A stretch of 63,354 nucleotides of DNA from Candidatus Rokuibacteriota bacterium (GCA_016179965.1 JACPCF010000025.1:1-63354); one strand, 5' to 3'. Numbered from the stretch's first letter, positions 1 through 63,354 are shown. A program made the numbers and translations. Notes: generated by a model not told the origin, from the sequence alone.

Positions 1-1
1 C

Positions 2-496
2 CGCAAGGGGGCGTTTGGACAGAATCCCCTCTATCGTCTCCGGATCATCACCCGCAGCGGGCTTCGCGTATTCGCCGAAGGGATCGGGTTCTTTTCCTCA
101 GCCAAGGCGTCCCGGCTTCGACGAGGGTTGACGAAGGCGTGGGAGTTCAACGACGTGATTCCCTTCCAGGGCCCGCTGCTCCGAAAGGTCTACGGTGGGC
201 CGGGTAGGGGCAGCGGTCCCGGGCGTGGCTCGCGAGGAGCCAACCGCAAGCTCTATCGCGCGCTCCAGCATTACCTCCCTCGAGTCGCCGCTCCGCGGCA
301 CTTGACGCGCTCTCGGCTTGAGAAGCTGGCGGAAACACATCCCGCGATCGCGGATCACCCGACCCTCGCTTGGTTCCTGACGAATAACCAGTTCTATGAC
401 CAAGTCGCCAAAATCGAGGAGGGTGAGTCTCTCACCCTTGATCTGTCGGTACCGGCTAATAACACGTACGTGGCGAATGGCTTCGTGAGCCACAAC
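2..496 (+). mobile_element. nrdJ intein 1 (5'-truncated by window)
   Basis: Ends TLDLSVPANNTYVANGFVSHN (blocks F/G), followed by Thr of TRRGANM. Confidence 0.92.
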
Positions 497-3400
497 ACCC
501 GCCGCGGTGCAAACATGGGGATCCTGAAGGTGGATCACCCGGACATCCTGGAGTTCATCGAGTGCAAGCTGGACGGCGGGATCACCAACTTCAATATTTC
601 GGTGGCCGCCACCGATCGCTTCATGGACGCCCTGGAGAAGGGCGAGGAGTACGAGCTGATCAACCCTCACACCGGCGCCGTGGTGGGAAGGCTATCAGCG
701 CGCGAGGTTTTTGAACGGATCGTCAGAGCGGCCTGGCGCACGGGCGACCCGGGCATGGTCTTCCTCGACCGCATCAACCGGAGCCCCGCTAACCCGACGC
801 CAGAGGTGGGGCTGGTGGAGGCGACGAACCCGTGTCTGGCGGGAGACGCTCTTGTACCTACAGACCACGGGCTTCTGAGGATGGAAGATCTTGTCGCTCA
901 GTACGGCAATGGAGGTGTCGCAGTTCAGGTTGACTCTCGGATGCTGCCCTCGCAGCTCATGGTGTGGGAGGGGACCCACAACGTGCCGATTGCCTCTTAC
1001 AGTCATGGATGCCTTCCGATCAGCCGGGCCTTCTGCTCTGGGGAGCGGGAGACCGTCCGGGTTCGTACGAAAGCCGGCTTCGAGCTGATCTGCACTCCGG
1101 ACCACCGTCTAATGACCAACCGAGCATGGGTACGGGCCGGCGAGTTGAAGGTGGGGGTGGATCGGGTGTTTATCCAGAGTAACCCCGGAATGTTCGGCAC
1201 CGATTCGCGCCTCCCCTTCGAAGTGTCAAACGAAATCCGCGGTCGGAACGGTCGGGTGTATCGACATGATCTCCCGAACACCTGGAGTCAAGACCTCGGA
1301 GTGGTCCTCGGATGGCTCGTCGGCGATGGTTGGCTTCGGTCGGGAGACAAGAACTGTCGCGCGGGGTTCAGCTTCGGGGGCGATGATCTAGACATTCTCG
1401 AGCGAATCAAGACCGGCGTGAACCGCTGGTACGGCCGACCCGTCCATGCCGTGAGGCGACCGCGTGGCGTTTACCACCTTTCCTATCATGGGAAGTTTTT
1501 CGTCGAGTTCTTCCAGCGCCTGGGCGTACGGCCCGTCCCGGCAAACCGCAAGGTAGTGCCCGAAAGTCTGTTCTCGGCCCCACGGGAAGCAGTCGTTGGC
1601 TTCCTCCAAGGGCTCTTCACGGCCGACGGGACGGTGCGTGACAATCCCCAGAGCAATAGCTCGTGGATCGCTCTCACGTCCAAGAGTCGGGACCTGCTGC
1701 GGGGAGTACAAATCCTCCTGCTCAATTTGGGCATCAAGAGTCAAATCATGGACCGGTCCCGCCCTCCGCGAACGGGGCTCTTCTCGTACGAGACCGTGGG
1801 TGGGGTGAAGCGATCCTACGAGTCGGACGGTGTACTATTCGAACTGGGCATCTTCGGAAGATCTCGGGAGGTTTTCCGTCAGGAAGTCGGATTCCTGAAT
1901 GCCAAGCGTCAGCGGCTCGAAAACGTCCGCTACCGAGGATTCTACACTCAGAAGTTCAACGATACCGTCGTGGTTGTCGAGCCGGCCGGTGTGCGACCGG
2001 TCTATGACCTGACCGAGCCTCAGACCCACACGATGATTGCCAACGGGGTTGTAGTTCATCAATGCGGCGAGCAACCTCTTTTACCCAACGAAGCCTGTGT
2101 TGCCCCGGAGACGCGGATCACCACGGATCGGGGGTTGGAGACAGTGGCCGATCTCTATGCGCGCCAGCGACGGGGAGAGTCGATCCTCGTCGCAACCAAC
2201 CTCAACGGGAAAGGAATGCAGATCATCTTCCGCCCCGCCGCGGTCGTGAAGGTTGGGGTGAAGCCAACGGTTCGGGTCACTCTGACCAACGGTCAGCAGA
2301 TCCGCGTGACGGCGGATCACAAGATTCTGACCGAAGAAGGCTGGAAGGAGGCTGGAACGCTCGCACGAGAAGACCGAGTGCTCATCCAAACCAGCATGGC
2401 TGGCCCCCTCACCGTCACGAGTACTGACGGGGATCTCCAGCGCATGTTTGGATGGTTCACGGGCGATGGCTGGTTCACCGACGCCGTCGGGCTCACCTTC
2501 GGCCCAGCGGATGAATTGGCCTTCGAGCGCTTGGTGCCGGTCTGGCGCCAGTTCACCGGAAGCGCGACGAGAGTCCAGACCCAGGCGGCGACCATGGTTC
2601 GCTGCATCGGAACGGAGCGGGCCGCGGCGATCGCCGCCTTCAAGACCTACGGCTTCGAGCCCGGGCGAGGTCCCAAGAAGCGGATGCCGAAGTTCATCTT
2701 CACCGCGCCAAAAGAGGAGCAGATCCGGTACCTCCAGGGGCTCTTCGGCGCCGATGGCTCCAAGACGCACCGGAAACCCCAGGTCACCCTGAGTTCGGCC
2801 TCTTTGGAGTTGCTACGGGATGTTCAGCTGCTCCTCCTGAACCTCGGCATGCGGAGCAACATCAAGTATTATCCCCATCGCCCCACGGGCCGGGCTTGGG
2901 GGCAGGTCAAAGTGAACGGCGAGAGCTACCACCACTTCCTCGACCTCATCGGCTTCCCCCTGACACCCCAGAAGCAGGAACGCTGCGACCAATTCCCCTG
3001 GCAGCGGACCAAGCAGGATCGACTCGCAATCCCGGTCGCATCCGTGGTTCCGGACGAGGAGGTCGAGGTCTACGACGTCTCCGAGCCGGTGACCCATTCG
3101 CTGATCGCTGAGGGAATGATCGTCCACAACTGCAATCTGGGTTCCCTCAACGTCTCCAAGTTCGCCCGGCGGGCCGACAACGGCGAGTGGACCATCGACT
3201 GGGTGGAGCTGGAGCGGGTGGTGCGGCTGTCGGTGCGCTTCCTGGACGACGTGATCGAGATGAACCCGTACCCGCTGCCCGAAATCGACGCCACGGTCAA
3301 GTCCAACCGGCGGATCGGCCTGGGCATCATGGGCTGGGCGGACCTCCTCTTCATCATGGGCATTCCCTACGACAGCCAGGAGGCGCTGGACCTGGCCGAG

Positions 3401-5890
3401 CAGATCATGGCCTTCGTCAAGGAGCAGGGCCACGACCAGTCGGCCAAGCTCGCCGAGGAGCGCGGGCCGTTCCCCAACTGGTCGCGCTCCATCTACAAGC
3501 ACGGCCGCCCCATGCGCAACTCCACGGTAACCACGATCGCACCCACCGGGACGATCTCGATGATCGCCGGCTGCTCCTCCGGCATCGAGCCGATCTTCGC
3601 CCTGGCCTTCGAGCACCGGGTGAAGCAGCCCGACGGCGAGCGCGTGCTCCCCTTCGTGAACGAAGTATTCGAGCGGCTCGCCCGGGAGCAGAGCTTCTAT
3701 TCCGAGGCCCTCATGCAGGAAGTCCTCAAGCGCGGCTCGCTCCACGGGATTCCCGGCATGCCGGAGCGCGCCCAGCAGGTCTTCAAGACCTCCCACGAGA
3801 TCCCCTACGAATGGCACGTGCGGCATCAAGCCGCCTTTCAGATGTACACGGACAACGGGGTGTCGAAGTGCGTGACAGGGGACACGCTGATCTTCACCGA
3901 CCGAGGCATCTTGAGAATTCAAGACTTGTACCGGGGGGAATCCTCCGGTGCGTTCAGCCCGATCGAGCTAAAGGTGGCCGACTGGACAGGGTTGGAACCG
4001 GCTGACCTCTTCTACTTCGGCGGGAAGCGGGATGTTGTTGCCTTGGAAGCGGATCTCGGCTTCTCCCTCCGCGCAACACCGAACCACCGGCTTCGGGTGA
4101 TGGCGAACGGAGAGATTGTCTGGCGGCGGATGGATGAGATCAGGGTCGGGGATTCTCTGGTCGTCCCATACGGGTTCGATGTCTACGGCCATTTGCACGA
4201 CTTGGGGGCAATTTACGGAGCTCAGTACCGCCCGGCAGAGCGAACCAATGCCGTCCGACTTCAGTGGCCCAAGAAAATCACAACGGATCTGGCCCGGCTC
4301 ATCGGCTACCTCATCGCCGACGGCGGCTTCAACGAAAATCAGGTTATCTTTACGCAGAAGGACGATGCGGTCACCGAGGATTACCGACAGGTCATGCAAC
4401 GGCGCTTCGGCGTAGAGCCTCGGGTGGGTCTCGACCCACGCCGGGAGAATCTCAAGCAGGTGGTCGTCAACTCCCGGGATTTGATCGCCTTCTTCGCTGA
4501 CTATCTCGGGACCGGGGATCGGGCTGAAACCAAACGCACCCCTCGCTGCATTCTCGCCTCGGGACCCGAGGTGATGAAGGAGTATGTGCGTGGGCTGACC
4601 CTGGACGGTTATGTTAGCGAGCGGGGGCGCGTGGTTGTTCTCGGAACGGTCTCTCGCCAGCTCGCGGAGGAAGTCCAGGCTCTCCTCCTGAACCTCGGGA
4701 TCGTCGCCCGGTTGGAAACGAAGGGGATCCATTACGAGTATCGGCACGTCGAGAACCGCAAGGACGCCTGCTATGAGGTTGTGGTGCTCTCGAAATTCCG
4801 GCGGGCGTTCTTGGAGCGCATCGGCTTTGCCGAAGACCGAAAGCAGACCCGGGCAAGAAAACATCTTGGGCAGCAAAGCCATCCTGATACCCACTATGTC
4901 GTCCCGGGCGTGCGACCGCTGGCGGTGACTCTTGCCCGCGCAAAGATGGCGGAAGCCTCCTCCAGGAAGCTTCAGGACTGGCTCCACAGCTTCATGACGG
5001 CGGATGCAGAGATCACTGAAGAGACCATCATATGGCTACTGGACATTACACGGGAGCTGAAGGAAACCAGCGAATGGAAGACCCTTTCGTGTGTGGCGAA
5101 TCGGAAGGTCATGTACACCCCGGTCACGAGGCTCTGGAGTGACAAGGACGAGGTCTTTGACCTGCAGGTCCCCTCGACTCATTCCTTCATCACCAACGGA
5201 CTGATCAGTCACAACACCATAAACCTGCCCAACGCGGCCTCCGAGGAGGACGTCGCCAGCGCCTATCTCCTGGCCTGGAAGCTCAACTGCCTGGGGATCA
5301 CGGTCTTCCGCGACGGGTGCAAGGGGGATCAGGTGTTGAACGTCGGGATCGGGGCGAAGACGAAGAAGGAGGAGGTGGCGGCGCCGACCACCGGGCCGGC
5401 CGTGATCAAGCCGCGGCCCCACAGCCTCCACGGGCTCACGTACCGGATGGAGACGCCCATCGGCACCGCGTTCATCACGGTGAACGAGACGACCGACGGC
5501 GAGCCGTTCGAGGTCTTCGTCCAGGTGGGCAAGGGGGGCTCGGACACGATGGCGGTGGCCGAGGCCCTGGGGAGACTCATCTCCCTCGGCCTCCGCCTGC
5601 CGTCGCCGTTCTCAGCCGGGCGCCGGCTGGAGGAAGTGATCAACCAGCTCTCCCGCATCGGCGGCGGCCAGCCGACTGGCTTCGGGCCCTCGAAGGTGCT
5701 CTCGCTCCCCGACGCGCTGGCGCGCACCCTCGCCGAGTACCTCGGCCACGTGAAGCCGGACGCGGCGGAAGAGGGCAACGGATCTCGACCGCACCGGATC
5801 GGCGACCTCTGCAAGGAGTGCGGCCAGGCCACCTTTATCTACGAGGAGGGATGCAAGAAGTGCCTGTCGTGCGGCTACAACGAGTGCTGA
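2..5890 (+). CDS. nrdJ: Class II (adenosylcobalamin-dependent) ribonucleotide reductase, 5'-partial, with at least 4 inteins; C-terminal TSCPD-like domain and Zn ribbon
   Basis: Frame open from position 2. Extein motifs TRRGANMGIL, ATNP|CGEQPLLPNEA|CNLGS, RRIGLGIMG, TTIAPTGTIS, DNGVSK|TINLP, GITVFRDG; ends CKECG...CKKCLSCGYNEC. Confidence 0.95.
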   Translation, partial: RKGAFGQNPLYRLRIITRSGLRVFAEGIGFFSSAKASRLRRGLTKAWEFNDVIPFQGPLLRKVYGGPGRGSGPGRGSRGANRKLYRALQHYLPRVAAPRHLTRSRLEKLAETHPAIADHPTLAWFLTNNQFYDQVAKIEEGESLTLDLSVPANNTYVANGFVSHNTRRGANMGILKVDHPDILEFIECKLDGGITNFNISVAATDRFMDALEKGEEYELINPHTGAVVGRLSAREVFERIVRAAWRTGDPGMVFLDRINRSPANPTPEVGLVEATNPCLAGDALVPTDHGLLRMEDLVAQYGNGGVAVQVDSRMLPSQLMVWEGTHNVPIASYSHGCLPISRAFCSGERETVRVRTKAGFELICTPDHRLMTNRAWVRAGELKVGVDRVFIQSNPGMFGTDSRLPFEVSNEIRGRNGRVYRHDLPNTWSQDLGVVLGWLVGDGWLRSGDKNCRAGFSFGGDDLDILERIKTGVNRWYGRPVHAVRRPRGVYHLSYHGKFFVEFFQRLGVRPVPANRKVVPESLFSAPREAVVGFLQGLFTADGTVRDNPQSNSSWIALTSKSRDLLRGVQILLLNLGIKSQIMDRSRPPRTGLFSYETVGGVKRSYESDGVLFELGIFGRSREVFRQEVGFLNAKRQRLENVRYRGFYTQKFNDTVVVVEPAGVRPVYDLTEPQTHTMIANGVVVHQCGEQPLLPNEACVAPETRITTDRGLETVADLYARQRRGESILVATNLNGKGMQIIFRPAAVVKVGVKPTVRVTLTNGQQIRVTADHKILTEEGWKEAGTLAREDRVLIQTSMAGPLTVTSTDGDLQRMFGWFTGDGWFTDAVGLTFGPADELAFERLVPVWRQFTGSATRVQTQAATMVRCIGTERAAAIAAFKTYGFEPGRGPKKRMPKFIFTAPKEEQIRYLQGLFGADGSKTHRKPQVTLSSASLELLRDVQLLLLNLGMRSNIKYYPHRPTGRAWGQVKVNGESYHHFLDLIGFPLTPQKQERCDQFPWQRTKQDRLAIPVASVVPDEEVEVYDVSEPVTHSLIAEGMIVHNCNLGSLNVSKFARRADNGEWTIDWVELERVVRLSVRFLDDVIEMNPYPLPEIDATVKSNRRIGLGIMGWADLLFIMGIPYDSQEALDLAEQIMAFVKEQGHDQSAKLAEERGPFPNWSRSIYKHGRPMRNSTVTTIAPTGTISMIAGCSSGIEPIFALAFEHRVKQPDGERVLPFVNEVFERLAREQSFYSEALMQEVLKRGSLHGIPGMPERAQQVFKTSHEIPYEWHVRHQAAFQMYTDNGVSKCVTGDTLIFTDRGILRIQDLYRGESSGAFSPIELKVADWTGLEPADLFYFGGKRDVVALEADLGFSLRATPNHRLRVMANGEIVWRRMDEIRVGDSLVVPYGFDVYGHLHDLGAIYGAQYRPAERTNAVRLQWPKKITTDLARLIGYLIADGGFNENQVIFTQKDDAVTEDYRQVMQRRFGVEPRVGLDPRRENLKQVVVNSRDLIAFFADYLGTGDRAETKRTPRCILASGPEVMKEYVRGLTLDGYVSERGRVVVLGTVSRQLAEEVQALLLNLGIVARLETKGIHYEYRHVENRKDACYEVVVLSKFRRAFLERIGFAEDRKQTRARKHLGQQSHPDTHYVVPGVRPLAVTLARAKMAEASSRKLQDWLHSFMTADAEITEETIIWLLDITRELKETSEWKTLSCVANRKVMYTPVTRLWSDKDEVFDLQVPSTHSFITNGLISHNTINLPNAASEEDVASAYLLAWKLNCLGITVFRDGCKGDQVLNVGIGAKTKKEEVAAPTTGPAVIKPRPHSLHGLTYRMETPIGTAFITVNETTDGEPFEVFVQVGKGGSDTMAVAEALGRLISLGLRLPSPFSAGRRLEEVINQLSRIGGGQPTGFGPSKVLSLPDALARTLAEYLGHVKPDAAEEGNGSRPHRIGDLCKECGQATFIYEEGCKKCLSCGYNEC
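833..2062 (+). mobile_element. nrdJ intein 2, 410 aa, LAGLIDADG endonuclease, C-terminal Gln
   Basis: CLAGDALV start, CTPDH block B, LGWLVGDG and FLQGLFTADG, VYDLTEP...VVHQ|C. Confidence 0.95.
2096..3130 (+). mobile_element. nrdJ intein 3, 345 aa, LAGLIDADG endonuclease
   Basis: CVAPETRI start, VTADH, FGWFTGDG and YLQGLFGADG, VYDVSEP...IVHN|C. Confidence 0.95.
3869..5215 (+). mobile_element. nrdJ intein 4, 449 aa, LAGLIDADG endonuclease
   Basis: CVTGDTLI start, ATPNH, LIGYLIADG and YVRGLTLDG, VFDLQVP...ISHN|T. Confidence 0.95.
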
Positions 5891-5958
5891 GCCCCTGAGG
5901 GGCGGGTGCCAGCGGGGGCGGGTCATCCGCCCCCGTCGCCGGTTAAGAGGAGGCGGCA

Positions 5959-6153
5959 ATGGAAATTCTGCGGACACTGGTCTTCCTCTGCATCCTGCTG
6001 GCCGCGGTCTGCTTCGTCGTGGGTCTCGCCTACATGGGGGGCATGATCAGCACGGTCTATCGAGTCACGCCGGGCGGTTGGCTCAACGGGGCTCAGACCC
6101 TGCTCCTGTTCGCCATCGCGCTGTACTGCTACGGCCGCACCATCCGCTGGTAG
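5959..6153 (+). CDS. Small hypothetical membrane protein (2 hydrophobic segments)
   Basis: RBS AGAGGAGG upstream; 64 aa, hydrophobic, host-like codon usage. Confidence 0.7.
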   Translation: MEILRTLVFLCILLAAVCFVVGLAYMGGMISTVYRVTPGGWLNGAQTLLLFAIALYCYGRTIRW

Positions 6154-6170
6154 CTTGCTAGAATAGCGGC

Positions 6171-6494
6171 GTGTTCGCGGGCGGCAGCTACGAGGACGTC
6201 GGGCGCTGGCTCCTGGGCTTCGTCAACTCCCACGCCAAGCGTGAGAGTCCCCGTGTCGAGGCCATCGTCGAGGCCGGGGATGAGCGCGCGGGTAAGACCT
6301 TCGCCGTGAGGCTCCGTCTCGGCGAGCGATACCAGCCGCCCCTCGACCAGCCGGCCATCGAGTTCTCCTTCCACGAGGTCGCCGCCGGCAAAGGGAGCTT
6401 GGCCTGGTGTCAGGCGGTGGCCCAGCGCGTGTGCGGCTGGGCCCGCCAGCTGCTCGAGGCCGAGCGAGCCGCCCCGATCACCCGCGCCGGCTGA
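6171..6494 (+). CDS. Hypothetical protein, possibly leaderless
   Basis: 107 aa with normal composition; TGcTAGAAT ends 6 nt before the GTG. Confidence 0.65.
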   Translation: MFAGGSYEDVGRWLLGFVNSHAKRESPRVEAIVEAGDERAGKTFAVRLRLGERYQPPLDQPAIEFSFHEVAAGKGSLAWCQAVAQRVCGWARQLLEAERAAPITRAG

Positions 6495-6500
6495 GGGGCC

Positions 6501-7935
6501 GTGCGCTCCCGCCTTCGCTGGTACGCCCCGGGGGACGTCAACGCCTTCTTCGGCCTCGCCCTCGACAACCTGACCCAGCTGGTCATCCTCTCGTCCCTCC
6601 TCATCGGACTCTTCAAGTTCCCCGCCGACCTGGTGCTCTTCCGGATGATCCCCGGCACCGCCCTGGGGGTGCTGGTCGGGGACCTGACCTACACGTGGCT
6701 GGCCGTGAGGCTCGCGCGCCGGACGGGCAGGGAGGACGTGACGGCGATGCCCTTCGGTAGGAATGGGCGTGACCGTGGCCATGGGGATCGCGAAGCTCAT
6801 CCTCTCCTTCGCGGGCGACTGGGTGCGGCGGATCGTCCCCCGCGCCGCGCTCCTGGGCTCCATCGCCGGCGTGGCGATCCTCCTCATCGCGTTTCTCCCG
6901 GCCCTCAAGATCTTCGCCGACCCGCTGGTGGGCCTCGTGTCCCTCGTGGTCCTGCTGGTCGCGCTGGTGGGGAAGCGGCGCCTTCCCTGGGGGATCCCGG
7001 GCGCGTTCGCTGCGGTGGCCCTCGGGGCGGCGATCTTCTGGGCGCGGGAGGGCCTCGGGCTCGCGGGACCCGGCCAGCGCGCCATGGGAATCCCGACTCC
7101 TGTCCTGGCGCTGCCGTTCCCCACCCTCGCGTGGGTAGCGGCCTTCGAGGCCACGCTCCCCTACTTGGCGGTGGCGCTCCCGTTCGCCCTGGCCACGATC
7201 ATCGGGGGGATCGACAACACTGAATCCGCTGTCGCCGCCGGCGACGAGTACCGGGCCCGCGACATCCTGCTCACGGAGGCGGTGGCCACGCTCCTCGCGG
7301 GGATCGCGGGCGGCGTGATCCAGAACACCCCCTACATCGGTCACCCCGCCTACAAGGCCATGGGCGCCCGCGCCGGCTACACGCTCGCCACGGGGCTCGT
7401 CGTCGGCCTTGGGGCCATGGTCGGCGTCGTGGCGCTGCTCGTCGGCCTCCTGCCCGAGGCGGCGGTGGCGCCGATCCTGGTCTTCATCGGCCTCGAGATC
7501 ACCGCCCAGGCGTTCGTCGCGAGCCCGCCACGCCACGCCCCCGCGGTGGCCGTCAGCTTTCTTCCCGCCGTCGCCGCGCTGCTCCTCATCCAGGAGGGCT
7601 CCCTCCTGGCGGCGGTCGGAAAGGGGTTCGCCGATCTGGGCGGCGAGGCGAGGGCCGGCTACCAGACCCTCCTGGTCCTTGGAAACGGGTTCATCCTCAC
7701 CGCCCTCCTCTGGGGGTGCGCCGTCGCGCTCATCATCGAGCGACGGCTCCGGCTGGCGGGAGTGGCCTTTGCCGTCGCGAGCGTGGCAACCCTGTTCGGG
7801 GTGATCCACTCGCCTCTGCCCAACGGGTCGCTCTTCTGGCCGGGAAGCCCCCCCTCGGCGATCCCCGCGGTGCTCGCCGGCTCCTACGGGGTGGTCGCGG
7901 CGCTCCTCTGGCTCCCGGGGGACCACGCCGAATGA
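6501..7935 (+). pseudogene. NCS2/AzgA-like permease, frameshifted near 6757 (real lesion or assembly error)
   Basis: N-part GDVNAFFGLALDN...TAMPFG in one frame; GMGVTVAMG...ESAVAAGDEY...TPYIGHPAYKAMGARAGY in another. Confidence 0.75.
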
Positions 7936-7955
7936 TCGAACGAAGGCTCCCCTCC

Positions 7956-7984
7956 TTGACAGGGGTGGCGGCGCCGCCTATAGT
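7956..7984 (+). promoter_or_regulatory. Sigma70-type promoter
   Basis: TTGACA-17 nt-TATAGT upstream of the CBS gene. Confidence 0.75.
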
Positions 7985-8017
7985 CGCGCCAACTCCAGGA
8001 ACAAGGGAGGGCCACCC

Positions 8018-8452
8018 ATGAACATCGCCAGCCTCCTGGCGGCCACGAGCCGGCCGCCGATCGCCATCCGACCCGAACAATCGATCCGGGAAGCCGTCGC
8101 GCTGCTGAGCCGCCACAACATCGGCGCGCTCGTCGTCGTCAACGCGGCCGACGCGCCCGTGGGGATCATCTCCGAACGCGACATCGTCCGGGAGGCCGCG
8201 CGGAACGAGCAGGTGTTCACGCGCCCCGTGAGCGAGATCATGACCCGGGACGTCATCACCGGGCTGCCGGAGGACGATCTGCTGTCGGTGGCCAACCTCA
8301 TGACCGAGAAGCGGATCCGGCACGTGCCGGTCGTGGACAAGGGGAAACTCATCGGCATCGTCTCCATCGGCGATGTGGTCAAGGCCCAGCGGGACAAATA
8401 CCGGGGGGAGGTCGAAACCCTCGAAACCCAGATCCTGGCCGACCAGAAGTGA
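8018..8452 (+). CDS. CBS-domain pair protein
   Basis: IGALVV...VGIISERDIV and IRHVPVVD..LIGIVSIGDVVK; RBS AGGGAGG. Confidence 0.92.
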   Translation: MNIASLLAATSRPPIAIRPEQSIREAVALLSRHNIGALVVVNAADAPVGIISERDIVREAARNEQVFTRPVSEIMTRDVITGLPEDDLLSVANLMTEKRIRHVPVVDKGKLIGIVSIGDVVKAQRDKYRGEVETLETQILADQK

Positions 8453-9864
8453 TGGTCCTCCCCGGGACGCCCGCCGCGCCGCTGCGCGTCGCCATCATCG
8501 GCTCCGGACCGGCGGCCTTCTACACGGCGGAGCACCTCCTGAAGCGGGAAGATCTCGGGGTCGAGCTCGACATGTTCGAGCGCCTGCCGACGCCGTTCGG
8601 CCTCGTGCGCGGCGGCGTGGCGCCGGATCACCAGAAGATCAAGTCCGTCGCCGCGGCCTTCGACAAGGTCGCCGCCGATCCCCGGTTCCGGTTCTACGGC
8701 TACGTCGAGTTCGGCAAGGACGTGACGCTGGCGGACCTCCGAGAGCACTACCACCAGATCGTGTACGCCACCGGCGCCCAGACCGACCGGCGCATGGGGA
8801 TTCCGGGGGAGGATCTCCGGGGGAGTCATCCGGCCACGGAGTTCGTCGCCTGGTACAACGGCCATCCCGACTACCAGGACTGCCAGTTCGACCTCCAGCA
8901 GGAGCGCGTGGCGGTGGTCGGCGTGGGCAACGTGGCGGTGGACGTGGCCCGCATCCTCTGCCGCACGCCGGACGAGCTGGCGGCCACCGACATCAGCGAG
9001 CGCGCGCTGGAGGCGCTCAGGCAGAGTCGGGTCAGGGAAGTGTACATGCTGGGACGGCGCGGGCCGGCCCAAGCGGCCTTCACCAACCCGGAGATCAAGG
9101 AGCTGGGCGCGCTCGGGGGCGCCGACATCGTCGTCCTCCCGGAAGAGGTCCGGCTGGACGAGTTGAGCCGGGCGGCGCTCGAAAAGAGCCAGGACCGGGC
9201 GACCCAGAAGAAAGTGGAGATCCTCCACGGATACGCCCAGCGAACGCCGAGCGGCAAGCCGCGGAAGCTGATTCTCCGCTTCCTGGTCTCGCCCGTCGAG
9301 CTCATCGGCAACGCGGACGGCCAGGTCGTGGCGATCCGCCTCGTGAAGAACGAGCTCCACGCCACCGCCGCCGGCACGCTTCAGCCCAGGCCCACCGACA
9401 ACCTCGAAGAGCTCCCCGTGGGGTTGGTGTTCCGCTCGGTTGGGTACAAGGGGGTCGTCCTGCCGGGCGTGCCGTTCAACGACGACTGGGGCGTCATTGT
9501 AAACGACAAGGGGCGCGTCCTGGACCCCGACACCCGCCGCCCCGTGGTGGGCGAGTACGCCGCCGGCTGGATCAAGCGCGGGCCCACAGGGGTCATCGGC
9601 ACCAACAAGCCCGACGCCGCCGAAACCGTCGTCTCCATGCTCGAAGACCTGGCCCAGGGAACGATCCTCACCCCCGCGCATCCCGAGCCGGCCGCGGCCG
9701 AGGCACTGATCCGCCAGCGCCAACCGAACTGCGTCTCCTACGCGGAGTGGCGGCGCCTCGACGAACTGGAGGTCGCGCGGGGACGGGCCGCGGGGCGCCC
9801 CCGCGTCAAGTTCACGCGCGTCGAGGAGATGCTGGCCGCCCTCGGCCCGAGACAAAAGGCTTGA
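8449..9864 (+). CDS. Ferredoxin/adrenodoxin-NADP+ reductase, FprA-like
   Basis: IIGSGPA, PFGLVRGGVAPDH, VGVGNVAVDVAR, GWIKRGPTGVIGTN; GTGA overlap with the CBS gene. Confidence 0.92.
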   Translation: MMVLPGTPAAPLRVAIIGSGPAAFYTAEHLLKREDLGVELDMFERLPTPFGLVRGGVAPDHQKIKSVAAAFDKVAADPRFRFYGYVEFGKDVTLADLREHYHQIVYATGAQTDRRMGIPGEDLRGSHPATEFVAWYNGHPDYQDCQFDLQQERVAVVGVGNVAVDVARILCRTPDELAATDISERALEALRQSRVREVYMLGRRGPAQAAFTNPEIKELGALGGADIVVLPEEVRLDELSRAALEKSQDRATQKKVEILHGYAQRTPSGKPRKLILRFLVSPVELIGNADGQVVAIRLVKNELHATAAGTLQPRPTDNLEELPVGLVFRSVGYKGVVLPGVPFNDDWGVIVNDKGRVLDPDTRRPVVGEYAAGWIKRGPTGVIGTNKPDAAETVVSMLEDLAQGTILTPAHPEPAAAEALIRQRQPNCVSYAEWRRLDELEVARGRAAGRPRVKFTRVEEMLAALGPRQKA

Positions 9865-9953
9865 CCGCGGCCCCGAGGCGCGGTTAAATACGCCGAATTG
9901 AGGGCCGACCTCGTCCGTCAAATCAAACGAGCAGACCGACAAGAGGAGGGAAC

Positions 9954-10358
9954 ATGAACGCGCGCTGGGGAGCATCCGTGGTGGGAGTCGCGGCGGCGGT
10001 GGCCGTGCTCGGGCTGGGCGCGGGAGTCTGGGCCCAGGGGAAGTGGGTCGCCCCGCCCGAGGCGAAAAACTTGAAGAACCCGATCGCCAGGTCGGACAAG
10101 GTGATCGCCGACGCCAAGAAGACCGCCGAGGCCAACTGCGTGGCCTGCCACGGCGCCAAGGGCGCCGGGGACGGCCCGGCGGCGGCCGCCCTGCCCGTGA
10201 AGCCCGCCAACTGGACGTCGCCGGCCGTTCAGGGGGAGAGCGACGGCGAGATCTTCTGGAAGATCACCAACGGCCGCGGGCCCATGCCGCCCTGGAAGCA
10301 TCTTTCCGAGAAGGATCGCTGGGCGCTGGTGCACTACATCCGGACGCTCAAGAAGTAA
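9954..10358 (+). CDS. Secreted monoheme cytochrome c
   Basis: Signal peptide, CVACH, distal Met in GPMPPW; RBS GAGGAGG. Confidence 0.9.
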   Translation: MNARWGASVVGVAAAVAVLGLGAGVWAQGKWVAPPEAKNLKNPIARSDKVIADAKKTAEANCVACHGAKGAGDGPAAAALPVKPANWTSPAVQGESDGEIFWKITNGRGPMPPWKHLSEKDRWALVHYIRTLKK

Positions 10359-10376
10359 CCCCGACGGTCTCCTGAG

Positions 10377-10406
10377 GCCCCCTCCGGCTCCGGAGGGGGC
10401 GTTTGT
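10377..10406 (+). terminator. Probable intrinsic terminator
   Basis: GCCCCCTCCGG/CCGGAGGGGGC stem followed by GTTTGT. Confidence 0.6.
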
Positions 10407-10415
10407 ATGTCGGGC

Positions 10416-10445
10416 TTGACTTGACCTCGAGGGCGCCTCTATAAT
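10416..10445 (+). promoter_or_regulatory. Sigma70-type promoter
   Basis: TTGACT-18 nt-TATAAT. Confidence 0.7.
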
Positions 10446-10561
10446 TCGACGATTTTTGCGCTGCGTGGGCTTCCTCCTGCCGACCGTCCGCGGTTCCGGC
10501 CCCGCAGAGTTCCCTTCCGCGGACGATGGGGCCCGGGCCACGGGGTCTGGAAGGATCCGGA

Positions 10562-12943
10562 ATGGACCATCCTGAGCAGGAGCCACCCGACAGTCGCGCC
10601 TGGAATTCCCTCGCCGAGGTCAGCCGGGCGCTCGACTCGCTTCGGGAACGCGTGCAGCAGCTGGAACGACCCGGATCCTCCCGCGGCCCCGCCCACCCTG
10701 AGCCGCCGCTGGAGGCTCTCCGTCAGGCCGTCGGCGAGCCGCTGACCGAGGCCCAGCAGCGGGCCCTCGCCCACTTCCAGGAGATCGCGTCCATTCCGTC
10801 CACCGGCCTGGACGCCAACGAGCTCTTTGGCCTGGCGATGGACCGGATCACCCGGCTGCTGATCGTGGATCGCGCCGTCCTCTTTCTGCTGGATCCCGAC
10901 CAGGGTCGGCTGTACCCCAAGAGCTCCCGCGGGTTCCGCCGGGACGACCTCACCGAGTTCTCCATCCTGCCGGGGGAATGGCTCGTGGGACGGGCCTTCC
11001 GGGAGGGCCGGCCGGTCGTCCACTCCACCCCCGTCGGCGACACGCCGGCGGATCCGTTCATCGTTCGGTTTCCGGTCCGGGACGCGATCGCGCTGCCCAT
11101 CCGCGCCGAAGGGGAGGTCGTGGGCGTCCTCTACGCCGGCCGGCGCGGCCGCCCGGCGCCCTTCGGCGCGGACGAGGTGCAGCTGCTGCTGTTCATCGCC
11201 GACCGGGTAGGGACCGCGCTCGTTCATCGGCGCCTCGTGGACAAAATCGCCGGCCAGGTGGACCGCCTCCGGGAGCTGGTGGCGGTGTCGGTGCGGTCCA
11301 GCCTGCGCTTCGACGTCGAAGAGGCCCTCTCCTCCGCGTGCGAGGCCGGCTGTCGGCTGCTGGGGGTGCGCGGCGCCGCCATCGCCCTGACCCGCCCCGA
11401 CGGTCACCTGGGGCCGCGCGGGAGCTATGGGCTCGCGCGGGACGCCCTCGATCCGTGGCGCCCCCGACGCGACGAAGGGCTGACGGGGGACGCGTTCGCC
11501 AGCCAGCAGCCGGTGGTCTGCCCCGACCTCACGGGCCGGGCGGAGGGCGCGGACCCGTCGCTGCTGGCGCTGGGCCTGCGCTCCCTCCTCCTCGTTCCCC
11601 TCCGGACCCGAAACGGCGTGATCGGGTGCCTCTACCTGGGAGACCGGAGCGTCAAGGATTTTTCCGCCGACGAGGTCGAGGCCGCGCGACTCCTGGCCGC
11701 GCTGGCCGCGATCGCCGTGGAGAATTCGCAGCTCTACGACGAACTGCGGCGAGCGCACCACGAGCTCGAGACGACCTTCGAGCAGCTGCTCCAGAGCGAG
11801 AAGGCGCGGGCCCTGGGCGAGATGTCGGCGGGCGTCGCCCACGAGTTCAACAACGTGCTGGCGATCATCGTGGGCAAGGCTCAGCTGATGCTCGAGCGCA
11901 CGCAGGAGGCGTCGGTCCGCGAGGATCTCGGCGTCATCGAGGAGGCGGCCTGGCGCGCCGCCGACACCATCCGCCGCCTCCAGCGCTTCGCGCTGACGCG
12001 GATGGACGAGAAGCCGACCCTGCTGGATCTCAACCGGCTCATCGACGACGCCGTCACCCTGACGCGGCCGCGCTGGAAGGACGAAGCCGAGGCGCGCGGC
12101 ATCCGCGTGGAGGTGGTGACCGACCTGGAAGAGACGACACCGGTCCTCGGCGATCCGGCCGACCTCCGCGAGATGGTGACGAACCTGATCCTGAACGCGC
12201 TCGACGCCATGCCCAACGGCGGCCGCCTGCTCTTCAGCACGCGGAGACGCCCGCACGCCGTGGAGCTGGTCGTCACCGACACGGGGGGGGGGATGCCGGA
12301 GGAGGTGCGCCGCCGGGTCTTCGAGCCGTTCTTCACCACGCGCTCCCCCCAGCGCACCGGGCTGGGGCTCTCCGTCGCCCACGGCATCGTCGCGCGCCAC
12401 CGGGGAAGCATCGAGATCGAGAGCCAGGAAGGACACGGCACGACGGTGCGGATCTCCCTGCCGACCACTGCCGCGGCCGGGACCGTTCCCGCGCCGAGCC
12501 CGGGGCCCCTCGCCGAGGCCGCTGCACCCACGCACCCGCAGAGCGGGCACCCGGCGTGGGGACCCGCCGCCACGATCCTGGTCATCGAGGATGAGGATCG
12601 CCTGCGGCGGACGCTCGTGGATATGCTGACCCGGGCGGGGCACTCGGTGGAAGCGGCCCGGGATGGGCTCGACGGGTTGGCCCGCTTCCAGGGCGGGCGC
12701 TTCGACCTCGTGGTCACCGACCTCAGCATGCCCGAGTGCTCCGGCCTGGAGGTCGCCCGCGGCGTGAAGAAGATGAGCCCCGCGACCCCCGTCGTCCTGA
12801 TCACGGGCTGGGGGGATCTGCTGGACCCCGCCCGCATCGAGGAGGCGGGGGTGGATCTGATGATCGTCAAGCCGTTCCGGGTCGAGCGGGTCCTGACCGT
12901 CGTCGCCGACGCCCTGAGACTCGGACGCCGCCCCGGTTCCTGA
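10562..12943 (+). CDS. Cytoplasmic hybrid histidine kinase (GAF-GAF-HisKA-HATPase-REC)
   Basis: GVAHEFNN H-box, NLILNALDAM, DTGGG, FEPFFTT, GLGL; REC VIEDE...VTDLSMP...KPF. Start could be 10526. Confidence 0.93.
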   Translation: MDHPEQEPPDSRAWNSLAEVSRALDSLRERVQQLERPGSSRGPAHPEPPLEALRQAVGEPLTEAQQRALAHFQEIASIPSTGLDANELFGLAMDRITRLLIVDRAVLFLLDPDQGRLYPKSSRGFRRDDLTEFSILPGEWLVGRAFREGRPVVHSTPVGDTPADPFIVRFPVRDAIALPIRAEGEVVGVLYAGRRGRPAPFGADEVQLLLFIADRVGTALVHRRLVDKIAGQVDRLRELVAVSVRSSLRFDVEEALSSACEAGCRLLGVRGAAIALTRPDGHLGPRGSYGLARDALDPWRPRRDEGLTGDAFASQQPVVCPDLTGRAEGADPSLLALGLRSLLLVPLRTRNGVIGCLYLGDRSVKDFSADEVEAARLLAALAAIAVENSQLYDELRRAHHELETTFEQLLQSEKARALGEMSAGVAHEFNNVLAIIVGKAQLMLERTQEASVREDLGVIEEAAWRAADTIRRLQRFALTRMDEKPTLLDLNRLIDDAVTLTRPRWKDEAEARGIRVEVVTDLEETTPVLGDPADLREMVTNLILNALDAMPNGGRLLFSTRRRPHAVELVVTDTGGGMPEEVRRRVFEPFFTTRSPQRTGLGLSVAHGIVARHRGSIEIESQEGHGTTVRISLPTTAAAGTVPAPSPGPLAEAAAPTHPQSGHPAWGPAATILVIEDEDRLRRTLVDMLTRAGHSVEAARDGLDGLARFQGGRFDLVVTDLSMPECSGLEVARGVKKMSPATPVVLITGWGDLLDPARIEEAGVDLMIVKPFRVERVLTVVADALRLGRRPGS

Positions 12944-12944
12944 C

Positions 12945-13877
12945 ATTCGTCGGCTGGCCGCCATCGATCTCGGCACCAACACGGTCCGTCTGCTCGTCGT
13001 GGAAGTCCCGCCCAGGGGGCCGCGGCGCGCGCTCGATCAGACCCAGGTCATCACTCGCCTCGGCGAAGGGCTCGCCGTCACGCGGCGCCTGGGCGAGGCC
13101 GCGATGAGCCGCACCCTCGCCGTCGTGGACGAGTTCTGCCGGCGGGCGCACGCTCAGGGCGCCGACGACATCCTGATCGTCGCCACCAGTGCCGTGCGCG
13201 AGGCCCTGAACCGTCAGGAGTTCGTGGATCGTGTGCAGCGCGCGGTCGGGCGCGCCGTGGAGGTGGTGACGGGAGAGGAAGAGGCTCGTCTCGCCCTCCT
13301 CGGCGTCCTGGACGGGCTTCCCGATCTGCCCAGCGCCTTCGTGCTGTTCGACATCGGCGGAGGGAGCACCGAGTTCATCCGGGGCCGCGAGCGACGGGTC
13401 GTGGCGGCCGTGAGCCTCCCGCTCGGGGTCGTGGGGCTCGCGGAGCGCTACATGACCGCGGGCCCGGTGGACTGGTCGCGCTACGCGGCCATGGAGCGGG
13501 AGATCCGCGTCGCACTGAGCGCCGGCCTGAGCGGGTTCGCCACCGCCTCCCAGCCCGAGCCGCTGGTCGGCACCGCCGGCACTGTGACGACGCTCGCGGC
13601 GCTGGATCAGGAGCTTCAAGCCTACGATCCCGAGCGCGTCCAGGGATACGTGCTCGAGCGGCCGCGCATCGAGCGCCTCCTCCGGCGCCTCGGAGCGCTG
13701 CCGGTGGCGGCGCGGGCCGCGCTGCCCTGCCTCGAGCCCGGGCGGGCGGACCTCATCATCCCCGGGACCGCGATCTGCCTGGCCGCCATGGAGCGCTTCG
13801 GCGCGGCGGCCATCCGCGTCAGCGACGTCGGCCTTCGCGAAGGCATCCTGATCGAGTACCTCTCCGGCTCGCCTTGA
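12945..13877 (+). CDS. Ppx/GppA family phosphatase
   Basis: AAIDLGTNT, ATSAVREA, EEARL, DIGGGSTE, GTAGT, GLREG; start appears non-canonical (ATT). Confidence 0.9.
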   Translation: MRRLAAIDLGTNTVRLLVVEVPPRGPRRALDQTQVITRLGEGLAVTRRLGEAAMSRTLAVVDEFCRRAHAQGADDILIVATSAVREALNRQEFVDRVQRAVGRAVEVVTGEEEARLALLGVLDGLPDLPSAFVLFDIGGGSTEFIRGRERRVVAAVSLPLGVVGLAERYMTAGPVDWSRYAAMEREIRVALSAGLSGFATASQPEPLVGTAGTVTTLAALDQELQAYDPERVQGYVLERPRIERLLRRLGALPVAARAALPCLEPGRADLIIPGTAICLAAMERFGAAAIRVSDVGLREGILIEYLSGSP

Positions 13878-13909
13878 CGGGGCTCGCGGCCCGGTGTTAG
13901 CGTCCGGGT

Positions 13910-14836
13910 GTGCTCCGAGCGTTCCTCCTTTATCTGTCCAACAAGCCCCGCCTGGGGCGGACGCTCGACCGCGTGCCGCTCACCCGCCGTCTGGTCCGGC
14001 GCTTCGTGGCCGGCACGACGGCCGAGGCGGCCTTCCCTGTCATCGAGCGCCTCCAGGTCGCCGACCTCCTCTCCGCGATCACGTACCTCGGGGAGAACGT
14101 GCTGACGGAGGCGGCGGCGCGGCGAGCCGCGGACGTCTACCTTTCCCTCTTGGACGAGATCAAGCGGCGCGACCTCCCCTGCGTCCCGTCCCTCAAGCTC
14201 ACCCACCTGGGGCTCGACCTCTCGGCGGCGCTCTGCCGCGAGAACCTCGAGCGCGTGCTGGACCGGGCCCAGGCTGCCGGGAGACTCTGCTGGATCGACA
14301 TGGAATCGTCCGCCTACACGGACCGGACCCTGGCGCTCTACGAAGCCCTCAGGCGGCGCTTCCTCAACGCGGCGTGCGTCATCCAGGCCTACCTCCGGCG
14401 GAGCGCCGACGACCTCCCACGCCTGATCGGGCTCGGCGCGACGATCCGGCTCTGCAAGGGGGCCTATCGAGAGCCCCCGCGGCTGGCATTCGTCACGAAG
14501 CGGGAGGTGGACGCGAACTACGCGCGGCTCATGGACCTGCTCTTGACCCCCGAGGCGCTCGCCCGCGGCGCGTACCCCGCCTTCGCCACCCACGATGAGC
14601 GGCTGATCGCGCGGGCGGCGGGCCGGGCGCGGGAGCTGGGGATCCCGCCCGAGAAATTCGAGATCCAGATGCTCTACGGGATCCGCCACGACCTGCGCAC
14701 CAGGATCCGGGATCAGGGACTGCGGCTCAGGGTCCTGGTCCCATTCGGGGAAGACTGGTACGGCTACTTCGTGCGCCGTCTGGCCGAGCGCCCCGCCAAC
14801 CTCCTCTTCCTCCTGAAGAACCTGGTGCGCCCGTGA
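13910..14836 (+). CDS. Monofunctional proline dehydrogenase
   Basis: RRFVAG, SLKLTHLG, IDME, IQAYLRRS, RLCKGAYRE, ATHD, QMLYG, YFVRRLAERPAN. Confidence 0.93.
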   Translation: MLRAFLLYLSNKPRLGRTLDRVPLTRRLVRRFVAGTTAEAAFPVIERLQVADLLSAITYLGENVLTEAAARRAADVYLSLLDEIKRRDLPCVPSLKLTHLGLDLSAALCRENLERVLDRAQAAGRLCWIDMESSAYTDRTLALYEALRRRFLNAACVIQAYLRRSADDLPRLIGLGATIRLCKGAYREPPRLAFVTKREVDANYARLMDLLLTPEALARGAYPAFATHDERLIARAAGRARELGIPPEKFEIQMLYGIRHDLRTRIRDQGLRLRVLVPFGEDWYGYFVRRLAERPANLLFLLKNLVRP

Positions 14837-14854
14837 CGTCCACGCAAACACGGA

Positions 14855-14931
14855 GGCCAGCGGGGAGTGCTCCCTTCGCTCGGACCTCCTCGCCTCGACG
14901 GCCCCGGCTCGCTCGAGCACCGTCGCTGGCC
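14855..14931. repeat. REP-like hairpin element
   Basis: GGCCAGCG/CGCTGGCC and GTGCTC/GAGCAC stems; internal CTTCGCTCG and CTCGCTCG motifs. Confidence 0.5.
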
Positions 14932-14997
14932 CCCCCATCCCCCCGAGGCAGGGGGCAGGCGGTTTTCTCCTGTAGCAAGAATTTGACAGTCCCTGAC

Positions 14998-15098
14998 GTC
15001 AGACGCTGTCAGCGTCTGACACCTGCCCTCACGAGACCTCTAGAAAAGAATAGAATCTCAAGCAGTTACGGCTCGACGGGCCTGGCATCGCCGATGCA
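14998..15098 (+). promoter_or_regulatory. Sigma54 promoter with palindromic upstream site and IHF-like site
   Basis: GTCAGACGCTG-T-CAGCGTCTGAC (14998-15020); TCTCAAGCAGTTA (15056-15068); TGGCAT-N5-ATGCA, i.e. GG-N10-GC (15083-15098). Confidence 0.65.
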
Positions 15099-15122
15099 AT
15101 TTGAGACGGCGGGGCCGACACT

Positions 15123-15572
15123 ATGAACGCGCATCAAGGAGTGGCGAACCTGATGGATTACCGCCAGAGCCGGCCGTGGATGGAGCTGATTCTGCCCCTC
15201 TACTCGCTGGCGATGGTGATCCTCTACTACCGCCCCCAGGCGCTCCCGCCCGCCATCGAGGAGAAGCTGGTGGACGGGATGTTCAGGTGGGTGATCTGGG
15301 GCATCGTGGGGGCGCTGGGTGGCGTCCTCGCCCTCTCGGCCCTCTTCCTGGCCTTCTACCTCCTCTACTCGCCCGTCTACCTCGTCGAAAACGCCCGGCG
15401 GATCCTGGACCCCCACGTGTGGGTGGACCACCGGGAGGTGCGCTTCTACCTGGGGTGCTTCGTCCTGCTCGTGTCCCTGGTGGCCCTCGCGCTGATGAAT
15501 CCCGACGCCGCCCTCGTCTCCTTCGTCCTGTTGGCCGGCTCCGCCCAGTTCCTCTGGCGCTTCCTCGTCTAA
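15123..15572 (+). CDS. Hypothetical membrane protein (about 4 hydrophobic segments)
   Basis: 149 aa, hydrophobic, GC3-rich codons. Confidence 0.75.
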   Translation: MNAHQGVANLMDYRQSRPWMELILPLYSLAMVILYYRPQALPPAIEEKLVDGMFRWVIWGIVGALGGVLALSALFLAFYLLYSPVYLVENARRILDPHVWVDHREVRFYLGCFVLLVSLVALALMNPDAALVSFVLLAGSAQFLWRFLV

Positions 15573-15621
15573 CCCGGCTCTGAGCCAATCTTTTCGCCGG
15601 CTTGGGCCGCCCTCGACCCGG

Positions 15622-15650
15622 TTGACAGGCGGGGGCCTCCCGATTATCCT
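15622..15650 (+). promoter_or_regulatory. Sigma70-type promoter for HNH-uvrB-uvrC
   Basis: TTGACA-17 nt-TATCCT. Confidence 0.65.
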
Positions 15651-15661
15651 TTGAGAGGTAT

Positions 15662-16192
15662 ATGGATGAAATTGCCGTATTGGTCCTGAACTATACCTTC
15701 GAGCCGCTCCACTTCACGAATGCCAAGCGAGCCATCACGCTTCTCCTCAGCGGCAAGGCCCAGAGCGTCGAGCCGTCGCCCCGGGTGATCCGCTCCCCCT
15801 CGGTGAGCTTCCAGCTGCCGTCGGTGATCCGCCTGGCCGTGTACATCCGGAAGCCGTTCCTGGACCGGGTCGCCTTCAACAAGAAAAACATCCTGCGGCG
15901 GGACGGCTACACCTGCCAGTACTGCGCCCGGCGCGGCGAGCGGCTGACCGTGGATCACATCGTCCCGCGCTCCCGCGGCGGGGAGACGACGTGGACCAAC
16001 GTGGTGGCCGCCTGCCTCCGCTGCAACCTCCGAAAGGGCAACCGCACGCTCCACGAAGGCGCGATGACGCTGATCCGGGAGCCGGTGCATCCACAGTTCC
16101 TGTTCTCGGTCCATCTCTTACGTCACCCGCACGCGAACTCCTTCCTCGATTCCTGGCGCAAGTACCTCGTCGCCGTCCCCTCCACCCTCTGA
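15662..16192 (+). CDS. HNH endonuclease (McrA-like family)
   Basis: [53 protein letters not shown]. Confidence 0.92.
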
Positions 16193-16197
16193 ATCCG

Positions 16198-18183
16198 GTG
16201 TTTCAACTCTCCTCCGATTTCGAGCCCCGGGGAGACCAGCCCCAGGCGATCGAGCGGCTGGTCCGCCTGATCGAGGAAAGGCGCCCGCACGCGGTGCTCC
16301 TCGGCGTCACCGGCTCGGGGAAGACGTTCACCGTGGCCAGCGCGATCGCACGAGTGCAGCGCTCAACCCTGGTCATCTCGCCGAACAAGACCCTGGCGGC
16401 GCAGCTCTACAGCGAGTTCAAGGCCTTCTTCCCGTCGAGCGCGGTCGAGTACTTCGTCTCCTACTACGACTACTACCAGCCCGAGGCCTACATCCCCCAG
16501 ACGGACACCTACATCGAGAAGGACGCCCTGATCAACGACGAGATCGACCGGATGCGCCACTCCGCGACCCAGGCGCTCTTCGAGCGGCGGGACGTCATCG
16601 TCGTGGCCTCGGTCTCCTGCATCTACGGCATCGGCGCCCCCGAAACGTACCGCGGCATGCACGTGGCACTCGCCGAGGGCGCGACGCTGGACCGCGACCG
16701 CATGATCCAGCAGCTCGTGGCCATCCAGTACGAGCGCAACGACTACGACTTCCACCGCGGCACCTTCCGCGTGCGCGGGGACGTGGTCGAGGTTTTTCCA
16801 GCATCAGGTGACACGACGGCCCTCAGGATCGAGCTGTTCGGCGACACGGTAGAGGCCATCTGCCAGATCGACCCCCTCAAGGGCCAGCTGCGGGAGCGGG
16901 TGGGGCAGGTCGCCATCTATCCCGCCAACCACTACGTGACCCCGGAGGACCAGCTGGAACGGGCGATCGAAGGGATCAAGGAGGAGCTGGCAGAGCGGCT
17001 GGAGTTCTTCCGCTCCACCAACCGGTTGCTTGAAGCTCAGAGACTCGAGCAACGTACGTTGTTCGACATCGAGATGCTGCGCGAGATCGGCTACTGCCAC
17101 GGGATCGAGAACTACTCGCGCCACCTGACCGGGCGGAAGCCGGGAGAGCCGCCGCCGACCCTCATGGACTACCTGCCCAAGGACGCGCTGATCATCATCG
17201 ACGAGAGCCACGTGGCCGTCCCCCAGATCCGGGGGATGTACCACGGCGACCGGTCGCGGAAAGAGACTCTCGTGGAATACGGGTTTCGCCTCCCCTCAGC
17301 CTTCGACAACCGGCCGCTGACCTTCGAGGAGTTCTGCGCGATGACCGGGCAGACCGTGTACGTCTCCGCGACCCCCGCGGCGTACGAGCTCCACCAGGCG
17401 GGCGACGCGGTGGCCGAGCAGATCATCCGGCCCACCGGGCTCATGGATCCCGCCATGACGGTGCGCCCCGCGACGGAGCAGGTGGACGACCTGCTCCACG
17501 AGATCAGGACGCGGGCCGAGCGCGACGAGCGGGTGCTGGTGACCACGCTGACCAAGCGGATGGCCGAGGATCTCACCGAGTACTACCAGCAGATGGGGTG
17601 TCGGGTCCGGTACCTCCACTCGGACATCGACACCCTGGACCGGGTCGAGCTGATCCGCGACCTCCGCCTCGGGAAGTTCGACTCCCTGATCGGCATCAAC
17701 CTCCTCCGGGAGGGACTCGACATCCCCGAGGTCTCGCTGGTCGCGATCCTCGACGCCGACAAGGAGGGCTACCTCCGCTCGGCGACCTCCCTCATCCAGA
17801 CCGCCGGCCGCGCCGCCCGGAACGTCCGGGGCGAGGTCATCCTCTACGCCGACCGGATGACGGAATCGATGAAAACCACCATCGCCGAGACCGAGCGCCG
17901 GAGGAAGGTCCAGGAAGAGTACAACCGGCAACACGGGATCACCCCGGAATCCATCAAGAAGTCCATCCGCGAGCTGCTCCAGACCGTGTGGGAGCGCGAC
18001 TACTACACGGTGGAGGTCGCCCGGGAGCGCGAGGAGGCCTACGCGTCCAGCGAAGCGCTCGAGGCCCGGGTGAAGGAGCTGGAGGCGGCGATGAAGGAGG
18101 CGGCCCGGCGCCTGGACTTCGAGCGGGCGGCCGAGCTGCGCGACAGGATCAAGGCGTTGAAGAAGAAGGAGCTGACGCTCTAG
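16198..18183 (+). CDS. uvrB: Excinuclease ABC subunit B
   Basis: [44 protein letters not shown]-terminal UVR domain; GTG start at 16198. Confidence 0.98.
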
Positions 18184-18189
18184 CGCGCC

Positions 18190-20061
18190 ATGACCCTCGA
18201 CGACAAGCTCCAGCGCCTGCCCGACCGGTCCGGCGTCTATCTCTTCAGGGACGCCAAGGGCCAGGTCGTCTACATCGGCAAGGCGGCCTCCCTCCGGAGC
18301 CGCGTCCGCTCGTACTTTCAGGAGTCCCGGCCCCGGGACCCCAAAACGGACGCCTTGGTGCGGCAGATCAGAGAGCTCGATGTCATCGTCACCGACAACG
18401 AGCTGGAGGCCCTGATCCTCGAGTCCAACCTCGTCAAGAAGCACCGCCCCCGCTACAACATCATCCTCCGGGACGACAAGCACTACCCGTTCCTCAAGCT
18501 CACCACCAACGAGGACTTCCCCCGCCTCGTGGTCGCCCGCCGGGTCCAGAACGACGGCGGCGCCTACTTCGGACCGTTCTATCCGGCCACGGCCATGCGC
18601 GAGACGTTGAGGCTCGTCAGGCAGCTCTTTCCCCTCAGGACCTGCCGGATCAAGATCGACGGGTCGCTCGAGCGGCCCTGCGTCCAGTACTACATCCACC
18701 GCTGCAAGGCCCCGTGCACCGGGTGGGAGACGAAGGAGGGCTACGCCCAGACCGTCAGGGACGTGGAGCGGTTCCTGGAGGGCAAGAACGACGACTTGGC
18801 CAAGGAGCTGACCCGGGAGATGGAGAGCGCGGCGGCCGAGCTGAAGTTCGAGCGGGCGGCGGCGTTGCGCGATCAGGTCCAGGCCCTGAACACGGTGAGG
18901 GAGCGCCAGAAAATCATCTCCACGGAAGAGGTGGATCAGGACATCCTCGGGGTGGTGCGCCAGGGGAGCGACGCGTGCGTCCAGCTCTTCTTCGTGAGGC
19001 GCGGGCGCCTCCTGGGCCGGGAGTCCTTCTTCTTCGACCGCGTGTCGGGGTGGAGCGACGGCGAGATCCTGGGGGCGTTCATCCGACAGTTCTACGCGAA
19101 AAACGTCACCCCGCCGCCCGAGCTCCTCCTCTCCGAGGAGATTCCCGACGCCGAGCTGACCCGGGAGTGGCTGAGCCGCCGGCGCGAGGCGCGGGTGGAG
19201 CTCTTCGCCCCCCGGCGGGGCAAGAAGCGCGAGTTCGTGGCGATGGCGGAGGAGAACGCGGCCCTGGCGCTTCAGACTCACCTGCTCTCCCGGGACAACC
19301 GCCAGCAGGTCATCCAGGAGGAGCTGCGGCGCGCGCTGAACCTCCCCGGCCTTCCCAACCGGATCGAAGGCTTCGACATCTCCAACATCCAGGGGAGCGA
19401 GGCCGTCGGCTCCATGGTCGTCTGGGAGAACGGGGGCATGAAGAAGGACGACTACAAGCGCTTCAAGATCAAGAGCGTCGAGGGGGCGGACGACTACGCC
19501 ATGCTCGGGGAGGTGCTCGCGCGCCGCTACGCCCGGGCCCTGGAGGAGGGAGGGGTGCTGCCGGATCTGATCCTCCTCGACGGGGGCCGCGGCCAGCTCA
19601 ACGTGGGGGTAAAAATTCTGGAGGACCTCGGGCTGGACTGGATCCCCCTGGTGGCCCTCGCCAAGCGGGAGGAGGAGGTGTACACGCCCGAGAGCCTCCA
19701 GCCGCTCGCCCTCGACCTGACCGCCCCCGGGCTCTTGACGCTCAGAAAAATCCGCGACGAGGCCCACCGGTTCGCCGTGTCCTACCACAAGACCCTCAGG
19801 AGCCGGCGGACGATCCAGTCGGTACTGGACCAGATTCCCGGCGTGGGCCCGGCCATTCGAACCACCCTCCTGAAATCCCTGGGCTCCGCCCGCAAGGTCC
19901 GGGAGGCCTCCGTCGCGGAGCTGGCGGCCGTTCCCAAGGTCACTCCGAAGCTCGCCCAGAAGATCCACGCCTTCTTCCACCCGGCCGCCGCGGCGGAGGG
20001 GGGGAACTTTCCGGAGGGTCCGCCGGTTAATGGGAGTGAACTCCACAACGGAAGGGGGTGA
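18190..20061 (+). CDS. uvrC: Excinuclease ABC subunit C
   Basis: GVY...YIGKA (GIY-YIG), DDKHYP, EGFDIS, DGGRGQ, RDEAHRFA, HhH. Confidence 0.98.
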   Translation: MTLDDKLQRLPDRSGVYLFRDAKGQVVYIGKAASLRSRVRSYFQESRPRDPKTDALVRQIRELDVIVTDNELEALILESNLVKKHRPRYNIILRDDKHYPFLKLTTNEDFPRLVVARRVQNDGGAYFGPFYPATAMRETLRLVRQLFPLRTCRIKIDGSLERPCVQYYIHRCKAPCTGWETKEGYAQTVRDVERFLEGKNDDLAKELTREMESAAAELKFERAAALRDQVQALNTVRERQKIISTEEVDQDILGVVRQGSDACVQLFFVRRGRLLGRESFFFDRVSGWSDGEILGAFIRQFYAKNVTPPPELLLSEEIPDAELTREWLSRRREARVELFAPRRGKKREFVAMAEENAALALQTHLLSRDNRQQVIQEELRRALNLPGLPNRIEGFDISNIQGSEAVGSMVVWENGGMKKDDYKRFKIKSVEGADDYAMLGEVLARRYARALEEGGVLPDLILLDGGRGQLNVGVKILEDLGLDWIPLVALAKREEEVYTPESLQPLALDLTAPGLLTLRKIRDEAHRFAVSYHKTLRSRRTIQSVLDQIPGVGPAIRTTLLKSLGSARKVREASVAELAAVPKVTPKLAQKIHAFFHPAAAAEGGNFPEGPPVNGSELHNGRG

Positions 20062-20325
20062 ATGCTCATGAAGGCACTCGTGATCGCGATCGCCGCGCTG
20101 ATCCTGGTGGCCAGCCCCGCCATGGCCGGCCAGTGCCCGCTGCTGATCAAACAGCTGAACGAGGCCGTGGGGAAGATGAAGGCGGATGATGCGAAGGTGA
20201 AGGCGGCCAAGCCGCTGATCGCCGACGCCCAGAAGCTCCACGACGGCGCCAAGCACGCCGACGCCATCAAGAAGTGCGACGAGGCGGCCAAGGTTCTCGG
20301 AGTCAAGCTGGAGAAGAAGATGTAG
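20062..20325 (+). CDS. Small secreted helical protein, paralog 1
   Basis: Signal peptide PAMA|GQCPLLIKQL...LHDGAKHA...KKCDEAAK; start may be 20068. Confidence 0.8.
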   Translation: MLMKALVIAIAALILVASPAMAGQCPLLIKQLNEAVGKMKADDAKVKAAKPLIADAQKLHDGAKHADAIKKCDEAAKVLGVKLEKKM

Positions 20326-20342
20326 GCCCTAGTGAGTTCAGG

Positions 20343-20603
20343 ATGCGCCGACTGATCATGGCGGTTGCGACGGGAGCCCTCGGGCTGGTTCTGTCCGCGG
20401 GGCCGGTCCTGGCCTTTCAGTGCCCGACACTGATCAAGCAGATCAATGACGCGGCGAGCAACCGCTTCGACGCGGGAGCCGCCAGCGCTAAGGCGATGGC
20501 CGCGGAAGCCGACGCCCTGCACAAAGCGGGCAAGCACGCCGAGGCGGTGGCCAAGGCCGACGAGGCTGCCAAGGCGATGGGTCTCAAGCTCATGAAGAAG
20601 TAG
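20343..20603 (+). CDS. Small secreted helical protein, paralog 2
   Basis: Signal peptide PVLA|FQCPTLIKQI...NRFD...LHKAGKHAEAVAKADEAAK. Confidence 0.8.
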   Translation: MRRLIMAVATGALGLVLSAGPVLAFQCPTLIKQINDAASNRFDAGAASAKAMAAEADALHKAGKHAEAVAKADEAAKAMGLKLMKK

Positions 20604-20616
20604 CCGCGAAGCCGAC

Positions 20617-20706
20617 CCCGGGGGCCCGTCCCGCCACGCACGGCGGCGCGGCCCCCGGGAAGCTTTCTTGCGTCTCCCGCCTAAGTGTGGAAAAATCAGC
20701 ACTAAT
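20617..20706 (+). repeat. Duplicated terminator plus promoter-like module, copy 1
   Basis: CCCGGGGGCC/GGCCCCCGGG stem, CTTTCTTGC, then 28-bp GCCTAAGTGTGGAAAAATCAGCACTAAT (20679-20706) identical to 23061-23088. Confidence 0.9.
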
Positions 20707-20707
20707 C

Positions 20708-21040
20708 ATGATGACATGGCTCCGGGGAGCAGCACTGGCGCTCGCTCCGCTGGGTGCCCTTCTCGTTCACGCTTATGGTACGGCGGCTGACTTCACGATC
20801 ATCCAGAAGAACAGCACCTTTTCCGTCCACCAGATCACGATCAAGGTCGGGGATCGGATTACATTCGTGAACGCGGACAGCGCGAACCACAACGTGTATT
20901 CAGAGACAAAAGGCTCCGAGTTTGACATACTCCAGCGTCCCGGGCGCTCCGATACGGTTCGCTTCTCGCAGCCTGGCAGCGTCGAGGTCCAGTGCGCCAT
21001 CCATCCCGACATGACACTGGAGGTGCAGGTGAGGCCGTAA
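20708..21040 (+). CDS. Secreted cupredoxin (plastocyanin/amicyanin-like, type 1 Cu)
   Basis: Signal-like N-terminus; IKVGDRITFVN...HNV; C-AI-H-PD-M ligand loop. Confidence 0.85.
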   Translation: MMTWLRGAALALAPLGALLVHAYGTAADFTIIQKNSTFSVHQITIKVGDRITFVNADSANHNVYSETKGSEFDILQRPGRSDTVRFSQPGSVEVQCAIHPDMTLEVQVRP

Positions 21041-21051
21041 CGGACGTGGGG

Positions 21052-22605
21052 ATGATGCTCCTCGACCACCTGCAGCGGCGCCTTCGCGTCAAGGTCATCG
21101 CGTTGATCGCCGGGATCCTGATCGTCGGCTTCGGCCTCCTCGTGATCCTGAACATCGGGCGCGAGGCCCAGATACTCGGAAGCATCCAGAGCGGCATGCT
21201 CCAGGCACGGCCGGACGTCATCCGCCGGCTCGTGCAGGACCTCAGGTCGGAGCTCAAGGACGTCCGTCGGCTCGACGTGTATCGGGCGAACGGCGTGGAG
21301 GCGTTCTCCGACCTCGAGACGCTGAATCGGGTGAACCAGCTCGCCAAGCTGGACCCGGAGGTGGTCAAGCGCATCTACCGGATGCACCGCGAGCCGGGAG
21401 AGCGGATCAGCCATCCGCTGTTCACGCGGGCCGTGGAGACCATCACGTCCCAGGAGACCTACGAGTCCCTCGACGGCGGCCGAGTGCTCACCCTCTTCCG
21501 ACCCCTGGAGAACCGCAAGAGGTGCCAGGCGTGCCACGGCGAAGACCACCGGGTCCGCGGCGTGGTCCGGATCACCCTCGGGGTCGAGAAGCTGGATGCG
21601 GAGCTTCGGGCGGCCCGGAACCGGCAGATCGCGATCGCCGCGCTGACGATCCTCGGCGTGACGGCCACTGTGATCGTCTTCCTGGGCCGTGTCGTCCTGG
21701 AGCCGATCGCCCGGGTGGCGGCCGCCGCTCGGCGAATCGGCGCCGGGGACTTCGACGCGCGGGTGGCGGCGGGGAGGCGGGACGAGATCGGTGATCTCGG
21801 ACGGGTGATCAACGACATGGCGAACCGCCTCGACGCCGCGCGCACCGACCTGGAGGCGCGTAATGCCGAGCTCGCGACCACCTTGCAGAGCCTCACGGAG
21901 TCGATGAAGAAGGTCGAGCTGCTCGAGCAGGTCAAGGGCGAGCTGGCCAAGTTCGTGCCCGAGTCCGTGAAGCGGCTGCTCGAGCAGAACCCGGACGCGC
22001 GTGAGCTCGAGAAGCGCGAGGCGGACGTGTCCGTCCTGTTCCTCGACGTGGAAGGCTACACGCGCCTCTCCGAGCAGCTCGCGCCCCAGCAGCTCAACCG
22101 GATGATCCAGGCCTACTTCTCGGGCTTCCTCGAGATCATCCGGGCCCACCACGGCGACGTCAACGAAACGGCGGGCGACGGCCTCATGGTGATCTTCCAG
22201 AGCGAGGGGAGCCGCACACGCCACGCCCAGAACGCTGCGGGCGCGGCCTTCGAGCTCCTCGGCAAGGTCGTCGAGCTCAACCAGGAGTTCGTCGGGGTCT
22301 ACCCGCCCGTGGCAATCCACGTCGGGATCAACAGCGGCCCGGCGCTGGTCGGCGCGACGAAGCTGGATGCCAGCGGCGGCGGCCGCTGGACCTTCACCGC
22401 TTCTGGCCCGACGACAAACCTGGCGGCCCGCACCGCGGGGCTCACGAAGGGGGGCGAGGTCAGGGTGGGCCCCGAGACGGCCGAGCGGATCAAGCACCAC
22501 TACGTGCTCCAGGACACCGGTGAGCATCAACTCAAGAATGTCTCTCAGCCGGTGCGGGTCTACCGGCTGGTTCCCGCGGGGGTCTACCGGACAGTCGACC
22601 CCTGA
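21052..22605 (+). CDS. Membrane class III nucleotidyl cyclase with periplasmic heme-c motif and HAMP domain
   Basis: TM, CQACH, TM, HAMP (EPI...DEIGDL), VLFLDVEGYT, ETAGDG, HVGINSG, NLAAR, LKNV. Confidence 0.9.
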   Translation: MMLLDHLQRRLRVKVIALIAGILIVGFGLLVILNIGREAQILGSIQSGMLQARPDVIRRLVQDLRSELKDVRRLDVYRANGVEAFSDLETLNRVNQLAKLDPEVVKRIYRMHREPGERISHPLFTRAVETITSQETYESLDGGRVLTLFRPLENRKRCQACHGEDHRVRGVVRITLGVEKLDAELRAARNRQIAIAALTILGVTATVIVFLGRVVLEPIARVAAAARRIGAGDFDARVAAGRRDEIGDLGRVINDMANRLDAARTDLEARNAELATTLQSLTESMKKVELLEQVKGELAKFVPESVKRLLEQNPDARELEKREADVSVLFLDVEGYTRLSEQLAPQQLNRMIQAYFSGFLEIIRAHHGDVNETAGDGLMVIFQSEGSRTRHAQNAAGAAFELLGKVVELNQEFVGVYPPVAIHVGINSGPALVGATKLDASGGGRWTFTASGPTTNLAARTAGLTKGGEVRVGPETAERIKHHYVLQDTGEHQLKNVSQPVRVYRLVPAGVYRTVDP

Positions 22606-22705
22606 CGGAACTTTGAGGAGCTGTTCGTGGTTTTTTAGGGTAGAGTCGCTGAAACGGGCCCTGCCTCCCTGGAAGCGAGCCCCAAAGGAAAGGGGGTGAT
22701 TCAGA

Positions 22706-22987
22706 ATGAACCGCCCGATCATCGGGATTACCACGTTGCTCCTGGCCGTCGGCCTCTCCGTCAGTCCCGCGGTGGCCGGCCAGTGCCCGGCGCTGATCGC
22801 CCAGATCATGGCTGCGGCGGGCAACCGTTTCGACGGGAGCGCCGCCAGCGCGAGGGCGCTGGCCGCTCAGGCAAAGATGCTCCACGACGAAGCCGTTAGC
22901 ATGAAGCAAGCTGCGAAGCATGCCGAGTCCGTGGCGAAGGCCCAAGAGGCCGCCAAAGCGATCGGTCTGACCCTCAAGATGAAGTAG
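22706..22987 (+). CDS. Small secreted helical protein, paralog 3
   Basis: Signal peptide PAVA|GQCPALIAQI...NRFD...LHDE...KHAESVAKAQEAAK; AGGGGGTGA RBS shared with paralog 1. Confidence 0.8.
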   Translation: MNRPIIGITTLLLAVGLSVSPAVAGQCPALIAQIMAAAGNRFDGSAASARALAAQAKMLHDEAVSMKQAAKHAESVAKAQEAAKAIGLTLKMK

Positions 22988-22997
22988 CCCCCAGCCC

Positions 22998-23088
22998 CCC
23001 CGGGGGCCGACCTGCCGTTTGGCGCGGGGCCGGCCCCCGGGGACCTTTCTTGCTTCCTTGGCCTAAGTGTGGAAAAATCAGCACTAAT
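22998..23088 (+). repeat. Duplicated terminator plus promoter-like module, copy 2 (leuS upstream)
   Basis: CCCCGGGGGCCG/CGGCCCCCGGGG stem, CTTTCTTGC, 28-bp identical block directly before the leuS ATG. Confidence 0.9.
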
Positions 23089-25567
<2,479 letters not shown>

Positions 25568-25574
25568 ACTGGCG

Positions 25575-25615
25575 CGGGTGCCCGCAGAGGTGGCTCGCTT
25601 GCGCTCGCGCGTCCG
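25575..25615 (-). repeat. 41-bp dispersed repeat, copy A
   Basis: Reverse complement matches 34681-34721 at 37 of 41 positions. Confidence 0.85.
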
Positions 25616-25631
25616 TGAGGTCTACTTGAGC

Positions 25632-26144
25632 ATGAGCCGGTGCCGTCGAGTCTGGGCCCTCGTCGCCGCGGCCATCGTGCTCCTGGCAGGCTGCGGCTAC
25701 TCCCTCCGCGGGAGCCTGCCGGGGCACATCCGAACCGTGGCCGTCCCGGTGTTCGTCAACAAAACCCAGGAGCCGGCGGTGGAGAACTTCCTGACGCGGG
25801 CCGTCGTGGACGCCTTCGTCACCAGCGGGAGGCTCAAGGTCGTGCGGCTGGAGGAGGCCGACTCCATCCTGGAGGGCGAGATCGTCGGCTACCGGGTGGA
25901 TTCGCTCTCCTTCGATCCCCGGGCCAACGTCCGCGAATACCGCTTGACCGTCACCCTGAACCTCCAATTCCGCGACGTCAGGCAGAACGTCACGCTCTGG
26001 CGCCAGGAGGGCATCCAGGAGAAGGCCGACTTCAGGGTCCCCGGCCAGGTTGCCGCCACGATCACCAGCGAGGAATCCGCCCTGCGGCTGGCGGCCGTGG
26101 ACATCGGGCGCGCCATTGTCAACCTGGCAGTAGACCGGTTCTAG
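25632..26144 (+). CDS. lptE: LPS assembly lipoprotein LptE-like
   Basis: Lipobox LAGC-GY; leuS-lptE-holA synteny. Confidence 0.85.
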   Translation: MSRCRRVWALVAAAIVLLAGCGYSLRGSLPGHIRTVAVPVFVNKTQEPAVENFLTRAVVDAFVTSGRLKVVRLEEADSILEGEIVGYRVDSLSFDPRANVREYRLTVTLNLQFRDVRQNVTLWRQEGIQEKADFRVPGQVAATITSEESALRLAAVDIGRAIVNLAVDRF

Positions 26145-26155
26145 CTCCCCGCCGG

Positions 26156-27148
26156 ATGGACTACGCCGGATTCCTCCGCGACGTGGAGCGTGAACGCGTT
26201 CCACCGATCGTCCTCCTCCACGGCGGCGAACCCCGGCTCCTCGACGAGGCCCTGGCCAAGATCACCGGCGCCCTCTTCTCGGACCCCTCCCTCCTCGCGC
26301 TGAACCGCGAGGTGTTCGATGGCGCGGAGACGGCGGGAGAGGACGTCGTGCGGTCCGCGCTCACGCTGCCGTTACTGGCCGCGGCTCGCCTCGTGGTGGT
26401 GAAGGACGCCCAGGCGCTCCCGGCGAAGACCGGGGACGCGCTGGTCGAATACTGCCGGGATCCCAGCCCCTACGCGCGGCTCGTCTTCCTCGCCAGCGAA
26501 CCGCTGGCGCCCAGCCACTGGCTCCTGAAAGCCCTGCCGCCCGCCTCCGTGGTCGAAGTCCGCGGCCTCGCCGGGCGGGCCCTGGTCTCCTGGCTCCAGG
26601 CCCGCGCCCGGGAGGAGGGGGCCGACCTGACGGAGGGCGCGGCCCAGCTGCTGGTCCGCTGGGCCGGCGAGGATCTGACGACGCTCTCGGGCGAGCTGGA
26701 AAAGGCCCTCCTCTTCGCCGGGGAGCGCTCCATCACGGAGGACCATGTCCGGGGCGTGGTCGGCGAGCATCGACTGCTCAGGACGTTCGAGCTGACCGAC
26801 GCCATCGAGCGTCGCGAGACCGGCCGCGCGCTGACGCTTCTGGAGAGCCTGCTCGCGTCGGGCGAGGAGCCGCTGGCGATCCTGGGCCTGCTCGCGCGAC
26901 AGGTGCGGACGACGTGGCAGGTCGCCGAGTGGCGGAGGCAGGGAACGTCGGCGGAGGAGATCGCTCGTCTCCTTCGCCGCCCTCCCTTCGCCGTCGAGAG
27001 CCTGGCGGCGCGCGCCGCGACCCTCTCCGCGCCGTGGCTCGCCCGCGCCCTCGCCCGCTGCTGGGAGGTCGAGCGGAGCCTGAAGAGCGGCGGGCGCCCG
27101 CGGCCCGAGCTGACCCTCCTCGTCGCCGACCTCTGCCGGGCCGGATGA
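26156..27148 (+). CDS. holA: DNA polymerase III delta subunit
   Basis: LLHGGE, LPLLAAARLVVVK, ELEKALLF, FELTDAI, GEEPLAILGLL, KSG; synteny. Confidence 0.9.
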   Translation: MDYAGFLRDVERERVPPIVLLHGGEPRLLDEALAKITGALFSDPSLLALNREVFDGAETAGEDVVRSALTLPLLAAARLVVVKDAQALPAKTGDALVEYCRDPSPYARLVFLASEPLAPSHWLLKALPPASVVEVRGLAGRALVSWLQARAREEGADLTEGAAQLLVRWAGEDLTTLSGELEKALLFAGERSITEDHVRGVVGEHRLLRTFELTDAIERRETGRALTLLESLLASGEEPLAILGLLARQVRTTWQVAEWRRQGTSAEEIARLLRRPPFAVESLAARAATLSAPWLARALARCWEVERSLKSGGRPRPELTLLVADLCRAG

Positions 27149-28470
27149 GGCGCGCCTTCCTGGTCGCGCTGGCCCTGCTGTCGGCCGTGGGCGGGCCGGC
27201 GGCCGGCGACGCCGGCGCGTCACGCCCCCCGCTGCTGGCGGGAGCGCGCGCGTTGGACGTCACGCCCCCCGTCGGGGTGCCGCTCGCGGGCTACGGGGGG
27301 GCGGGCCGACGACTCCTCATCCCCGACGTCCTGAACCGCTACCCCTCCGCGTTCTGGTTCAAGCCCTCGACGGGCGCTCATGATCCCATCATGGCCCGGG
27401 CCCTCGTCCTCCAGTGGGGTGAGCGGCGGGTGCTGTGGATCGCGGTGGACCTCGTGGGGCCGGACGGGGAGATGGTGCCGGAGCTCAGGGAGCGACTGGC
27501 GGCCCTCGGCCTCCGCTACGACGCCGTCATCCTGTCGGCCTCCCACACCCATTCGGGCCCCGGGGGATTTTCCCGGTCGCGGCTCTTCGCGTTCCTCGCC
27601 CTCGACCGCTTCGTTCCTCGGGTCCGCGAGCACCTCCTCGGCGGCATGGCCCAGGCCGCCGAGGAGGCCGACCGGATCAAAGCCCCCGCGCGCGTCGGCG
27701 TCGGGCGGGGAGAGGTGAAGGACGTGATCCGGAGCCGGGTGGGTCTGCCGCTGGATCCCGAGGTCGGCGTGCTGAAGGTCGTCGCCCTCGATGGGCGGCC
27801 GATCGCGCTCCTCTGGAACTACGCCATCCACGGGACGGTGCTCGGGAAGGAGAACCTGCTGCTCTCGGGCGACGTCATGGGGGCCGCCTCGCTGGAGCTG
27901 GAGCGGGCCCTGGGCGTCCCGGCGCTCTACACGAACGGCGCCGGCGGCGACGTGAGCCCGGCGCTCCGCGGCTGGCCTGGCGTCCGGCAGACCGCCGACA
28001 CGCTCGCGCGGGAGGTCCTCACCACGTGGCGGCGAACTCCCGTGCAGCGCGAATCGGAGCTCCGCGCGGTGTCCGACCGCCTTCGCCTGCCGCCGCCGCG
28101 CCTGTCGCTCAGGAACTGTCTCGGCCGATGGGTGCCGGGCTGGCTGACCGTCGGCGTGGGATGGGGGTTCCCTTCCCAATCCGAGATGGTCGGGGTGGCC
28201 GTGGGCGCCAGCGCGTGGGTGACCGTCCCCGGAGAACTCCAGACCCGCCTCGGCCAGGCGGTGAAGGCCGAGGGGCGGAGGCTCTTCGGCGACGCCTTCG
28301 TCGTGGGAATCGCGAACGACTACGCCGGGTACTTCCTCACGGCCGAGGAGTACGCCCGGCCGAGCTACATCGCGTGCGCGAGCCTTTACGGGGAGGGAGG
28401 CGGACAGATCGTGGCCGCCCGGGCCATGGAAATCTTGGGTAGGCTGCGCCAGCGCGGGGAGGGACGCTAG
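27145..28470 (+). CDS. Secreted neutral/alkaline ceramidase-like protein
   Basis: Signal peptide; [52 protein letters not shown]. Confidence 0.8.
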
Positions 28471-28724
28471 TGGGCGACCAGGTGGCGGGCGAGGGCCGAC
28501 TTCTTGCGGGCGGCGGTGTTCGGATGGATGACGCCCTTCGACACCGCCTTGTCGAGAATGCGGATCGCCTCATGCACCGAGGCGGGAGCCGCCGGCGCCT
28601 TGGCTCCGACGGCCTCGCGGGCTGCCTTGACCGCTGTGCGGATCCGGGTACGGATCGCCCGGTTCCGGAGCCGCCGGCGCTCATTCTGCCTGACCCGCTT
28701 CTTCGCGGACTTGATGTTGGCCAC
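28467..28724 (-). CDS. rpsT: 30S ribosomal protein S20
   Basis: [10 protein letters not shown]...[20 protein letters not shown]. Confidence 0.98.
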
Positions 28725-28732
28725 GTCGGAAG

Positions 28733-28761
28733 AAGGTACCCTCGCCCCCGTCGCGTGTCAA
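28733..28761 (-). promoter_or_regulatory. rpsT sigma70-type promoter
   Basis: Minus strand TTGACA-17 nt-TACCTT, ending 8 nt before the GTG. Confidence 0.7.
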
Positions 28762-28774
28762 GGAATTTGTGCCC

Positions 28775-30308
28775 GTGACGCTCCCGGATCCCAACGAGAA
28801 CGGTGGCACGCTCGCGTCGGTGGAGGCCGGGGTCGTCCGGGCGGTGGGGAGCATCGGCCTCGCCACGCTGGCCAGCCGGATCCTGGGGTTCGCCCGCGAC
28901 GTGGTGGTGGCGCGGGCCTTCGGCGCGGCCTTCATCCCGGTGTTCACCGACTACCTGACCACCCGGCCGCGCGTCGAGTTCAACCGCATGGTCCGCGCGG
29001 TCGCCGGCGCGCTCCTGCTGGCGCTGTGCCTCGTCGCCGCCCTCGGCATCCTGCTGGCAGAGCAGATCGTGGGCGTGATGGCCTGGGGCTTCTCCGCCGA
29101 CCAGCTGCGACGGGCCACCACGCTCACTCGCGTGATGTTCCCGTACCTCATCTTCGTGGGACTAGCGGCCCTCGCCATGGGGGTGCTGAACGCCCACCGC
29201 CGATTCTTCACCTCGGCGCTGGGGCCGGCGGTCCTCAACGTCGGAATCATCGCTGCGGTTCTCACGCTGACGCCCCATTTCAAGGTTCCCATCATGGCCC
29301 TCGCCGTCGGCGTTCTCGTCGGGGGGCTCGGGCAGTTCGTCATCCAGCTGCCGGAGATCCGGCGGGCCGGGGTGCCGCTCCGACCGTCCGCCGAACTGTC
29401 CCATCCGGCGCTGGGCCGGATCGCCCAGCTCCTCGGGCCGACGGTGTTCGGCCTGGCCGCCGTTCAGCTCAACGTCTTCGTGAACACGCTACTGGCCTCC
29501 CTCCTTCCGGGGGGGAGCATCTCGTATCTCTACTACGCCGACCGGGTCGTGGAGTTCCCGCTCGGCGTGTTCGGGATCGCCGTGGCCACGGCCGCCCTCC
29601 CGCCGATGGCCGAACAGGCGGCGCGCCGCGATCTGTCCGGTTTCCAGGAAACGATCAATTTCGCGCTCCGGCTCTCGTGCTTCGTGGCGATCCCGGCCTC
29701 GGCGGGACTCTGGCTCCTCCGCGAGCCGATCACGCGCGTGCTCTTCGAGCGTGGGCGCTTCGGCCCCGCGGAGACCCAGGCCACCGCCTGGGCGCTGGGC
29801 TTCTACGCCCTGGGGTTGACCGCGTTCGCCGCGGCGCGCATCGCCGCGCAGGCGTTCTACGCGCTGGGGGACTCCCGCACGCCTGTCAAGGCCGGTATCG
29901 CGGCTGTCGCTCTCAACGTCGTTGTTGCCGTCGCCCTGATGGGGCCGCTCCAGCATGGCGGGCTCGCTCTCGCCGCCTCGGCGTCGGCCACCGCCAATCT
30001 GGCCATCCTCCTCTGGCTGCTCCGATGGCGACTCGGAACCCTGGGCGGGCGGCGCATGGCGAAGAGCCTCTGGCGGGTGGCGGTGGCGACCGCGGTGATG
30101 AGCGCCTGGTGCGGCCTCCTGCGCTGGACCTGGCCCCTGAGCGCCACGGGCGGCGGCGGCGGCGGTGGCGTGGCTCGCGGCCGCGATCGGCGGAGCGGTG
30201 GGAACCTATGCCGCCGCGAGTCTCGCCCTCCGCGGCGAGGAGGGCCCCGCGCTGCTCGCGCTGGGGCGTCGGCGCGGGCGAAAGTTGCCTTCCCCTGGGG
30301 CAGGTTGA
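28775..30308 (+). CDS. murJ: Lipid II flippase MurJ, with an apparent in-frame deletion near 28927 and a frameshift near 30150
   Basis: SRILGFARD, AFIPVF, YADRVVEFPLGVFG, LFERGRF, AFYALGDSRTP; last TM segment (AVAWLAAAIGG...) in a shifted frame ending TGA 30308. Confidence 0.92.
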
Positions 30309-30314
30309 TATACT
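30285..30314 (+). promoter_or_regulatory. Sigma70-type promoter upstream of the xerD leader
   Basis: TTGCCT-18 nt-TATACT with extended -10 TG. Confidence 0.6.
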
Positions 30315-30320
30315 TCCGAC

Positions 30321-30438
30321 CTGAAGGACCTCGGATGCTCCTGTTCCCCCAGCCGGCGAAGGACGCCTCGGCGAGGGCCGGTCATCAGCGACCCGGCCCG
30401 CATGCCCGGGGCGTCGGCGTTTTTCCTCATCGCTGATG
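30321..30438 (+). ncRNA. Candidate structured 5' leader RNA (pseudoknot) of xerD
   Basis: Nested stems GACGCC/GGCGTC and GGGCCGG/CCGGCCC; loop CATCAGCGA complementary to TCGCTGATG at the start codon. Confidence 0.4.
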
Positions 30439-31329
30439 GATTCCGTGACCGAGCACCTCGAAGCCCTCCAGACGGAGCGGGGGGCCTCCCCCAACACTCT
30501 GTCCGCCTACCGTCGCGACCTGTCGGGGTTCACGCGATTTCTCCGCCGCCGTGGCTCGACGATCGAGCGCGCCAGCGCCGATCAGGTGGCGCGCTACCTG
30601 CTGGCTCTCCGCCAGGCGGGACTCGGGCCGCGGAGCGTGGCCCGACACCTGTCGGCCGTGCGCGGGCTCTACCGCTTCCTCGTACGGGAGGGACGCCTGG
30701 GGCGCGACCCCACCGAGCGCCTGGAGGCGCCGCGACCGCCGCGCCGGCTGCCCCGGACCCTGTCGCCCAAAGAAACCGAGCTTCTCGTGGAATCCCCGCC
30801 AACGGACGATCAGATCGGCCTCAGGGATCGAGCCCTTCTGGAACTCCTCTACGCCACCGGCATGCGCGCCTCGGAATGCCTCGCCCTCCGGATCGAGGAC
30901 GTGAACCACGCCGCCGGCTATGTCGTCTGCACGGGGAAGGGGGACCGGCAGCGGCTGGTCCCCGTGGGCGCCCAGGCCCTCCACTGGCTGCGGGTGTACC
31001 TCAAGACCGCGCGGCCCGCGCTCACCCCGCGCGCCGACCCGGGAACCCTCTTCGTCAACCGCGCGGGCCGCAGGCTCTCCCGCCAGGGGCTCTGGGGGAT
31101 CATCAAGAAGGCCGCCCGGCGCGCCGGCGTCCGGGCGGTCGTGTCGCCCCACACGCTCCGCCACTCCTTCGCCAGCCATCTGCTCGAGCGCGGGGCCGAC
31201 CTCCGATCCATTCAGGCCATGCTCGGTCACGCGGACATTTCCACGACGCAGATCTACACCCACCTGCCGTCGGCGGCCGTTCGCGACATGTACCGCCGGT
31301 TCCATCCGAGAGCCCGGGCCAGCGCATGA
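30436..31329 (+). CDS. xerD: Tyrosine recombinase XerD
   Basis: SPNTLSAYRRDL, LYATGMR.SE, GKG..QRLVP, SPHTLRHSFASHLL, LGHADISTTQIYTH. Confidence 0.92.
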   Translation: MDSVTEHLEALQTERGASPNTLSAYRRDLSGFTRFLRRRGSTIERASADQVARYLLALRQAGLGPRSVARHLSAVRGLYRFLVREGRLGRDPTERLEAPRPPRRLPRTLSPKETELLVESPPTDDQIGLRDRALLELLYATGMRASECLALRIEDVNHAAGYVVCTGKGDRQRLVPVGAQALHWLRVYLKTARPALTPRADPGTLFVNRAGRRLSRQGLWGIIKKAARRAGVRAVVSPHTLRHSFASHLLERGADLRSIQAMLGHADISTTQIYTHLPSAAVRDMYRRFHPRARASA

Positions 31330-31387
31330 GGGCCGCCGTGTGGTCACGGACCTCCCCGGGCGCCGTTCGAGCGCCGGCGGTGCCGCG

Positions 31388-34668
<3,281 letters not shown>

Positions 34669-34680
34669 GACCATGCCGGC

Positions 34681-34745
34681 CGGACGCGCGAGCGGAGGCG
34701 AGCCTCCTCAGCGGGCACCCGAGCGGGTCGGCGGAGCCGACCCCC
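34681..34745 (+). repeat. 41-bp dispersed repeat, copy B, plus GGGTCGGC/GCCGACCC hairpin
   Basis: 34681-34721 matches reverse complement of 25575-25615. Confidence 0.85.
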
Positions 34746-34747
34746 CA

Positions 34748-35593
34748 ATGCGAGGGTCGCGGGAGGTCGTCGTCGGAAAGGTCCGGATCGGAGGCGACAA
34801 CCCGCTGGCCCTCATCGCCGGCCCCTGCGCCATCGAGGACGAGCCCCACGCCCTGATGCTGGCCGAGCGGCTCGCGCGCGTCGCCCGGGACGCCAAGGTG
34901 CCGTTCATCTACAAGTCCTCCTACGACAAGGCCAACCGCTCCTCGGTGGACTCCTATCGCGGCCCAGGCCTCCGCCAGGGGCTCAGCATCCTTCGGCGCG
35001 TCCGGGAGACCGTCGGCTGCCCCGTGCTGTCGGACGTTCACGACGTCTCGGAGGTCGAGCCCGCCGCCGAAGTGCTGGACGTGCTCCAGGTGCCGGCCTT
35101 CCTCTGCCGGCAGACCGACCTCGTCCTGGCCTGCGGGCGCACGCGGAAGCCCGTGAACGTCAAGAAGGGGCAGTTCCTGTCGCCGCGGGAGATGGGGAAC
35201 ATCGTGGAAAAGCTCCGCTCCACTCAGAACGACCAGATACTGCTCACCGAACGTGGCACCACCTTCGGCTATAATAACCTGGTCGTGGACTTCCGAGCTT
35301 TTCAGATCATGCGGGAGTTCGGCTATCCCGTCGTCTTCGACGCGACCCACTCCCTGCAGCTACCCGGCGGCGAGGGGACCCGGTCGGGCGGCGAGCGGAA
35401 GTACGTCCCCGCTCTGGCCAGAGCAGCGGTGGCGGTTGGAATCGACGCATTATTCATGGAGATCCACGAAGACCCCGACCGGAGGCTGAAGGACGGCCGC
35501 CCGCTCTCCGACGGCCCGAACATGCTGCGCCTCGACGACCTCCCGCGGCTGCTGGCGGAGATCACGGCCATTCGGGCCGCCCTCGGCCGATGA
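34748..35593 (+). CDS. kdsA: KDO 8-phosphate synthase
   Basis: IAGPC, KSSYDKANRSS, PAFLCRQTD, KKGQF, ERG..FGY, DATHS. Confidence 0.97.
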   Translation: MRGSREVVVGKVRIGGDNPLALIAGPCAIEDEPHALMLAERLARVARDAKVPFIYKSSYDKANRSSVDSYRGPGLRQGLSILRRVRETVGCPVLSDVHDVSEVEPAAEVLDVLQVPAFLCRQTDLVLACGRTRKPVNVKKGQFLSPREMGNIVEKLRSTQNDQILLTERGTTFGYNNLVVDFRAFQIMREFGYPVVFDATHSLQLPGGEGTRSGGERKYVPALARAAVAVGIDALFMEIHEDPDRRLKDGRPLSDGPNMLRLDDLPRLLAEITAIRAALGR

Positions 35594-36561
35594 CGAGGGA
35601 CGACCGGCTCAAGCTGGCCGGGCGCGTCCTCAGGCTGGAGGCGGAGGGGATCCTCGGCCTGGTGTCCCGCCTCGACGCCCGGTTCCTGACGGTGGTGGAC
35701 CTCCTCCACGACTGCCGGGGACGCGTGATCGTCACGGGCATGGGGAAGTCCGGGCTCGTGGGCCGAAAGATCGCGGCCACGTTCGCCAGCACGGGCACCC
35801 CCGCCTACTTCCTCCACCCGGCGGAGGGGGTCCACGGCGACATCGGCATGGTGGCCCGCGACGACGTCGTCCTGGCCATCTCCAACTCGGGAGAAACGGA
35901 CGAGCTCCTCGCGATCCTCCCCCAGCTCAAGCGGCTCGGCGTGCCCCTCATCCTCCTGACGGGGACGCCCACGTCCACGCTGGCCAAGCAGTCCGACGTG
36001 GTGCTGGACGTGAGCGTGGCGGAGGAAGCGTGCCCGATGAACCTGGCCCCCACCTCCAGCACCGCGGCGGCGCTGGCCCTTGGGGACGCGCTCGCCATGG
36101 TCCTCCTCGATCTCAAGGGGCTCAGGCCGGAAGACTATGCGGCGCTCCACCCGCGCGGCGCCCTCGGTTGGCGGGCCCTGTTCAGGGTGGCGGACCTGAT
36201 GCACGCGGGCGAGGCCGTCCCCAGGGTCCACGAGGACGCGCCCATGGCGGAGGTGATCCGTGAGATGACCGACAAGCGCCTCGGCGTCACAACGGTGGTG
36301 GAGGCCACGGGGCGGCTGGTCGGGATCTTCACGGACGGTGACCTCCGCCGCGTCCACCTCAAGGACCAGCCGATCGCCGCCCTCAGGGCGCGGGACTGCA
36401 TGACCCGGTCGCCCAAGCTCATCGGGAAAGACGAGCTCGCGGCCAAGGCGCTCCAGGTCATGGAGTCCTTCGCCATCACCAGCCTCGTCATCGTGGACGA
36501 GGCCCAGCGCCCCCTGGGCATCATCCACCTGCACGACATCCTTCGCGCCAAGATCGTCTGA
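35590..36561 (+). CDS. kdsD: Arabinose-5-phosphate isomerase (SIS plus CBS)
   Basis: GMGKSG, STGTP, HGDIG, SNSGET, LAPTSST, HPRG. Confidence 0.95.
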   Translation: MTRDDRLKLAGRVLRLEAEGILGLVSRLDARFLTVVDLLHDCRGRVIVTGMGKSGLVGRKIAATFASTGTPAYFLHPAEGVHGDIGMVARDDVVLAISNSGETDELLAILPQLKRLGVPLILLTGTPTSTLAKQSDVVLDVSVAEEACPMNLAPTSSTAAALALGDALAMVLLDLKGLRPEDYAALHPRGALGWRALFRVADLMHAGEAVPRVHEDAPMAEVIREMTDKRLGVTTVVEATGRLVGIFTDGDLRRVHLKDQPIAALRARDCMTRSPKLIGKDELAAKALQVMESFAITSLVIVDEAQRPLGIIHLHDILRAKIV

Positions 36562-36622
36562 CCCCCCGCCCGTTCTTAGATCTTGCCTGGATGGGCAACC
36601 TGGTATTAGACTTGCATCCGGT

Positions 36623-37195
36623 ATGGCCTTTTCGCCCCAACGGCTGTCACGCTGGATCCTCACGGGGGTGACCCTCTTCGCCCTCTTCGTGGTGGGGGTC
36701 CTCGTCATCCGGGGGTACCTGACCCGCCCCCCCCATGACCTTCCCCCGAGCAAGGCCGACTACCGCATCAAGGAGGTCCGCCTCCAGGAACAGGGGAGCG
36801 GCAAGGTTCAGTGGCGGCTCACGGCCGACCAGGCCGAGGTCTTCGAGCGCGAGGGGAAGACCGTCATGCGGAAGGTGACCGTCACGATCCAGGACCCCGA
36901 CCGGACCTGGACGGTTACCGGCGAGGAGGGCGACCTCCTGGACGCCACCAAGAACGTGGAAATCCGCAAGAACGTCGTGCTGGTCTCGAGCGACGGCCTC
37001 CGGCTCGAGACCGACCGCCTCTCCTGGCAGGCCAAGGAGCGACGCCTCTGGACCAGCGAACCGGTGACGATCTTCCGCCAGGGCGCCATGGTGAGGGGCC
37101 AGGGACTGGAGGCCTGGATGGCGGATGAGCGGACCCAGGTGAAGGGGCGCCTCCGGGCCACCTTCTCCGAGCGAGCCGGGGAGCGGGCGCGGTGA
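36623..37195 (+). CDS. lptC: LPS export protein LptC
   Basis: N-terminal TM then beta-rich body; kdsD-lptC-lptA-lptB synteny. Confidence 0.88.
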   Translation: MAFSPQRLSRWILTGVTLFALFVVGVLVIRGYLTRPPHDLPPSKADYRIKEVRLQEQGSGKVQWRLTADQAEVFEREGKTVMRKVTVTIQDPDRTWTVTGEEGDLLDATKNVEIRKNVVLVSSDGLRLETDRLSWQAKERRLWTSEPVTIFRQGAMVRGQGLEAWMADERTQVKGRLRATFSERAGERAR

Positions 37196-37797
37196 GGGGG
37201 CAGGGGCTCCTCGCTCTGGCGCTCCTCGGAGCCCTCCTGGGCCCGGCGGTCCCGCCATTCCCCGGTGACGCTCCGGCCCAGCCCGCCAAGCCGAAGAAGC
37301 CGGCGGCCCGGTCGGACGCCCCCGCGCCCAAGCCGGAGGAGGACGAGAAGAATCAGCCCGTGACCGTGGACGCGGACCAGATGGAGAGCCTACAGAAAGA
37401 AGGGTTGGTCATCTTCACCGGCAACGTGGTGGCGCGTCAGAATAACTCGGTTCAGTACGCCGACCGGACTGAGGTGTACTTGGACCAAAAGGGAGAGCGC
37501 ATCGTTCGGACCGTCTCGGTGGGCAACGTCAGGATCATCACCAAGGACTGCCGCACCGGCACCGCGAAGCGGGCGGAATACTACGACGCCGAGCAGCGCG
37601 TCGTGCTCATCGGCAACGCGCGGGTCTGGCAGGAGGACAACGTGGTGACGGGCGACCGGATCACGATCTACCTGGCCGAGGAGCGGAGCGTGGTCCAGAG
37701 CGGCAACCAGGAGCGCGTGAAGGCGGTGTTCTACCCGAAATCGCAGGAACGCCGGAGCGACAGGCCGAAGGTGTCGGGCCCCTTCCCGTGCCCGTGA
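37192..37797 (+). CDS. lptA: LPS transport periplasmic protein LptA
   Basis: Signal peptide; VDADQM, FTGNV, GNARVWQ..N.VTGDRI. Confidence 0.9.
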
Positions 37798-37804
37798 GCC
37801 TCCC

Positions 37805-38527
37805 ATGGAAGGCCTGATCGCTCAGGGGCTGCTCAAACGCTTTGGCGCGCGGCGTGTCGTTGATCACGTCGGCTTCGACATCCAGCGGGGCGAAGTGGTC
37901 GGCCTCCTCGGCCCGAACGGGGCGGGGAAGACCACATCCTTCTACATGATGGTGGGGCTCCTCAAGCCCGACGGCGGGGGGATCTTCCTCGAGGGCGAGG
38001 AGATCACCGACCTGCCCATGTACAAGCGCTGCCGGATGGGGATCGGGTATCTCCCCCAGGAGTCTTCCGTGTTCAGGAAGCTGACCGTCGAGGAGAACCT
38101 GCTGGCGATTCTCGAGACCCTGGACCTCTCGCACAGCGAGCGGATCGGCCGGCTCCGGGAGCTGCTCCAAGAATTGGACCTGACCCCCCTCGCCCGCCAC
38201 AAGGCGTTCACGCTGTCGGGCGGGGAGCGGCGGCGCCTGGAAATCACGCGCGCGCTCGTCACGTCGCCCCGGTACCTCCTCCTCGACGAGCCGTTCACCG
38301 GGATCGACCCGATCGCGATCGGTGACATCCAGGAGATCGTCGCCCGGCTCCGGGAGCGGGGCATCGGCATCCTCATCACGGACCATAACGTGCGCGAGAC
38401 ACTCGCCATCACCGATCGCGCCTACATCCTCTACGACGGAAAGATCCTCGTGTCGGGCACCGCCATGGAGCTGGCCCAGAACCCCACCGCCCGCGAGATT
38501 TACCTGGGCGAGAAGTTCTCGCTCTAG
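37805..38527 (+). CDS. lptB: LPS export ABC ATPase LptB
   Basis: [46 protein letters not shown]. Confidence 0.97.
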
Positions 38528-38551
38528 GGTCCAGGGGCGAGGACGATCCCG

Positions 38552-40018
38552 ATGGCCATCGAGGCGCGCCTCTCTCTCCGGCAGACCCAGCGGGTCGTGA
38601 TGACCCCGCTCCTGCAGCAGGCGATCCAGCTCCTCCAGCTGTCCACGCTGGAGCTCCAGGAGCTGGTGCAGAAGGAGCTCCTCGAGAATCCCCTCCTGGA
38701 GGAGTTGCCCCCCGACGGGGCCGAGGCCCCCGACGGGGCCGCCGAGGAGGCGAGCCCCGCTCCCGCCGCGACGCCGCCCACGTCGGAGGCGCCAGCCGGT
38801 GACGGGGCATCCCTCGATCCCGCCCAGACGGACGTGCTGCCCTTCGATCTCACCGCCGCCATCTTCGACTATCCGGAGGAGCCCACGCTGGTGCAGCAGG
38901 AGGACCGGGAGGAGCCGCCCTTCGAGAATTTCAGCCGCAACGATTCCTCCCTCGCGGACCACCTGGACGAGCAGCTCCGGATGGCGTCCGACGACCCGCG
39001 CGTCCGGGCCATCGGGGAGGCCATCATCGGCAACCTCGACGAGGACGGCTACCTTCGCTGCGAGCTGGAGGAGATCGCCAAGAACACGGGCGCGGGGATC
39101 GCCGAGGTGGAGAAGGTGCTCGTCGAACTCATCCAGAAGTTCGACCCGCCGGGGATCGCCGCCCGGACTCCCCAGGAGTGCCTGCTGAACCAGCTCCGGG
39201 CGGACCCCATGCCCGACCCCGTGGCGATCGAGATCGTGGAGCAGCACTTCGAGGCCCTCGAGCGCCGCCGGTACCTGGACATCTCCAAGGCGCTGAGGCT
39301 CCCTATCGAGCGGATCATGGAGGCGGTGGAGGAAATCCAGGCCCTGGAGCCGAAGCCAGGCCGGCGGTTCGGGGCGCCGGACACCCGCTACATCACCCCC
39401 GACGTGTTCGTCCACAAGATGGGCGACGAGTATACGGTCGTCCTGAACGAGGACGGGATTCCCCGCCTCAGGGTGAATTCCCTGTACCGGAGCCTCCTCC
39501 GCGGCTCCGGCCAGGAGGCCAAGCAGTACGTGGAGCAGAAGCTCCGCTCGGCCATCTGGCTCATCAAGAGCGTGCACCAGCGCCAGCGGACCCTCTACCG
39601 CGTCACCGAGAGCATCGTGAAGTTCCAGCGGGAGTTTCTCGACAAGGGGCTCGCCTGCCTCCGGCCGCTCGCGCTCCGGGACGTCGGGGAGGACATCGGC
39701 ATGCACGAGTCCACGATCAGCCGCGTCACCACCAACAAGTACGTGCAGACCCCGCAGGGGCTCTTCGAGCTCAAGTACTTTTTCCACAGCGGCATCGCCA
39801 CCGGCGCCGGGGACATGGTGTCCTCGCTCTCCGTCAAGAAGATGATCCGCGATCTCCTGGAGACGGAAGAGCCCTCCAAGCCGCTCTCCGACCAGGAGAT
39901 CGCCCAGGTCCTCAAGGAGCGGGGGCTCGTCATCGCCCGACGCACGGTGGCCAAGTACCGGGAGGAGCTCGGCATCCTGCCCTCCCACCGACGGCGGCTC
40001 GCCCCGAAGAAGCGTTAG
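38552..40018 (+). CDS. rpoN: RNA polymerase sigma-54
   Basis: MTPLLQQAIQLLQL, MHESTISR, RpoN box ARRTVAKYRE. Confidence 0.98.
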   Translation: MAIEARLSLRQTQRVVMTPLLQQAIQLLQLSTLELQELVQKELLENPLLEELPPDGAEAPDGAAEEASPAPAATPPTSEAPAGDGASLDPAQTDVLPFDLTAAIFDYPEEPTLVQQEDREEPPFENFSRNDSSLADHLDEQLRMASDDPRVRAIGEAIIGNLDEDGYLRCELEEIAKNTGAGIAEVEKVLVELIQKFDPPGIAARTPQECLLNQLRADPMPDPVAIEIVEQHFEALERRRYLDISKALRLPIERIMEAVEEIQALEPKPGRRFGAPDTRYITPDVFVHKMGDEYTVVLNEDGIPRLRVNSLYRSLLRGSGQEAKQYVEQKLRSAIWLIKSVHQRQRTLYRVTESIVKFQREFLDKGLACLRPLALRDVGEDIGMHESTISRVTTNKYVQTPQGLFELKYFFHSGIATGAGDMVSSLSVKKMIRDLLETEEPSKPLSDQEIAQVLKERGLVIARRTVAKYREELGILPSHRRRLAPKKR

Positions 40019-40029
40019 AGGTGCCGGCC

Positions 40030-40557
40030 ATGCGTTACATCATCAGCAGCCACGGCGTCGCCCCCACACCCGCCTTCCGCCAGATGGTGGAGCGGAAGGT
40101 CGGCAAGCTGGGGCGGATCCTCCCGAAGATCATCGAGGCCAAGGTGATGCTGTCGGCCGAGAAGTACCGCAGAACCGCGCACATCACGCTCCTCGCGAAG
40201 CGTCGGGTCTTCAGGAGCGAAGAGACGGCCGGGGACCTCGCGGCGGCGGTGGATCTGGCGATCGACGCGCTCACCCGGCAGGTGCGGCAGGTCAAGGACC
40301 GGCTCCGCCAGCGGAAGCCCCGGGTCTCGCGCCACCGGCCCCCCGCCCGCATGCCGAGCGACGGCGAGCCCGCCGCGGGCCCGCTGGTGGTCTCCCGGCG
40401 CGTCCCCGCCAAGCCCATGTCCGTGGAGGAAGCCGTGATGCAGCTCGGGCTCCGGGACGATCAGTTCCTGGTCTTCACCAACGCCGCCACCGAGACGGTC
40501 AACGTCCTCTACCGCCGGAAGAACGGCGGGCTCGGTCTCATCGAGCCGGTGGCCTGA
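40030..40557 (+). CDS. hpf: Long ribosome hibernation promoting factor
   Basis: DL.AAVD.A.D.L.RQ; C-domain KPMSVEEAVMQL...NVLYRRKNG..GLIEP. Confidence 0.92.
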   Translation: MRYIISSHGVAPTPAFRQMVERKVGKLGRILPKIIEAKVMLSAEKYRRTAHITLLAKRRVFRSEETAGDLAAAVDLAIDALTRQVRQVKDRLRQRKPRVSRHRPPARMPSDGEPAAGPLVVSRRVPAKPMSVEEAVMQLGLRDDQFLVFTNAATETVNVLYRRKNGGLGLIEPVA

Positions 40558-40595
40558 TGCCGGGCCAATTGACTTCGCCACGACCCACTTCGTGC

Positions 40596-40644
40596 GACCC
40601 ATCCACTGGATGGGTCCCCCGCGCCAGGGATGGCCTTCGGCCAT
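40596..40644. repeat. Tandem intergenic hairpins
   Basis: GACCCATCC/GGATGGGTC and ATGGCC-TTC-GGCCAT. Confidence 0.45.
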
Positions 40645-40750
40645 TGATCAGCGTCGGTCGTCGCCGGTCCTCACCGTACAACCGCGTACGCCTCCGGCCG
40701 GCTCCTCCCTCGGGCCTTGTCTGGCTTGCCACTTGGCCCGGCACTCCCGG

Positions 40751-41620
40751 ATGAACGAGAAGCCGCGCTTCGCCATCATCACCGGCCTCAGCGGGGCGGG
40801 GAAGAGCTACGCCATCAAGTGCTTCGAGGACATGGGGTACTTCTGCGTGGATAACCTGCCCACGACGCTCATCCCGACGTTCGCCGAGCTCTGCGCCCAG
40901 TCCACCCGTGAGATCCGGCGGATCGCCCTGGGCGTGGACGTCCGGGAGGGGGAGTACCTGGCCCACCTGGTGGAGACCCTCCAGGAGCTGAAGGCGAAGG
41001 GATACCCCACGGAGGTGCTGTTCCTCGAGGCGGGGGACGAGTCGCTCGTCCGGCGCTATCACGAGACGCGGCGTCGGCACCCCCTCGCGGGGGAGGGCAA
41101 CGTCCTGGACGGGATCCGTGCCGAGCGGAAGGCGATGGCCGACCTCCGGGAGATCGCCGATCGGATCGTGGACACCTCCGGCCTGACCGTCCACCAGCTC
41201 AAAGAGCTGGTGGTGGACTTTTACGGGGAGGCGAGGACGCGGGGCGCCCTCACGGTGTCGCTGGTCTCCTTCGGCTACAAGCACGGCCTCCCGTACGACT
41301 CGGACCTGGTCTTCGACGTCCGCTTCCTCCCCAATCCTCACTTCGTGGAAGAGCTACGCCCCCTCGATGGTCGGGCGCCAGCGGTGAGGGACTTCGTCCT
41401 CCAGCACGCCGAGAGCCGCCAGCTCCTGGACCGGCTCAAAGACCTGCTCGCCTTCCTCCTGCCCTTCTACCAGCGGGAGGGCAAGGCGTACCTCACCGTC
41501 GCGCTCGGCTGCACCGGAGGGCGGCACCGGTCCGTCGTCCTCGTCGAAGAGCTCCGCCCGTTCCTCGAGGCCCAGGGGTTCCCGCCCACGGTCACTCACC
41601 GGGACCTCGACCGTGAGTGA
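40751..41620 (+). CDS. rapZ: RapZ/YvcJ family P-loop protein
   Basis: ITGLSGAGKS, VDNLP, ETRRRHPL, SFGYKHG, DVRFLPNP, GCTGGRHRSV. Confidence 0.95.
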   Translation: MNEKPRFAIITGLSGAGKSYAIKCFEDMGYFCVDNLPTTLIPTFAELCAQSTREIRRIALGVDVREGEYLAHLVETLQELKAKGYPTEVLFLEAGDESLVRRYHETRRRHPLAGEGNVLDGIRAERKAMADLREIADRIVDTSGLTVHQLKELVVDFYGEARTRGALTVSLVSFGYKHGLPYDSDLVFDVRFLPNPHFVEELRPLDGRAPAVRDFVLQHAESRQLLDRLKDLLAFLLPFYQREGKAYLTVALGCTGGRHRSVVLVEELRPFLEAQGFPPTVTHRDLDRE

Positions 41621-43751
41621 TGCCCGCCGGGAGCCGAGCGCGCGCGATCCGCTGACCTTCCTCTTCGGCGTTCACAACCACCAGCCGACGGCTAACTTCG
41701 ACTGGGTGATCCGCGAGGCCACGGATCACGCCTACCACCCCTTCCTGGCCCTCCTCCAGCAGTTCCCGGAGCTGCCCGCTACGGTTCACACATCGGGCGG
41801 GCTCCTCATGTGGCTGAAGGAACAGGCGCCCCGCACGTTCGACCTGCTGGGGACGCTGGCGGCAAGGGGGCAGGTCGAGCTACTGACCGGCGGCTTCTAC
41901 GAGCCGATCCTCCCCATCCTGCCCGACTGGGACAAGGTGGGCCAGATCGGCGAGCTCACTGACTTCATCCGCCGTCACTTCGGGGTGACCCCGCGGGGGA
42001 TGTGGCTGGCCGAGCGGGTCTGGGAGCCCCACCTGCCGAAGGCGCTCCGGGAGGCGCGAGTCGAGTACGTCCTGGTGGACGACAGCCACTTCGGCCTGGC
42101 CGGGCTGAACCCCGCCGACTTGGGCGGCTACTATCTGACCGAAGAGCAGGGCGCGACCCTGGCGGTGTTTCCGATCAGTCAGCGCTTGCGGTATCTGGTC
42201 CCCTTCGCCGAGCCCGAGGACACCCTCGCCTACCTCGCCGAGAGGCGGGAGACGGCGGGCAGCCTGACGCTGGTGGACGACGGGGAGAAGTTCGGGGTCT
42301 GGCCGGGGACGCACCGGCTCTGTCACGAAGCGGGCTGGCTCCGGCGCTTCTTCGAGGCGGTGGTCGGCGCCTCGTGGCTGCGTGCCTCCACGCCCTCCCG
42401 ATACCTCGACAGCCACCCCCCACGCGGCAGCATCTACCTCCCCACCGCGGCCTACCGGGAGATGGGGGAGTGGGCGCTGCCGGCCGACGCCGCCCGCGAG
42501 CTCGAGGAGGCCAAGCACCGCATCCAGGCGCTCCCCGACGGGGAACGGCTCGTCACGCTCCTCCGCGGCGGGTTCTGGCGGAACTTCCTCGTCAAGTATC
42601 CGGAGGTCAACGACCTCTACTGGACCATGCTGCGGCTTTCCCGCGCCCTCCACGACTGCCTGGCCCAGCGCCCCGCTGATCCGAGGCTTCGCGAAGCCCG
42701 GAGGCATCTCTGGCGCGGCCAGGGCAACGACACCTACTGGCACGGAGTGTTCGGCGGATGCTACCTCCCTCATCTCCGCCGGGGCGCGCGGCAGGCCCTC
42801 CTCGCGGCCGAGCGGCTGCTGGCCGAGGCCACGAAGGCTCCACCCATGGCCTGGAGCCGCGGGGACCTCAACGGCGACGGGCGCGCCGAGCTGCGCGTCC
42901 GGACCCGGACGCTGGCGCTAACGCTCCACCCGTCGGCGGGGGGAAGCGTCACCGAGCTGGCGTCTCTCGCCAAGCCGCTGGATCTGGCTGACGTGCTGAC
43001 CCGCCGGCCGGAGGCCTACCATGCGCGGGTCAAGGCCGCTCCCGCTCAGGGGAGCGAGAATGGCGCGAGGACGATCCACGAGCGGCTGGAGGTCAAGGAG
43101 GCCGGCCTCGCCGAGTTGCTGGTGTATGACCGCTTCAGGCGCGCGTCCCTCCTGGATGGGCTCTTCCCGGAATCGGGGGAGCTCGATCCGCTCCACCCCT
43201 GGGACTTGGCAGACGTGGTTCTCGGGGACCAGCCGATGGAGCACCGAATTCGCCGTCGGCCCGGTCAGCTCGCCATACTCTTTTCGAGAGCAAATCCCGG
43301 AGGATGGCCTCTCCTCATTGAGAAAACGGTGACAGCCCGGGAGAAGGCCTCCGAGGTGAGCGTGAGCTACCACCTCCGCTGGAAGGGGAGCCGCCGACTC
43401 AGGGCGCGCTGGGCGGTGCAGTGGAACCTCGCCCTGACGGGGGGCGACCTCCCGGAACGGTACTACGACCTCCCCGGTCGGCCGAGCCTCCGCAGCCGAG
43501 GCGCCGCGGCTGACCGGGTCGGCGTGGAGCTCGTGGATGAATGGGTGGCGCTCGCCGCCGCCGTCCGCTGGGAGCGGCCCGCCGCCGTCGGGTGGGCGCC
43601 CGTGGAAACGGTCTCGCTCTCCGAAGCGGGCCTGGAGCGGATCTTCCAGGGCGCGTCGCTGCTCCTGGTCTGGCCTCTGGCCCTGGAGCCGGGCGAAGAC
43701 TGGGTGGAGCGCGTGCGCCTCACGATCAGGGATCGAGCCAATTCTCCTTGA
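41613..43751 (+). CDS. GH57 alpha-amylase/4-alpha-glucanotransferase
   Basis: HNHQP, GFYEPIL, WLAERVWEP, DDGEKFGVWP, WRNFLVKYPE, YWHGVFGG.YLPHLR. Confidence 0.92.
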   Translation: MSDARREPSARDPLTFLFGVHNHQPTANFDWVIREATDHAYHPFLALLQQFPELPATVHTSGGLLMWLKEQAPRTFDLLGTLAARGQVELLTGGFYEPILPILPDWDKVGQIGELTDFIRRHFGVTPRGMWLAERVWEPHLPKALREARVEYVLVDDSHFGLAGLNPADLGGYYLTEEQGATLAVFPISQRLRYLVPFAEPEDTLAYLAERRETAGSLTLVDDGEKFGVWPGTHRLCHEAGWLRRFFEAVVGASWLRASTPSRYLDSHPPRGSIYLPTAAYREMGEWALPADAARELEEAKHRIQALPDGERLVTLLRGGFWRNFLVKYPEVNDLYWTMLRLSRALHDCLAQRPADPRLREARRHLWRGQGNDTYWHGVFGGCYLPHLRRGARQALLAAERLLAEATKAPPMAWSRGDLNGDGRAELRVRTRTLALTLHPSAGGSVTELASLAKPLDLADVLTRRPEAYHARVKAAPAQGSENGARTIHERLEVKEAGLAELLVYDRFRRASLLDGLFPESGELDPLHPWDLADVVLGDQPMEHRIRRRPGQLAILFSRANPGGWPLLIEKTVTAREKASEVSVSYHLRWKGSRRLRARWAVQWNLALTGGDLPERYYDLPGRPSLRSRGAAADRVGVELVDEWVALAAAVRWERPAAVGWAPVETVSLSEAGLERIFQGASLLLVWPLALEPGEDWVERVRLTIRDRANSP

Positions 43752-43820
43752 GGCCGTTCCGGCGATGTGCTAACGTACCGTTCTTAGAGCCAAAGGAAAC
43801 TTTCGAGCGGGAGGAGTGAC

Positions 43821-44966
43821 ATGGTGCAGGCCGAACACCTCTTCACCTCGGAGTCGGTGACGGAGGGACACCCGGACAAGATCGCCGACCAGATCTCCGA
43901 CGCCGTGCTCGACGCGATCATCGCGCAGGACCCCGTCGGCCGCGTCGCGTGCGAATGCCTCCTCACCACCGGCCTCGTGGTCGTCGCGGGCGAAATCACG
44001 ACCTCCTGCTACGTGGACATCCCGCGGATCGCCCGCGAGACGATCAAGGAGGTGGGCTACACCCGCGCCAAGTACGGGTTCGACTACGAGACCTGCGGCG
44101 TCATCACGGCCATCGACGAGCAGTCGGCGGACATCGCCATGGGTGTGGACGCGCTGGGCGCGGGGGACCAGGGGCTCATGTTCGGCTACGCGTGCCGGGA
44201 GACGCCGGAGCTGATGCCGCTCCCGATCATGCTCGCCCACCGCCTCGTCCGCCGGCTCACGGAGGTGCGGCGCACGGGCGTCCTGGAGTACCTGCGGCCG
44301 GATGGCAAGAGCCAGGTCACGGTCCGGTACGTGGACGGCAAGCCGCGCTCGGTGGAGACGGTGGTCGTCTCGGCCCAGCACAGCCCCGACGTCACCCTCC
44401 AGCAGATCCGCGAGGACATCATCCAGCACGTCATCCAGCCCGCGATCCCGCCCGACCTCCTGGACCCCAAGCGCTGCGTCTTCCACATCAACCCCACGGG
44501 GCGGTTTGTAAGGGGTGGACCCATGGGGGATACAGGACTCACCGGCCGGAAGATCATCGTGGACACCTACGGCGGCTCGTGCCCTCACGGCGGCGGCGCG
44601 TTCTCGGGGAAGGACCCCACCAAGGTGGACCGGTCCGCGTGCTACATGGCCCGGCACATCGCGAAGAATATCGTCGCCGCGGAGCTCGCGGAGCGGGTCC
44701 AGGTCCAGGTGGCGTATGCCATCGGCGTCGCCGATCCGGTCTCGATCATGGTGGACACGTTCGAGACGGGCAAGGTCCCCCACGGGAAGCTCCAGGACAT
44801 GATCCGGCGGCACTTCGACCTGACCCCCGCGGGCATCATCAAGTATTTGAACCTTCGCCGGCCGATCTTCAAGAAGACGGCAGCGTACGGGCACTTTGGC
44901 CGGAACGAGCCCGAGTTCACCTGGGAGCGCACCGACCGCGTCAAAGACCTCCGGGACGACGCCTAA
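43821..44966 (+). CDS. metK: S-adenosylmethionine synthetase
   Basis: [28 protein letters not shown]. Confidence 0.98.
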
Positions 44967-44970
44967 CTCT

Positions 44971-46388
<1,418 letters not shown>

Positions 46389-46441
46389 TCCCGGGCGGAC
46401 GGCTCCGCCGGGGCACGACCCCCCTGTCCTAAGGAGGCGCG

Positions 46442-49162
46442 ATGGCCAACCGACGTCCCCGACCCATCCTCTGGCTCCTGCTGATCGTCATCGTCCTGGC
46501 CCTGGTGGGCCAGGCCGTGCCTCTGTACACGGACTGGCTCTGGTTCCAGGAGGTGGGATACGTCGGGGTCTTCGTCACCATCCTCACCCTGCGGGGCTGG
46601 CTCTTCCTCGGGGTGGGCCTCGGGACCTTCCTCTTCCTCTCCCTGAACCTGACCTTCGCCGCGCGGACGGCGCGGCCGGACGTGCTCTGGGAGCTCGAGG
46701 ATCAGCTAGGCCTCCCCAGCCGCGTCGTGCTCGAGCCGCTCATCCGGCGCCTCCTGCTCCCGGTCCTGGCGGTCATCTCCTTTTTCTCGGGGGTCTCGGC
46801 GAGCGGCAGCTGGGAGACGGTACTGGAGTATTTCAACCGCACGCCCTTCGACACCACCGACCCGCTCTTCAGCCGCGATCTGTCCTTTTACGTGTTCACG
46901 CTCCCGTTCTGGCGGCTCCTGTACGGATGGGCGATGCTGCTCCTCGTCGCCACCATCGGGCTGAGCCTCGCGCTCTACGTCCTCCAGCGGAGCCTGGTGC
47001 TGACCGCCCGGGGGCCGCGCCTAGCCGCGGGGGCCCGGGCACACCTGCTCGCCCTGGGGGCGGCGTTCCTCGGGCTCAAGGCCTGGGGGTTCTGGCTCGA
47101 TCGCTTTGACCTCCTGTACTCCTCCCGGGGGGTGGTGTTCGGCGCCTCCTACACGGACGTGAACGCCTCGCTGCCGGTCCTCGGGATCCTGGTGGTGCTG
47201 GCGCTTCTCTGCGCCGCGGCCTGTCTCTTTCAGGTCTGGCGCCCGGGCTGGCGGTTCCTCGTCGCGGGCCTGGTCGTGCTGGGGGCCGTGTGGGTCGGCG
47301 GCCTCGGTCTCTACCCGGCGTTCCTCCAGCGCTTCCGGGTGACTCCCAACGAGCTGGTCGCGGAGCGGCCCTACATCGTCCACAATATCCGGATGACCCG
47401 GAAGGCCTACGGCCTGGACCGGATCGAGGAGAAGGACTTTCCCGCGGAGGAGAACCTGACCGCCGCCGCGCTGGAGCGGAACAACCCCACGATCAAGAAC
47501 ATCCGGCTCTGGGACCACCGTCCCCTCCTGACCACTTTCGGGCAGCTCCAGGAGATCCGGACCTACTACAAGTTCACGGACGTGGACAACGACCGCTACC
47601 TCATCGACGGCGAGTACCGGCAGATCATGCTCTCCCCCCGCGAGCTCTCCTACCGGCACCTGCCGAGCCGGATCTGGATCAACGAGCGCCTGACCTACAC
47701 CCACGGCTATGGGGTGATCGTCGGGCCGGTGAACCGGATCAGCCCCGAGGGGTTGCCGGAGTTCTTCGTCAAGGACATCCCGCCGGTCTCCTCGGGGTTC
47801 CTCAAGGTCACCCGGCCCGAGATCTACTACGGGGAGATCTCCAACGACTACGTCTTCGTCCGCACCAAATCCCAGGAGCTGGACTACCCGGCGGGGGACC
47901 AGAACGTCTACACGCGCTACGCGGGGCGGGGCGGGATCCCCGTCGGGTCGTTCCTGACCAAGCTGGCCGTCGCCATCCGCTTCGGCGAGATCAAGATCGT
48001 GCTCTCCGACGACCTGACCGGCGAGAGCCGGATCATGATCCACCGGGAGGTCGCCAAGCGGGTGCGTCAGATCGCGCCATTCCTCCGCTTCGACCGGGAT
48101 CCGTATCTCGTCGTCACCGACGACGGCCGGCTCGTCTGGATGATCGACGGATACACGGCGAGCGACCGGTATCCCTACTCCCAGCCCGTGCGCGACCTCG
48201 GCAACTACATCCGCAACTCGGTGAAGGCCACGGTGGACGCCTACCACGGGACGGTGACGTTCTACCTCGCCGACCCGACCGACCCGGTGATCCGCACCTA
48301 CGCCCGGGCCTTCCCGGGGCTCTTCAAGCCCCTCGGCGAGATGCCCGCGGATCTCCAGCGCCACATCCGCTATCCGGAGGACCTCTTCTCGATCCAGGCG
48401 AAGATGTACGCCACGTATCACATGGAAGAACCCCAGGTGTTCTACAACAAGGAGGACCTCTGGGCGATCCCGCGGCGGACGGTGGAGGGGCGGGACCGGG
48501 AGATGGAGCCGTACTACACGATCATGCGTCTGCCCGGGGAGAAGAAGGAGGAGTTCATCCTCCTCACCCTCTTCAACCCGAGCCGCCGGGACAACATGAT
48601 CGCCTGGCTGGCGGCGCGCACGGACCCGCCGAACTACGGACGCCTCATCGTCTACAACTTCCCCAAGGCCAAGCTCGTCTACGGGCCGCGGCAGATCGAC
48701 GCGCGGATCGACCAGGATCCGACCATCTCCCAGCAGCTCTCGCTCTGGAATCAGCGGGGCTCCACGACGATTCGGGGCTCGCTCCTGGCGATCCCCCTCG
48801 ATCAGTCCCTGATCTACGTCCAGCCCCTCTACCTGGCGGCTTCCGAGCAGGGCGCGTTGCCCGAACTCCGGCGCGTGTTCGTCTCCTACGGTAACCAGAT
48901 CGCCATGGAGCCGACGCTCGAGCAGTCGCTCCAGCGGATCTTCGGCGGGCGCGCCCGGATCGGGGACGCCGTCGGGCGACCCGCCGCGGGCGTCGCGCCC
49001 GGGCCTCCGGGCGATGCCGGCCTTCAGGGCCTGGTCCGGCGGGCGTGGGAGGCCTGGAGCCGGGCGCAGGACGCCCTCCGGCGAGGCGACTGGTCCGGCT
49101 ACGGCGAGGAGCAGCGCCGCCTCGAGCAGACGCTCCGCGAACTCCGCGACCGCTCCCGCTAG
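46442..49162 (+). CDS. UPF0182 family membrane protein
   Basis: TDWLWFQEVGY, DPLF..DLSFY.F.LP, NIRLWD, YTHGYG, NYIRNSVKA, YVQPLY. Confidence 0.93.
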   Translation: MANRRPRPILWLLLIVIVLALVGQAVPLYTDWLWFQEVGYVGVFVTILTLRGWLFLGVGLGTFLFLSLNLTFAARTARPDVLWELEDQLGLPSRVVLEPLIRRLLLPVLAVISFFSGVSASGSWETVLEYFNRTPFDTTDPLFSRDLSFYVFTLPFWRLLYGWAMLLLVATIGLSLALYVLQRSLVLTARGPRLAAGARAHLLALGAAFLGLKAWGFWLDRFDLLYSSRGVVFGASYTDVNASLPVLGILVVLALLCAAACLFQVWRPGWRFLVAGLVVLGAVWVGGLGLYPAFLQRFRVTPNELVAERPYIVHNIRMTRKAYGLDRIEEKDFPAEENLTAAALERNNPTIKNIRLWDHRPLLTTFGQLQEIRTYYKFTDVDNDRYLIDGEYRQIMLSPRELSYRHLPSRIWINERLTYTHGYGVIVGPVNRISPEGLPEFFVKDIPPVSSGFLKVTRPEIYYGEISNDYVFVRTKSQELDYPAGDQNVYTRYAGRGGIPVGSFLTKLAVAIRFGEIKIVLSDDLTGESRIMIHREVAKRVRQIAPFLRFDRDPYLVVTDDGRLVWMIDGYTASDRYPYSQPVRDLGNYIRNSVKATVDAYHGTVTFYLADPTDPVIRTYARAFPGLFKPLGEMPADLQRHIRYPEDLFSIQAKMYATYHMEEPQVFYNKEDLWAIPRRTVEGRDREMEPYYTIMRLPGEKKEEFILLTLFNPSRRDNMIAWLAARTDPPNYGRLIVYNFPKAKLVYGPRQIDARIDQDPTISQQLSLWNQRGSTTIRGSLLAIPLDQSLIYVQPLYLAASEQGALPELRRVFVSYGNQIAMEPTLEQSLQRIFGGRARIGDAVGRPAAGVAPGPPGDAGLQGLVRRAWEAWSRAQDALRRGDWSGYGEEQRRLEQTLRELRDRSR

Positions 49163-49182
49163 ACCACGCGCGTTTGATCGAC

Positions 49183-49257
49183 CGCTCCGAGCGCGGGCTT
49201 GGCCCGCGCAATCCCGGGGGGAGGCATCGGAAGGGGGGCGGAGCCCCCCTCCGAGTT
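49183..49257 (-). repeat. Modular REP/MITE-like element, short copy
   Basis: Between convergent genes; inverted relative of 44971-45100. Confidence 0.88.
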
Positions 49258-49258
49258 T

Positions 49259-51565
49259 CTACGTTCGGGCGCGCAGGAAGAGCGAGACGCCGAGCCCCGC
49301 GAACACGATGTTGGGGGTCCAGGCGGCCAGGAGCGGCGGCAGGAGATCCGCCTTGGCGAACGAGAGCGCCAGCGAGCTCACCAGCCAGTATCCCATCGAG
49401 ATCGCGATCGCCAGGGCGATGCCGATGACGCGGCCGCCCCGCGGCCACTGGAGCGCGAAGGGAATCGCCACCAGCACCATGATCACGTGGATCAGCGGGA
49501 AGGAGAGCTTCGAGTAGAGCTGGACGAGGTACTTGCCGACCTGGTGGCCGCTCTCCTGCAACTTGATCAGGTAGGCCCGGAGCTCGCGAAAGCTCATCGT
49601 CTCCGGGGGCTGCTGGGTCCGCGTGAAGTCCTCGAGCGATTCCGGGAGCTCGAGCGAGCTCAGCGTAAACGGCACGGCCTCGACGCTGGTGTCGCTCCCA
49701 AATTCCCGGAAAAAGCCGCGTTCGAATTCCCAGCCATTCGCGGTCCAGTGAGCCCGTCCCGCGTCCAGCCGGTTGAGCAGCCGGTAATTCCGGTCGATCT
49801 CGAGCACCGTCACCCCGTCCATCTGCTGGCCGACGGGATCCACCAACTCCAGCCGGAAGAAGCGCGAATCCGAGCTCCGGTACCAGATCTGGGTCCGTCG
49901 CTGGAGGTGGCGCGGGAGCTCGCCCCGGATCTTGATCCGGTCCACCTCTTCCCCCTTCGCGTTCAGCACGGGAAGCACCGTCTCCTGGAATGCCACCGAG
50001 GCCAGGCTGACCGCGAAGGCGAGCAGCAGGATCGGCAGGCTCACGCGGTAGAGGCTGACGCCGGCCGCTTTGAGCGCCGTGAGCTCGTGCTGGCGGCTCA
50101 GGGCCAGAAAGAGGAAAATCGTGGAGACCAGGACGATCACCGGGAAGCCCTCGTAGAGCCCTGCCGGGAGCCGATAGACGAAGTGCTCCAGGATGTAGAG
50201 GAGAGGCGGCTTGACGCGGAGATACCGGTCCAGGGTCTGGAAGAGGTCCACGACGACGAAGAGCGCCGCCCCGACGCTGACGCCGAACCCCACGTACATG
50301 AGGAACTGGCGGACCAGGTAGCGATCCAAGAGGTGACTCGAATCCCGCGGTCCCCGCAGGCGTGGAGGTCGCCGCCGGGAGATCGGGCGGCCCCGGGCCG
50401 GCGCCCGCGCCGCGAGCCGGTCCCGGAACCGGAGCACGGCGTTCACCCACGCCGGCGGCAGGTCCGTGGTGCTGAAGCGCAGCAACCCCAGCCCGACGAG
50501 GCCGAACACCACCGTCGGGGTCCAGACCGCCACCGCCGGCGCCAGGCGGCGGCTCAGCGCGACGCCCTCGAGGGAGTTCAGCGTGAGGTAGTAGCCGACC
50601 AGGATGCCCAGGCTCCCCACCAGCGCCACGCCCCACCCGCCCCGGTGCGCCCGGATGCCCAGGGGGAAGCCGACCATGACGAAGATGAGGGCGGCGACGG
50701 GGAAGGCAAAGCGCTTGTGGAACTCCAGGAAGTACGGCGTGGTGATCTGCCCTTCACGGTCGAGGTAGCGCGCGGTTCGGAGCAGCTCGAACAGGGGCAG
50801 GTTCTTCTCGGGCTTGTCCAGCCGCGGGGCGCTCTTGAACGGGGTCTCGACGGAGAGGTTCATGTCGTACAGCCCGAAGGTCGTGTAGCGGTAGCGGGAT
50901 GAGGTGTCGGTGTCCGACTCGTGGATCGCCCCGTCGATGAGCCGGAGGGTGATGCGCTGGTTCTCCTCGTCGGTGAAGAGCCGCCCCTGGCGGGCCGTGA
51001 CGATCCGCGAGAGCTTCGGGTCCCGCTCGTCGGCCACGAGGAGCCCGCGGAGCCCCACCTGGGAGGCCGAGACCTCCTCCACGTAAATCACGAACTGGCC
51101 GAAGGCGGTGTTGAACACCCGCTCCTTGATCCCCGTCGAGGCCCGGCTCTGGAGAATCTTGAAGAGCTGTCGCTGGAACGCCCTGTTCGACGCCGGATTC
51201 AGGGCCAGGGTCAGGACGGCGGTGAGGGTCGTCACGGCCATGGCCGCGACCAGGAACGGCACGAAGAGGCGCAGCGGGCTCACGCCCGAGGCCTTCAGCG
51301 CCACGACCTCCAGATCCGAGGCCAGGCGGCCGGCGGCCAACAGGACCGCCACCAGGAGGGCCATGGGCAGGGTGTGGGCCAGGAACGACGGCAGCATGTA
51401 CACCAGGAGCTGGAGCACGAGGTGGAAGGGCACGCCCTTCGTGACCACCAGATCCGTGAGGCTGTAGATCCGGTCGATCGTGAGGAAGAAGGTGAAGAGC
51501 CCCACCCCGACGAGGAAGGGGTAGAGGAGCTCCTGAAAGACGTAGCGATCCAGCAGCCGGGTCAC
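49259..51565 (-). CDS. lptFG: Fused LPS export permease LptF-LptG
   Basis: Two tandem YjgP/Q units each starting LLDRY and containing E..ALKA.GVS; GTG start at 51565 with GGAGG. Confidence 0.9.
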   Translation of the reverse strand: MTRLLDRYVFQELLYPFLVGVGLFTFFLTIDRIYSLTDLVVTKGVPFHLVLQLLVYMLPSFLAHTLPMALLVAVLLAAGRLASDLEVVALKASGVSPLRLFVPFLVAAMAVTTLTAVLTLALNPASNRAFQRQLFKILQSRASTGIKERVFNTAFGQFVIYVEEVSASQVGLRGLLVADERDPKLSRIVTARQGRLFTDEENQRITLRLIDGAIHESDTDTSSRYRYTTFGLYDMNLSVETPFKSAPRLDKPEKNLPLFELLRTARYLDREGQITTPYFLEFHKRFAFPVAALIFVMVGFPLGIRAHRGGWGVALVGSLGILVGYYLTLNSLEGVALSRRLAPAVAVWTPTVVFGLVGLGLLRFSTTDLPPAWVNAVLRFRDRLAARAPARGRPISRRRPPRLRGPRDSSHLLDRYLVRQFLMYVGFGVSVGAALFVVVDLFQTLDRYLRVKPPLLYILEHFVYRLPAGLYEGFPVIVLVSTIFLFLALSRQHELTALKAAGVSLYRVSLPILLLAFAVSLASVAFQETVLPVLNAKGEEVDRIKIRGELPRHLQRRTQIWYRSSDSRFFRLELVDPVGQQMDGVTVLEIDRNYRLLNRLDAGRAHWTANGWEFERGFFREFGSDTSVEAVPFTLSSLELPESLEDFTRTQQPPETMSFRELRAYLIKLQESGHQVGKYLVQLYSKLSFPLIHVIMVLVAIPFALQWPRGGRVIGIALAIAISMGYWLVSSLALSFAKADLLPPLLAAWTPNIVFAGLGVSLFLRART

Positions 51566-51599
51566 CGCGGGCCTCCGCGTTCTGTTGTACCATATCCCC

Positions 51600-52658
51600 G
51601 TGAAGCGCCGGATGGTCTTTGGACTCCTCGTCGCGTGGCTCGCCCTGGGGACCTCGGCGGCCGGGACCGAGCGCGATGTCCCGTCCGGCAGGCTGGAGCG
51701 CTTTCGCGCCATCGCGGCCGCCGGGCTGGGGGCGCTGGAGCTCTCGGGACACGAGCCCGCCCCCGAGAGCATCGGGGAGATCTACGCCCTCCTCGACGCC
51801 GAGATTGTGGACAACCTCGCGAGTGGCAGCCTCTTCGCCTCGGAGGGATTTCTCCAGGAGCGGCTCGACGCCTTCAACGAGGCCTGGGGCGGAACGGCGT
51901 TCCGGGTGCTGGCGCTCCGGCCGAGCGGCCTCACCGTCGGCGCGTTTCAGCTCTCGCCGGGCGGATGGGGGAACAGCGTCCGCGTCTACGGACGGAGCGG
52001 GTCCGGGGCCGCGCTGATCCGCGCGATCCAGCGGGAGGGAGTGCCGGTCCTCCACGAAATGCCCTCGACCCGGGGGGGAGATCCCCAATTCCTCGTCGCC
52101 TGGGTCGGCCCCCAGTCGAGCCGTGGCAGCACCGGTCTTCGCCTGGAACTCTGGCGGAGGCAGGGAACGTCCATCAGCCTGGCCTGGTCCACCGACGCGG
52201 TGACAGAGGGAGGCCTGCTGGTCGGCCGCTTCTCCCTGGGCGCGCAGCAGGCCTCGTTCCGCTACGAGGTGAGATACCCGGGCTGGAAGCCCGGCTGCGA
52301 GGGCCAGACCGAGCACGAAGACCTGTACCGCTACGACCCCGGCGCGGAGACGTTCGTCCTGGCCCGGCGGCAGGTCGTGAACGGCTGGCATCGGGAGTTT
52401 CACGCCTTCCTCGCCAGCTTTCTGTCGGCCCTGAGCGCGCGGAACGAGCGGGCGCTGGCGGGGCTGGTGCCGCCCATCCTCCGCCCGAGGCTCCCCGCGC
52501 GCTTGGAGGCGGACCTCGCCTGCGATGAGGCGGTGGGAACGCCGCCCACCTCCGTCGCCGTGGCCGCCGTATCGCCGGACGACCGTCGTCCCTGGAGCCT
52601 GGTGTTCCGCCGGGCGGCGGGGGGGTGGCGCCTCGCCGCGGCGGCTCCCGCCGAGTGA
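51600..52658 (+). CDS. Hypothetical secreted protein
   Basis: Signal peptide; TACCAT ends 6 nt before the GTG; no family recognised. Confidence 0.7.
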   Translation: MKRRMVFGLLVAWLALGTSAAGTERDVPSGRLERFRAIAAAGLGALELSGHEPAPESIGEIYALLDAEIVDNLASGSLFASEGFLQERLDAFNEAWGGTAFRVLALRPSGLTVGAFQLSPGGWGNSVRVYGRSGSGAALIRAIQREGVPVLHEMPSTRGGDPQFLVAWVGPQSSRGSTGLRLELWRRQGTSISLAWSTDAVTEGGLLVGRFSLGAQQASFRYEVRYPGWKPGCEGQTEHEDLYRYDPGAETFVLARRQVVNGWHREFHAFLASFLSALSARNERALAGLVPPILRPRLPARLEADLACDEAVGTPPTSVAVAAVSPDDRRPWSLVFRRAAGGWRLAAAAPAE

Positions 52659-52716
52659 CGACCCGCGCCACCCTGGCCCGCCTCGTGCGTGAACACGCGT
52701 TCCGCGTCGTGCGCAC

Positions 52717-52806
52717 CCCCTCACCTCTTCTCCTCTCCCCACTGGGGAGAGGTAGGGTGAGGGGGGAGAGGATGAAGGTGAGGGGATCATGAGTGGGGTG
52801 AGGGGG
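52717..52806. repeat. CCCTCACC...CTCTCCCC/GGGGAGAG...GGTGAGGG palindromic REP-like element with three right arms
   Basis: CCTCTCCCCA-C-TGGGGAGAGG hairpin; GGTGAGGGG occurs three times. Confidence 0.75.
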
Positions 52807-52853
52807 CCGTGCGAGCTCACGAATAACCCGGGCTAGCGGTAGAATAGAGAGCA

Positions 52854-55502
52854 ATGATCGCCGACCGGTACGACCCGCGGCAGGTCGAGGAGCGCTGGTA
52901 CCGTCACTGGCTGGAGCGCGGCTACTTCCGCGCCGACCCGGCCTCCCCCAAGAAGCCCTACTGCATCGTCATCCCGCCCCCCAACGTCACCGGCTCCCTC
53001 CACATGGGGCACGCCCTCGACAACACCATCCAGGACATCCTGATCCGCTGGAAGCGGATGGACGGTCTGAACGCCCTCTGGGTGCCCGGCACCGACCATG
53101 CCGGCATCGCGACCCAGTACGTCGTCGAGCGTCAGCTCGCCGCCGAGGGCAAGACCAAGGAAGACCTGGGGCGCGACGCGTTCATCGCGCGGATCTGGAA
53201 GTGGAAGGACGAATCGGGCGGGACCATCATCCGCCAGCTCCAGCGCCTGGGCGCCTCCTGCGACTGGGAGCGCACCCGCTTCACGATGGACCCGGGGTTG
53301 TCCGAGGCTGTCAGGGAAGTCTTCGTGAGGCTCTGGGAGGAAGGGCTCCTCTACCGGGGCGACTACATTGTCAACTGGTGCCCGCGCTGCCAGACGGTGC
53401 TCTCTGATCTGGAGGTGGAGCACGAGGAGCGCGACGCCCAGCTTTTCTACATCAAGTACGGCCCGCTCACGCTGGCCACCGTGCGCCCTGAGACCAAGCT
53501 CGGCGACACGGCCCTGGCGGTGCATCCCCGCGACCGGCGCTACGCCCAGTACGTCGGGAAGGTCCTCGAGGTCCGCTCCGTGGAGGGCACCATCCGGATG
53601 AAGGTGGTGGCCGACGAGGCGGTGGACCCGAAGTTCGGCACCGGCGTCGTCAAGGTGACGCCGGCCCACGACCCGGCCGACTTCGAGATCGGCAAGCGGC
53701 ACGGGCTGGAGGTGCGCCAGGTGATCGGCTTCGACGCCAAGATGAACGAGCGGGCCGGCCGGTACGCCGGGCTCGACCGCTTCGAGTGCCGGAAGCGGAT
53801 CGTCGAGGACATGCAGCGGCTGGGCCTCATCGAGAAGATCGAGCCCTACCGCCACAGCGTGGGGGTCTGCTACCGCTGCAAGACGGTCGTCGAGCCGCTC
53901 GTCTCCACCCAGTGGTATGTCAGGATGAAGCCCCTCGCGGAGCCCGCCATTAAGGCGGTCAGCTCCGGGAAGATTAAGATCATCCCGCGCGGGTGGACCA
54001 AGACCTACTACCACTGGATGGAGAACATCCGCGACTGGCCGATCTCCCGCCAGCTCTGGTGGGGGCACCGGATCCCGGCCTGGTACTGCGACAAAGAGGG
54101 CGCGGTCCACGTCTCGCGCACGGACCTCCCCTGCTGTCCCGCGTGCGGCGGGCCGCTCCGCCAGGACGAGGACGTCCTGGACACCTGGTTCTCGTCGGGG
54201 CTCTGGCCCTTCTCGACGCTCGGGTGGCCGCACGAAACGCCGGAGCTCGGGACGTTTTACCCGACGTCCTGCCTCGTCACCGGCTTCGACATCCTGTTCT
54301 TCTGGGTCGCGCGCATGGTGATGCTCGGCATCAAGTTCATGGGCGACGTCCCGTTCCGCGACGTGTACCTGCACGCGCTGATCCGCGACCTGGAGGGCCA
54401 GAAGATGTCCAAGGTCAAGGGGAACATCATCGATCCCCTGGACCTCATGGACAAGTACGGAACCGACGCCCTCCGCTTCACGCTGGCCGCGCTGGCGGGG
54501 CAGGGGCGCGACATTCGCTTCGGCGAGGAGCGGGTGGAGGCGTACCGGAACTTCGCCAACAAGATCTGGAACGCGGCGCGGTTCGTCCTGACCAACCTGG
54601 AGGATTACGATCCGGCGAAGGCCGACGGCGTGGCGCCCGGCCTGCCTGACCGCTGGATCCGGAGCCGCCTGGCGGTCGCGATCGGCAAGGTCCGAAAGGC
54701 CCTCGCCACCTATCGCTTCAACGACGCCGCCGGCGCGGCCTACCAGTTCGTCTGGCACGAGTTCTGCGACTGGTACGTGGAGTGCGTGAAGCTGACCCTC
54801 TACCGGGGCGACGACCCCGCGGCGCGCTGCCGCAGCCAACAGACGCTCGCCGAAGTCCTGGAAACGACCCTCCGGCTCCTCCACCCCTTCATGCCGTTCA
54901 TCACCGAGGAGATCTGGCAACGACTCCCCACGCTTGGCGTGGGGGCCCGCGCGCTTCGCGCGGGGGCCCGCCACGCGGGGTCGAGCATCATGCTGGCTCC
55001 GTTTCCCAAGGCGGCCAAGAAGGCCCAGGACCCCGCGGCCGAGAAGGACATGGCCCTGCTGATCGGCGTGATCACCGCCATCCGGAACATCCGGGGCGAG
55101 ATGCGCATCCCCCCGTCCACGACCCTGCGTGCGGTCCTCAGGCCCACGACCCGCCCGGCCGCGAAGCTCCTGACGGCGCACGCCGCCCTCGTCCAGAGCC
55201 TGGCGCGCTGCGACGCGACCGTGGACCCGCGGGCGAAGCGCCCCGCTGCCTCCGCCATGGCGATCGCGCAGGGGGTGGAATGCTTCGTCCCGCTGGAAGG
55301 CCTCGTGGACCTCGCCGCCGAACGCCAGCGTCTCGCTAAGGAGATCAAGAGGGCGGAGGAGCAGATCGCCTTCCTGAAGGCCAAGCTGGGGAACCGGGAG
55401 TTCATGGCCAAGGCCCCACGGGACGTGGTGGAGCGGGAGAAAGGGCGGCTCCAGGAACAGATGGGGGTCCGACAGAAGCTCCTTGGGGTCAGGCCTGAGT
55501 AA
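52854..55502 (+). CDS. valS: Valine--tRNA ligase
   Basis: PPPNVTGSLHMGH, DHAGIATQ, ISRQLWWGH, LDTWFSS, KMSK, C-terminal coiled coil. Confidence 0.98.
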   Translation: MIADRYDPRQVEERWYRHWLERGYFRADPASPKKPYCIVIPPPNVTGSLHMGHALDNTIQDILIRWKRMDGLNALWVPGTDHAGIATQYVVERQLAAEGKTKEDLGRDAFIARIWKWKDESGGTIIRQLQRLGASCDWERTRFTMDPGLSEAVREVFVRLWEEGLLYRGDYIVNWCPRCQTVLSDLEVEHEERDAQLFYIKYGPLTLATVRPETKLGDTALAVHPRDRRYAQYVGKVLEVRSVEGTIRMKVVADEAVDPKFGTGVVKVTPAHDPADFEIGKRHGLEVRQVIGFDAKMNERAGRYAGLDRFECRKRIVEDMQRLGLIEKIEPYRHSVGVCYRCKTVVEPLVSTQWYVRMKPLAEPAIKAVSSGKIKIIPRGWTKTYYHWMENIRDWPISRQLWWGHRIPAWYCDKEGAVHVSRTDLPCCPACGGPLRQDEDVLDTWFSSGLWPFSTLGWPHETPELGTFYPTSCLVTGFDILFFWVARMVMLGIKFMGDVPFRDVYLHALIRDLEGQKMSKVKGNIIDPLDLMDKYGTDALRFTLAALAGQGRDIRFGEERVEAYRNFANKIWNAARFVLTNLEDYDPAKADGVAPGLPDRWIRSRLAVAIGKVRKALATYRFNDAAGAAYQFVWHEFCDWYVECVKLTLYRGDDPAARCRSQQTLAEVLETTLRLLHPFMPFITEEIWQRLPTLGVGARALRAGARHAGSSIMLAPFPKAAKKAQDPAAEKDMALLIGVITAIRNIRGEMRIPPSTTLRAVLRPTTRPAAKLLTAHAALVQSLARCDATVDPRAKRPAASAMAIAQGVECFVPLEGLVDLAAERQRLAKEIKRAEEQIAFLKAKLGNREFMAKAPRDVVEREKGRLQEQMGVRQKLLGVRPE
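54937..54976. repeat. Palindrome inserted in frame in valS
   Basis: GCGTGG..CCCGCGCG-CTT-CGCGCGGG..CCACGC; encodes the low-complexity stretch GVGARALRAGARHA. Confidence 0.65.
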
Positions 55503-55505
55503 TTG
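55485..55505 (+). repeat. Left 21-bp inverted repeat flanking birA
   Basis: GGGGTCAGGCCTGAGTAATTG, perfect reverse complement of 56265-56285. Confidence 0.95.
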
Positions 55506-55512
55506 CGTATCA

Positions 55513-56262
55513 ATGATGCGGACAGGTGAAGCCGTCCACGGCTGGGCGTCGCGCCCGGTGGTGAGCCTGGGCGAAGTGGGCTCGACCCAGACCGAGGCGC
55601 GGCGGCTGGCCGAGGCCGGGGCGCCGGAGGGGACCGCCGTCGTGGCCGAGCACCAGACCCAGGGCCGCGGGCGCCTGGGGCGGCGCTGGATCGACGAGCC
55701 GGGAGCCGCGCTGCTGGTTTCAATCGTCCTCCGTCCCACTCTGGACGCGCCGCGGCTCCCCCAGCTCTCCCTCGTGGCCGGGGTCGCCGTGGCCGAAGCG
55801 CTGGCGGAGGCGTCGGGCTTGCGGGTGACCCTCTCCTGGCCGAACGACCTGCTCCTCCGGGGACGCAAAGTGGCGGGGATCCTGGCGGAGTCCTTCGCCG
55901 GGCGTGACGCCGGCGCCAGCGTCATTCTCGGCATCGGCATCAACGTCAACCAAGAGCGCTTCCCCGAGGACCTGGCGGCGCGCGCCACGTCACTGGCTTT
56001 CGAGGCGAGACACCCATTCGACCGGGAGCAGCTGCTGAGGACCGTGCTCAACCGCCTGGAGGCCTGGTACCGGCGGTGGGTGGGGGAGGGCTTCGAGCCG
56101 GCGCGGGAAGCGTGGCGCCGCGGCTCGGCGACTCTCGGCCAGCGCGTCACGATCGGGGAGGGCGTGAACGGGACGGCCCTGGACCTGGCAGAAGATGGGG
56201 CCCTTCTCGTGAGGACCGACGCCGGTGCCCTCGTCCGGCGGATCGCCGCCCTGGGACCATAA
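55513..56262 (+). CDS. birA: Biotin--protein ligase (no HTH domain)
   Basis: STQ, AEHQTQGRGRLGRRW, WPNDL, KVAGIL.E, GIGINV. Confidence 0.93.
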   Translation: MMRTGEAVHGWASRPVVSLGEVGSTQTEARRLAEAGAPEGTAVVAEHQTQGRGRLGRRWIDEPGAALLVSIVLRPTLDAPRLPQLSLVAGVAVAEALAEASGLRVTLSWPNDLLLRGRKVAGILAESFAGRDAGASVILGIGINVNQERFPEDLAARATSLAFEARHPFDREQLLRTVLNRLEAWYRRWVGEGFEPAREAWRRGSATLGQRVTIGEGVNGTALDLAEDGALLVRTDAGALVRRIAALGP

Positions 56263-56264
56263 GT

Positions 56265-56285
56265 CAATTACTCAGGCCTGACCCC
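56265..56285 (-). repeat. Right 21-bp inverted repeat flanking birA
   Basis: CAATTACTCAGGCCTGACCCC. Confidence 0.95.
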
Positions 56286-56317
56286 GGGAGGGGCGGGCGA
56301 ACTGACAGGAGGCGGCC

Positions 56318-57094
56318 ATGCTGCTGGTCATTGAAGTGGGGAACACCAACACGGGGCTCGGCGTCTTCGACGGCCGCCGCCTGCTGGTCTCCTGGCGCCT
56401 GACCAGCCGCCGCGAGCAGACGGCTGACGAATACGGCGTCTTCATCCGGACCCTCCTCGGCAATCAGGGAATCGACCCCGGGCGGATCAGGGCGGTGGCA
56501 ATCTCCAACGTCGTCCCGCCGGTCCAGCAGACGCTCGAGTGGATGTGCGAGAAGTACTTCGGCCTCCCCGCCTTCAGCGTCGAGCCCGGGGTCAACGTCA
56601 AGATCCCCATGCGGGTGGACAACCCTCACGAGGTCGGGGCCGACCGCCTCTGCAACGCCGTCGCCGCCGTGGAGTTCTACGGCCCGCCCCTCATCGTCGT
56701 GGATTTCGGGACGGCCACGAACTTCGACTGTGTGAACGCCCGCGGCGAGTTCATCGGCGGCGCCATCGCCCCCGGCCTCACCCTGGCGGCGGAGGCGCTC
56801 TTCTCCCGGGCGGCGCGCCTTTACCGGGTGGAGCTCGTGAGGCCGAAAGAGGCCATCGGGCGAAACACCGTGACCAATATCCAGTCGGGGCTGGTCTACG
56901 GTTACGCCGGCCTCGTGGACGGGCTGGTGGAGCGCATCCGGGCCGAGATGGACGGGGAGCCCAAGGTCATCGCCACCGGGGGCCTCGCCACCCTGATCCA
57001 GGGGGTGGCCCGCTCCATCCAGCACGTGAACCCCGACCTCAGGCTCGAGGGCCTCCGGCTGATCTGGGAGCAGACCCACCCCCAGGGTCCTTGA
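56318..57094 (+). CDS. coaX: Type III pantothenate kinase
   Basis: IEVGNTN, VGADR, VVDFGTAT, GGAIAPG, ATGG. Confidence 0.96.
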   Translation: MLLVIEVGNTNTGLGVFDGRRLLVSWRLTSRREQTADEYGVFIRTLLGNQGIDPGRIRAVAISNVVPPVQQTLEWMCEKYFGLPAFSVEPGVNVKIPMRVDNPHEVGADRLCNAVAAVEFYGPPLIVVDFGTATNFDCVNARGEFIGGAIAPGLTLAAEALFSRAARLYRVELVRPKEAIGRNTVTNIQSGLVYGYAGLVDGLVERIRAEMDGEPKVIATGGLATLIQGVARSIQHVNPDLRLEGLRLIWEQTHPQGP

Positions 57095-57162
57095 CAGGGG
57101 AGGCCCAGGCCCTGAACCGGTACACTACCCCGAAATATAGTAGTAGGGGAGGGCGGCGACAC

Positions 57163-58323
57163 ATGGGCATGTGGATCGGGCGGGGGCGCAAGGCCAGGAT
57201 CGCGTACGGCTTCGACGACATCGCCCTGGTGCCGGGAGCCGTCACCGTGAACTCCAACGAAGTCGATATCGCGTGGGAACTCTGCGGCCGGCGCTTCGAC
57301 ATTCCGATCATCGCCGCGGCCATGGACGGCGTCGTGGGCCCCCGCCTCGCCATCGAGATGGGACGCCTGGGCGGTCTGGCGGTGCTGAACCTCGAGGGGA
57401 TCCAGACGCGGTACGAGAACCCCGATGAGGTGCTCGACCACATCGTGGCGGCCAGCCTCGACGAGGCGACCCGCATCATCCAGGGGATCTACGGTGAGCC
57501 CATCAAGGAGGAGCTGATCCACAAGCGGCTCAGCCTGATCAAGAAGGGCGGCGGCCCCGCCGTGGTCTCCTCCATCCCCCAGCGCGCCGAGCGCTTCGCC
57601 AAGATCGCCGAGGAGGCGGGGGCCGACATCTTCGTCGTGCAGTCCACCGTCACGACCGCCCGCCACCTCGCCACCGAGTACACCCCGCTCGACTTCAGCA
57701 GGCTGAAGAAGAACCTCTCGATCCCGCTGATCGTCGGCAACTGCGTGACCTACGAGGCCTGCCTCGAGCTGATGCAGTGCGGGGTTGACGCGCTGCTCAT
57801 TGGCGTGGGGCCGGGCGCTGCCTGTACCAGCCGCGAGGTCCTCGGGCTCGGCGTCCCCCAGGTGACCGCGACCGTGGATTCGGCGGCGGCCCGCGACTTC
57901 CACTACAAGCAGACCGGGCGCTACGTGCCCATCATCACCGACGGCGGGATGACCACCGGGGGCGACATCTGCAAGGCCCTCGCCGCGGGGGCGGACGCCG
58001 TGATGATCGGCTCGGCGTTCGCGCGCGCGGAAGAGGCCCCCGGGCGCGGTTACCACTGGGGCATGGCGACGCCCCACCAGAACCTGCCGCGCGGCACCCG
58101 GATCCGCGTGGGCGTGACGGGGCCGCTCGAGCAGATCCTCTTCGGGCCCGCCTTCACCGACGACGGCACCCAGAACCTCGTGGGGGCCATTCGGACCTGC
58201 ATGGGATCCGTCGGCGCCCGCAACATCCGCGAGCTCCAGCTCACCGAGCTCATCATCGCTCCGGCCATCAAGACTGAGGGGAAAGTCTTCCAACGCGCGC
58301 AGAAGCTGGGGCTGCCCAAGTAG
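57163..58323 (+). CDS. guaB: GuaB3-family IMP dehydrogenase-related protein
   Basis: [42 protein letters not shown]; no CBS domain. Confidence 0.9.
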
Positions 58324-58346
58324 TCAACCGGCGACCATGGCCGGTA

Positions 58347-59888
58347 ATGGATAAGATCGCTGTCCTCGATTTTGGCTCCCAGTACACCCAGCTGATCGCC
58401 CGCCGCATCCGCGAGCTCTCCGTCTACTCCGAGATCTTCTCCTGCCTCCACCCGCTCGACGACATCCTCGCGGGCGGCTACAAGGGGATCGTCCTGTCCG
58501 GGGGCCCTTCCAGCGTCTACGAGGATGGCGCCCCGCTCCCGCCGCGGAAGCTCTTCGAGGCGGACATCCCGATCCTCGGCATCTGCTACGGGATGCAGGC
58601 CATGGCCTACCTCCTTGGAGGACACGTGATCCCGGCCGAGCGGAGGGAGTACGGGGCGGCCGACCTCCGCCTCGAGGGGAGCGAAGGCCTCTTCGACGGC
58701 GTGAGGCCGGAGCACGGCGACCGGATCCGGGTCTGGATGAGCCACGGCGACACGGTGTTGAAGCCGCCCAGGGGGTTCGTGACCCTCGGCTCCACCGACA
58801 ACTGCCCCGTCGCGGCGATGGCCGACCCCAAGCGCCGCCGCTACGCCGTCCAGTTTCACCCCGAGGTCGTCCACACCCCGCAGGGGAAGACGATCCTCCA
58901 GAACTTCGTCGCCCTCTCGGAGGCCAACCCCACCTGGTCCATGGCCTCCTTCATCGACGCGGCCGTGGAGGCGATCCGGCACACGGTGGGGAGCGAGCGG
59001 GTCCTCTGCGCGCTCTCCGGCGGCGTGGACTCCGCCGTGGTCGCGGTCCTCGTCCACCGGGCGGTGGGCGACCAGCTCACGTGCGTCTTCGTTGACAACG
59101 GGGTCTTGCGCAAAGGTGAAGCCGCGTCAGTAGTCCACACCTTTCGGGACCACTTCAAGATCAACCTCGTGCACGTGGACGCGTCCAAGCGCTTCCTCCA
59201 GCAGCTCAGCGGGGTGGCCGACCCGGAGCTCAAGCGCAAGCGCATCGGCGCCGAGTTCATCGCCGTGTTCGAGGAGGAGGCCCGCAAGCTGGGCGAGATC
59301 CCCTGGCTCGCCCAAGGGACGCTCTATCCCGACGTCATCGAGTCGGTCTCCTTTCGGGGGCCGTCGGCGACCATCAAAACGCACCATAACGTCGGGGGCT
59401 TGCCGACCACCATGAGGTTCAAGCTCCTGGAACCCCTGCGCGAGCTCTTCAAGGACGAGGTGCGCCAGTTGGGCGAGCTCCTCGGGCTCCCGCCCGAGAT
59501 CGTCTGGCGGCAGCCGTTCCCCGGCCCGGGCCTGGCCATCCGGATCCTGGGGGAGGTGACCGAGGACCGGCTCGAGCTGCTGCGCGAGGCCGACGCCATC
59601 GTCCAGGAGGAGGTGCGGCGCGCCGGGCTCGAGCGGGAGCTCTGGCAGGCCTTCGCGGTGCTCCTGCCGGTCAAGACGGTGGGGGTGATGGGGGACTTCC
59701 GCACCTATGCCCAGGTGATCGCCCTGCGCGCGGTCATGAGCCAGGACGCCATGACCGCAGACTGGGCGCGGCTGCCGTACGAGCTGCTGGGGCGGATCTC
59801 GAACCGCATCATCAACGAGGTGAAGGGCGTCAACCGGGTCGTCTTCGACATCTCCTCGAAGCCCCCGAGCACCATCGAGTGGGAGTGA
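58347..59888 (+). CDS. guaA: GMP synthase
   Basis: [39 protein letters not shown]. Confidence 0.98.
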
Positions 59889-59889
59889 C

Positions 59890-60210
59890 GTGACCACCCG
59901 GCACGAGATCGAGGACATCGTCAAGCGGATCGCCGAGGGGTATCAGCCCCTGAAGGTGATCCTCTTCGGGTCCTACGCCTACGGCGAGCCAACGCCAGAC
60001 AGCGACATCGACCTTTTGATCGTGAAGGACACGTCGGAGCGGTTCATTGATCGCTGGGTGGCGGTGAGGGAATTGATCGCGGACCCCGCACGGCGCATTC
60101 CGGTGGAGCCGATCGTTGTGACCCCCGACGAGCTACAGCGCCGTCTCGCCGGGGGGGATCAGTTCTTCCAGGAGATCATCGCCCGCGGGAAACTCCTCTA
60201 TGCCGGGTGA
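59890..60210 (+). CDS. Minimal nucleotidyltransferase (MNT)
   Basis: ILFGSYAYG...DSDIDLLIV. Confidence 0.92.
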   Translation: MTTRHEIEDIVKRIAEGYQPLKVILFGSYAYGEPTPDSDIDLLIVKDTSERFIDRWVAVRELIADPARRIPVEPIVVTPDELQRRLAGGDQFFQEIIARGKLLYAG

Positions 60211-60568
60211 GGAATCCCACTATGCGAGGGATTGGCGGCGCATCGGCCATGCCCTGGAGGACGGTGACCCCGAAGAGGCCGGATTTTGGCTCCAGCAGGC
60301 CCTTGAGAAATTCCTGAAAGCGTACCTCTTGTCCAAGGGCTGGAGTCTCAGGAAAGTGCACGACCTGGAGGTCCTGGTGAACGAAGCCGCCGTGTACATG
60401 CCGGATGTGGCGCGTTATGCGAAGGCTTGCCGGAAGATCAGCGGTTACTACGTCGCCGAACGATATCCGCTCCTGGACTCCCTCCAGCCGACGGTGGAGG
60501 AGGTGTCTCGCTCGAGGGAGGAGGTCACCGGGCTGGTGGAATTCATCCGCCGGGAGTGCGGGAAATGA
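60200..60568 (+). CDS. HEPN domain protein
   Basis: QQALEKFLKAYL, KVHDL, ERYP; overlaps the MNT gene and the dnaE start. Confidence 0.9.
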   Translation: MPGEESHYARDWRRIGHALEDGDPEEAGFWLQQALEKFLKAYLLSKGWSLRKVHDLEVLVNEAAVYMPDVARYAKACRKISGYYVAERYPLLDSLQPTVEEVSRSREEVTGLVEFIRRECGK

Positions 60569-63354
60569 CCCATTCGGACTTCGTCCACCTGCACGTTCAC
60601 TCGGAGTACAGCCTCCTGGACGGGGCGAGCCACCTGGACAAGCTCGTCGCCCGGGCCAAGGAGCTCCGCTTCCCCGCGCTGGCCCTCACGGATCACGGCA
60701 ATCTCTTCGGGGCGGTGGACTTCTACCTGGCCTGCCAGAAGGCGGGGATCAAGCCGCTCCTCGGCGCCGAGCTCTACGTCGCGCCGGGGAGCCGGTTCGA
60801 GCGGGCCAACCTGGACGGCTCCTACGAAGGAGCCAACCACTGCACCGTCCTGGCGAGGAACCGGGAGGGGTACAAGAACCTCATCAAGCTCGTCTCTAAA
60901 GCGTACCTTGAAGGCTTCTACTATAAGCCCCGGGTAGATAAGGAGCTTTTGGCCCAGCATTCCGACGGTCTCCTGGTCCTGTCCGGGTGCCTGAACTCTG
61001 AGGTCTCGCGGCTCCTGGCCGGGGGCGAGGAGGACAAGGCCCGGCAGGTGGCCGGCTGGTTCCAGGAGGTGTTCGGCAAGGACTACTACTTCATGGAGGT
61101 TCAGTCCCACGGGCTCCCTGAGCAGGCTCGGGTGACGGAGGCCACGGTCAGGATCGCCGCAGCCATCGGCGCCCCCGTGGCCGGCACGAACGACGCCCAC
61201 TACCTCGAGGCCGCCCACGCGCGGGCTCACGAGGCGCTCCTCTGCATCCAGACCGGGACCGCGATGCGGGACCCGAACCGCTGGCGTTTCGCCAGCGACC
61301 AGTTCTACCTGAAGTCCGCCGAGGAGATGCAGCGGGTCTTCGCGGACCTGCCGGAGGCCTGCCGCCATACTCTGGCGGTTGCGGAACGCTGCAATCTTGA
61401 GTTGAGCTTCGGCCAGTTCCACCTCCCGCGGTACCAGGTGCCCGAGGGGCACACGCTCGAGAGTTACCTGACGCAGCTCGCCACTGAGGGCCTGCGTCAG
61501 CGCTACGGCCCGGCGCCCCCCGACGCCGTGGTCGAGCGGCTCGAGCAGGAGCTGGCCGTCATCGAGAAGATGGGCTTCGCGGGCTACTTCCTCGTGGTGT
61601 GGGACTTCATCCGCTACGCCAAGGCCCAGGGGATCGCCGTGGGGCCGGGGCGCGGCTCCTCCGCCGGCTCGCTGGTGGCCTACGCGCTCGGAATCACCAA
61701 CATCGACCCGATCCGGTACGGGCTCCTGTTCGAGCGGTTTCTCAACCCCGAGAGGATCTCGATGCCCGATATGGACATCGACTTCGCCGACGACCGGCGC
61801 GACGAGGTCATCGAGTACGTTGCCCAGAAGTACGGCAGGGGGAACGTCGCCCAGATCATCACCTTCGGCACTCTCGGGGCCAAGGCTGCCATCCGAGATG
61901 TCGGCCGCGTCCTCGGAATGCCCTACAACGAGGTGGACCGGATCGCCAAGCTCGTCCCCGCGTTCCCGCTCAACATCACCCTGGACGAGGCCCTTTCGCA
62001 GTCTCCGGCGCTGGCCGAGGCGATCAGGAGCCAGCCCGAGCTCGCCGAGCTCTGGGAGATCGCCAAGTCGCTGGAGGGGCTCACCCGCCACGCCTCCAAG
62101 CACGCCGCGGGCGTGGTGATCTCGGACGAGCCGCTGATCGAGCACGTCCCCCTCTACAAGGACCCGAAGCGGAACGAGGTGGTCACCGGCTACGCCATGG
62201 GGCCCATCGAGAAGATCGGCCTCCTGAAGATGGACTTCCTCGGCCTCCGCACGCTGACCGTCCTCGCCAACACCGCCCGGCTGGTGGCGGAAGCGACCGG
62301 GAAACCGGTGGACCTGGACGCGATCCCCTTCGACGACCCGAAGAGCTACCAGCTCCTGTCGGAGGGCAAGACCTTCGGCGTCTTCCAGCTGGAGTCTGGG
62401 GGCATGCGCGAGCACCTGAAGAGCCTCAAGCCCGAGCGGCTGGAAGACGTCATCGCCATGGTGTCCCTCTACCGGCCCGGCCCCATGGATCTCATCCCCG
62501 ACTACATCAACCGGAAGCACGGCCGGGCCAAGATCACCTACGAGCACCCGCTGATGGAGAAGTATCTGCGGGAGACGTACGGGATCATGGTCTACCAGGA
62601 GAGCGTGATGCAGATCGCCTCGGAGATGGCCGGCTTCACGATGGGCGAGGCCGACATCCTCCGGCGCGCCATGGGGAAGAAGGACCGGGAGCTGATGGCC
62701 AAGCAGCGGGCCAAGTTCATCGAGGGGGCGAAGGGCCGAGGCATCCCGGAGCGGAAGGCGGAGAAGATCTTCGACCTCATGGAGAAGTTCGCGGGGTACG
62801 GTTTCAACAAGTGCCTGAGAGGTGACGCCCTTATCGAGCTGGCAGACGGCACCGTGAAGCCGATCACCGAGGTCCGCACCGGCGACCTCGTCCTGACGAA
62901 GGACGGCCCCTTCAGGGCCCTCGGTGTCCGGCCGAGCGGCGTCAGAAAGGTCGGACGGCTTCGCCTCGCAGACGGGATGGAGGTGCACTGCACTCCCGAC
63001 CATCCGGTCTTCACCCAGCGTGGGTGGGTGAATGCGGAGGACCTGGCCGCCGACGACTTCGTGGCCGTGGCGCGCCATCTTTCTCCGCCCGGGACCGCTG
63101 ACGTGATCCCGCTGGCCCTCTGCCGGGACCCCCTTCGAGAGGCGATCCTCAAGCGTTTTGCGAGTTTGAGCGCTGGCTGTCGCGAACTAGGTGTGGCGTA
63201 TGGCCTCGTATACCGAGACAGCCAGAAGCGAGGAATCCGCCGGGACACACTCGAATACGTCGCCGAGCGGCTCGATTCCCCCGAGCTTCACGCGCTCGTT
63301 GATCCCCTCATTGGCTGGTCGAGGCCCAAGAAGTTCGCCCCCCAGGGCTTCGAG
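60565..63354 (+). CDS. dnaE: DNA polymerase III alpha subunit, 3'-partial, intein-containing
   Basis: FVHLHVHSEYSLLDG, ALTDHGN, GPGRGSSAGS, PDMDIDF, KMDFLGL, FAGYGFNK; frame open to window end. Confidence 0.97.
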   Translation, partial: MTHSDFVHLHVHSEYSLLDGASHLDKLVARAKELRFPALALTDHGNLFGAVDFYLACQKAGIKPLLGAELYVAPGSRFERANLDGSYEGANHCTVLARNREGYKNLIKLVSKAYLEGFYYKPRVDKELLAQHSDGLLVLSGCLNSEVSRLLAGGEEDKARQVAGWFQEVFGKDYYFMEVQSHGLPEQARVTEATVRIAAAIGAPVAGTNDAHYLEAAHARAHEALLCIQTGTAMRDPNRWRFASDQFYLKSAEEMQRVFADLPEACRHTLAVAERCNLELSFGQFHLPRYQVPEGHTLESYLTQLATEGLRQRYGPAPPDAVVERLEQELAVIEKMGFAGYFLVVWDFIRYAKAQGIAVGPGRGSSAGSLVAYALGITNIDPIRYGLLFERFLNPERISMPDMDIDFADDRRDEVIEYVAQKYGRGNVAQIITFGTLGAKAAIRDVGRVLGMPYNEVDRIAKLVPAFPLNITLDEALSQSPALAEAIRSQPELAELWEIAKSLEGLTRHASKHAAGVVISDEPLIEHVPLYKDPKRNEVVTGYAMGPIEKIGLLKMDFLGLRTLTVLANTARLVAEATGKPVDLDAIPFDDPKSYQLLSEGKTFGVFQLESGGMREHLKSLKPERLEDVIAMVSLYRPGPMDLIPDYINRKHGRAKITYEHPLMEKYLRETYGIMVYQESVMQIASEMAGFTMGEADILRRAMGKKDRELMAKQRAKFIEGAKGRGIPERKAEKIFDLMEKFAGYGFNKCLRGDALIELADGTVKPITEVRTGDLVLTKDGPFRALGVRPSGVRKVGRLRLADGMEVHCTPDHPVFTQRGWVNAEDLAADDFVAVARHLSPPGTADVIPLALCRDPLREAILKRFASLSAGCRELGVAYGLVYRDSQKRGIRRDTLEYVAERLDSPELHALVDPLIGWSRPKKFAPQGFE
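62812..63354 (+). mobile_element. dnaE intein (3'-truncated), probably a mini-intein
   Basis: YGFNK|CLRGDALIELADG, CTPDHPVFT block B; no LAGLIDADG motif in 181 aa. Confidence 0.9.

Follow-up and report, generated by a model that had tools for sequence, protein, structure and literature searches.

Do the five genes that lie between uvrC and leuS in this Rokubacteria genome form a single signalling system? The initial annotation of the window, by which we mean the whole analysed stretch of 63,354 nucleotides (GCA_016179965.1, JACPCF010000025.1), had proposed that a type 1 cupredoxin, a haem-bearing sensor cyclase and three small secreted proteins act together. This reading holds in part: cupredoxin and haem-HAMP-cyclase belong together as a pair that recurs between differing flanking genes, while a place for the small proteins in the system is not supported. 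The best overall explanation, to which we give about an even chance, is that the locus consists of two unrelated layers, and that in one of them the cupredoxin relays the periplasmic redox state to a haem c sensor that drives a probable cGMP cyclase. In the following, G numbers denote genomes (G000 is the source genome) and L numbers contig loci; genus g1 comprises G000, G102, G082 and G118. The host is a soil bacterium of the Rokubacteria (Methylomirabilota).

Gene content and the small secreted proteins

ORF calling recovered all five co-oriented genes that had been described between uvrC and leuS, with corrected starts (Table 1). A longer GTG ORF for smallB, from 20274, is an artefact. Since every ORF of the locus has relatives elsewhere and the high GC3 that is usual for genes of this genome, the five-gene arrangement is beyond chance. 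The assertion that all products are exported or face the periplasm agrees with signal-peptide-like N-termini on the small proteins and the cupredoxin, and with the position of the cyclase sensor domain between two hydrophobic segments. The leuS frame changes near 24378 in this assembly, which splits the gene. Several features had gone unnoticed in the initial annotation: the terminator-like hairpins behind smallB and smallC, the 58-nt repeat around cupredoxin, cyclase and smallC, a 16-aa deletion in the window copy of the cyclase, and Glu at the base-specifying site.

Table 1. Features of the uvrC–leuS region (window coordinates)
Feature	Position	Strand	Remarks
uvrC	18190..20061	+	Context gene (ORF); left border of the uvrC-small-leuS junction
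smallA	20062..20325	+	87 aa; predicted secreted three-helix protein; invariant Cys25-Pro26, His60, His65
smallB	20343..20603	+	86 aa; smallA paralogue; family profile E 1.7e-44
Terminator-like hairpin	20604..20675	+	After smallB, then CUUUCUU; -44.9 kcal/mol, z -3.35
Direct repeat, copy 1	20649..20706	.	58 nt; copy of the leuS leader, now before the cupredoxin
Type 1 (amicyanin-like) cupredoxin	20708..21040	+	Signal-peptide-like N-terminus; ATG start agrees with orthologues (alignment A3)
Membrane sensor cyclase	21052..22605	+	517 aa; TM1, haem c Cache, TM2, HAMP, coiled coil, class III cyclase domain
Periplasmic sCache_haem sensor domain	21157..21624	+	Residues 36–191; AlphaFold model, pLDDT 75
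C-Q-A-C-H haem c attachment motif	21523..21537	+	Residues 158–162; read from sequence
HAMP domain	21679..21834	+	Pfam HAMP, 6.1e-16
Class III nucleotidyl cyclase domain	22012..22563	+	Pfam Guanylate_cyc PF00211, 3.6e-21
Base-specifying pair	Glu372 22165-22167; Thr449 22396-22398	+	Glu aligns with Cya2 Glu488, Thr with the CyaB Thr
smallC	22706..22987	+	93 aa; third paralogue
Terminator-like hairpin	22988..23057	+	After smallC, then CUUUCUU; -41.4 kcal/mol, z -2.0
Direct repeat, copy 2	23031..23088	.	58 nt; leuS leader in its native place
leuS	23089..25495	+	Context gene, right border; ATG start at 23089

The three small proteins are paralogues (46–50% identity) in which the N-terminal segment ends with A-x-A just before Q-C-P and is followed by two His. 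An alignment of the family shows Cys25, Pro26, His60 and His65 to be invariant in 35/35 members, and genomes carry between 1 and 5 copies. The predicted structure of smallA (pLDDT 84; helices 24–37, 44–61 and 65–79) is a three-helix bundle in which the start of helix 1, the end of helix 2 and the start of helix 3 share one end. Judged from this helix topology rather than from distances, the Cys and the two His may lie close together in a metal-site-like arrangement. Searches of Pfam and NCBIfam with smallA matched no family. The Atlas clusters nearest to smallB are Rokubacteria hypotheticals; one related cluster, in which 22% of members carry PF27144, lies near the small proteins by language-model features (score 0.95), and P0108, a protein 77% identical to smallA, bears a precomputed PF27144 match. 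The PF27144 (PA14_33160) family is a candidate relative; a full-text literature search returned no paper on PA14_33160. Probably these are periplasmic metal-binding (or haem-binding) proteins with a function of their own.

Two layers at the uvrC–leuS junction

The neighbourhoods of the best small-family matches in 20 genomes separate the residents of this junction from a later arrival. At 17/20 loci the order is uvrB-uvrC-small-leuS-lptE, with one or two small genes and the cupredoxin and cyclase unmatched in the fetched stretch; the same order occurs in G027 and G086, and the window uvrC is 74–90% identical to the uvrC that adjoins small genes in relatives. Thus, one to three small secreted genes reside at this junction throughout the Rokubacteria family, and in one genus a module of cupredoxin and haem c Cache-HAMP-cyclase has entered the space between smallB and leuS. 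The leuS leader was duplicated by this insertion, which placed the module behind a leader copy: the two repeats are 88% identical and enclose cupredoxin, cyclase and smallC in the window. In G102 the equivalent repeat encloses cupredoxin and cyclase alone, and the second of its copies continues into the start of leuS. At this position smallC is missing from both closest relatives, G102 and G118. The uvrC–leuS junction of G113 holds a different 1.6-kb insert, which suggests that the site is insertion-prone.

This history bears on the proposal that the small proteins are working parts, perhaps as chaperones that hand copper to the cupredoxin, as haem carriers or as sensor modulators. The four invariant residues and the metal-site-like topology of the model speak for such a role, as does the unrelated context of L025, where a divergent family member stands immediately behind the cyclase. 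This case argues against mere neighbourhood, and the GC of the L025 small gene matches its host whereas that of the cyclase deviates at about 69%. By a rough estimate, two adjacencies in about eight contexts would exceed chance at the observed copy numbers. Nevertheless, the five-part system is not supported. The 17 relatives keep a small gene at the junction without the module, and terminator-like hairpins end smallB and smallC and part them from the next genes (after smallB, 0/200 shuffles were as stable); smallA and smallB are spaced by 17 nt. Further points against a shared function are the variable presence of smallC, the other insert in G113, the location of small gene and pair on different contigs in G063, and L128, where the small homologue is truncated and the pair intact.

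The same picture emerged from the co-occurrence of the three families, a check suggested with the initial annotation. Cupredoxin and cyclase were found together in at least eight contexts; a small-family gene stands beside the pair in only 2/8, genus g1 and the L025 type, the latter being the sole independent second adjacency. No small-family match was found at the 72 other cupredoxin loci or, within short flanks, in L122–L126, and among 80 cyclase loci the only match was L038 (that is, G082 of genus g1), with none at about 75 others. Because adjacency to the pair is confined to two contexts, membership of the small proteins in the system is doubtful. We regard them as neighbours rather than core parts and a working role in the module as distinctly improbable.

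The haem c sensor and the cyclase

Matches to Mcp40H-20_sensor (PF21563), HAMP and Guanylate_cyc, together with C158-Q-A-C-H162, confirmed the earlier description of a class III cyclase with CxxCH and HAMP. The PF21563 match (34.1 bits, cut-off 27, E 3.7e-8) is the only one in the genome and covers just positions 56–109 of the 112 in the profile; against PF11845 the sensor scored 15.8 bits, under the cut-off of 24.1. Comparison by phmmer with 3b47 and 3b42 gave E values of about 2e-4. In the AlphaFold model the fold is Cache/PAS-like, and the haem motif sits on helix 121–127, between strands. The best Foldseek matches were GSU0935 (3b42, E 1.3e-7) and GSU0582 (3b47, E 6.4e-5), followed by the Cache domains of WalK, CitA and DcuS, with TM-scores of only 0.42–0.58 against domain-swapped crystal dimers. 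CxxCH is present in 89/89 cyclase orthologues and invariant in alignments A2 and A5, and the genome holds three Cytochrom_C_asm (PF01578) matches to cytochrome c assembly genes. By profile and predicted fold, the sensor belongs to the known haem c Cache family (sCache_haem, GSU0582/GSU0935), and covalent haem is predicted.

Like GSU0582, GSU0935 and Tll0287/DUF3365, the protein has a periplasmic domain with one CxxCH between two TM helices, followed by HAMP. Unlike GSU0582 and GSU0935, it has as its output a class III cyclase, marked by the guanylate-cyclase-like Glu/Thr pair, in place of an MCP. Two further differences from the sCache_haem sensors are a dedicated cupredoxin gene directly upstream in one cyclase clade, and a 16-aa deletion after TM1, near the N-terminus of the sensor domain, in the window copy. 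Since 12/12 aligned orthologues keep these 16 residues, the window cyclase may signal abnormally. According to the available text of PMC8396549, the axial haem ligand of GSU0582 and GSU0935 changes with the redox state, the potentials are -156 mV (GSU0582) and -251 mV (GSU0935), and Met60 is the sixth haem ligand of GSU0935. In the cyclase alignments Met49 is invariant.

The catalytic domain retains the metal-binding Asp332 and Asp376 and the transition-state Asn456 and Arg460, all invariant in 13/13 orthologues and aligned with CyaB and Cya2. Glu372 and Thr449 are likewise invariant in 13/13 orthologues, a sample that was not picked by motif. Guanylate cyclases are described as having Glu, not Lys, at the first purine-specifying position and a residue other than Asp at the second (PMC4215837, PMC5995499); this second residue varies and can be Thr (PMC4215837), and the single exchange E488K converts Cya2 to an adenylate cyclase (PMC5995499). 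The pairing of purine-specifying Glu with Thr makes cGMP, not cAMP, the probable product. The Synechocystis enzyme Cya2 shares the Glu at the purine-specifying position and the metal and transition-state residues; NO-sensitive soluble guanylate cyclase (sGC) shares the control of a cyclase by a haem sensor. The second specifying residue, however, is Thr in the window, Gly in Cya2 and Cys in sGC, and sensing falls to a Cache domain with c-type haem outside the cytoplasm, not to H-NOX or CHASE2. A weak sign of cyclase expression comes from an aquifer metatranscriptome, in which one 405-nt contig spans 22130-22520 with 11 differences.

Cupredoxin pairing and the nature of the signal

The annotation of a type 1 cupredoxin agrees with a Pfam Copper-bind match (PF00127, 1.6e-7, 32.1 bits, cut-off 21.2) and with the full ligand set His61, Cys96, His99 and Met102, which is invariant in 16/16 relatives and aligns with the copper ligands of amicyanin. 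Amicyanin is also the closest solved relative (E 4.4e-9); the Paracoccus protein (PDB 1AAC) resembles the window protein in size, signal peptide, the His...Cys-x2-His-x2-Met pattern and the short amicyanin-type loop. Orthology to amicyanin was rejected. The score against the equivalog TIGR02657 (NCBIfam) is 28.8 bits, so far under the cut-off of 110.2 that we call the protein amicyanin-like. No methylamine dehydrogenase (mau) genes were found among the annotated neighbours, and the subfamily is set apart from amicyanin by its neighbours, with genes of the CCP/MauG family (di-haem cytochrome c peroxidase) before it and chemoreceptors, or in the window a cyclase, after it.

In 6/6 genomes whose cupredoxin is 63% or more identical to that of the window, its gene immediately precedes that of the closest cyclase orthologue. 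The pair was seen in genus g1, G063, G100, G103, L025/L122/L128, L123, L124, L125 and L126 (among 80 metagenome loci it occurs at L120, L122–L126 and L128), which amounts to at least eight contexts with the window included; the gap from the cupredoxin to the cyclase behind it measures 0–137 nt, and flanking genes vary from place to place. The cyclase tree (89 sequences) puts 10 of the 11 cupredoxin-linked rows in one 11-row clade (support 100), whose eleventh row, G118, starts beside a contig end that bears the last 34 codons of the cupredoxin. The remaining linked row, L124, is a lone basal branch of the other major clade, and two changes are thus needed to account for linkage on the tree. 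Much of the conservation of the pair is therefore shared descent, as the linked cyclases are essentially one clade and one further row. Of 80 genome-contig cyclase loci only L038 and L040 have the cupredoxin directly upstream (L108 has a weak match 1.5 kb off), no cupredoxin is near about 75 other orthologues, and comparison of their neighbours revealed nothing in common. Since most of the family lacks the partner, the sensor does not need it.

The wider subfamily was surveyed at the other 72 of the 80 metagenome cupredoxin loci. A CCP/MauG-family gene is present at 56/72, and at 51/72 it lies upstream with a gap of under 300 nt to the cupredoxin; 13 of the 16 loci without it have less than 500 nt of upstream sequence. 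A tally of neighbour annotations placed a signalling gene within 3.5 kb at 40/72 loci (31 of chemoreceptor type and 9 kinase, CheA-like, HAMP-only or cNMP-binding), and a signal transducer is by far the commonest gene after the cupredoxin. Among genomes, G063 has CCP-cupredoxin-cyclase and two Leptospira species have CCP-cupredoxin-MCP. The receptors beside such pairs elsewhere contain CxxCH in 0/8 cases checked, so exchange between haem and copper cannot be the general mechanism of the wider cluster. Cupredoxins are established electron donors of CCP, as in Paracoccus pantotrophus (pseudoazurin) and Neisseria (lipid-modified azurin), and the position directly after CCP_MauG fits such a donor. 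The subfamily departs from these systems in that its CCP-cupredoxin pair often adjoins a chemoreceptor, kinase or cyclase, an arrangement of which a full-text literature search found no description; the window locus itself has no CCP.

These observations allow the reading that the cupredoxin merely hitch-hikes, as the donor of a CCP encoded elsewhere and without functional link to the cyclase. A neighbourhood like that of G063 would have broken up, leaving tight spacing as a trace of shared descent. The CCP linkage of the subfamily, the two CCP genes that G000 keeps on another contig (C52), the known donor biochemistry and the concentration of linked cyclases in one clade are all consistent with this account. 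We nevertheless consider it very unlikely. After CCP loss the cupredoxin stayed with the cyclase in g1, L025, G103, L123, L124 and L126; its identity falls to 60–67% at CCP-less pairs while the copper ligands remain intact; L124 pairs it with a cyclase of the other major clade; and signal transducers predominate behind it across the subfamily.

We consider the cupredoxin most likely to serve as a redox wire in the periplasm that leads to the haem of the sensor. After export and copper loading, it would exchange single electrons with the c-type haem and thereby convey the periplasmic redox state; across the subfamily at large, the di-haem peroxidase, and hence peroxide, might set this state. 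One objection is that cupredoxin potentials are usually far above those of haem c sensors such as GSU0582 and GSU0935, so copper would oxidise the haem rather than serve as a two-way partner. A change in the oxidation or ligation of the haem, as in these two proteins, would then move TM2 and HAMP and switch the dimeric cyclase, whose output, given the Glu/Thr pair, is probably cGMP.

A tentative alternative, which we hold to be rather unlikely, is that the haem c Cache domain binds nitric oxide and the cyclase answers with cGMP. The cupredoxin would then keep the haem ferrous and NO-competent as its reductant, or serve another enzyme and be merely co-expressed. The membership of the sensor in sCache_haem by profile and fold and the guanylate-cyclase-like pair agree with this alternative. 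A 2026 preprint reports NO-sensor properties for a signalling-type TM-HAMP sCache_haem protein, with slow NO release at a koff comparable to those of H-NOX and NosP, and lists Guanylate_cyc among the fused outputs (PMC12889525). Moreover, since most orthologues are without cupredoxin, the primary signal must have a route to the haem that bypasses this protein. On the other hand, NO sensing leaves the place of the cupredoxin directly upstream, in at least eight contexts and two parts of the tree, unexplained, and the invariant Met49 may act as sixth haem ligand in the manner of Met60 in GSU0935 (PMC8396549), which fits a redox-linked switch of ligands no less than displacement by NO.

The view that no described system has this composition overstated the novelty, as the sensor family and its fusion to Guanylate_cyc are already in print (PMC12889525, in part). 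As for the pairing of a cupredoxin gene with a haem c Cache cyclase, the accessible portions of PMC8396549 and PMC12889525 make no mention of a cupredoxin paired with sCache_haem (the word occurs 0 times in the latter). With the redox wire as the preferred reading, the cyclase would report the periplasmic redox state, probably as cGMP; if instead NO is the signal, this protein would be a counterpart of soluble guanylate cyclase that faces the periplasm.

Composite origin of the uvrC–leuS locus

The initial annotation had read five genes between uvrC and leuS as the parts of one periplasmic system, in which small secreted proteins, a cupredoxin and a membrane cyclase convert redox or copper state into a cyclic-nucleotide signal. 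The five co-oriented genes are indeed present on the plus strand, with corrected start codons, and the observation is confirmed by the high third-position GC of all five ORFs, as found in real genes of this genome. Close relatives carry names that assign the organism to Candidatus Rokubacteria / Methylomirabilota. Their interpretation divides. The pairing of the amicyanin-like cupredoxin gene with the downstream cyclase gene stood, since it recurs with differing flanks; the small proteins fell away as parts, since they are mostly residents of the junction. A check of the three families for co-occurrence likewise found cupredoxin and cyclase recurring together, and the small family (homologues of the paralogues smallA, smallB and smallC) seldom beside them.

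Features of the uvrC–leuS region (positions in the window)
Feature	Position	Strand	Remark
uvrC	18190-20061	+	left flank of the five-gene set
smallA	20062-20325	+	
smallB	20343-20603	+	
58-nt direct repeat, copy 1	20649-20706		88% identical to copy 2
cupredoxin	20708-21040	+	
membrane cyclase	21052-22605	+	
smallC	22706-22987	+	
58-nt direct repeat, copy 2	23031-23088		leader running into the leuS start codon
leuS	from ATG 23089	+	right flank

The cupredoxin–cyclase pair at this junction is an insert. The direct repeat that brackets the pair and smallC in the window brackets the pair alone in the sister genome G102, where the gene order is uvrC-A-B-cupredoxin-cyclase-leuS without smallC; G118, of the same genus, has a G102-like arrangement spread over two contig ends. 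RNA folding gives a strong hairpin followed by CUUUCUU after smallB (-44.9 kcal/mol, z -3.35) and another after smallC (-41.4 kcal/mol, z -2.0). In view of the repeat, the gene order in G102 and G118, and the matching hairpins, smallC with its 3' flank seems to have arisen by a local duplication in the window's genome alone. The small genes are probably not co-transcribed with the pair. Scanning the intergenic regions of the plus strand for promoter and terminator consensus sequences yielded nothing useful, and Rfam returned a single chance-level match on 19900-23300 (E 0.41), so the duplicated leuS leader corresponds to no known riboswitch or leader. The sole hint of expression is a lone metatranscriptome contig over the cyclase part 22130-22520; one run contained 5% of the sampled words.

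The leuS gene itself (23089-25495) is split: 23089-24378 aligns with residues 1-430 of G102 LeuS and 24377-25495, in a different reading frame, with residues 440-812, which in an essential gene means a frameshift or an assembly error. In G082, a further genome of the genus, one locus (L009 = L026 = L038) carries a 137-aa ORF that starts with the smallA signal peptide and QCP and ends with the C-terminal two thirds of the cupredoxin; a deletion may have joined the genes, or the sequence may be collapsed or mis-assembled. An exact 20-nt repeat common to the smallA signal-peptide region (20082-20101) and the second transmembrane region of the cyclase (21627-21646) is probably a chance product of Ala/Ile-rich hydrophobic coding in a GC-rich genome.

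The small genes occupy the junction in genomes that lack the insert there. When the best small-family match from each of 20 genomes, picked among the top-ranked rows, was surveyed, 17 loci read uvrB-uvrC-small(x1-2)-leuS-lptE, and the fetched stretches of these 17 held no cupredoxin or cyclase match. The same uvrC-small-leuS arrangement is found in G027 and G086, and it is intact in G063, which carries the cupredoxin–cyclase pair on a different contig. About 1.6 kb of unrelated coding DNA separates the small gene from leuS in G113 (L210 1478-3072), at the site that received the pair in the window's genus; the junction therefore seems to accept insertions. We conclude that the small proteins are mostly not part of the cupredoxin–cyclase system and regard the idea that they are working parts of it as highly doubtful. 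One locus resists a reading of them as mere neighbours: in L025, an unrelated context, a divergent small-family gene (profile E 2.2e-7, Cys-Pro ... His-x4-His layout) directly follows the cyclase. In L128, 98% identical to the L025 locus, the small-family gene is truncated by a 118-nt deletion and the pair is intact. The case is a warning that genome scans can mistake a junction prone to insertions for a multi-gene "system".

Both loci have further peculiarities. The L025 small-family gene is host-like in GC, and the cyclase (5200-7000, 89% identical to the window's protein) stands out at ~69% GC in a 56-62% GC contig labelled Nitrospirae, as expected after recent horizontal transfer or if the contig is mis-binned. 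Around L025 and L006, direct repeats of the kind seen in the window's genus were sought and not found. In L128 (1799-2074 and 2057-3355), a phage-type integrase and an HTH_17 gene lie beyond the truncated gene, a hint that in this lineage a mobile element carries the pair or lies next to it.

The three small proteins are paralogues with mutual identities of 46-50%, each with a signal-peptide-like N-terminus ending in A-x-A and followed by Q-C-P. Cys25, Pro26, His60 and His65 are invariant in a 35-sequence alignment of the family. An AlphaFold model (pLDDT 84) is a three-helix bundle (helices 24-37, 44-61 and 65-79) whose topology would place the cysteine and both histidines at one end, an arrangement suggestive of a metal or cofactor site. 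Searches against Pfam, NCBIfam and PHROGs gave no match above cut-off, and Foldseek found nothing at E <= 1e-3 with this model; its top row, apo LanD (9c8w, E 1.1, TM 0.83 on target), was rejected as a homologue, the likeness being that of a generic three-helix bundle. PF27144 (PA14_33160) has a precomputed match on one relative and occurs in 22% of the members of an Atlas neighbour cluster; a search of the literature on PA14_33160 found no paper. With 1-5 matches each, the family is present in 165 of 201 sampled genomes of the phylum and in 122 of 125 of the window's family, tallies that take in five unpublished genomes. A fourth member, a divergent one, lies on contig C133 of the window's genome (6598-6855; L004 1426-1800), adjoining RNase PH-like and RdgB-like genes, both named by eye from their N-terminal sequences.

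Recurrence of the cupredoxin–cyclase pair

Most genomes of the window's family encode a full-length orthologue of the cyclase (52-94% identical), and further ones are found in MAGs labelled Binatia, Deltaproteobacteria and others. Among 80 genome-contig cyclase loci with flanks of up to 4 kb, only two, L038 and L040, have a cupredoxin gene immediately upstream; in L108 a weak cupredoxin match lies 1.5 kb from the cyclase, L038 alone has a small-family match, and none contains a di-haem cytochrome c peroxidase (CCP) gene. The neighbours of the other orthologues have nothing in common. This survey, together with the unshared neighbours, suggests that the sensor works without a cupredoxin in most lineages. 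Seen from the cupredoxin, the picture is one of conserved pairing. Cupredoxins at least 63% identical to that of the window (G082, G102, G118, G063, G103 and G100, the last resting on an unpublished genome) are always directly upstream of the closest cyclase orthologue. The pair is also found in L025 and, among 80 metagenome loci from a cupredoxin-profile search, in L120, L122-L126 and L128; the gap between the two genes is 0-137 nt in paired loci.

The flanking genes differ from context to context. The pair sits between uvrC-small and leuS in the window's genus, between an upstream CCP and a downstream Meth_synt_2 gene in G063, between M24 peptidase and ABC ATPase genes in G103 and L125, downstream of OmpA in L025, L122 and L128 (with the integrase beyond the pair in L128), beside SBP_bac_5 in L126 and in a thiolase region in L123. 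In a FastTree tree of 89 distinct cyclases, which carries local supports only, one clade of 11 rows (support 100) holds 10 of the 11 cupredoxin-linked cyclases; its eleventh row is G118, where the contig starts within the cupredoxin gene and keeps its last part. The remaining linked cyclase, L124, branches singly at the base of the second major clade; linkage therefore requires two changes on the tree. From the recurrence in differing flanks and from the tree, the pair has been kept together through many rearrangements, and much of its conservation is shared descent. A search for longer proteins in which this cupredoxin is fused to a sensor, a weak test, scored 7999 candidates; 3 of them matched at E <= 1e-10, and none of these three contains a signalling domain. 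Complex prediction with sensor domain, haem and cupredoxin (score 0.01, mark 0.32) was counted neither for nor against an interaction.

Sensor and catalytic domains of the cyclase

The cyclase matches Mcp40H-20_sensor (PF21563, 34.1 bits vs a cut-off of 27), HAMP and Guanylate_cyc in Pfam, and is the only PF21563 match in a genome that also holds cytochrome c assembly genes. Its sensor lies between two hydrophobic segments and contains C158-Q-A-C-H162. When a model of residues 36-191 (pLDDT 75) was compared with PDB structures, two Geobacter haem-c sensor domains ranked first, that of GSU0935 (E 1.3e-7) and that of GSU0582 (E 6.4e-5), ahead of the Cache domains of WalK, CitA and DcuS. The sensor belongs to the haem-c family recently renamed sCache_haem. 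Excerpts of a preprint on this family (PMC12889525) name Guanylate_cyc among the fused outputs and describe NO-sensor-like behaviour of one TM-HAMP member. For the two Geobacter domains, excerpts of the review PMC8396549 report redox-linked axial-ligand exchange and potentials of -156 and -251 mV.

Catalytic residues Asp332, Asp376, Asn456 and Arg460 are invariant in an alignment of 13 cyclase orthologues. The purine-specifying Glu372 aligns with Glu488 of the guanylate cyclase Cya2, and Thr449 with the Thr of CyaB. Glu372 is invariant in all 13 of these orthologues, which were chosen without that motif; we used this count only, since the 88 of 89 obtained with the genome-contig loci is biased, those loci having been retrieved by the pattern ETAGDGLM. 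Guanylate cyclases are characterised by Glu together with a second residue that varies and may be Thr (PMC4215837), and the single change E488K makes Cya2 an adenylate cyclase (PMC5995499). The residue signature thus makes cGMP the likelier product. The protein comes from an established sensor family; its output type is known though rare, and its residue signature resembles that of guanylate cyclases.

The window's cyclase lacks 16 residues (48 nt) just after the first transmembrane segment that are kept in all 12 aligned orthologues. The gap falls at 21170-21180 (residues ~44/45) and has the near-repeats GTCCTCG and ATACTCG on either side in relatives; slippage may have produced a real allele, or the assembly may be at fault. 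Met49 is invariant among the orthologues and, by analogy with Met60 of GSU0935, could be an exchangeable sixth haem ligand.

Cupredoxin relatives beside peroxidases and transducers

Amicyanins are the closest solved relatives of the window's cupredoxin (E 4e-9, ligands aligned), but it scores below the amicyanin equivalog cut-off and has no methylamine dehydrogenase genes nearby. Its neighbourhood was sampled in 72 metagenome loci other than the cupredoxin–cyclase pairs. A CCP/MauG-family gene is present in 56 of them and ends within 300 nt upstream of the cupredoxin in 51; 13 of the 16 loci without one have under 500 nt of upstream sequence. By a tally of Pfam tables, 40 of the 72 carry a signal-transduction gene within 3.5 kb, which is of chemoreceptor type in 31 (MCPsignal, 4HB_MCP, CHASE3 or CHASE8 with HAMP) and kinase, CheA-like, HAMP-only or cNMP-binding in 9, often with a cytochrome c or second cupredoxin gene in between. 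Among the 32 loci without a transducer, at least 7 have unrelated annotated neighbours only (L130, L136, L160, L164, L172, L173, L183), and the rest have neighbours without a Pfam match or flanks too short to judge.

The arrangement CCP-cupredoxin-chemoreceptor is seen in three Rokubacteria loci and in Leptospira gomenensis and L. ellisii (L028, L029). Variants are CHASE kinase-CCP-cupredoxin-response regulators (L030, L031), CCP-cupredoxin-MHYT kinase (L035), CCP-cupredoxin-cyclase (G063) and CCP-CCP-cupredoxin-ABC binding protein (L027). Altogether, the peroxidase-cupredoxin(-cytochrome c)-chemoreceptor cluster occurs on dozens of soil and aquifer contigs (L129-L199) and in the two Leptospira species. 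A full-text literature search found no description of it, and both this cluster and the dedicated cupredoxin partner appear undescribed in the literature searched. Haem c as a common feature of the adjacent receptors was rejected, as 0 of 8 contain CxxCH. Some clusters (L161, L171, L152) also hold an MsrPQ-like pair (Oxidored_molyb and Ferric_reduct), another periplasmic oxidative-damage function. In L178, L182 and L184 a cNMP-binding protein gene follows the second cupredoxin or the chemoreceptor, another link of the subfamily to cyclic-nucleotide signalling.

The comparisons establish the composite origin of the locus, the conserved pairing and the family memberships. Beyond these, we infer for the window's pair a mechanism in which the cupredoxin would report to the sensor haem the redox state of the periplasm or, with a CCP present, the turnover of peroxide; a redox or ligand switch at the haem would then act through HAMP on the cyclase, probably yielding cGMP. 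In the window's genome itself, two CCP genes lie away from this locus, on a different contig. Against this mechanism stand the lack of a cupredoxin partner in most cyclase orthologues, the likely copper–haem potential gap, which would favour haem oxidation only, and the 16-residue deletion in the window's own cyclase. NO sensing, as put forward in the available sections of PMC12889525, is an alternative input to electron transfer from the cupredoxin.

A broader and rather unlikely reading would make the cupredoxin, normally CCP-paired, the input wire of a widespread module co-sensing periplasmic peroxide and redox state. Peroxide turnover would set its oxidation state, and the adjacent transducer would read that state: 4HB and CHASE3 chemoreceptors or CHASE and MHYT kinases in the loci seen, and a haem-c Cache domain gating a guanylate cyclase in the Rokubacteria clade. 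On this reading the window would hold a bacterial counterpart of the haem-sGC-cGMP axis that faces the periplasm and takes its input from a copper protein, and the neighbouring Cys-Pro/His/His three-helix proteins could be periplasmic copper donors loading the cupredoxin.

Haem-c Cache sensors are common, and their physiological signals are debated between redox potential, from the Geobacter work, and NO, from the 2026 preprint. A clade with a dedicated one-electron carrier encoded directly upstream makes it possible to test concretely whether a protein redox partner acts on such sensors. Guanylate cyclases are rare among bacteria. For this cyclase family the Glu/Thr signature suggests cGMP as the output, and its members are widespread in Rokubacteria, with others in MAGs labelled Binatia and Deltaproteobacteria. 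The peroxidase-cupredoxin-chemoreceptor cluster may be a general route to sense peroxide or periplasmic redox state and, although a by-product of this analysis, may matter more than the window's pair.
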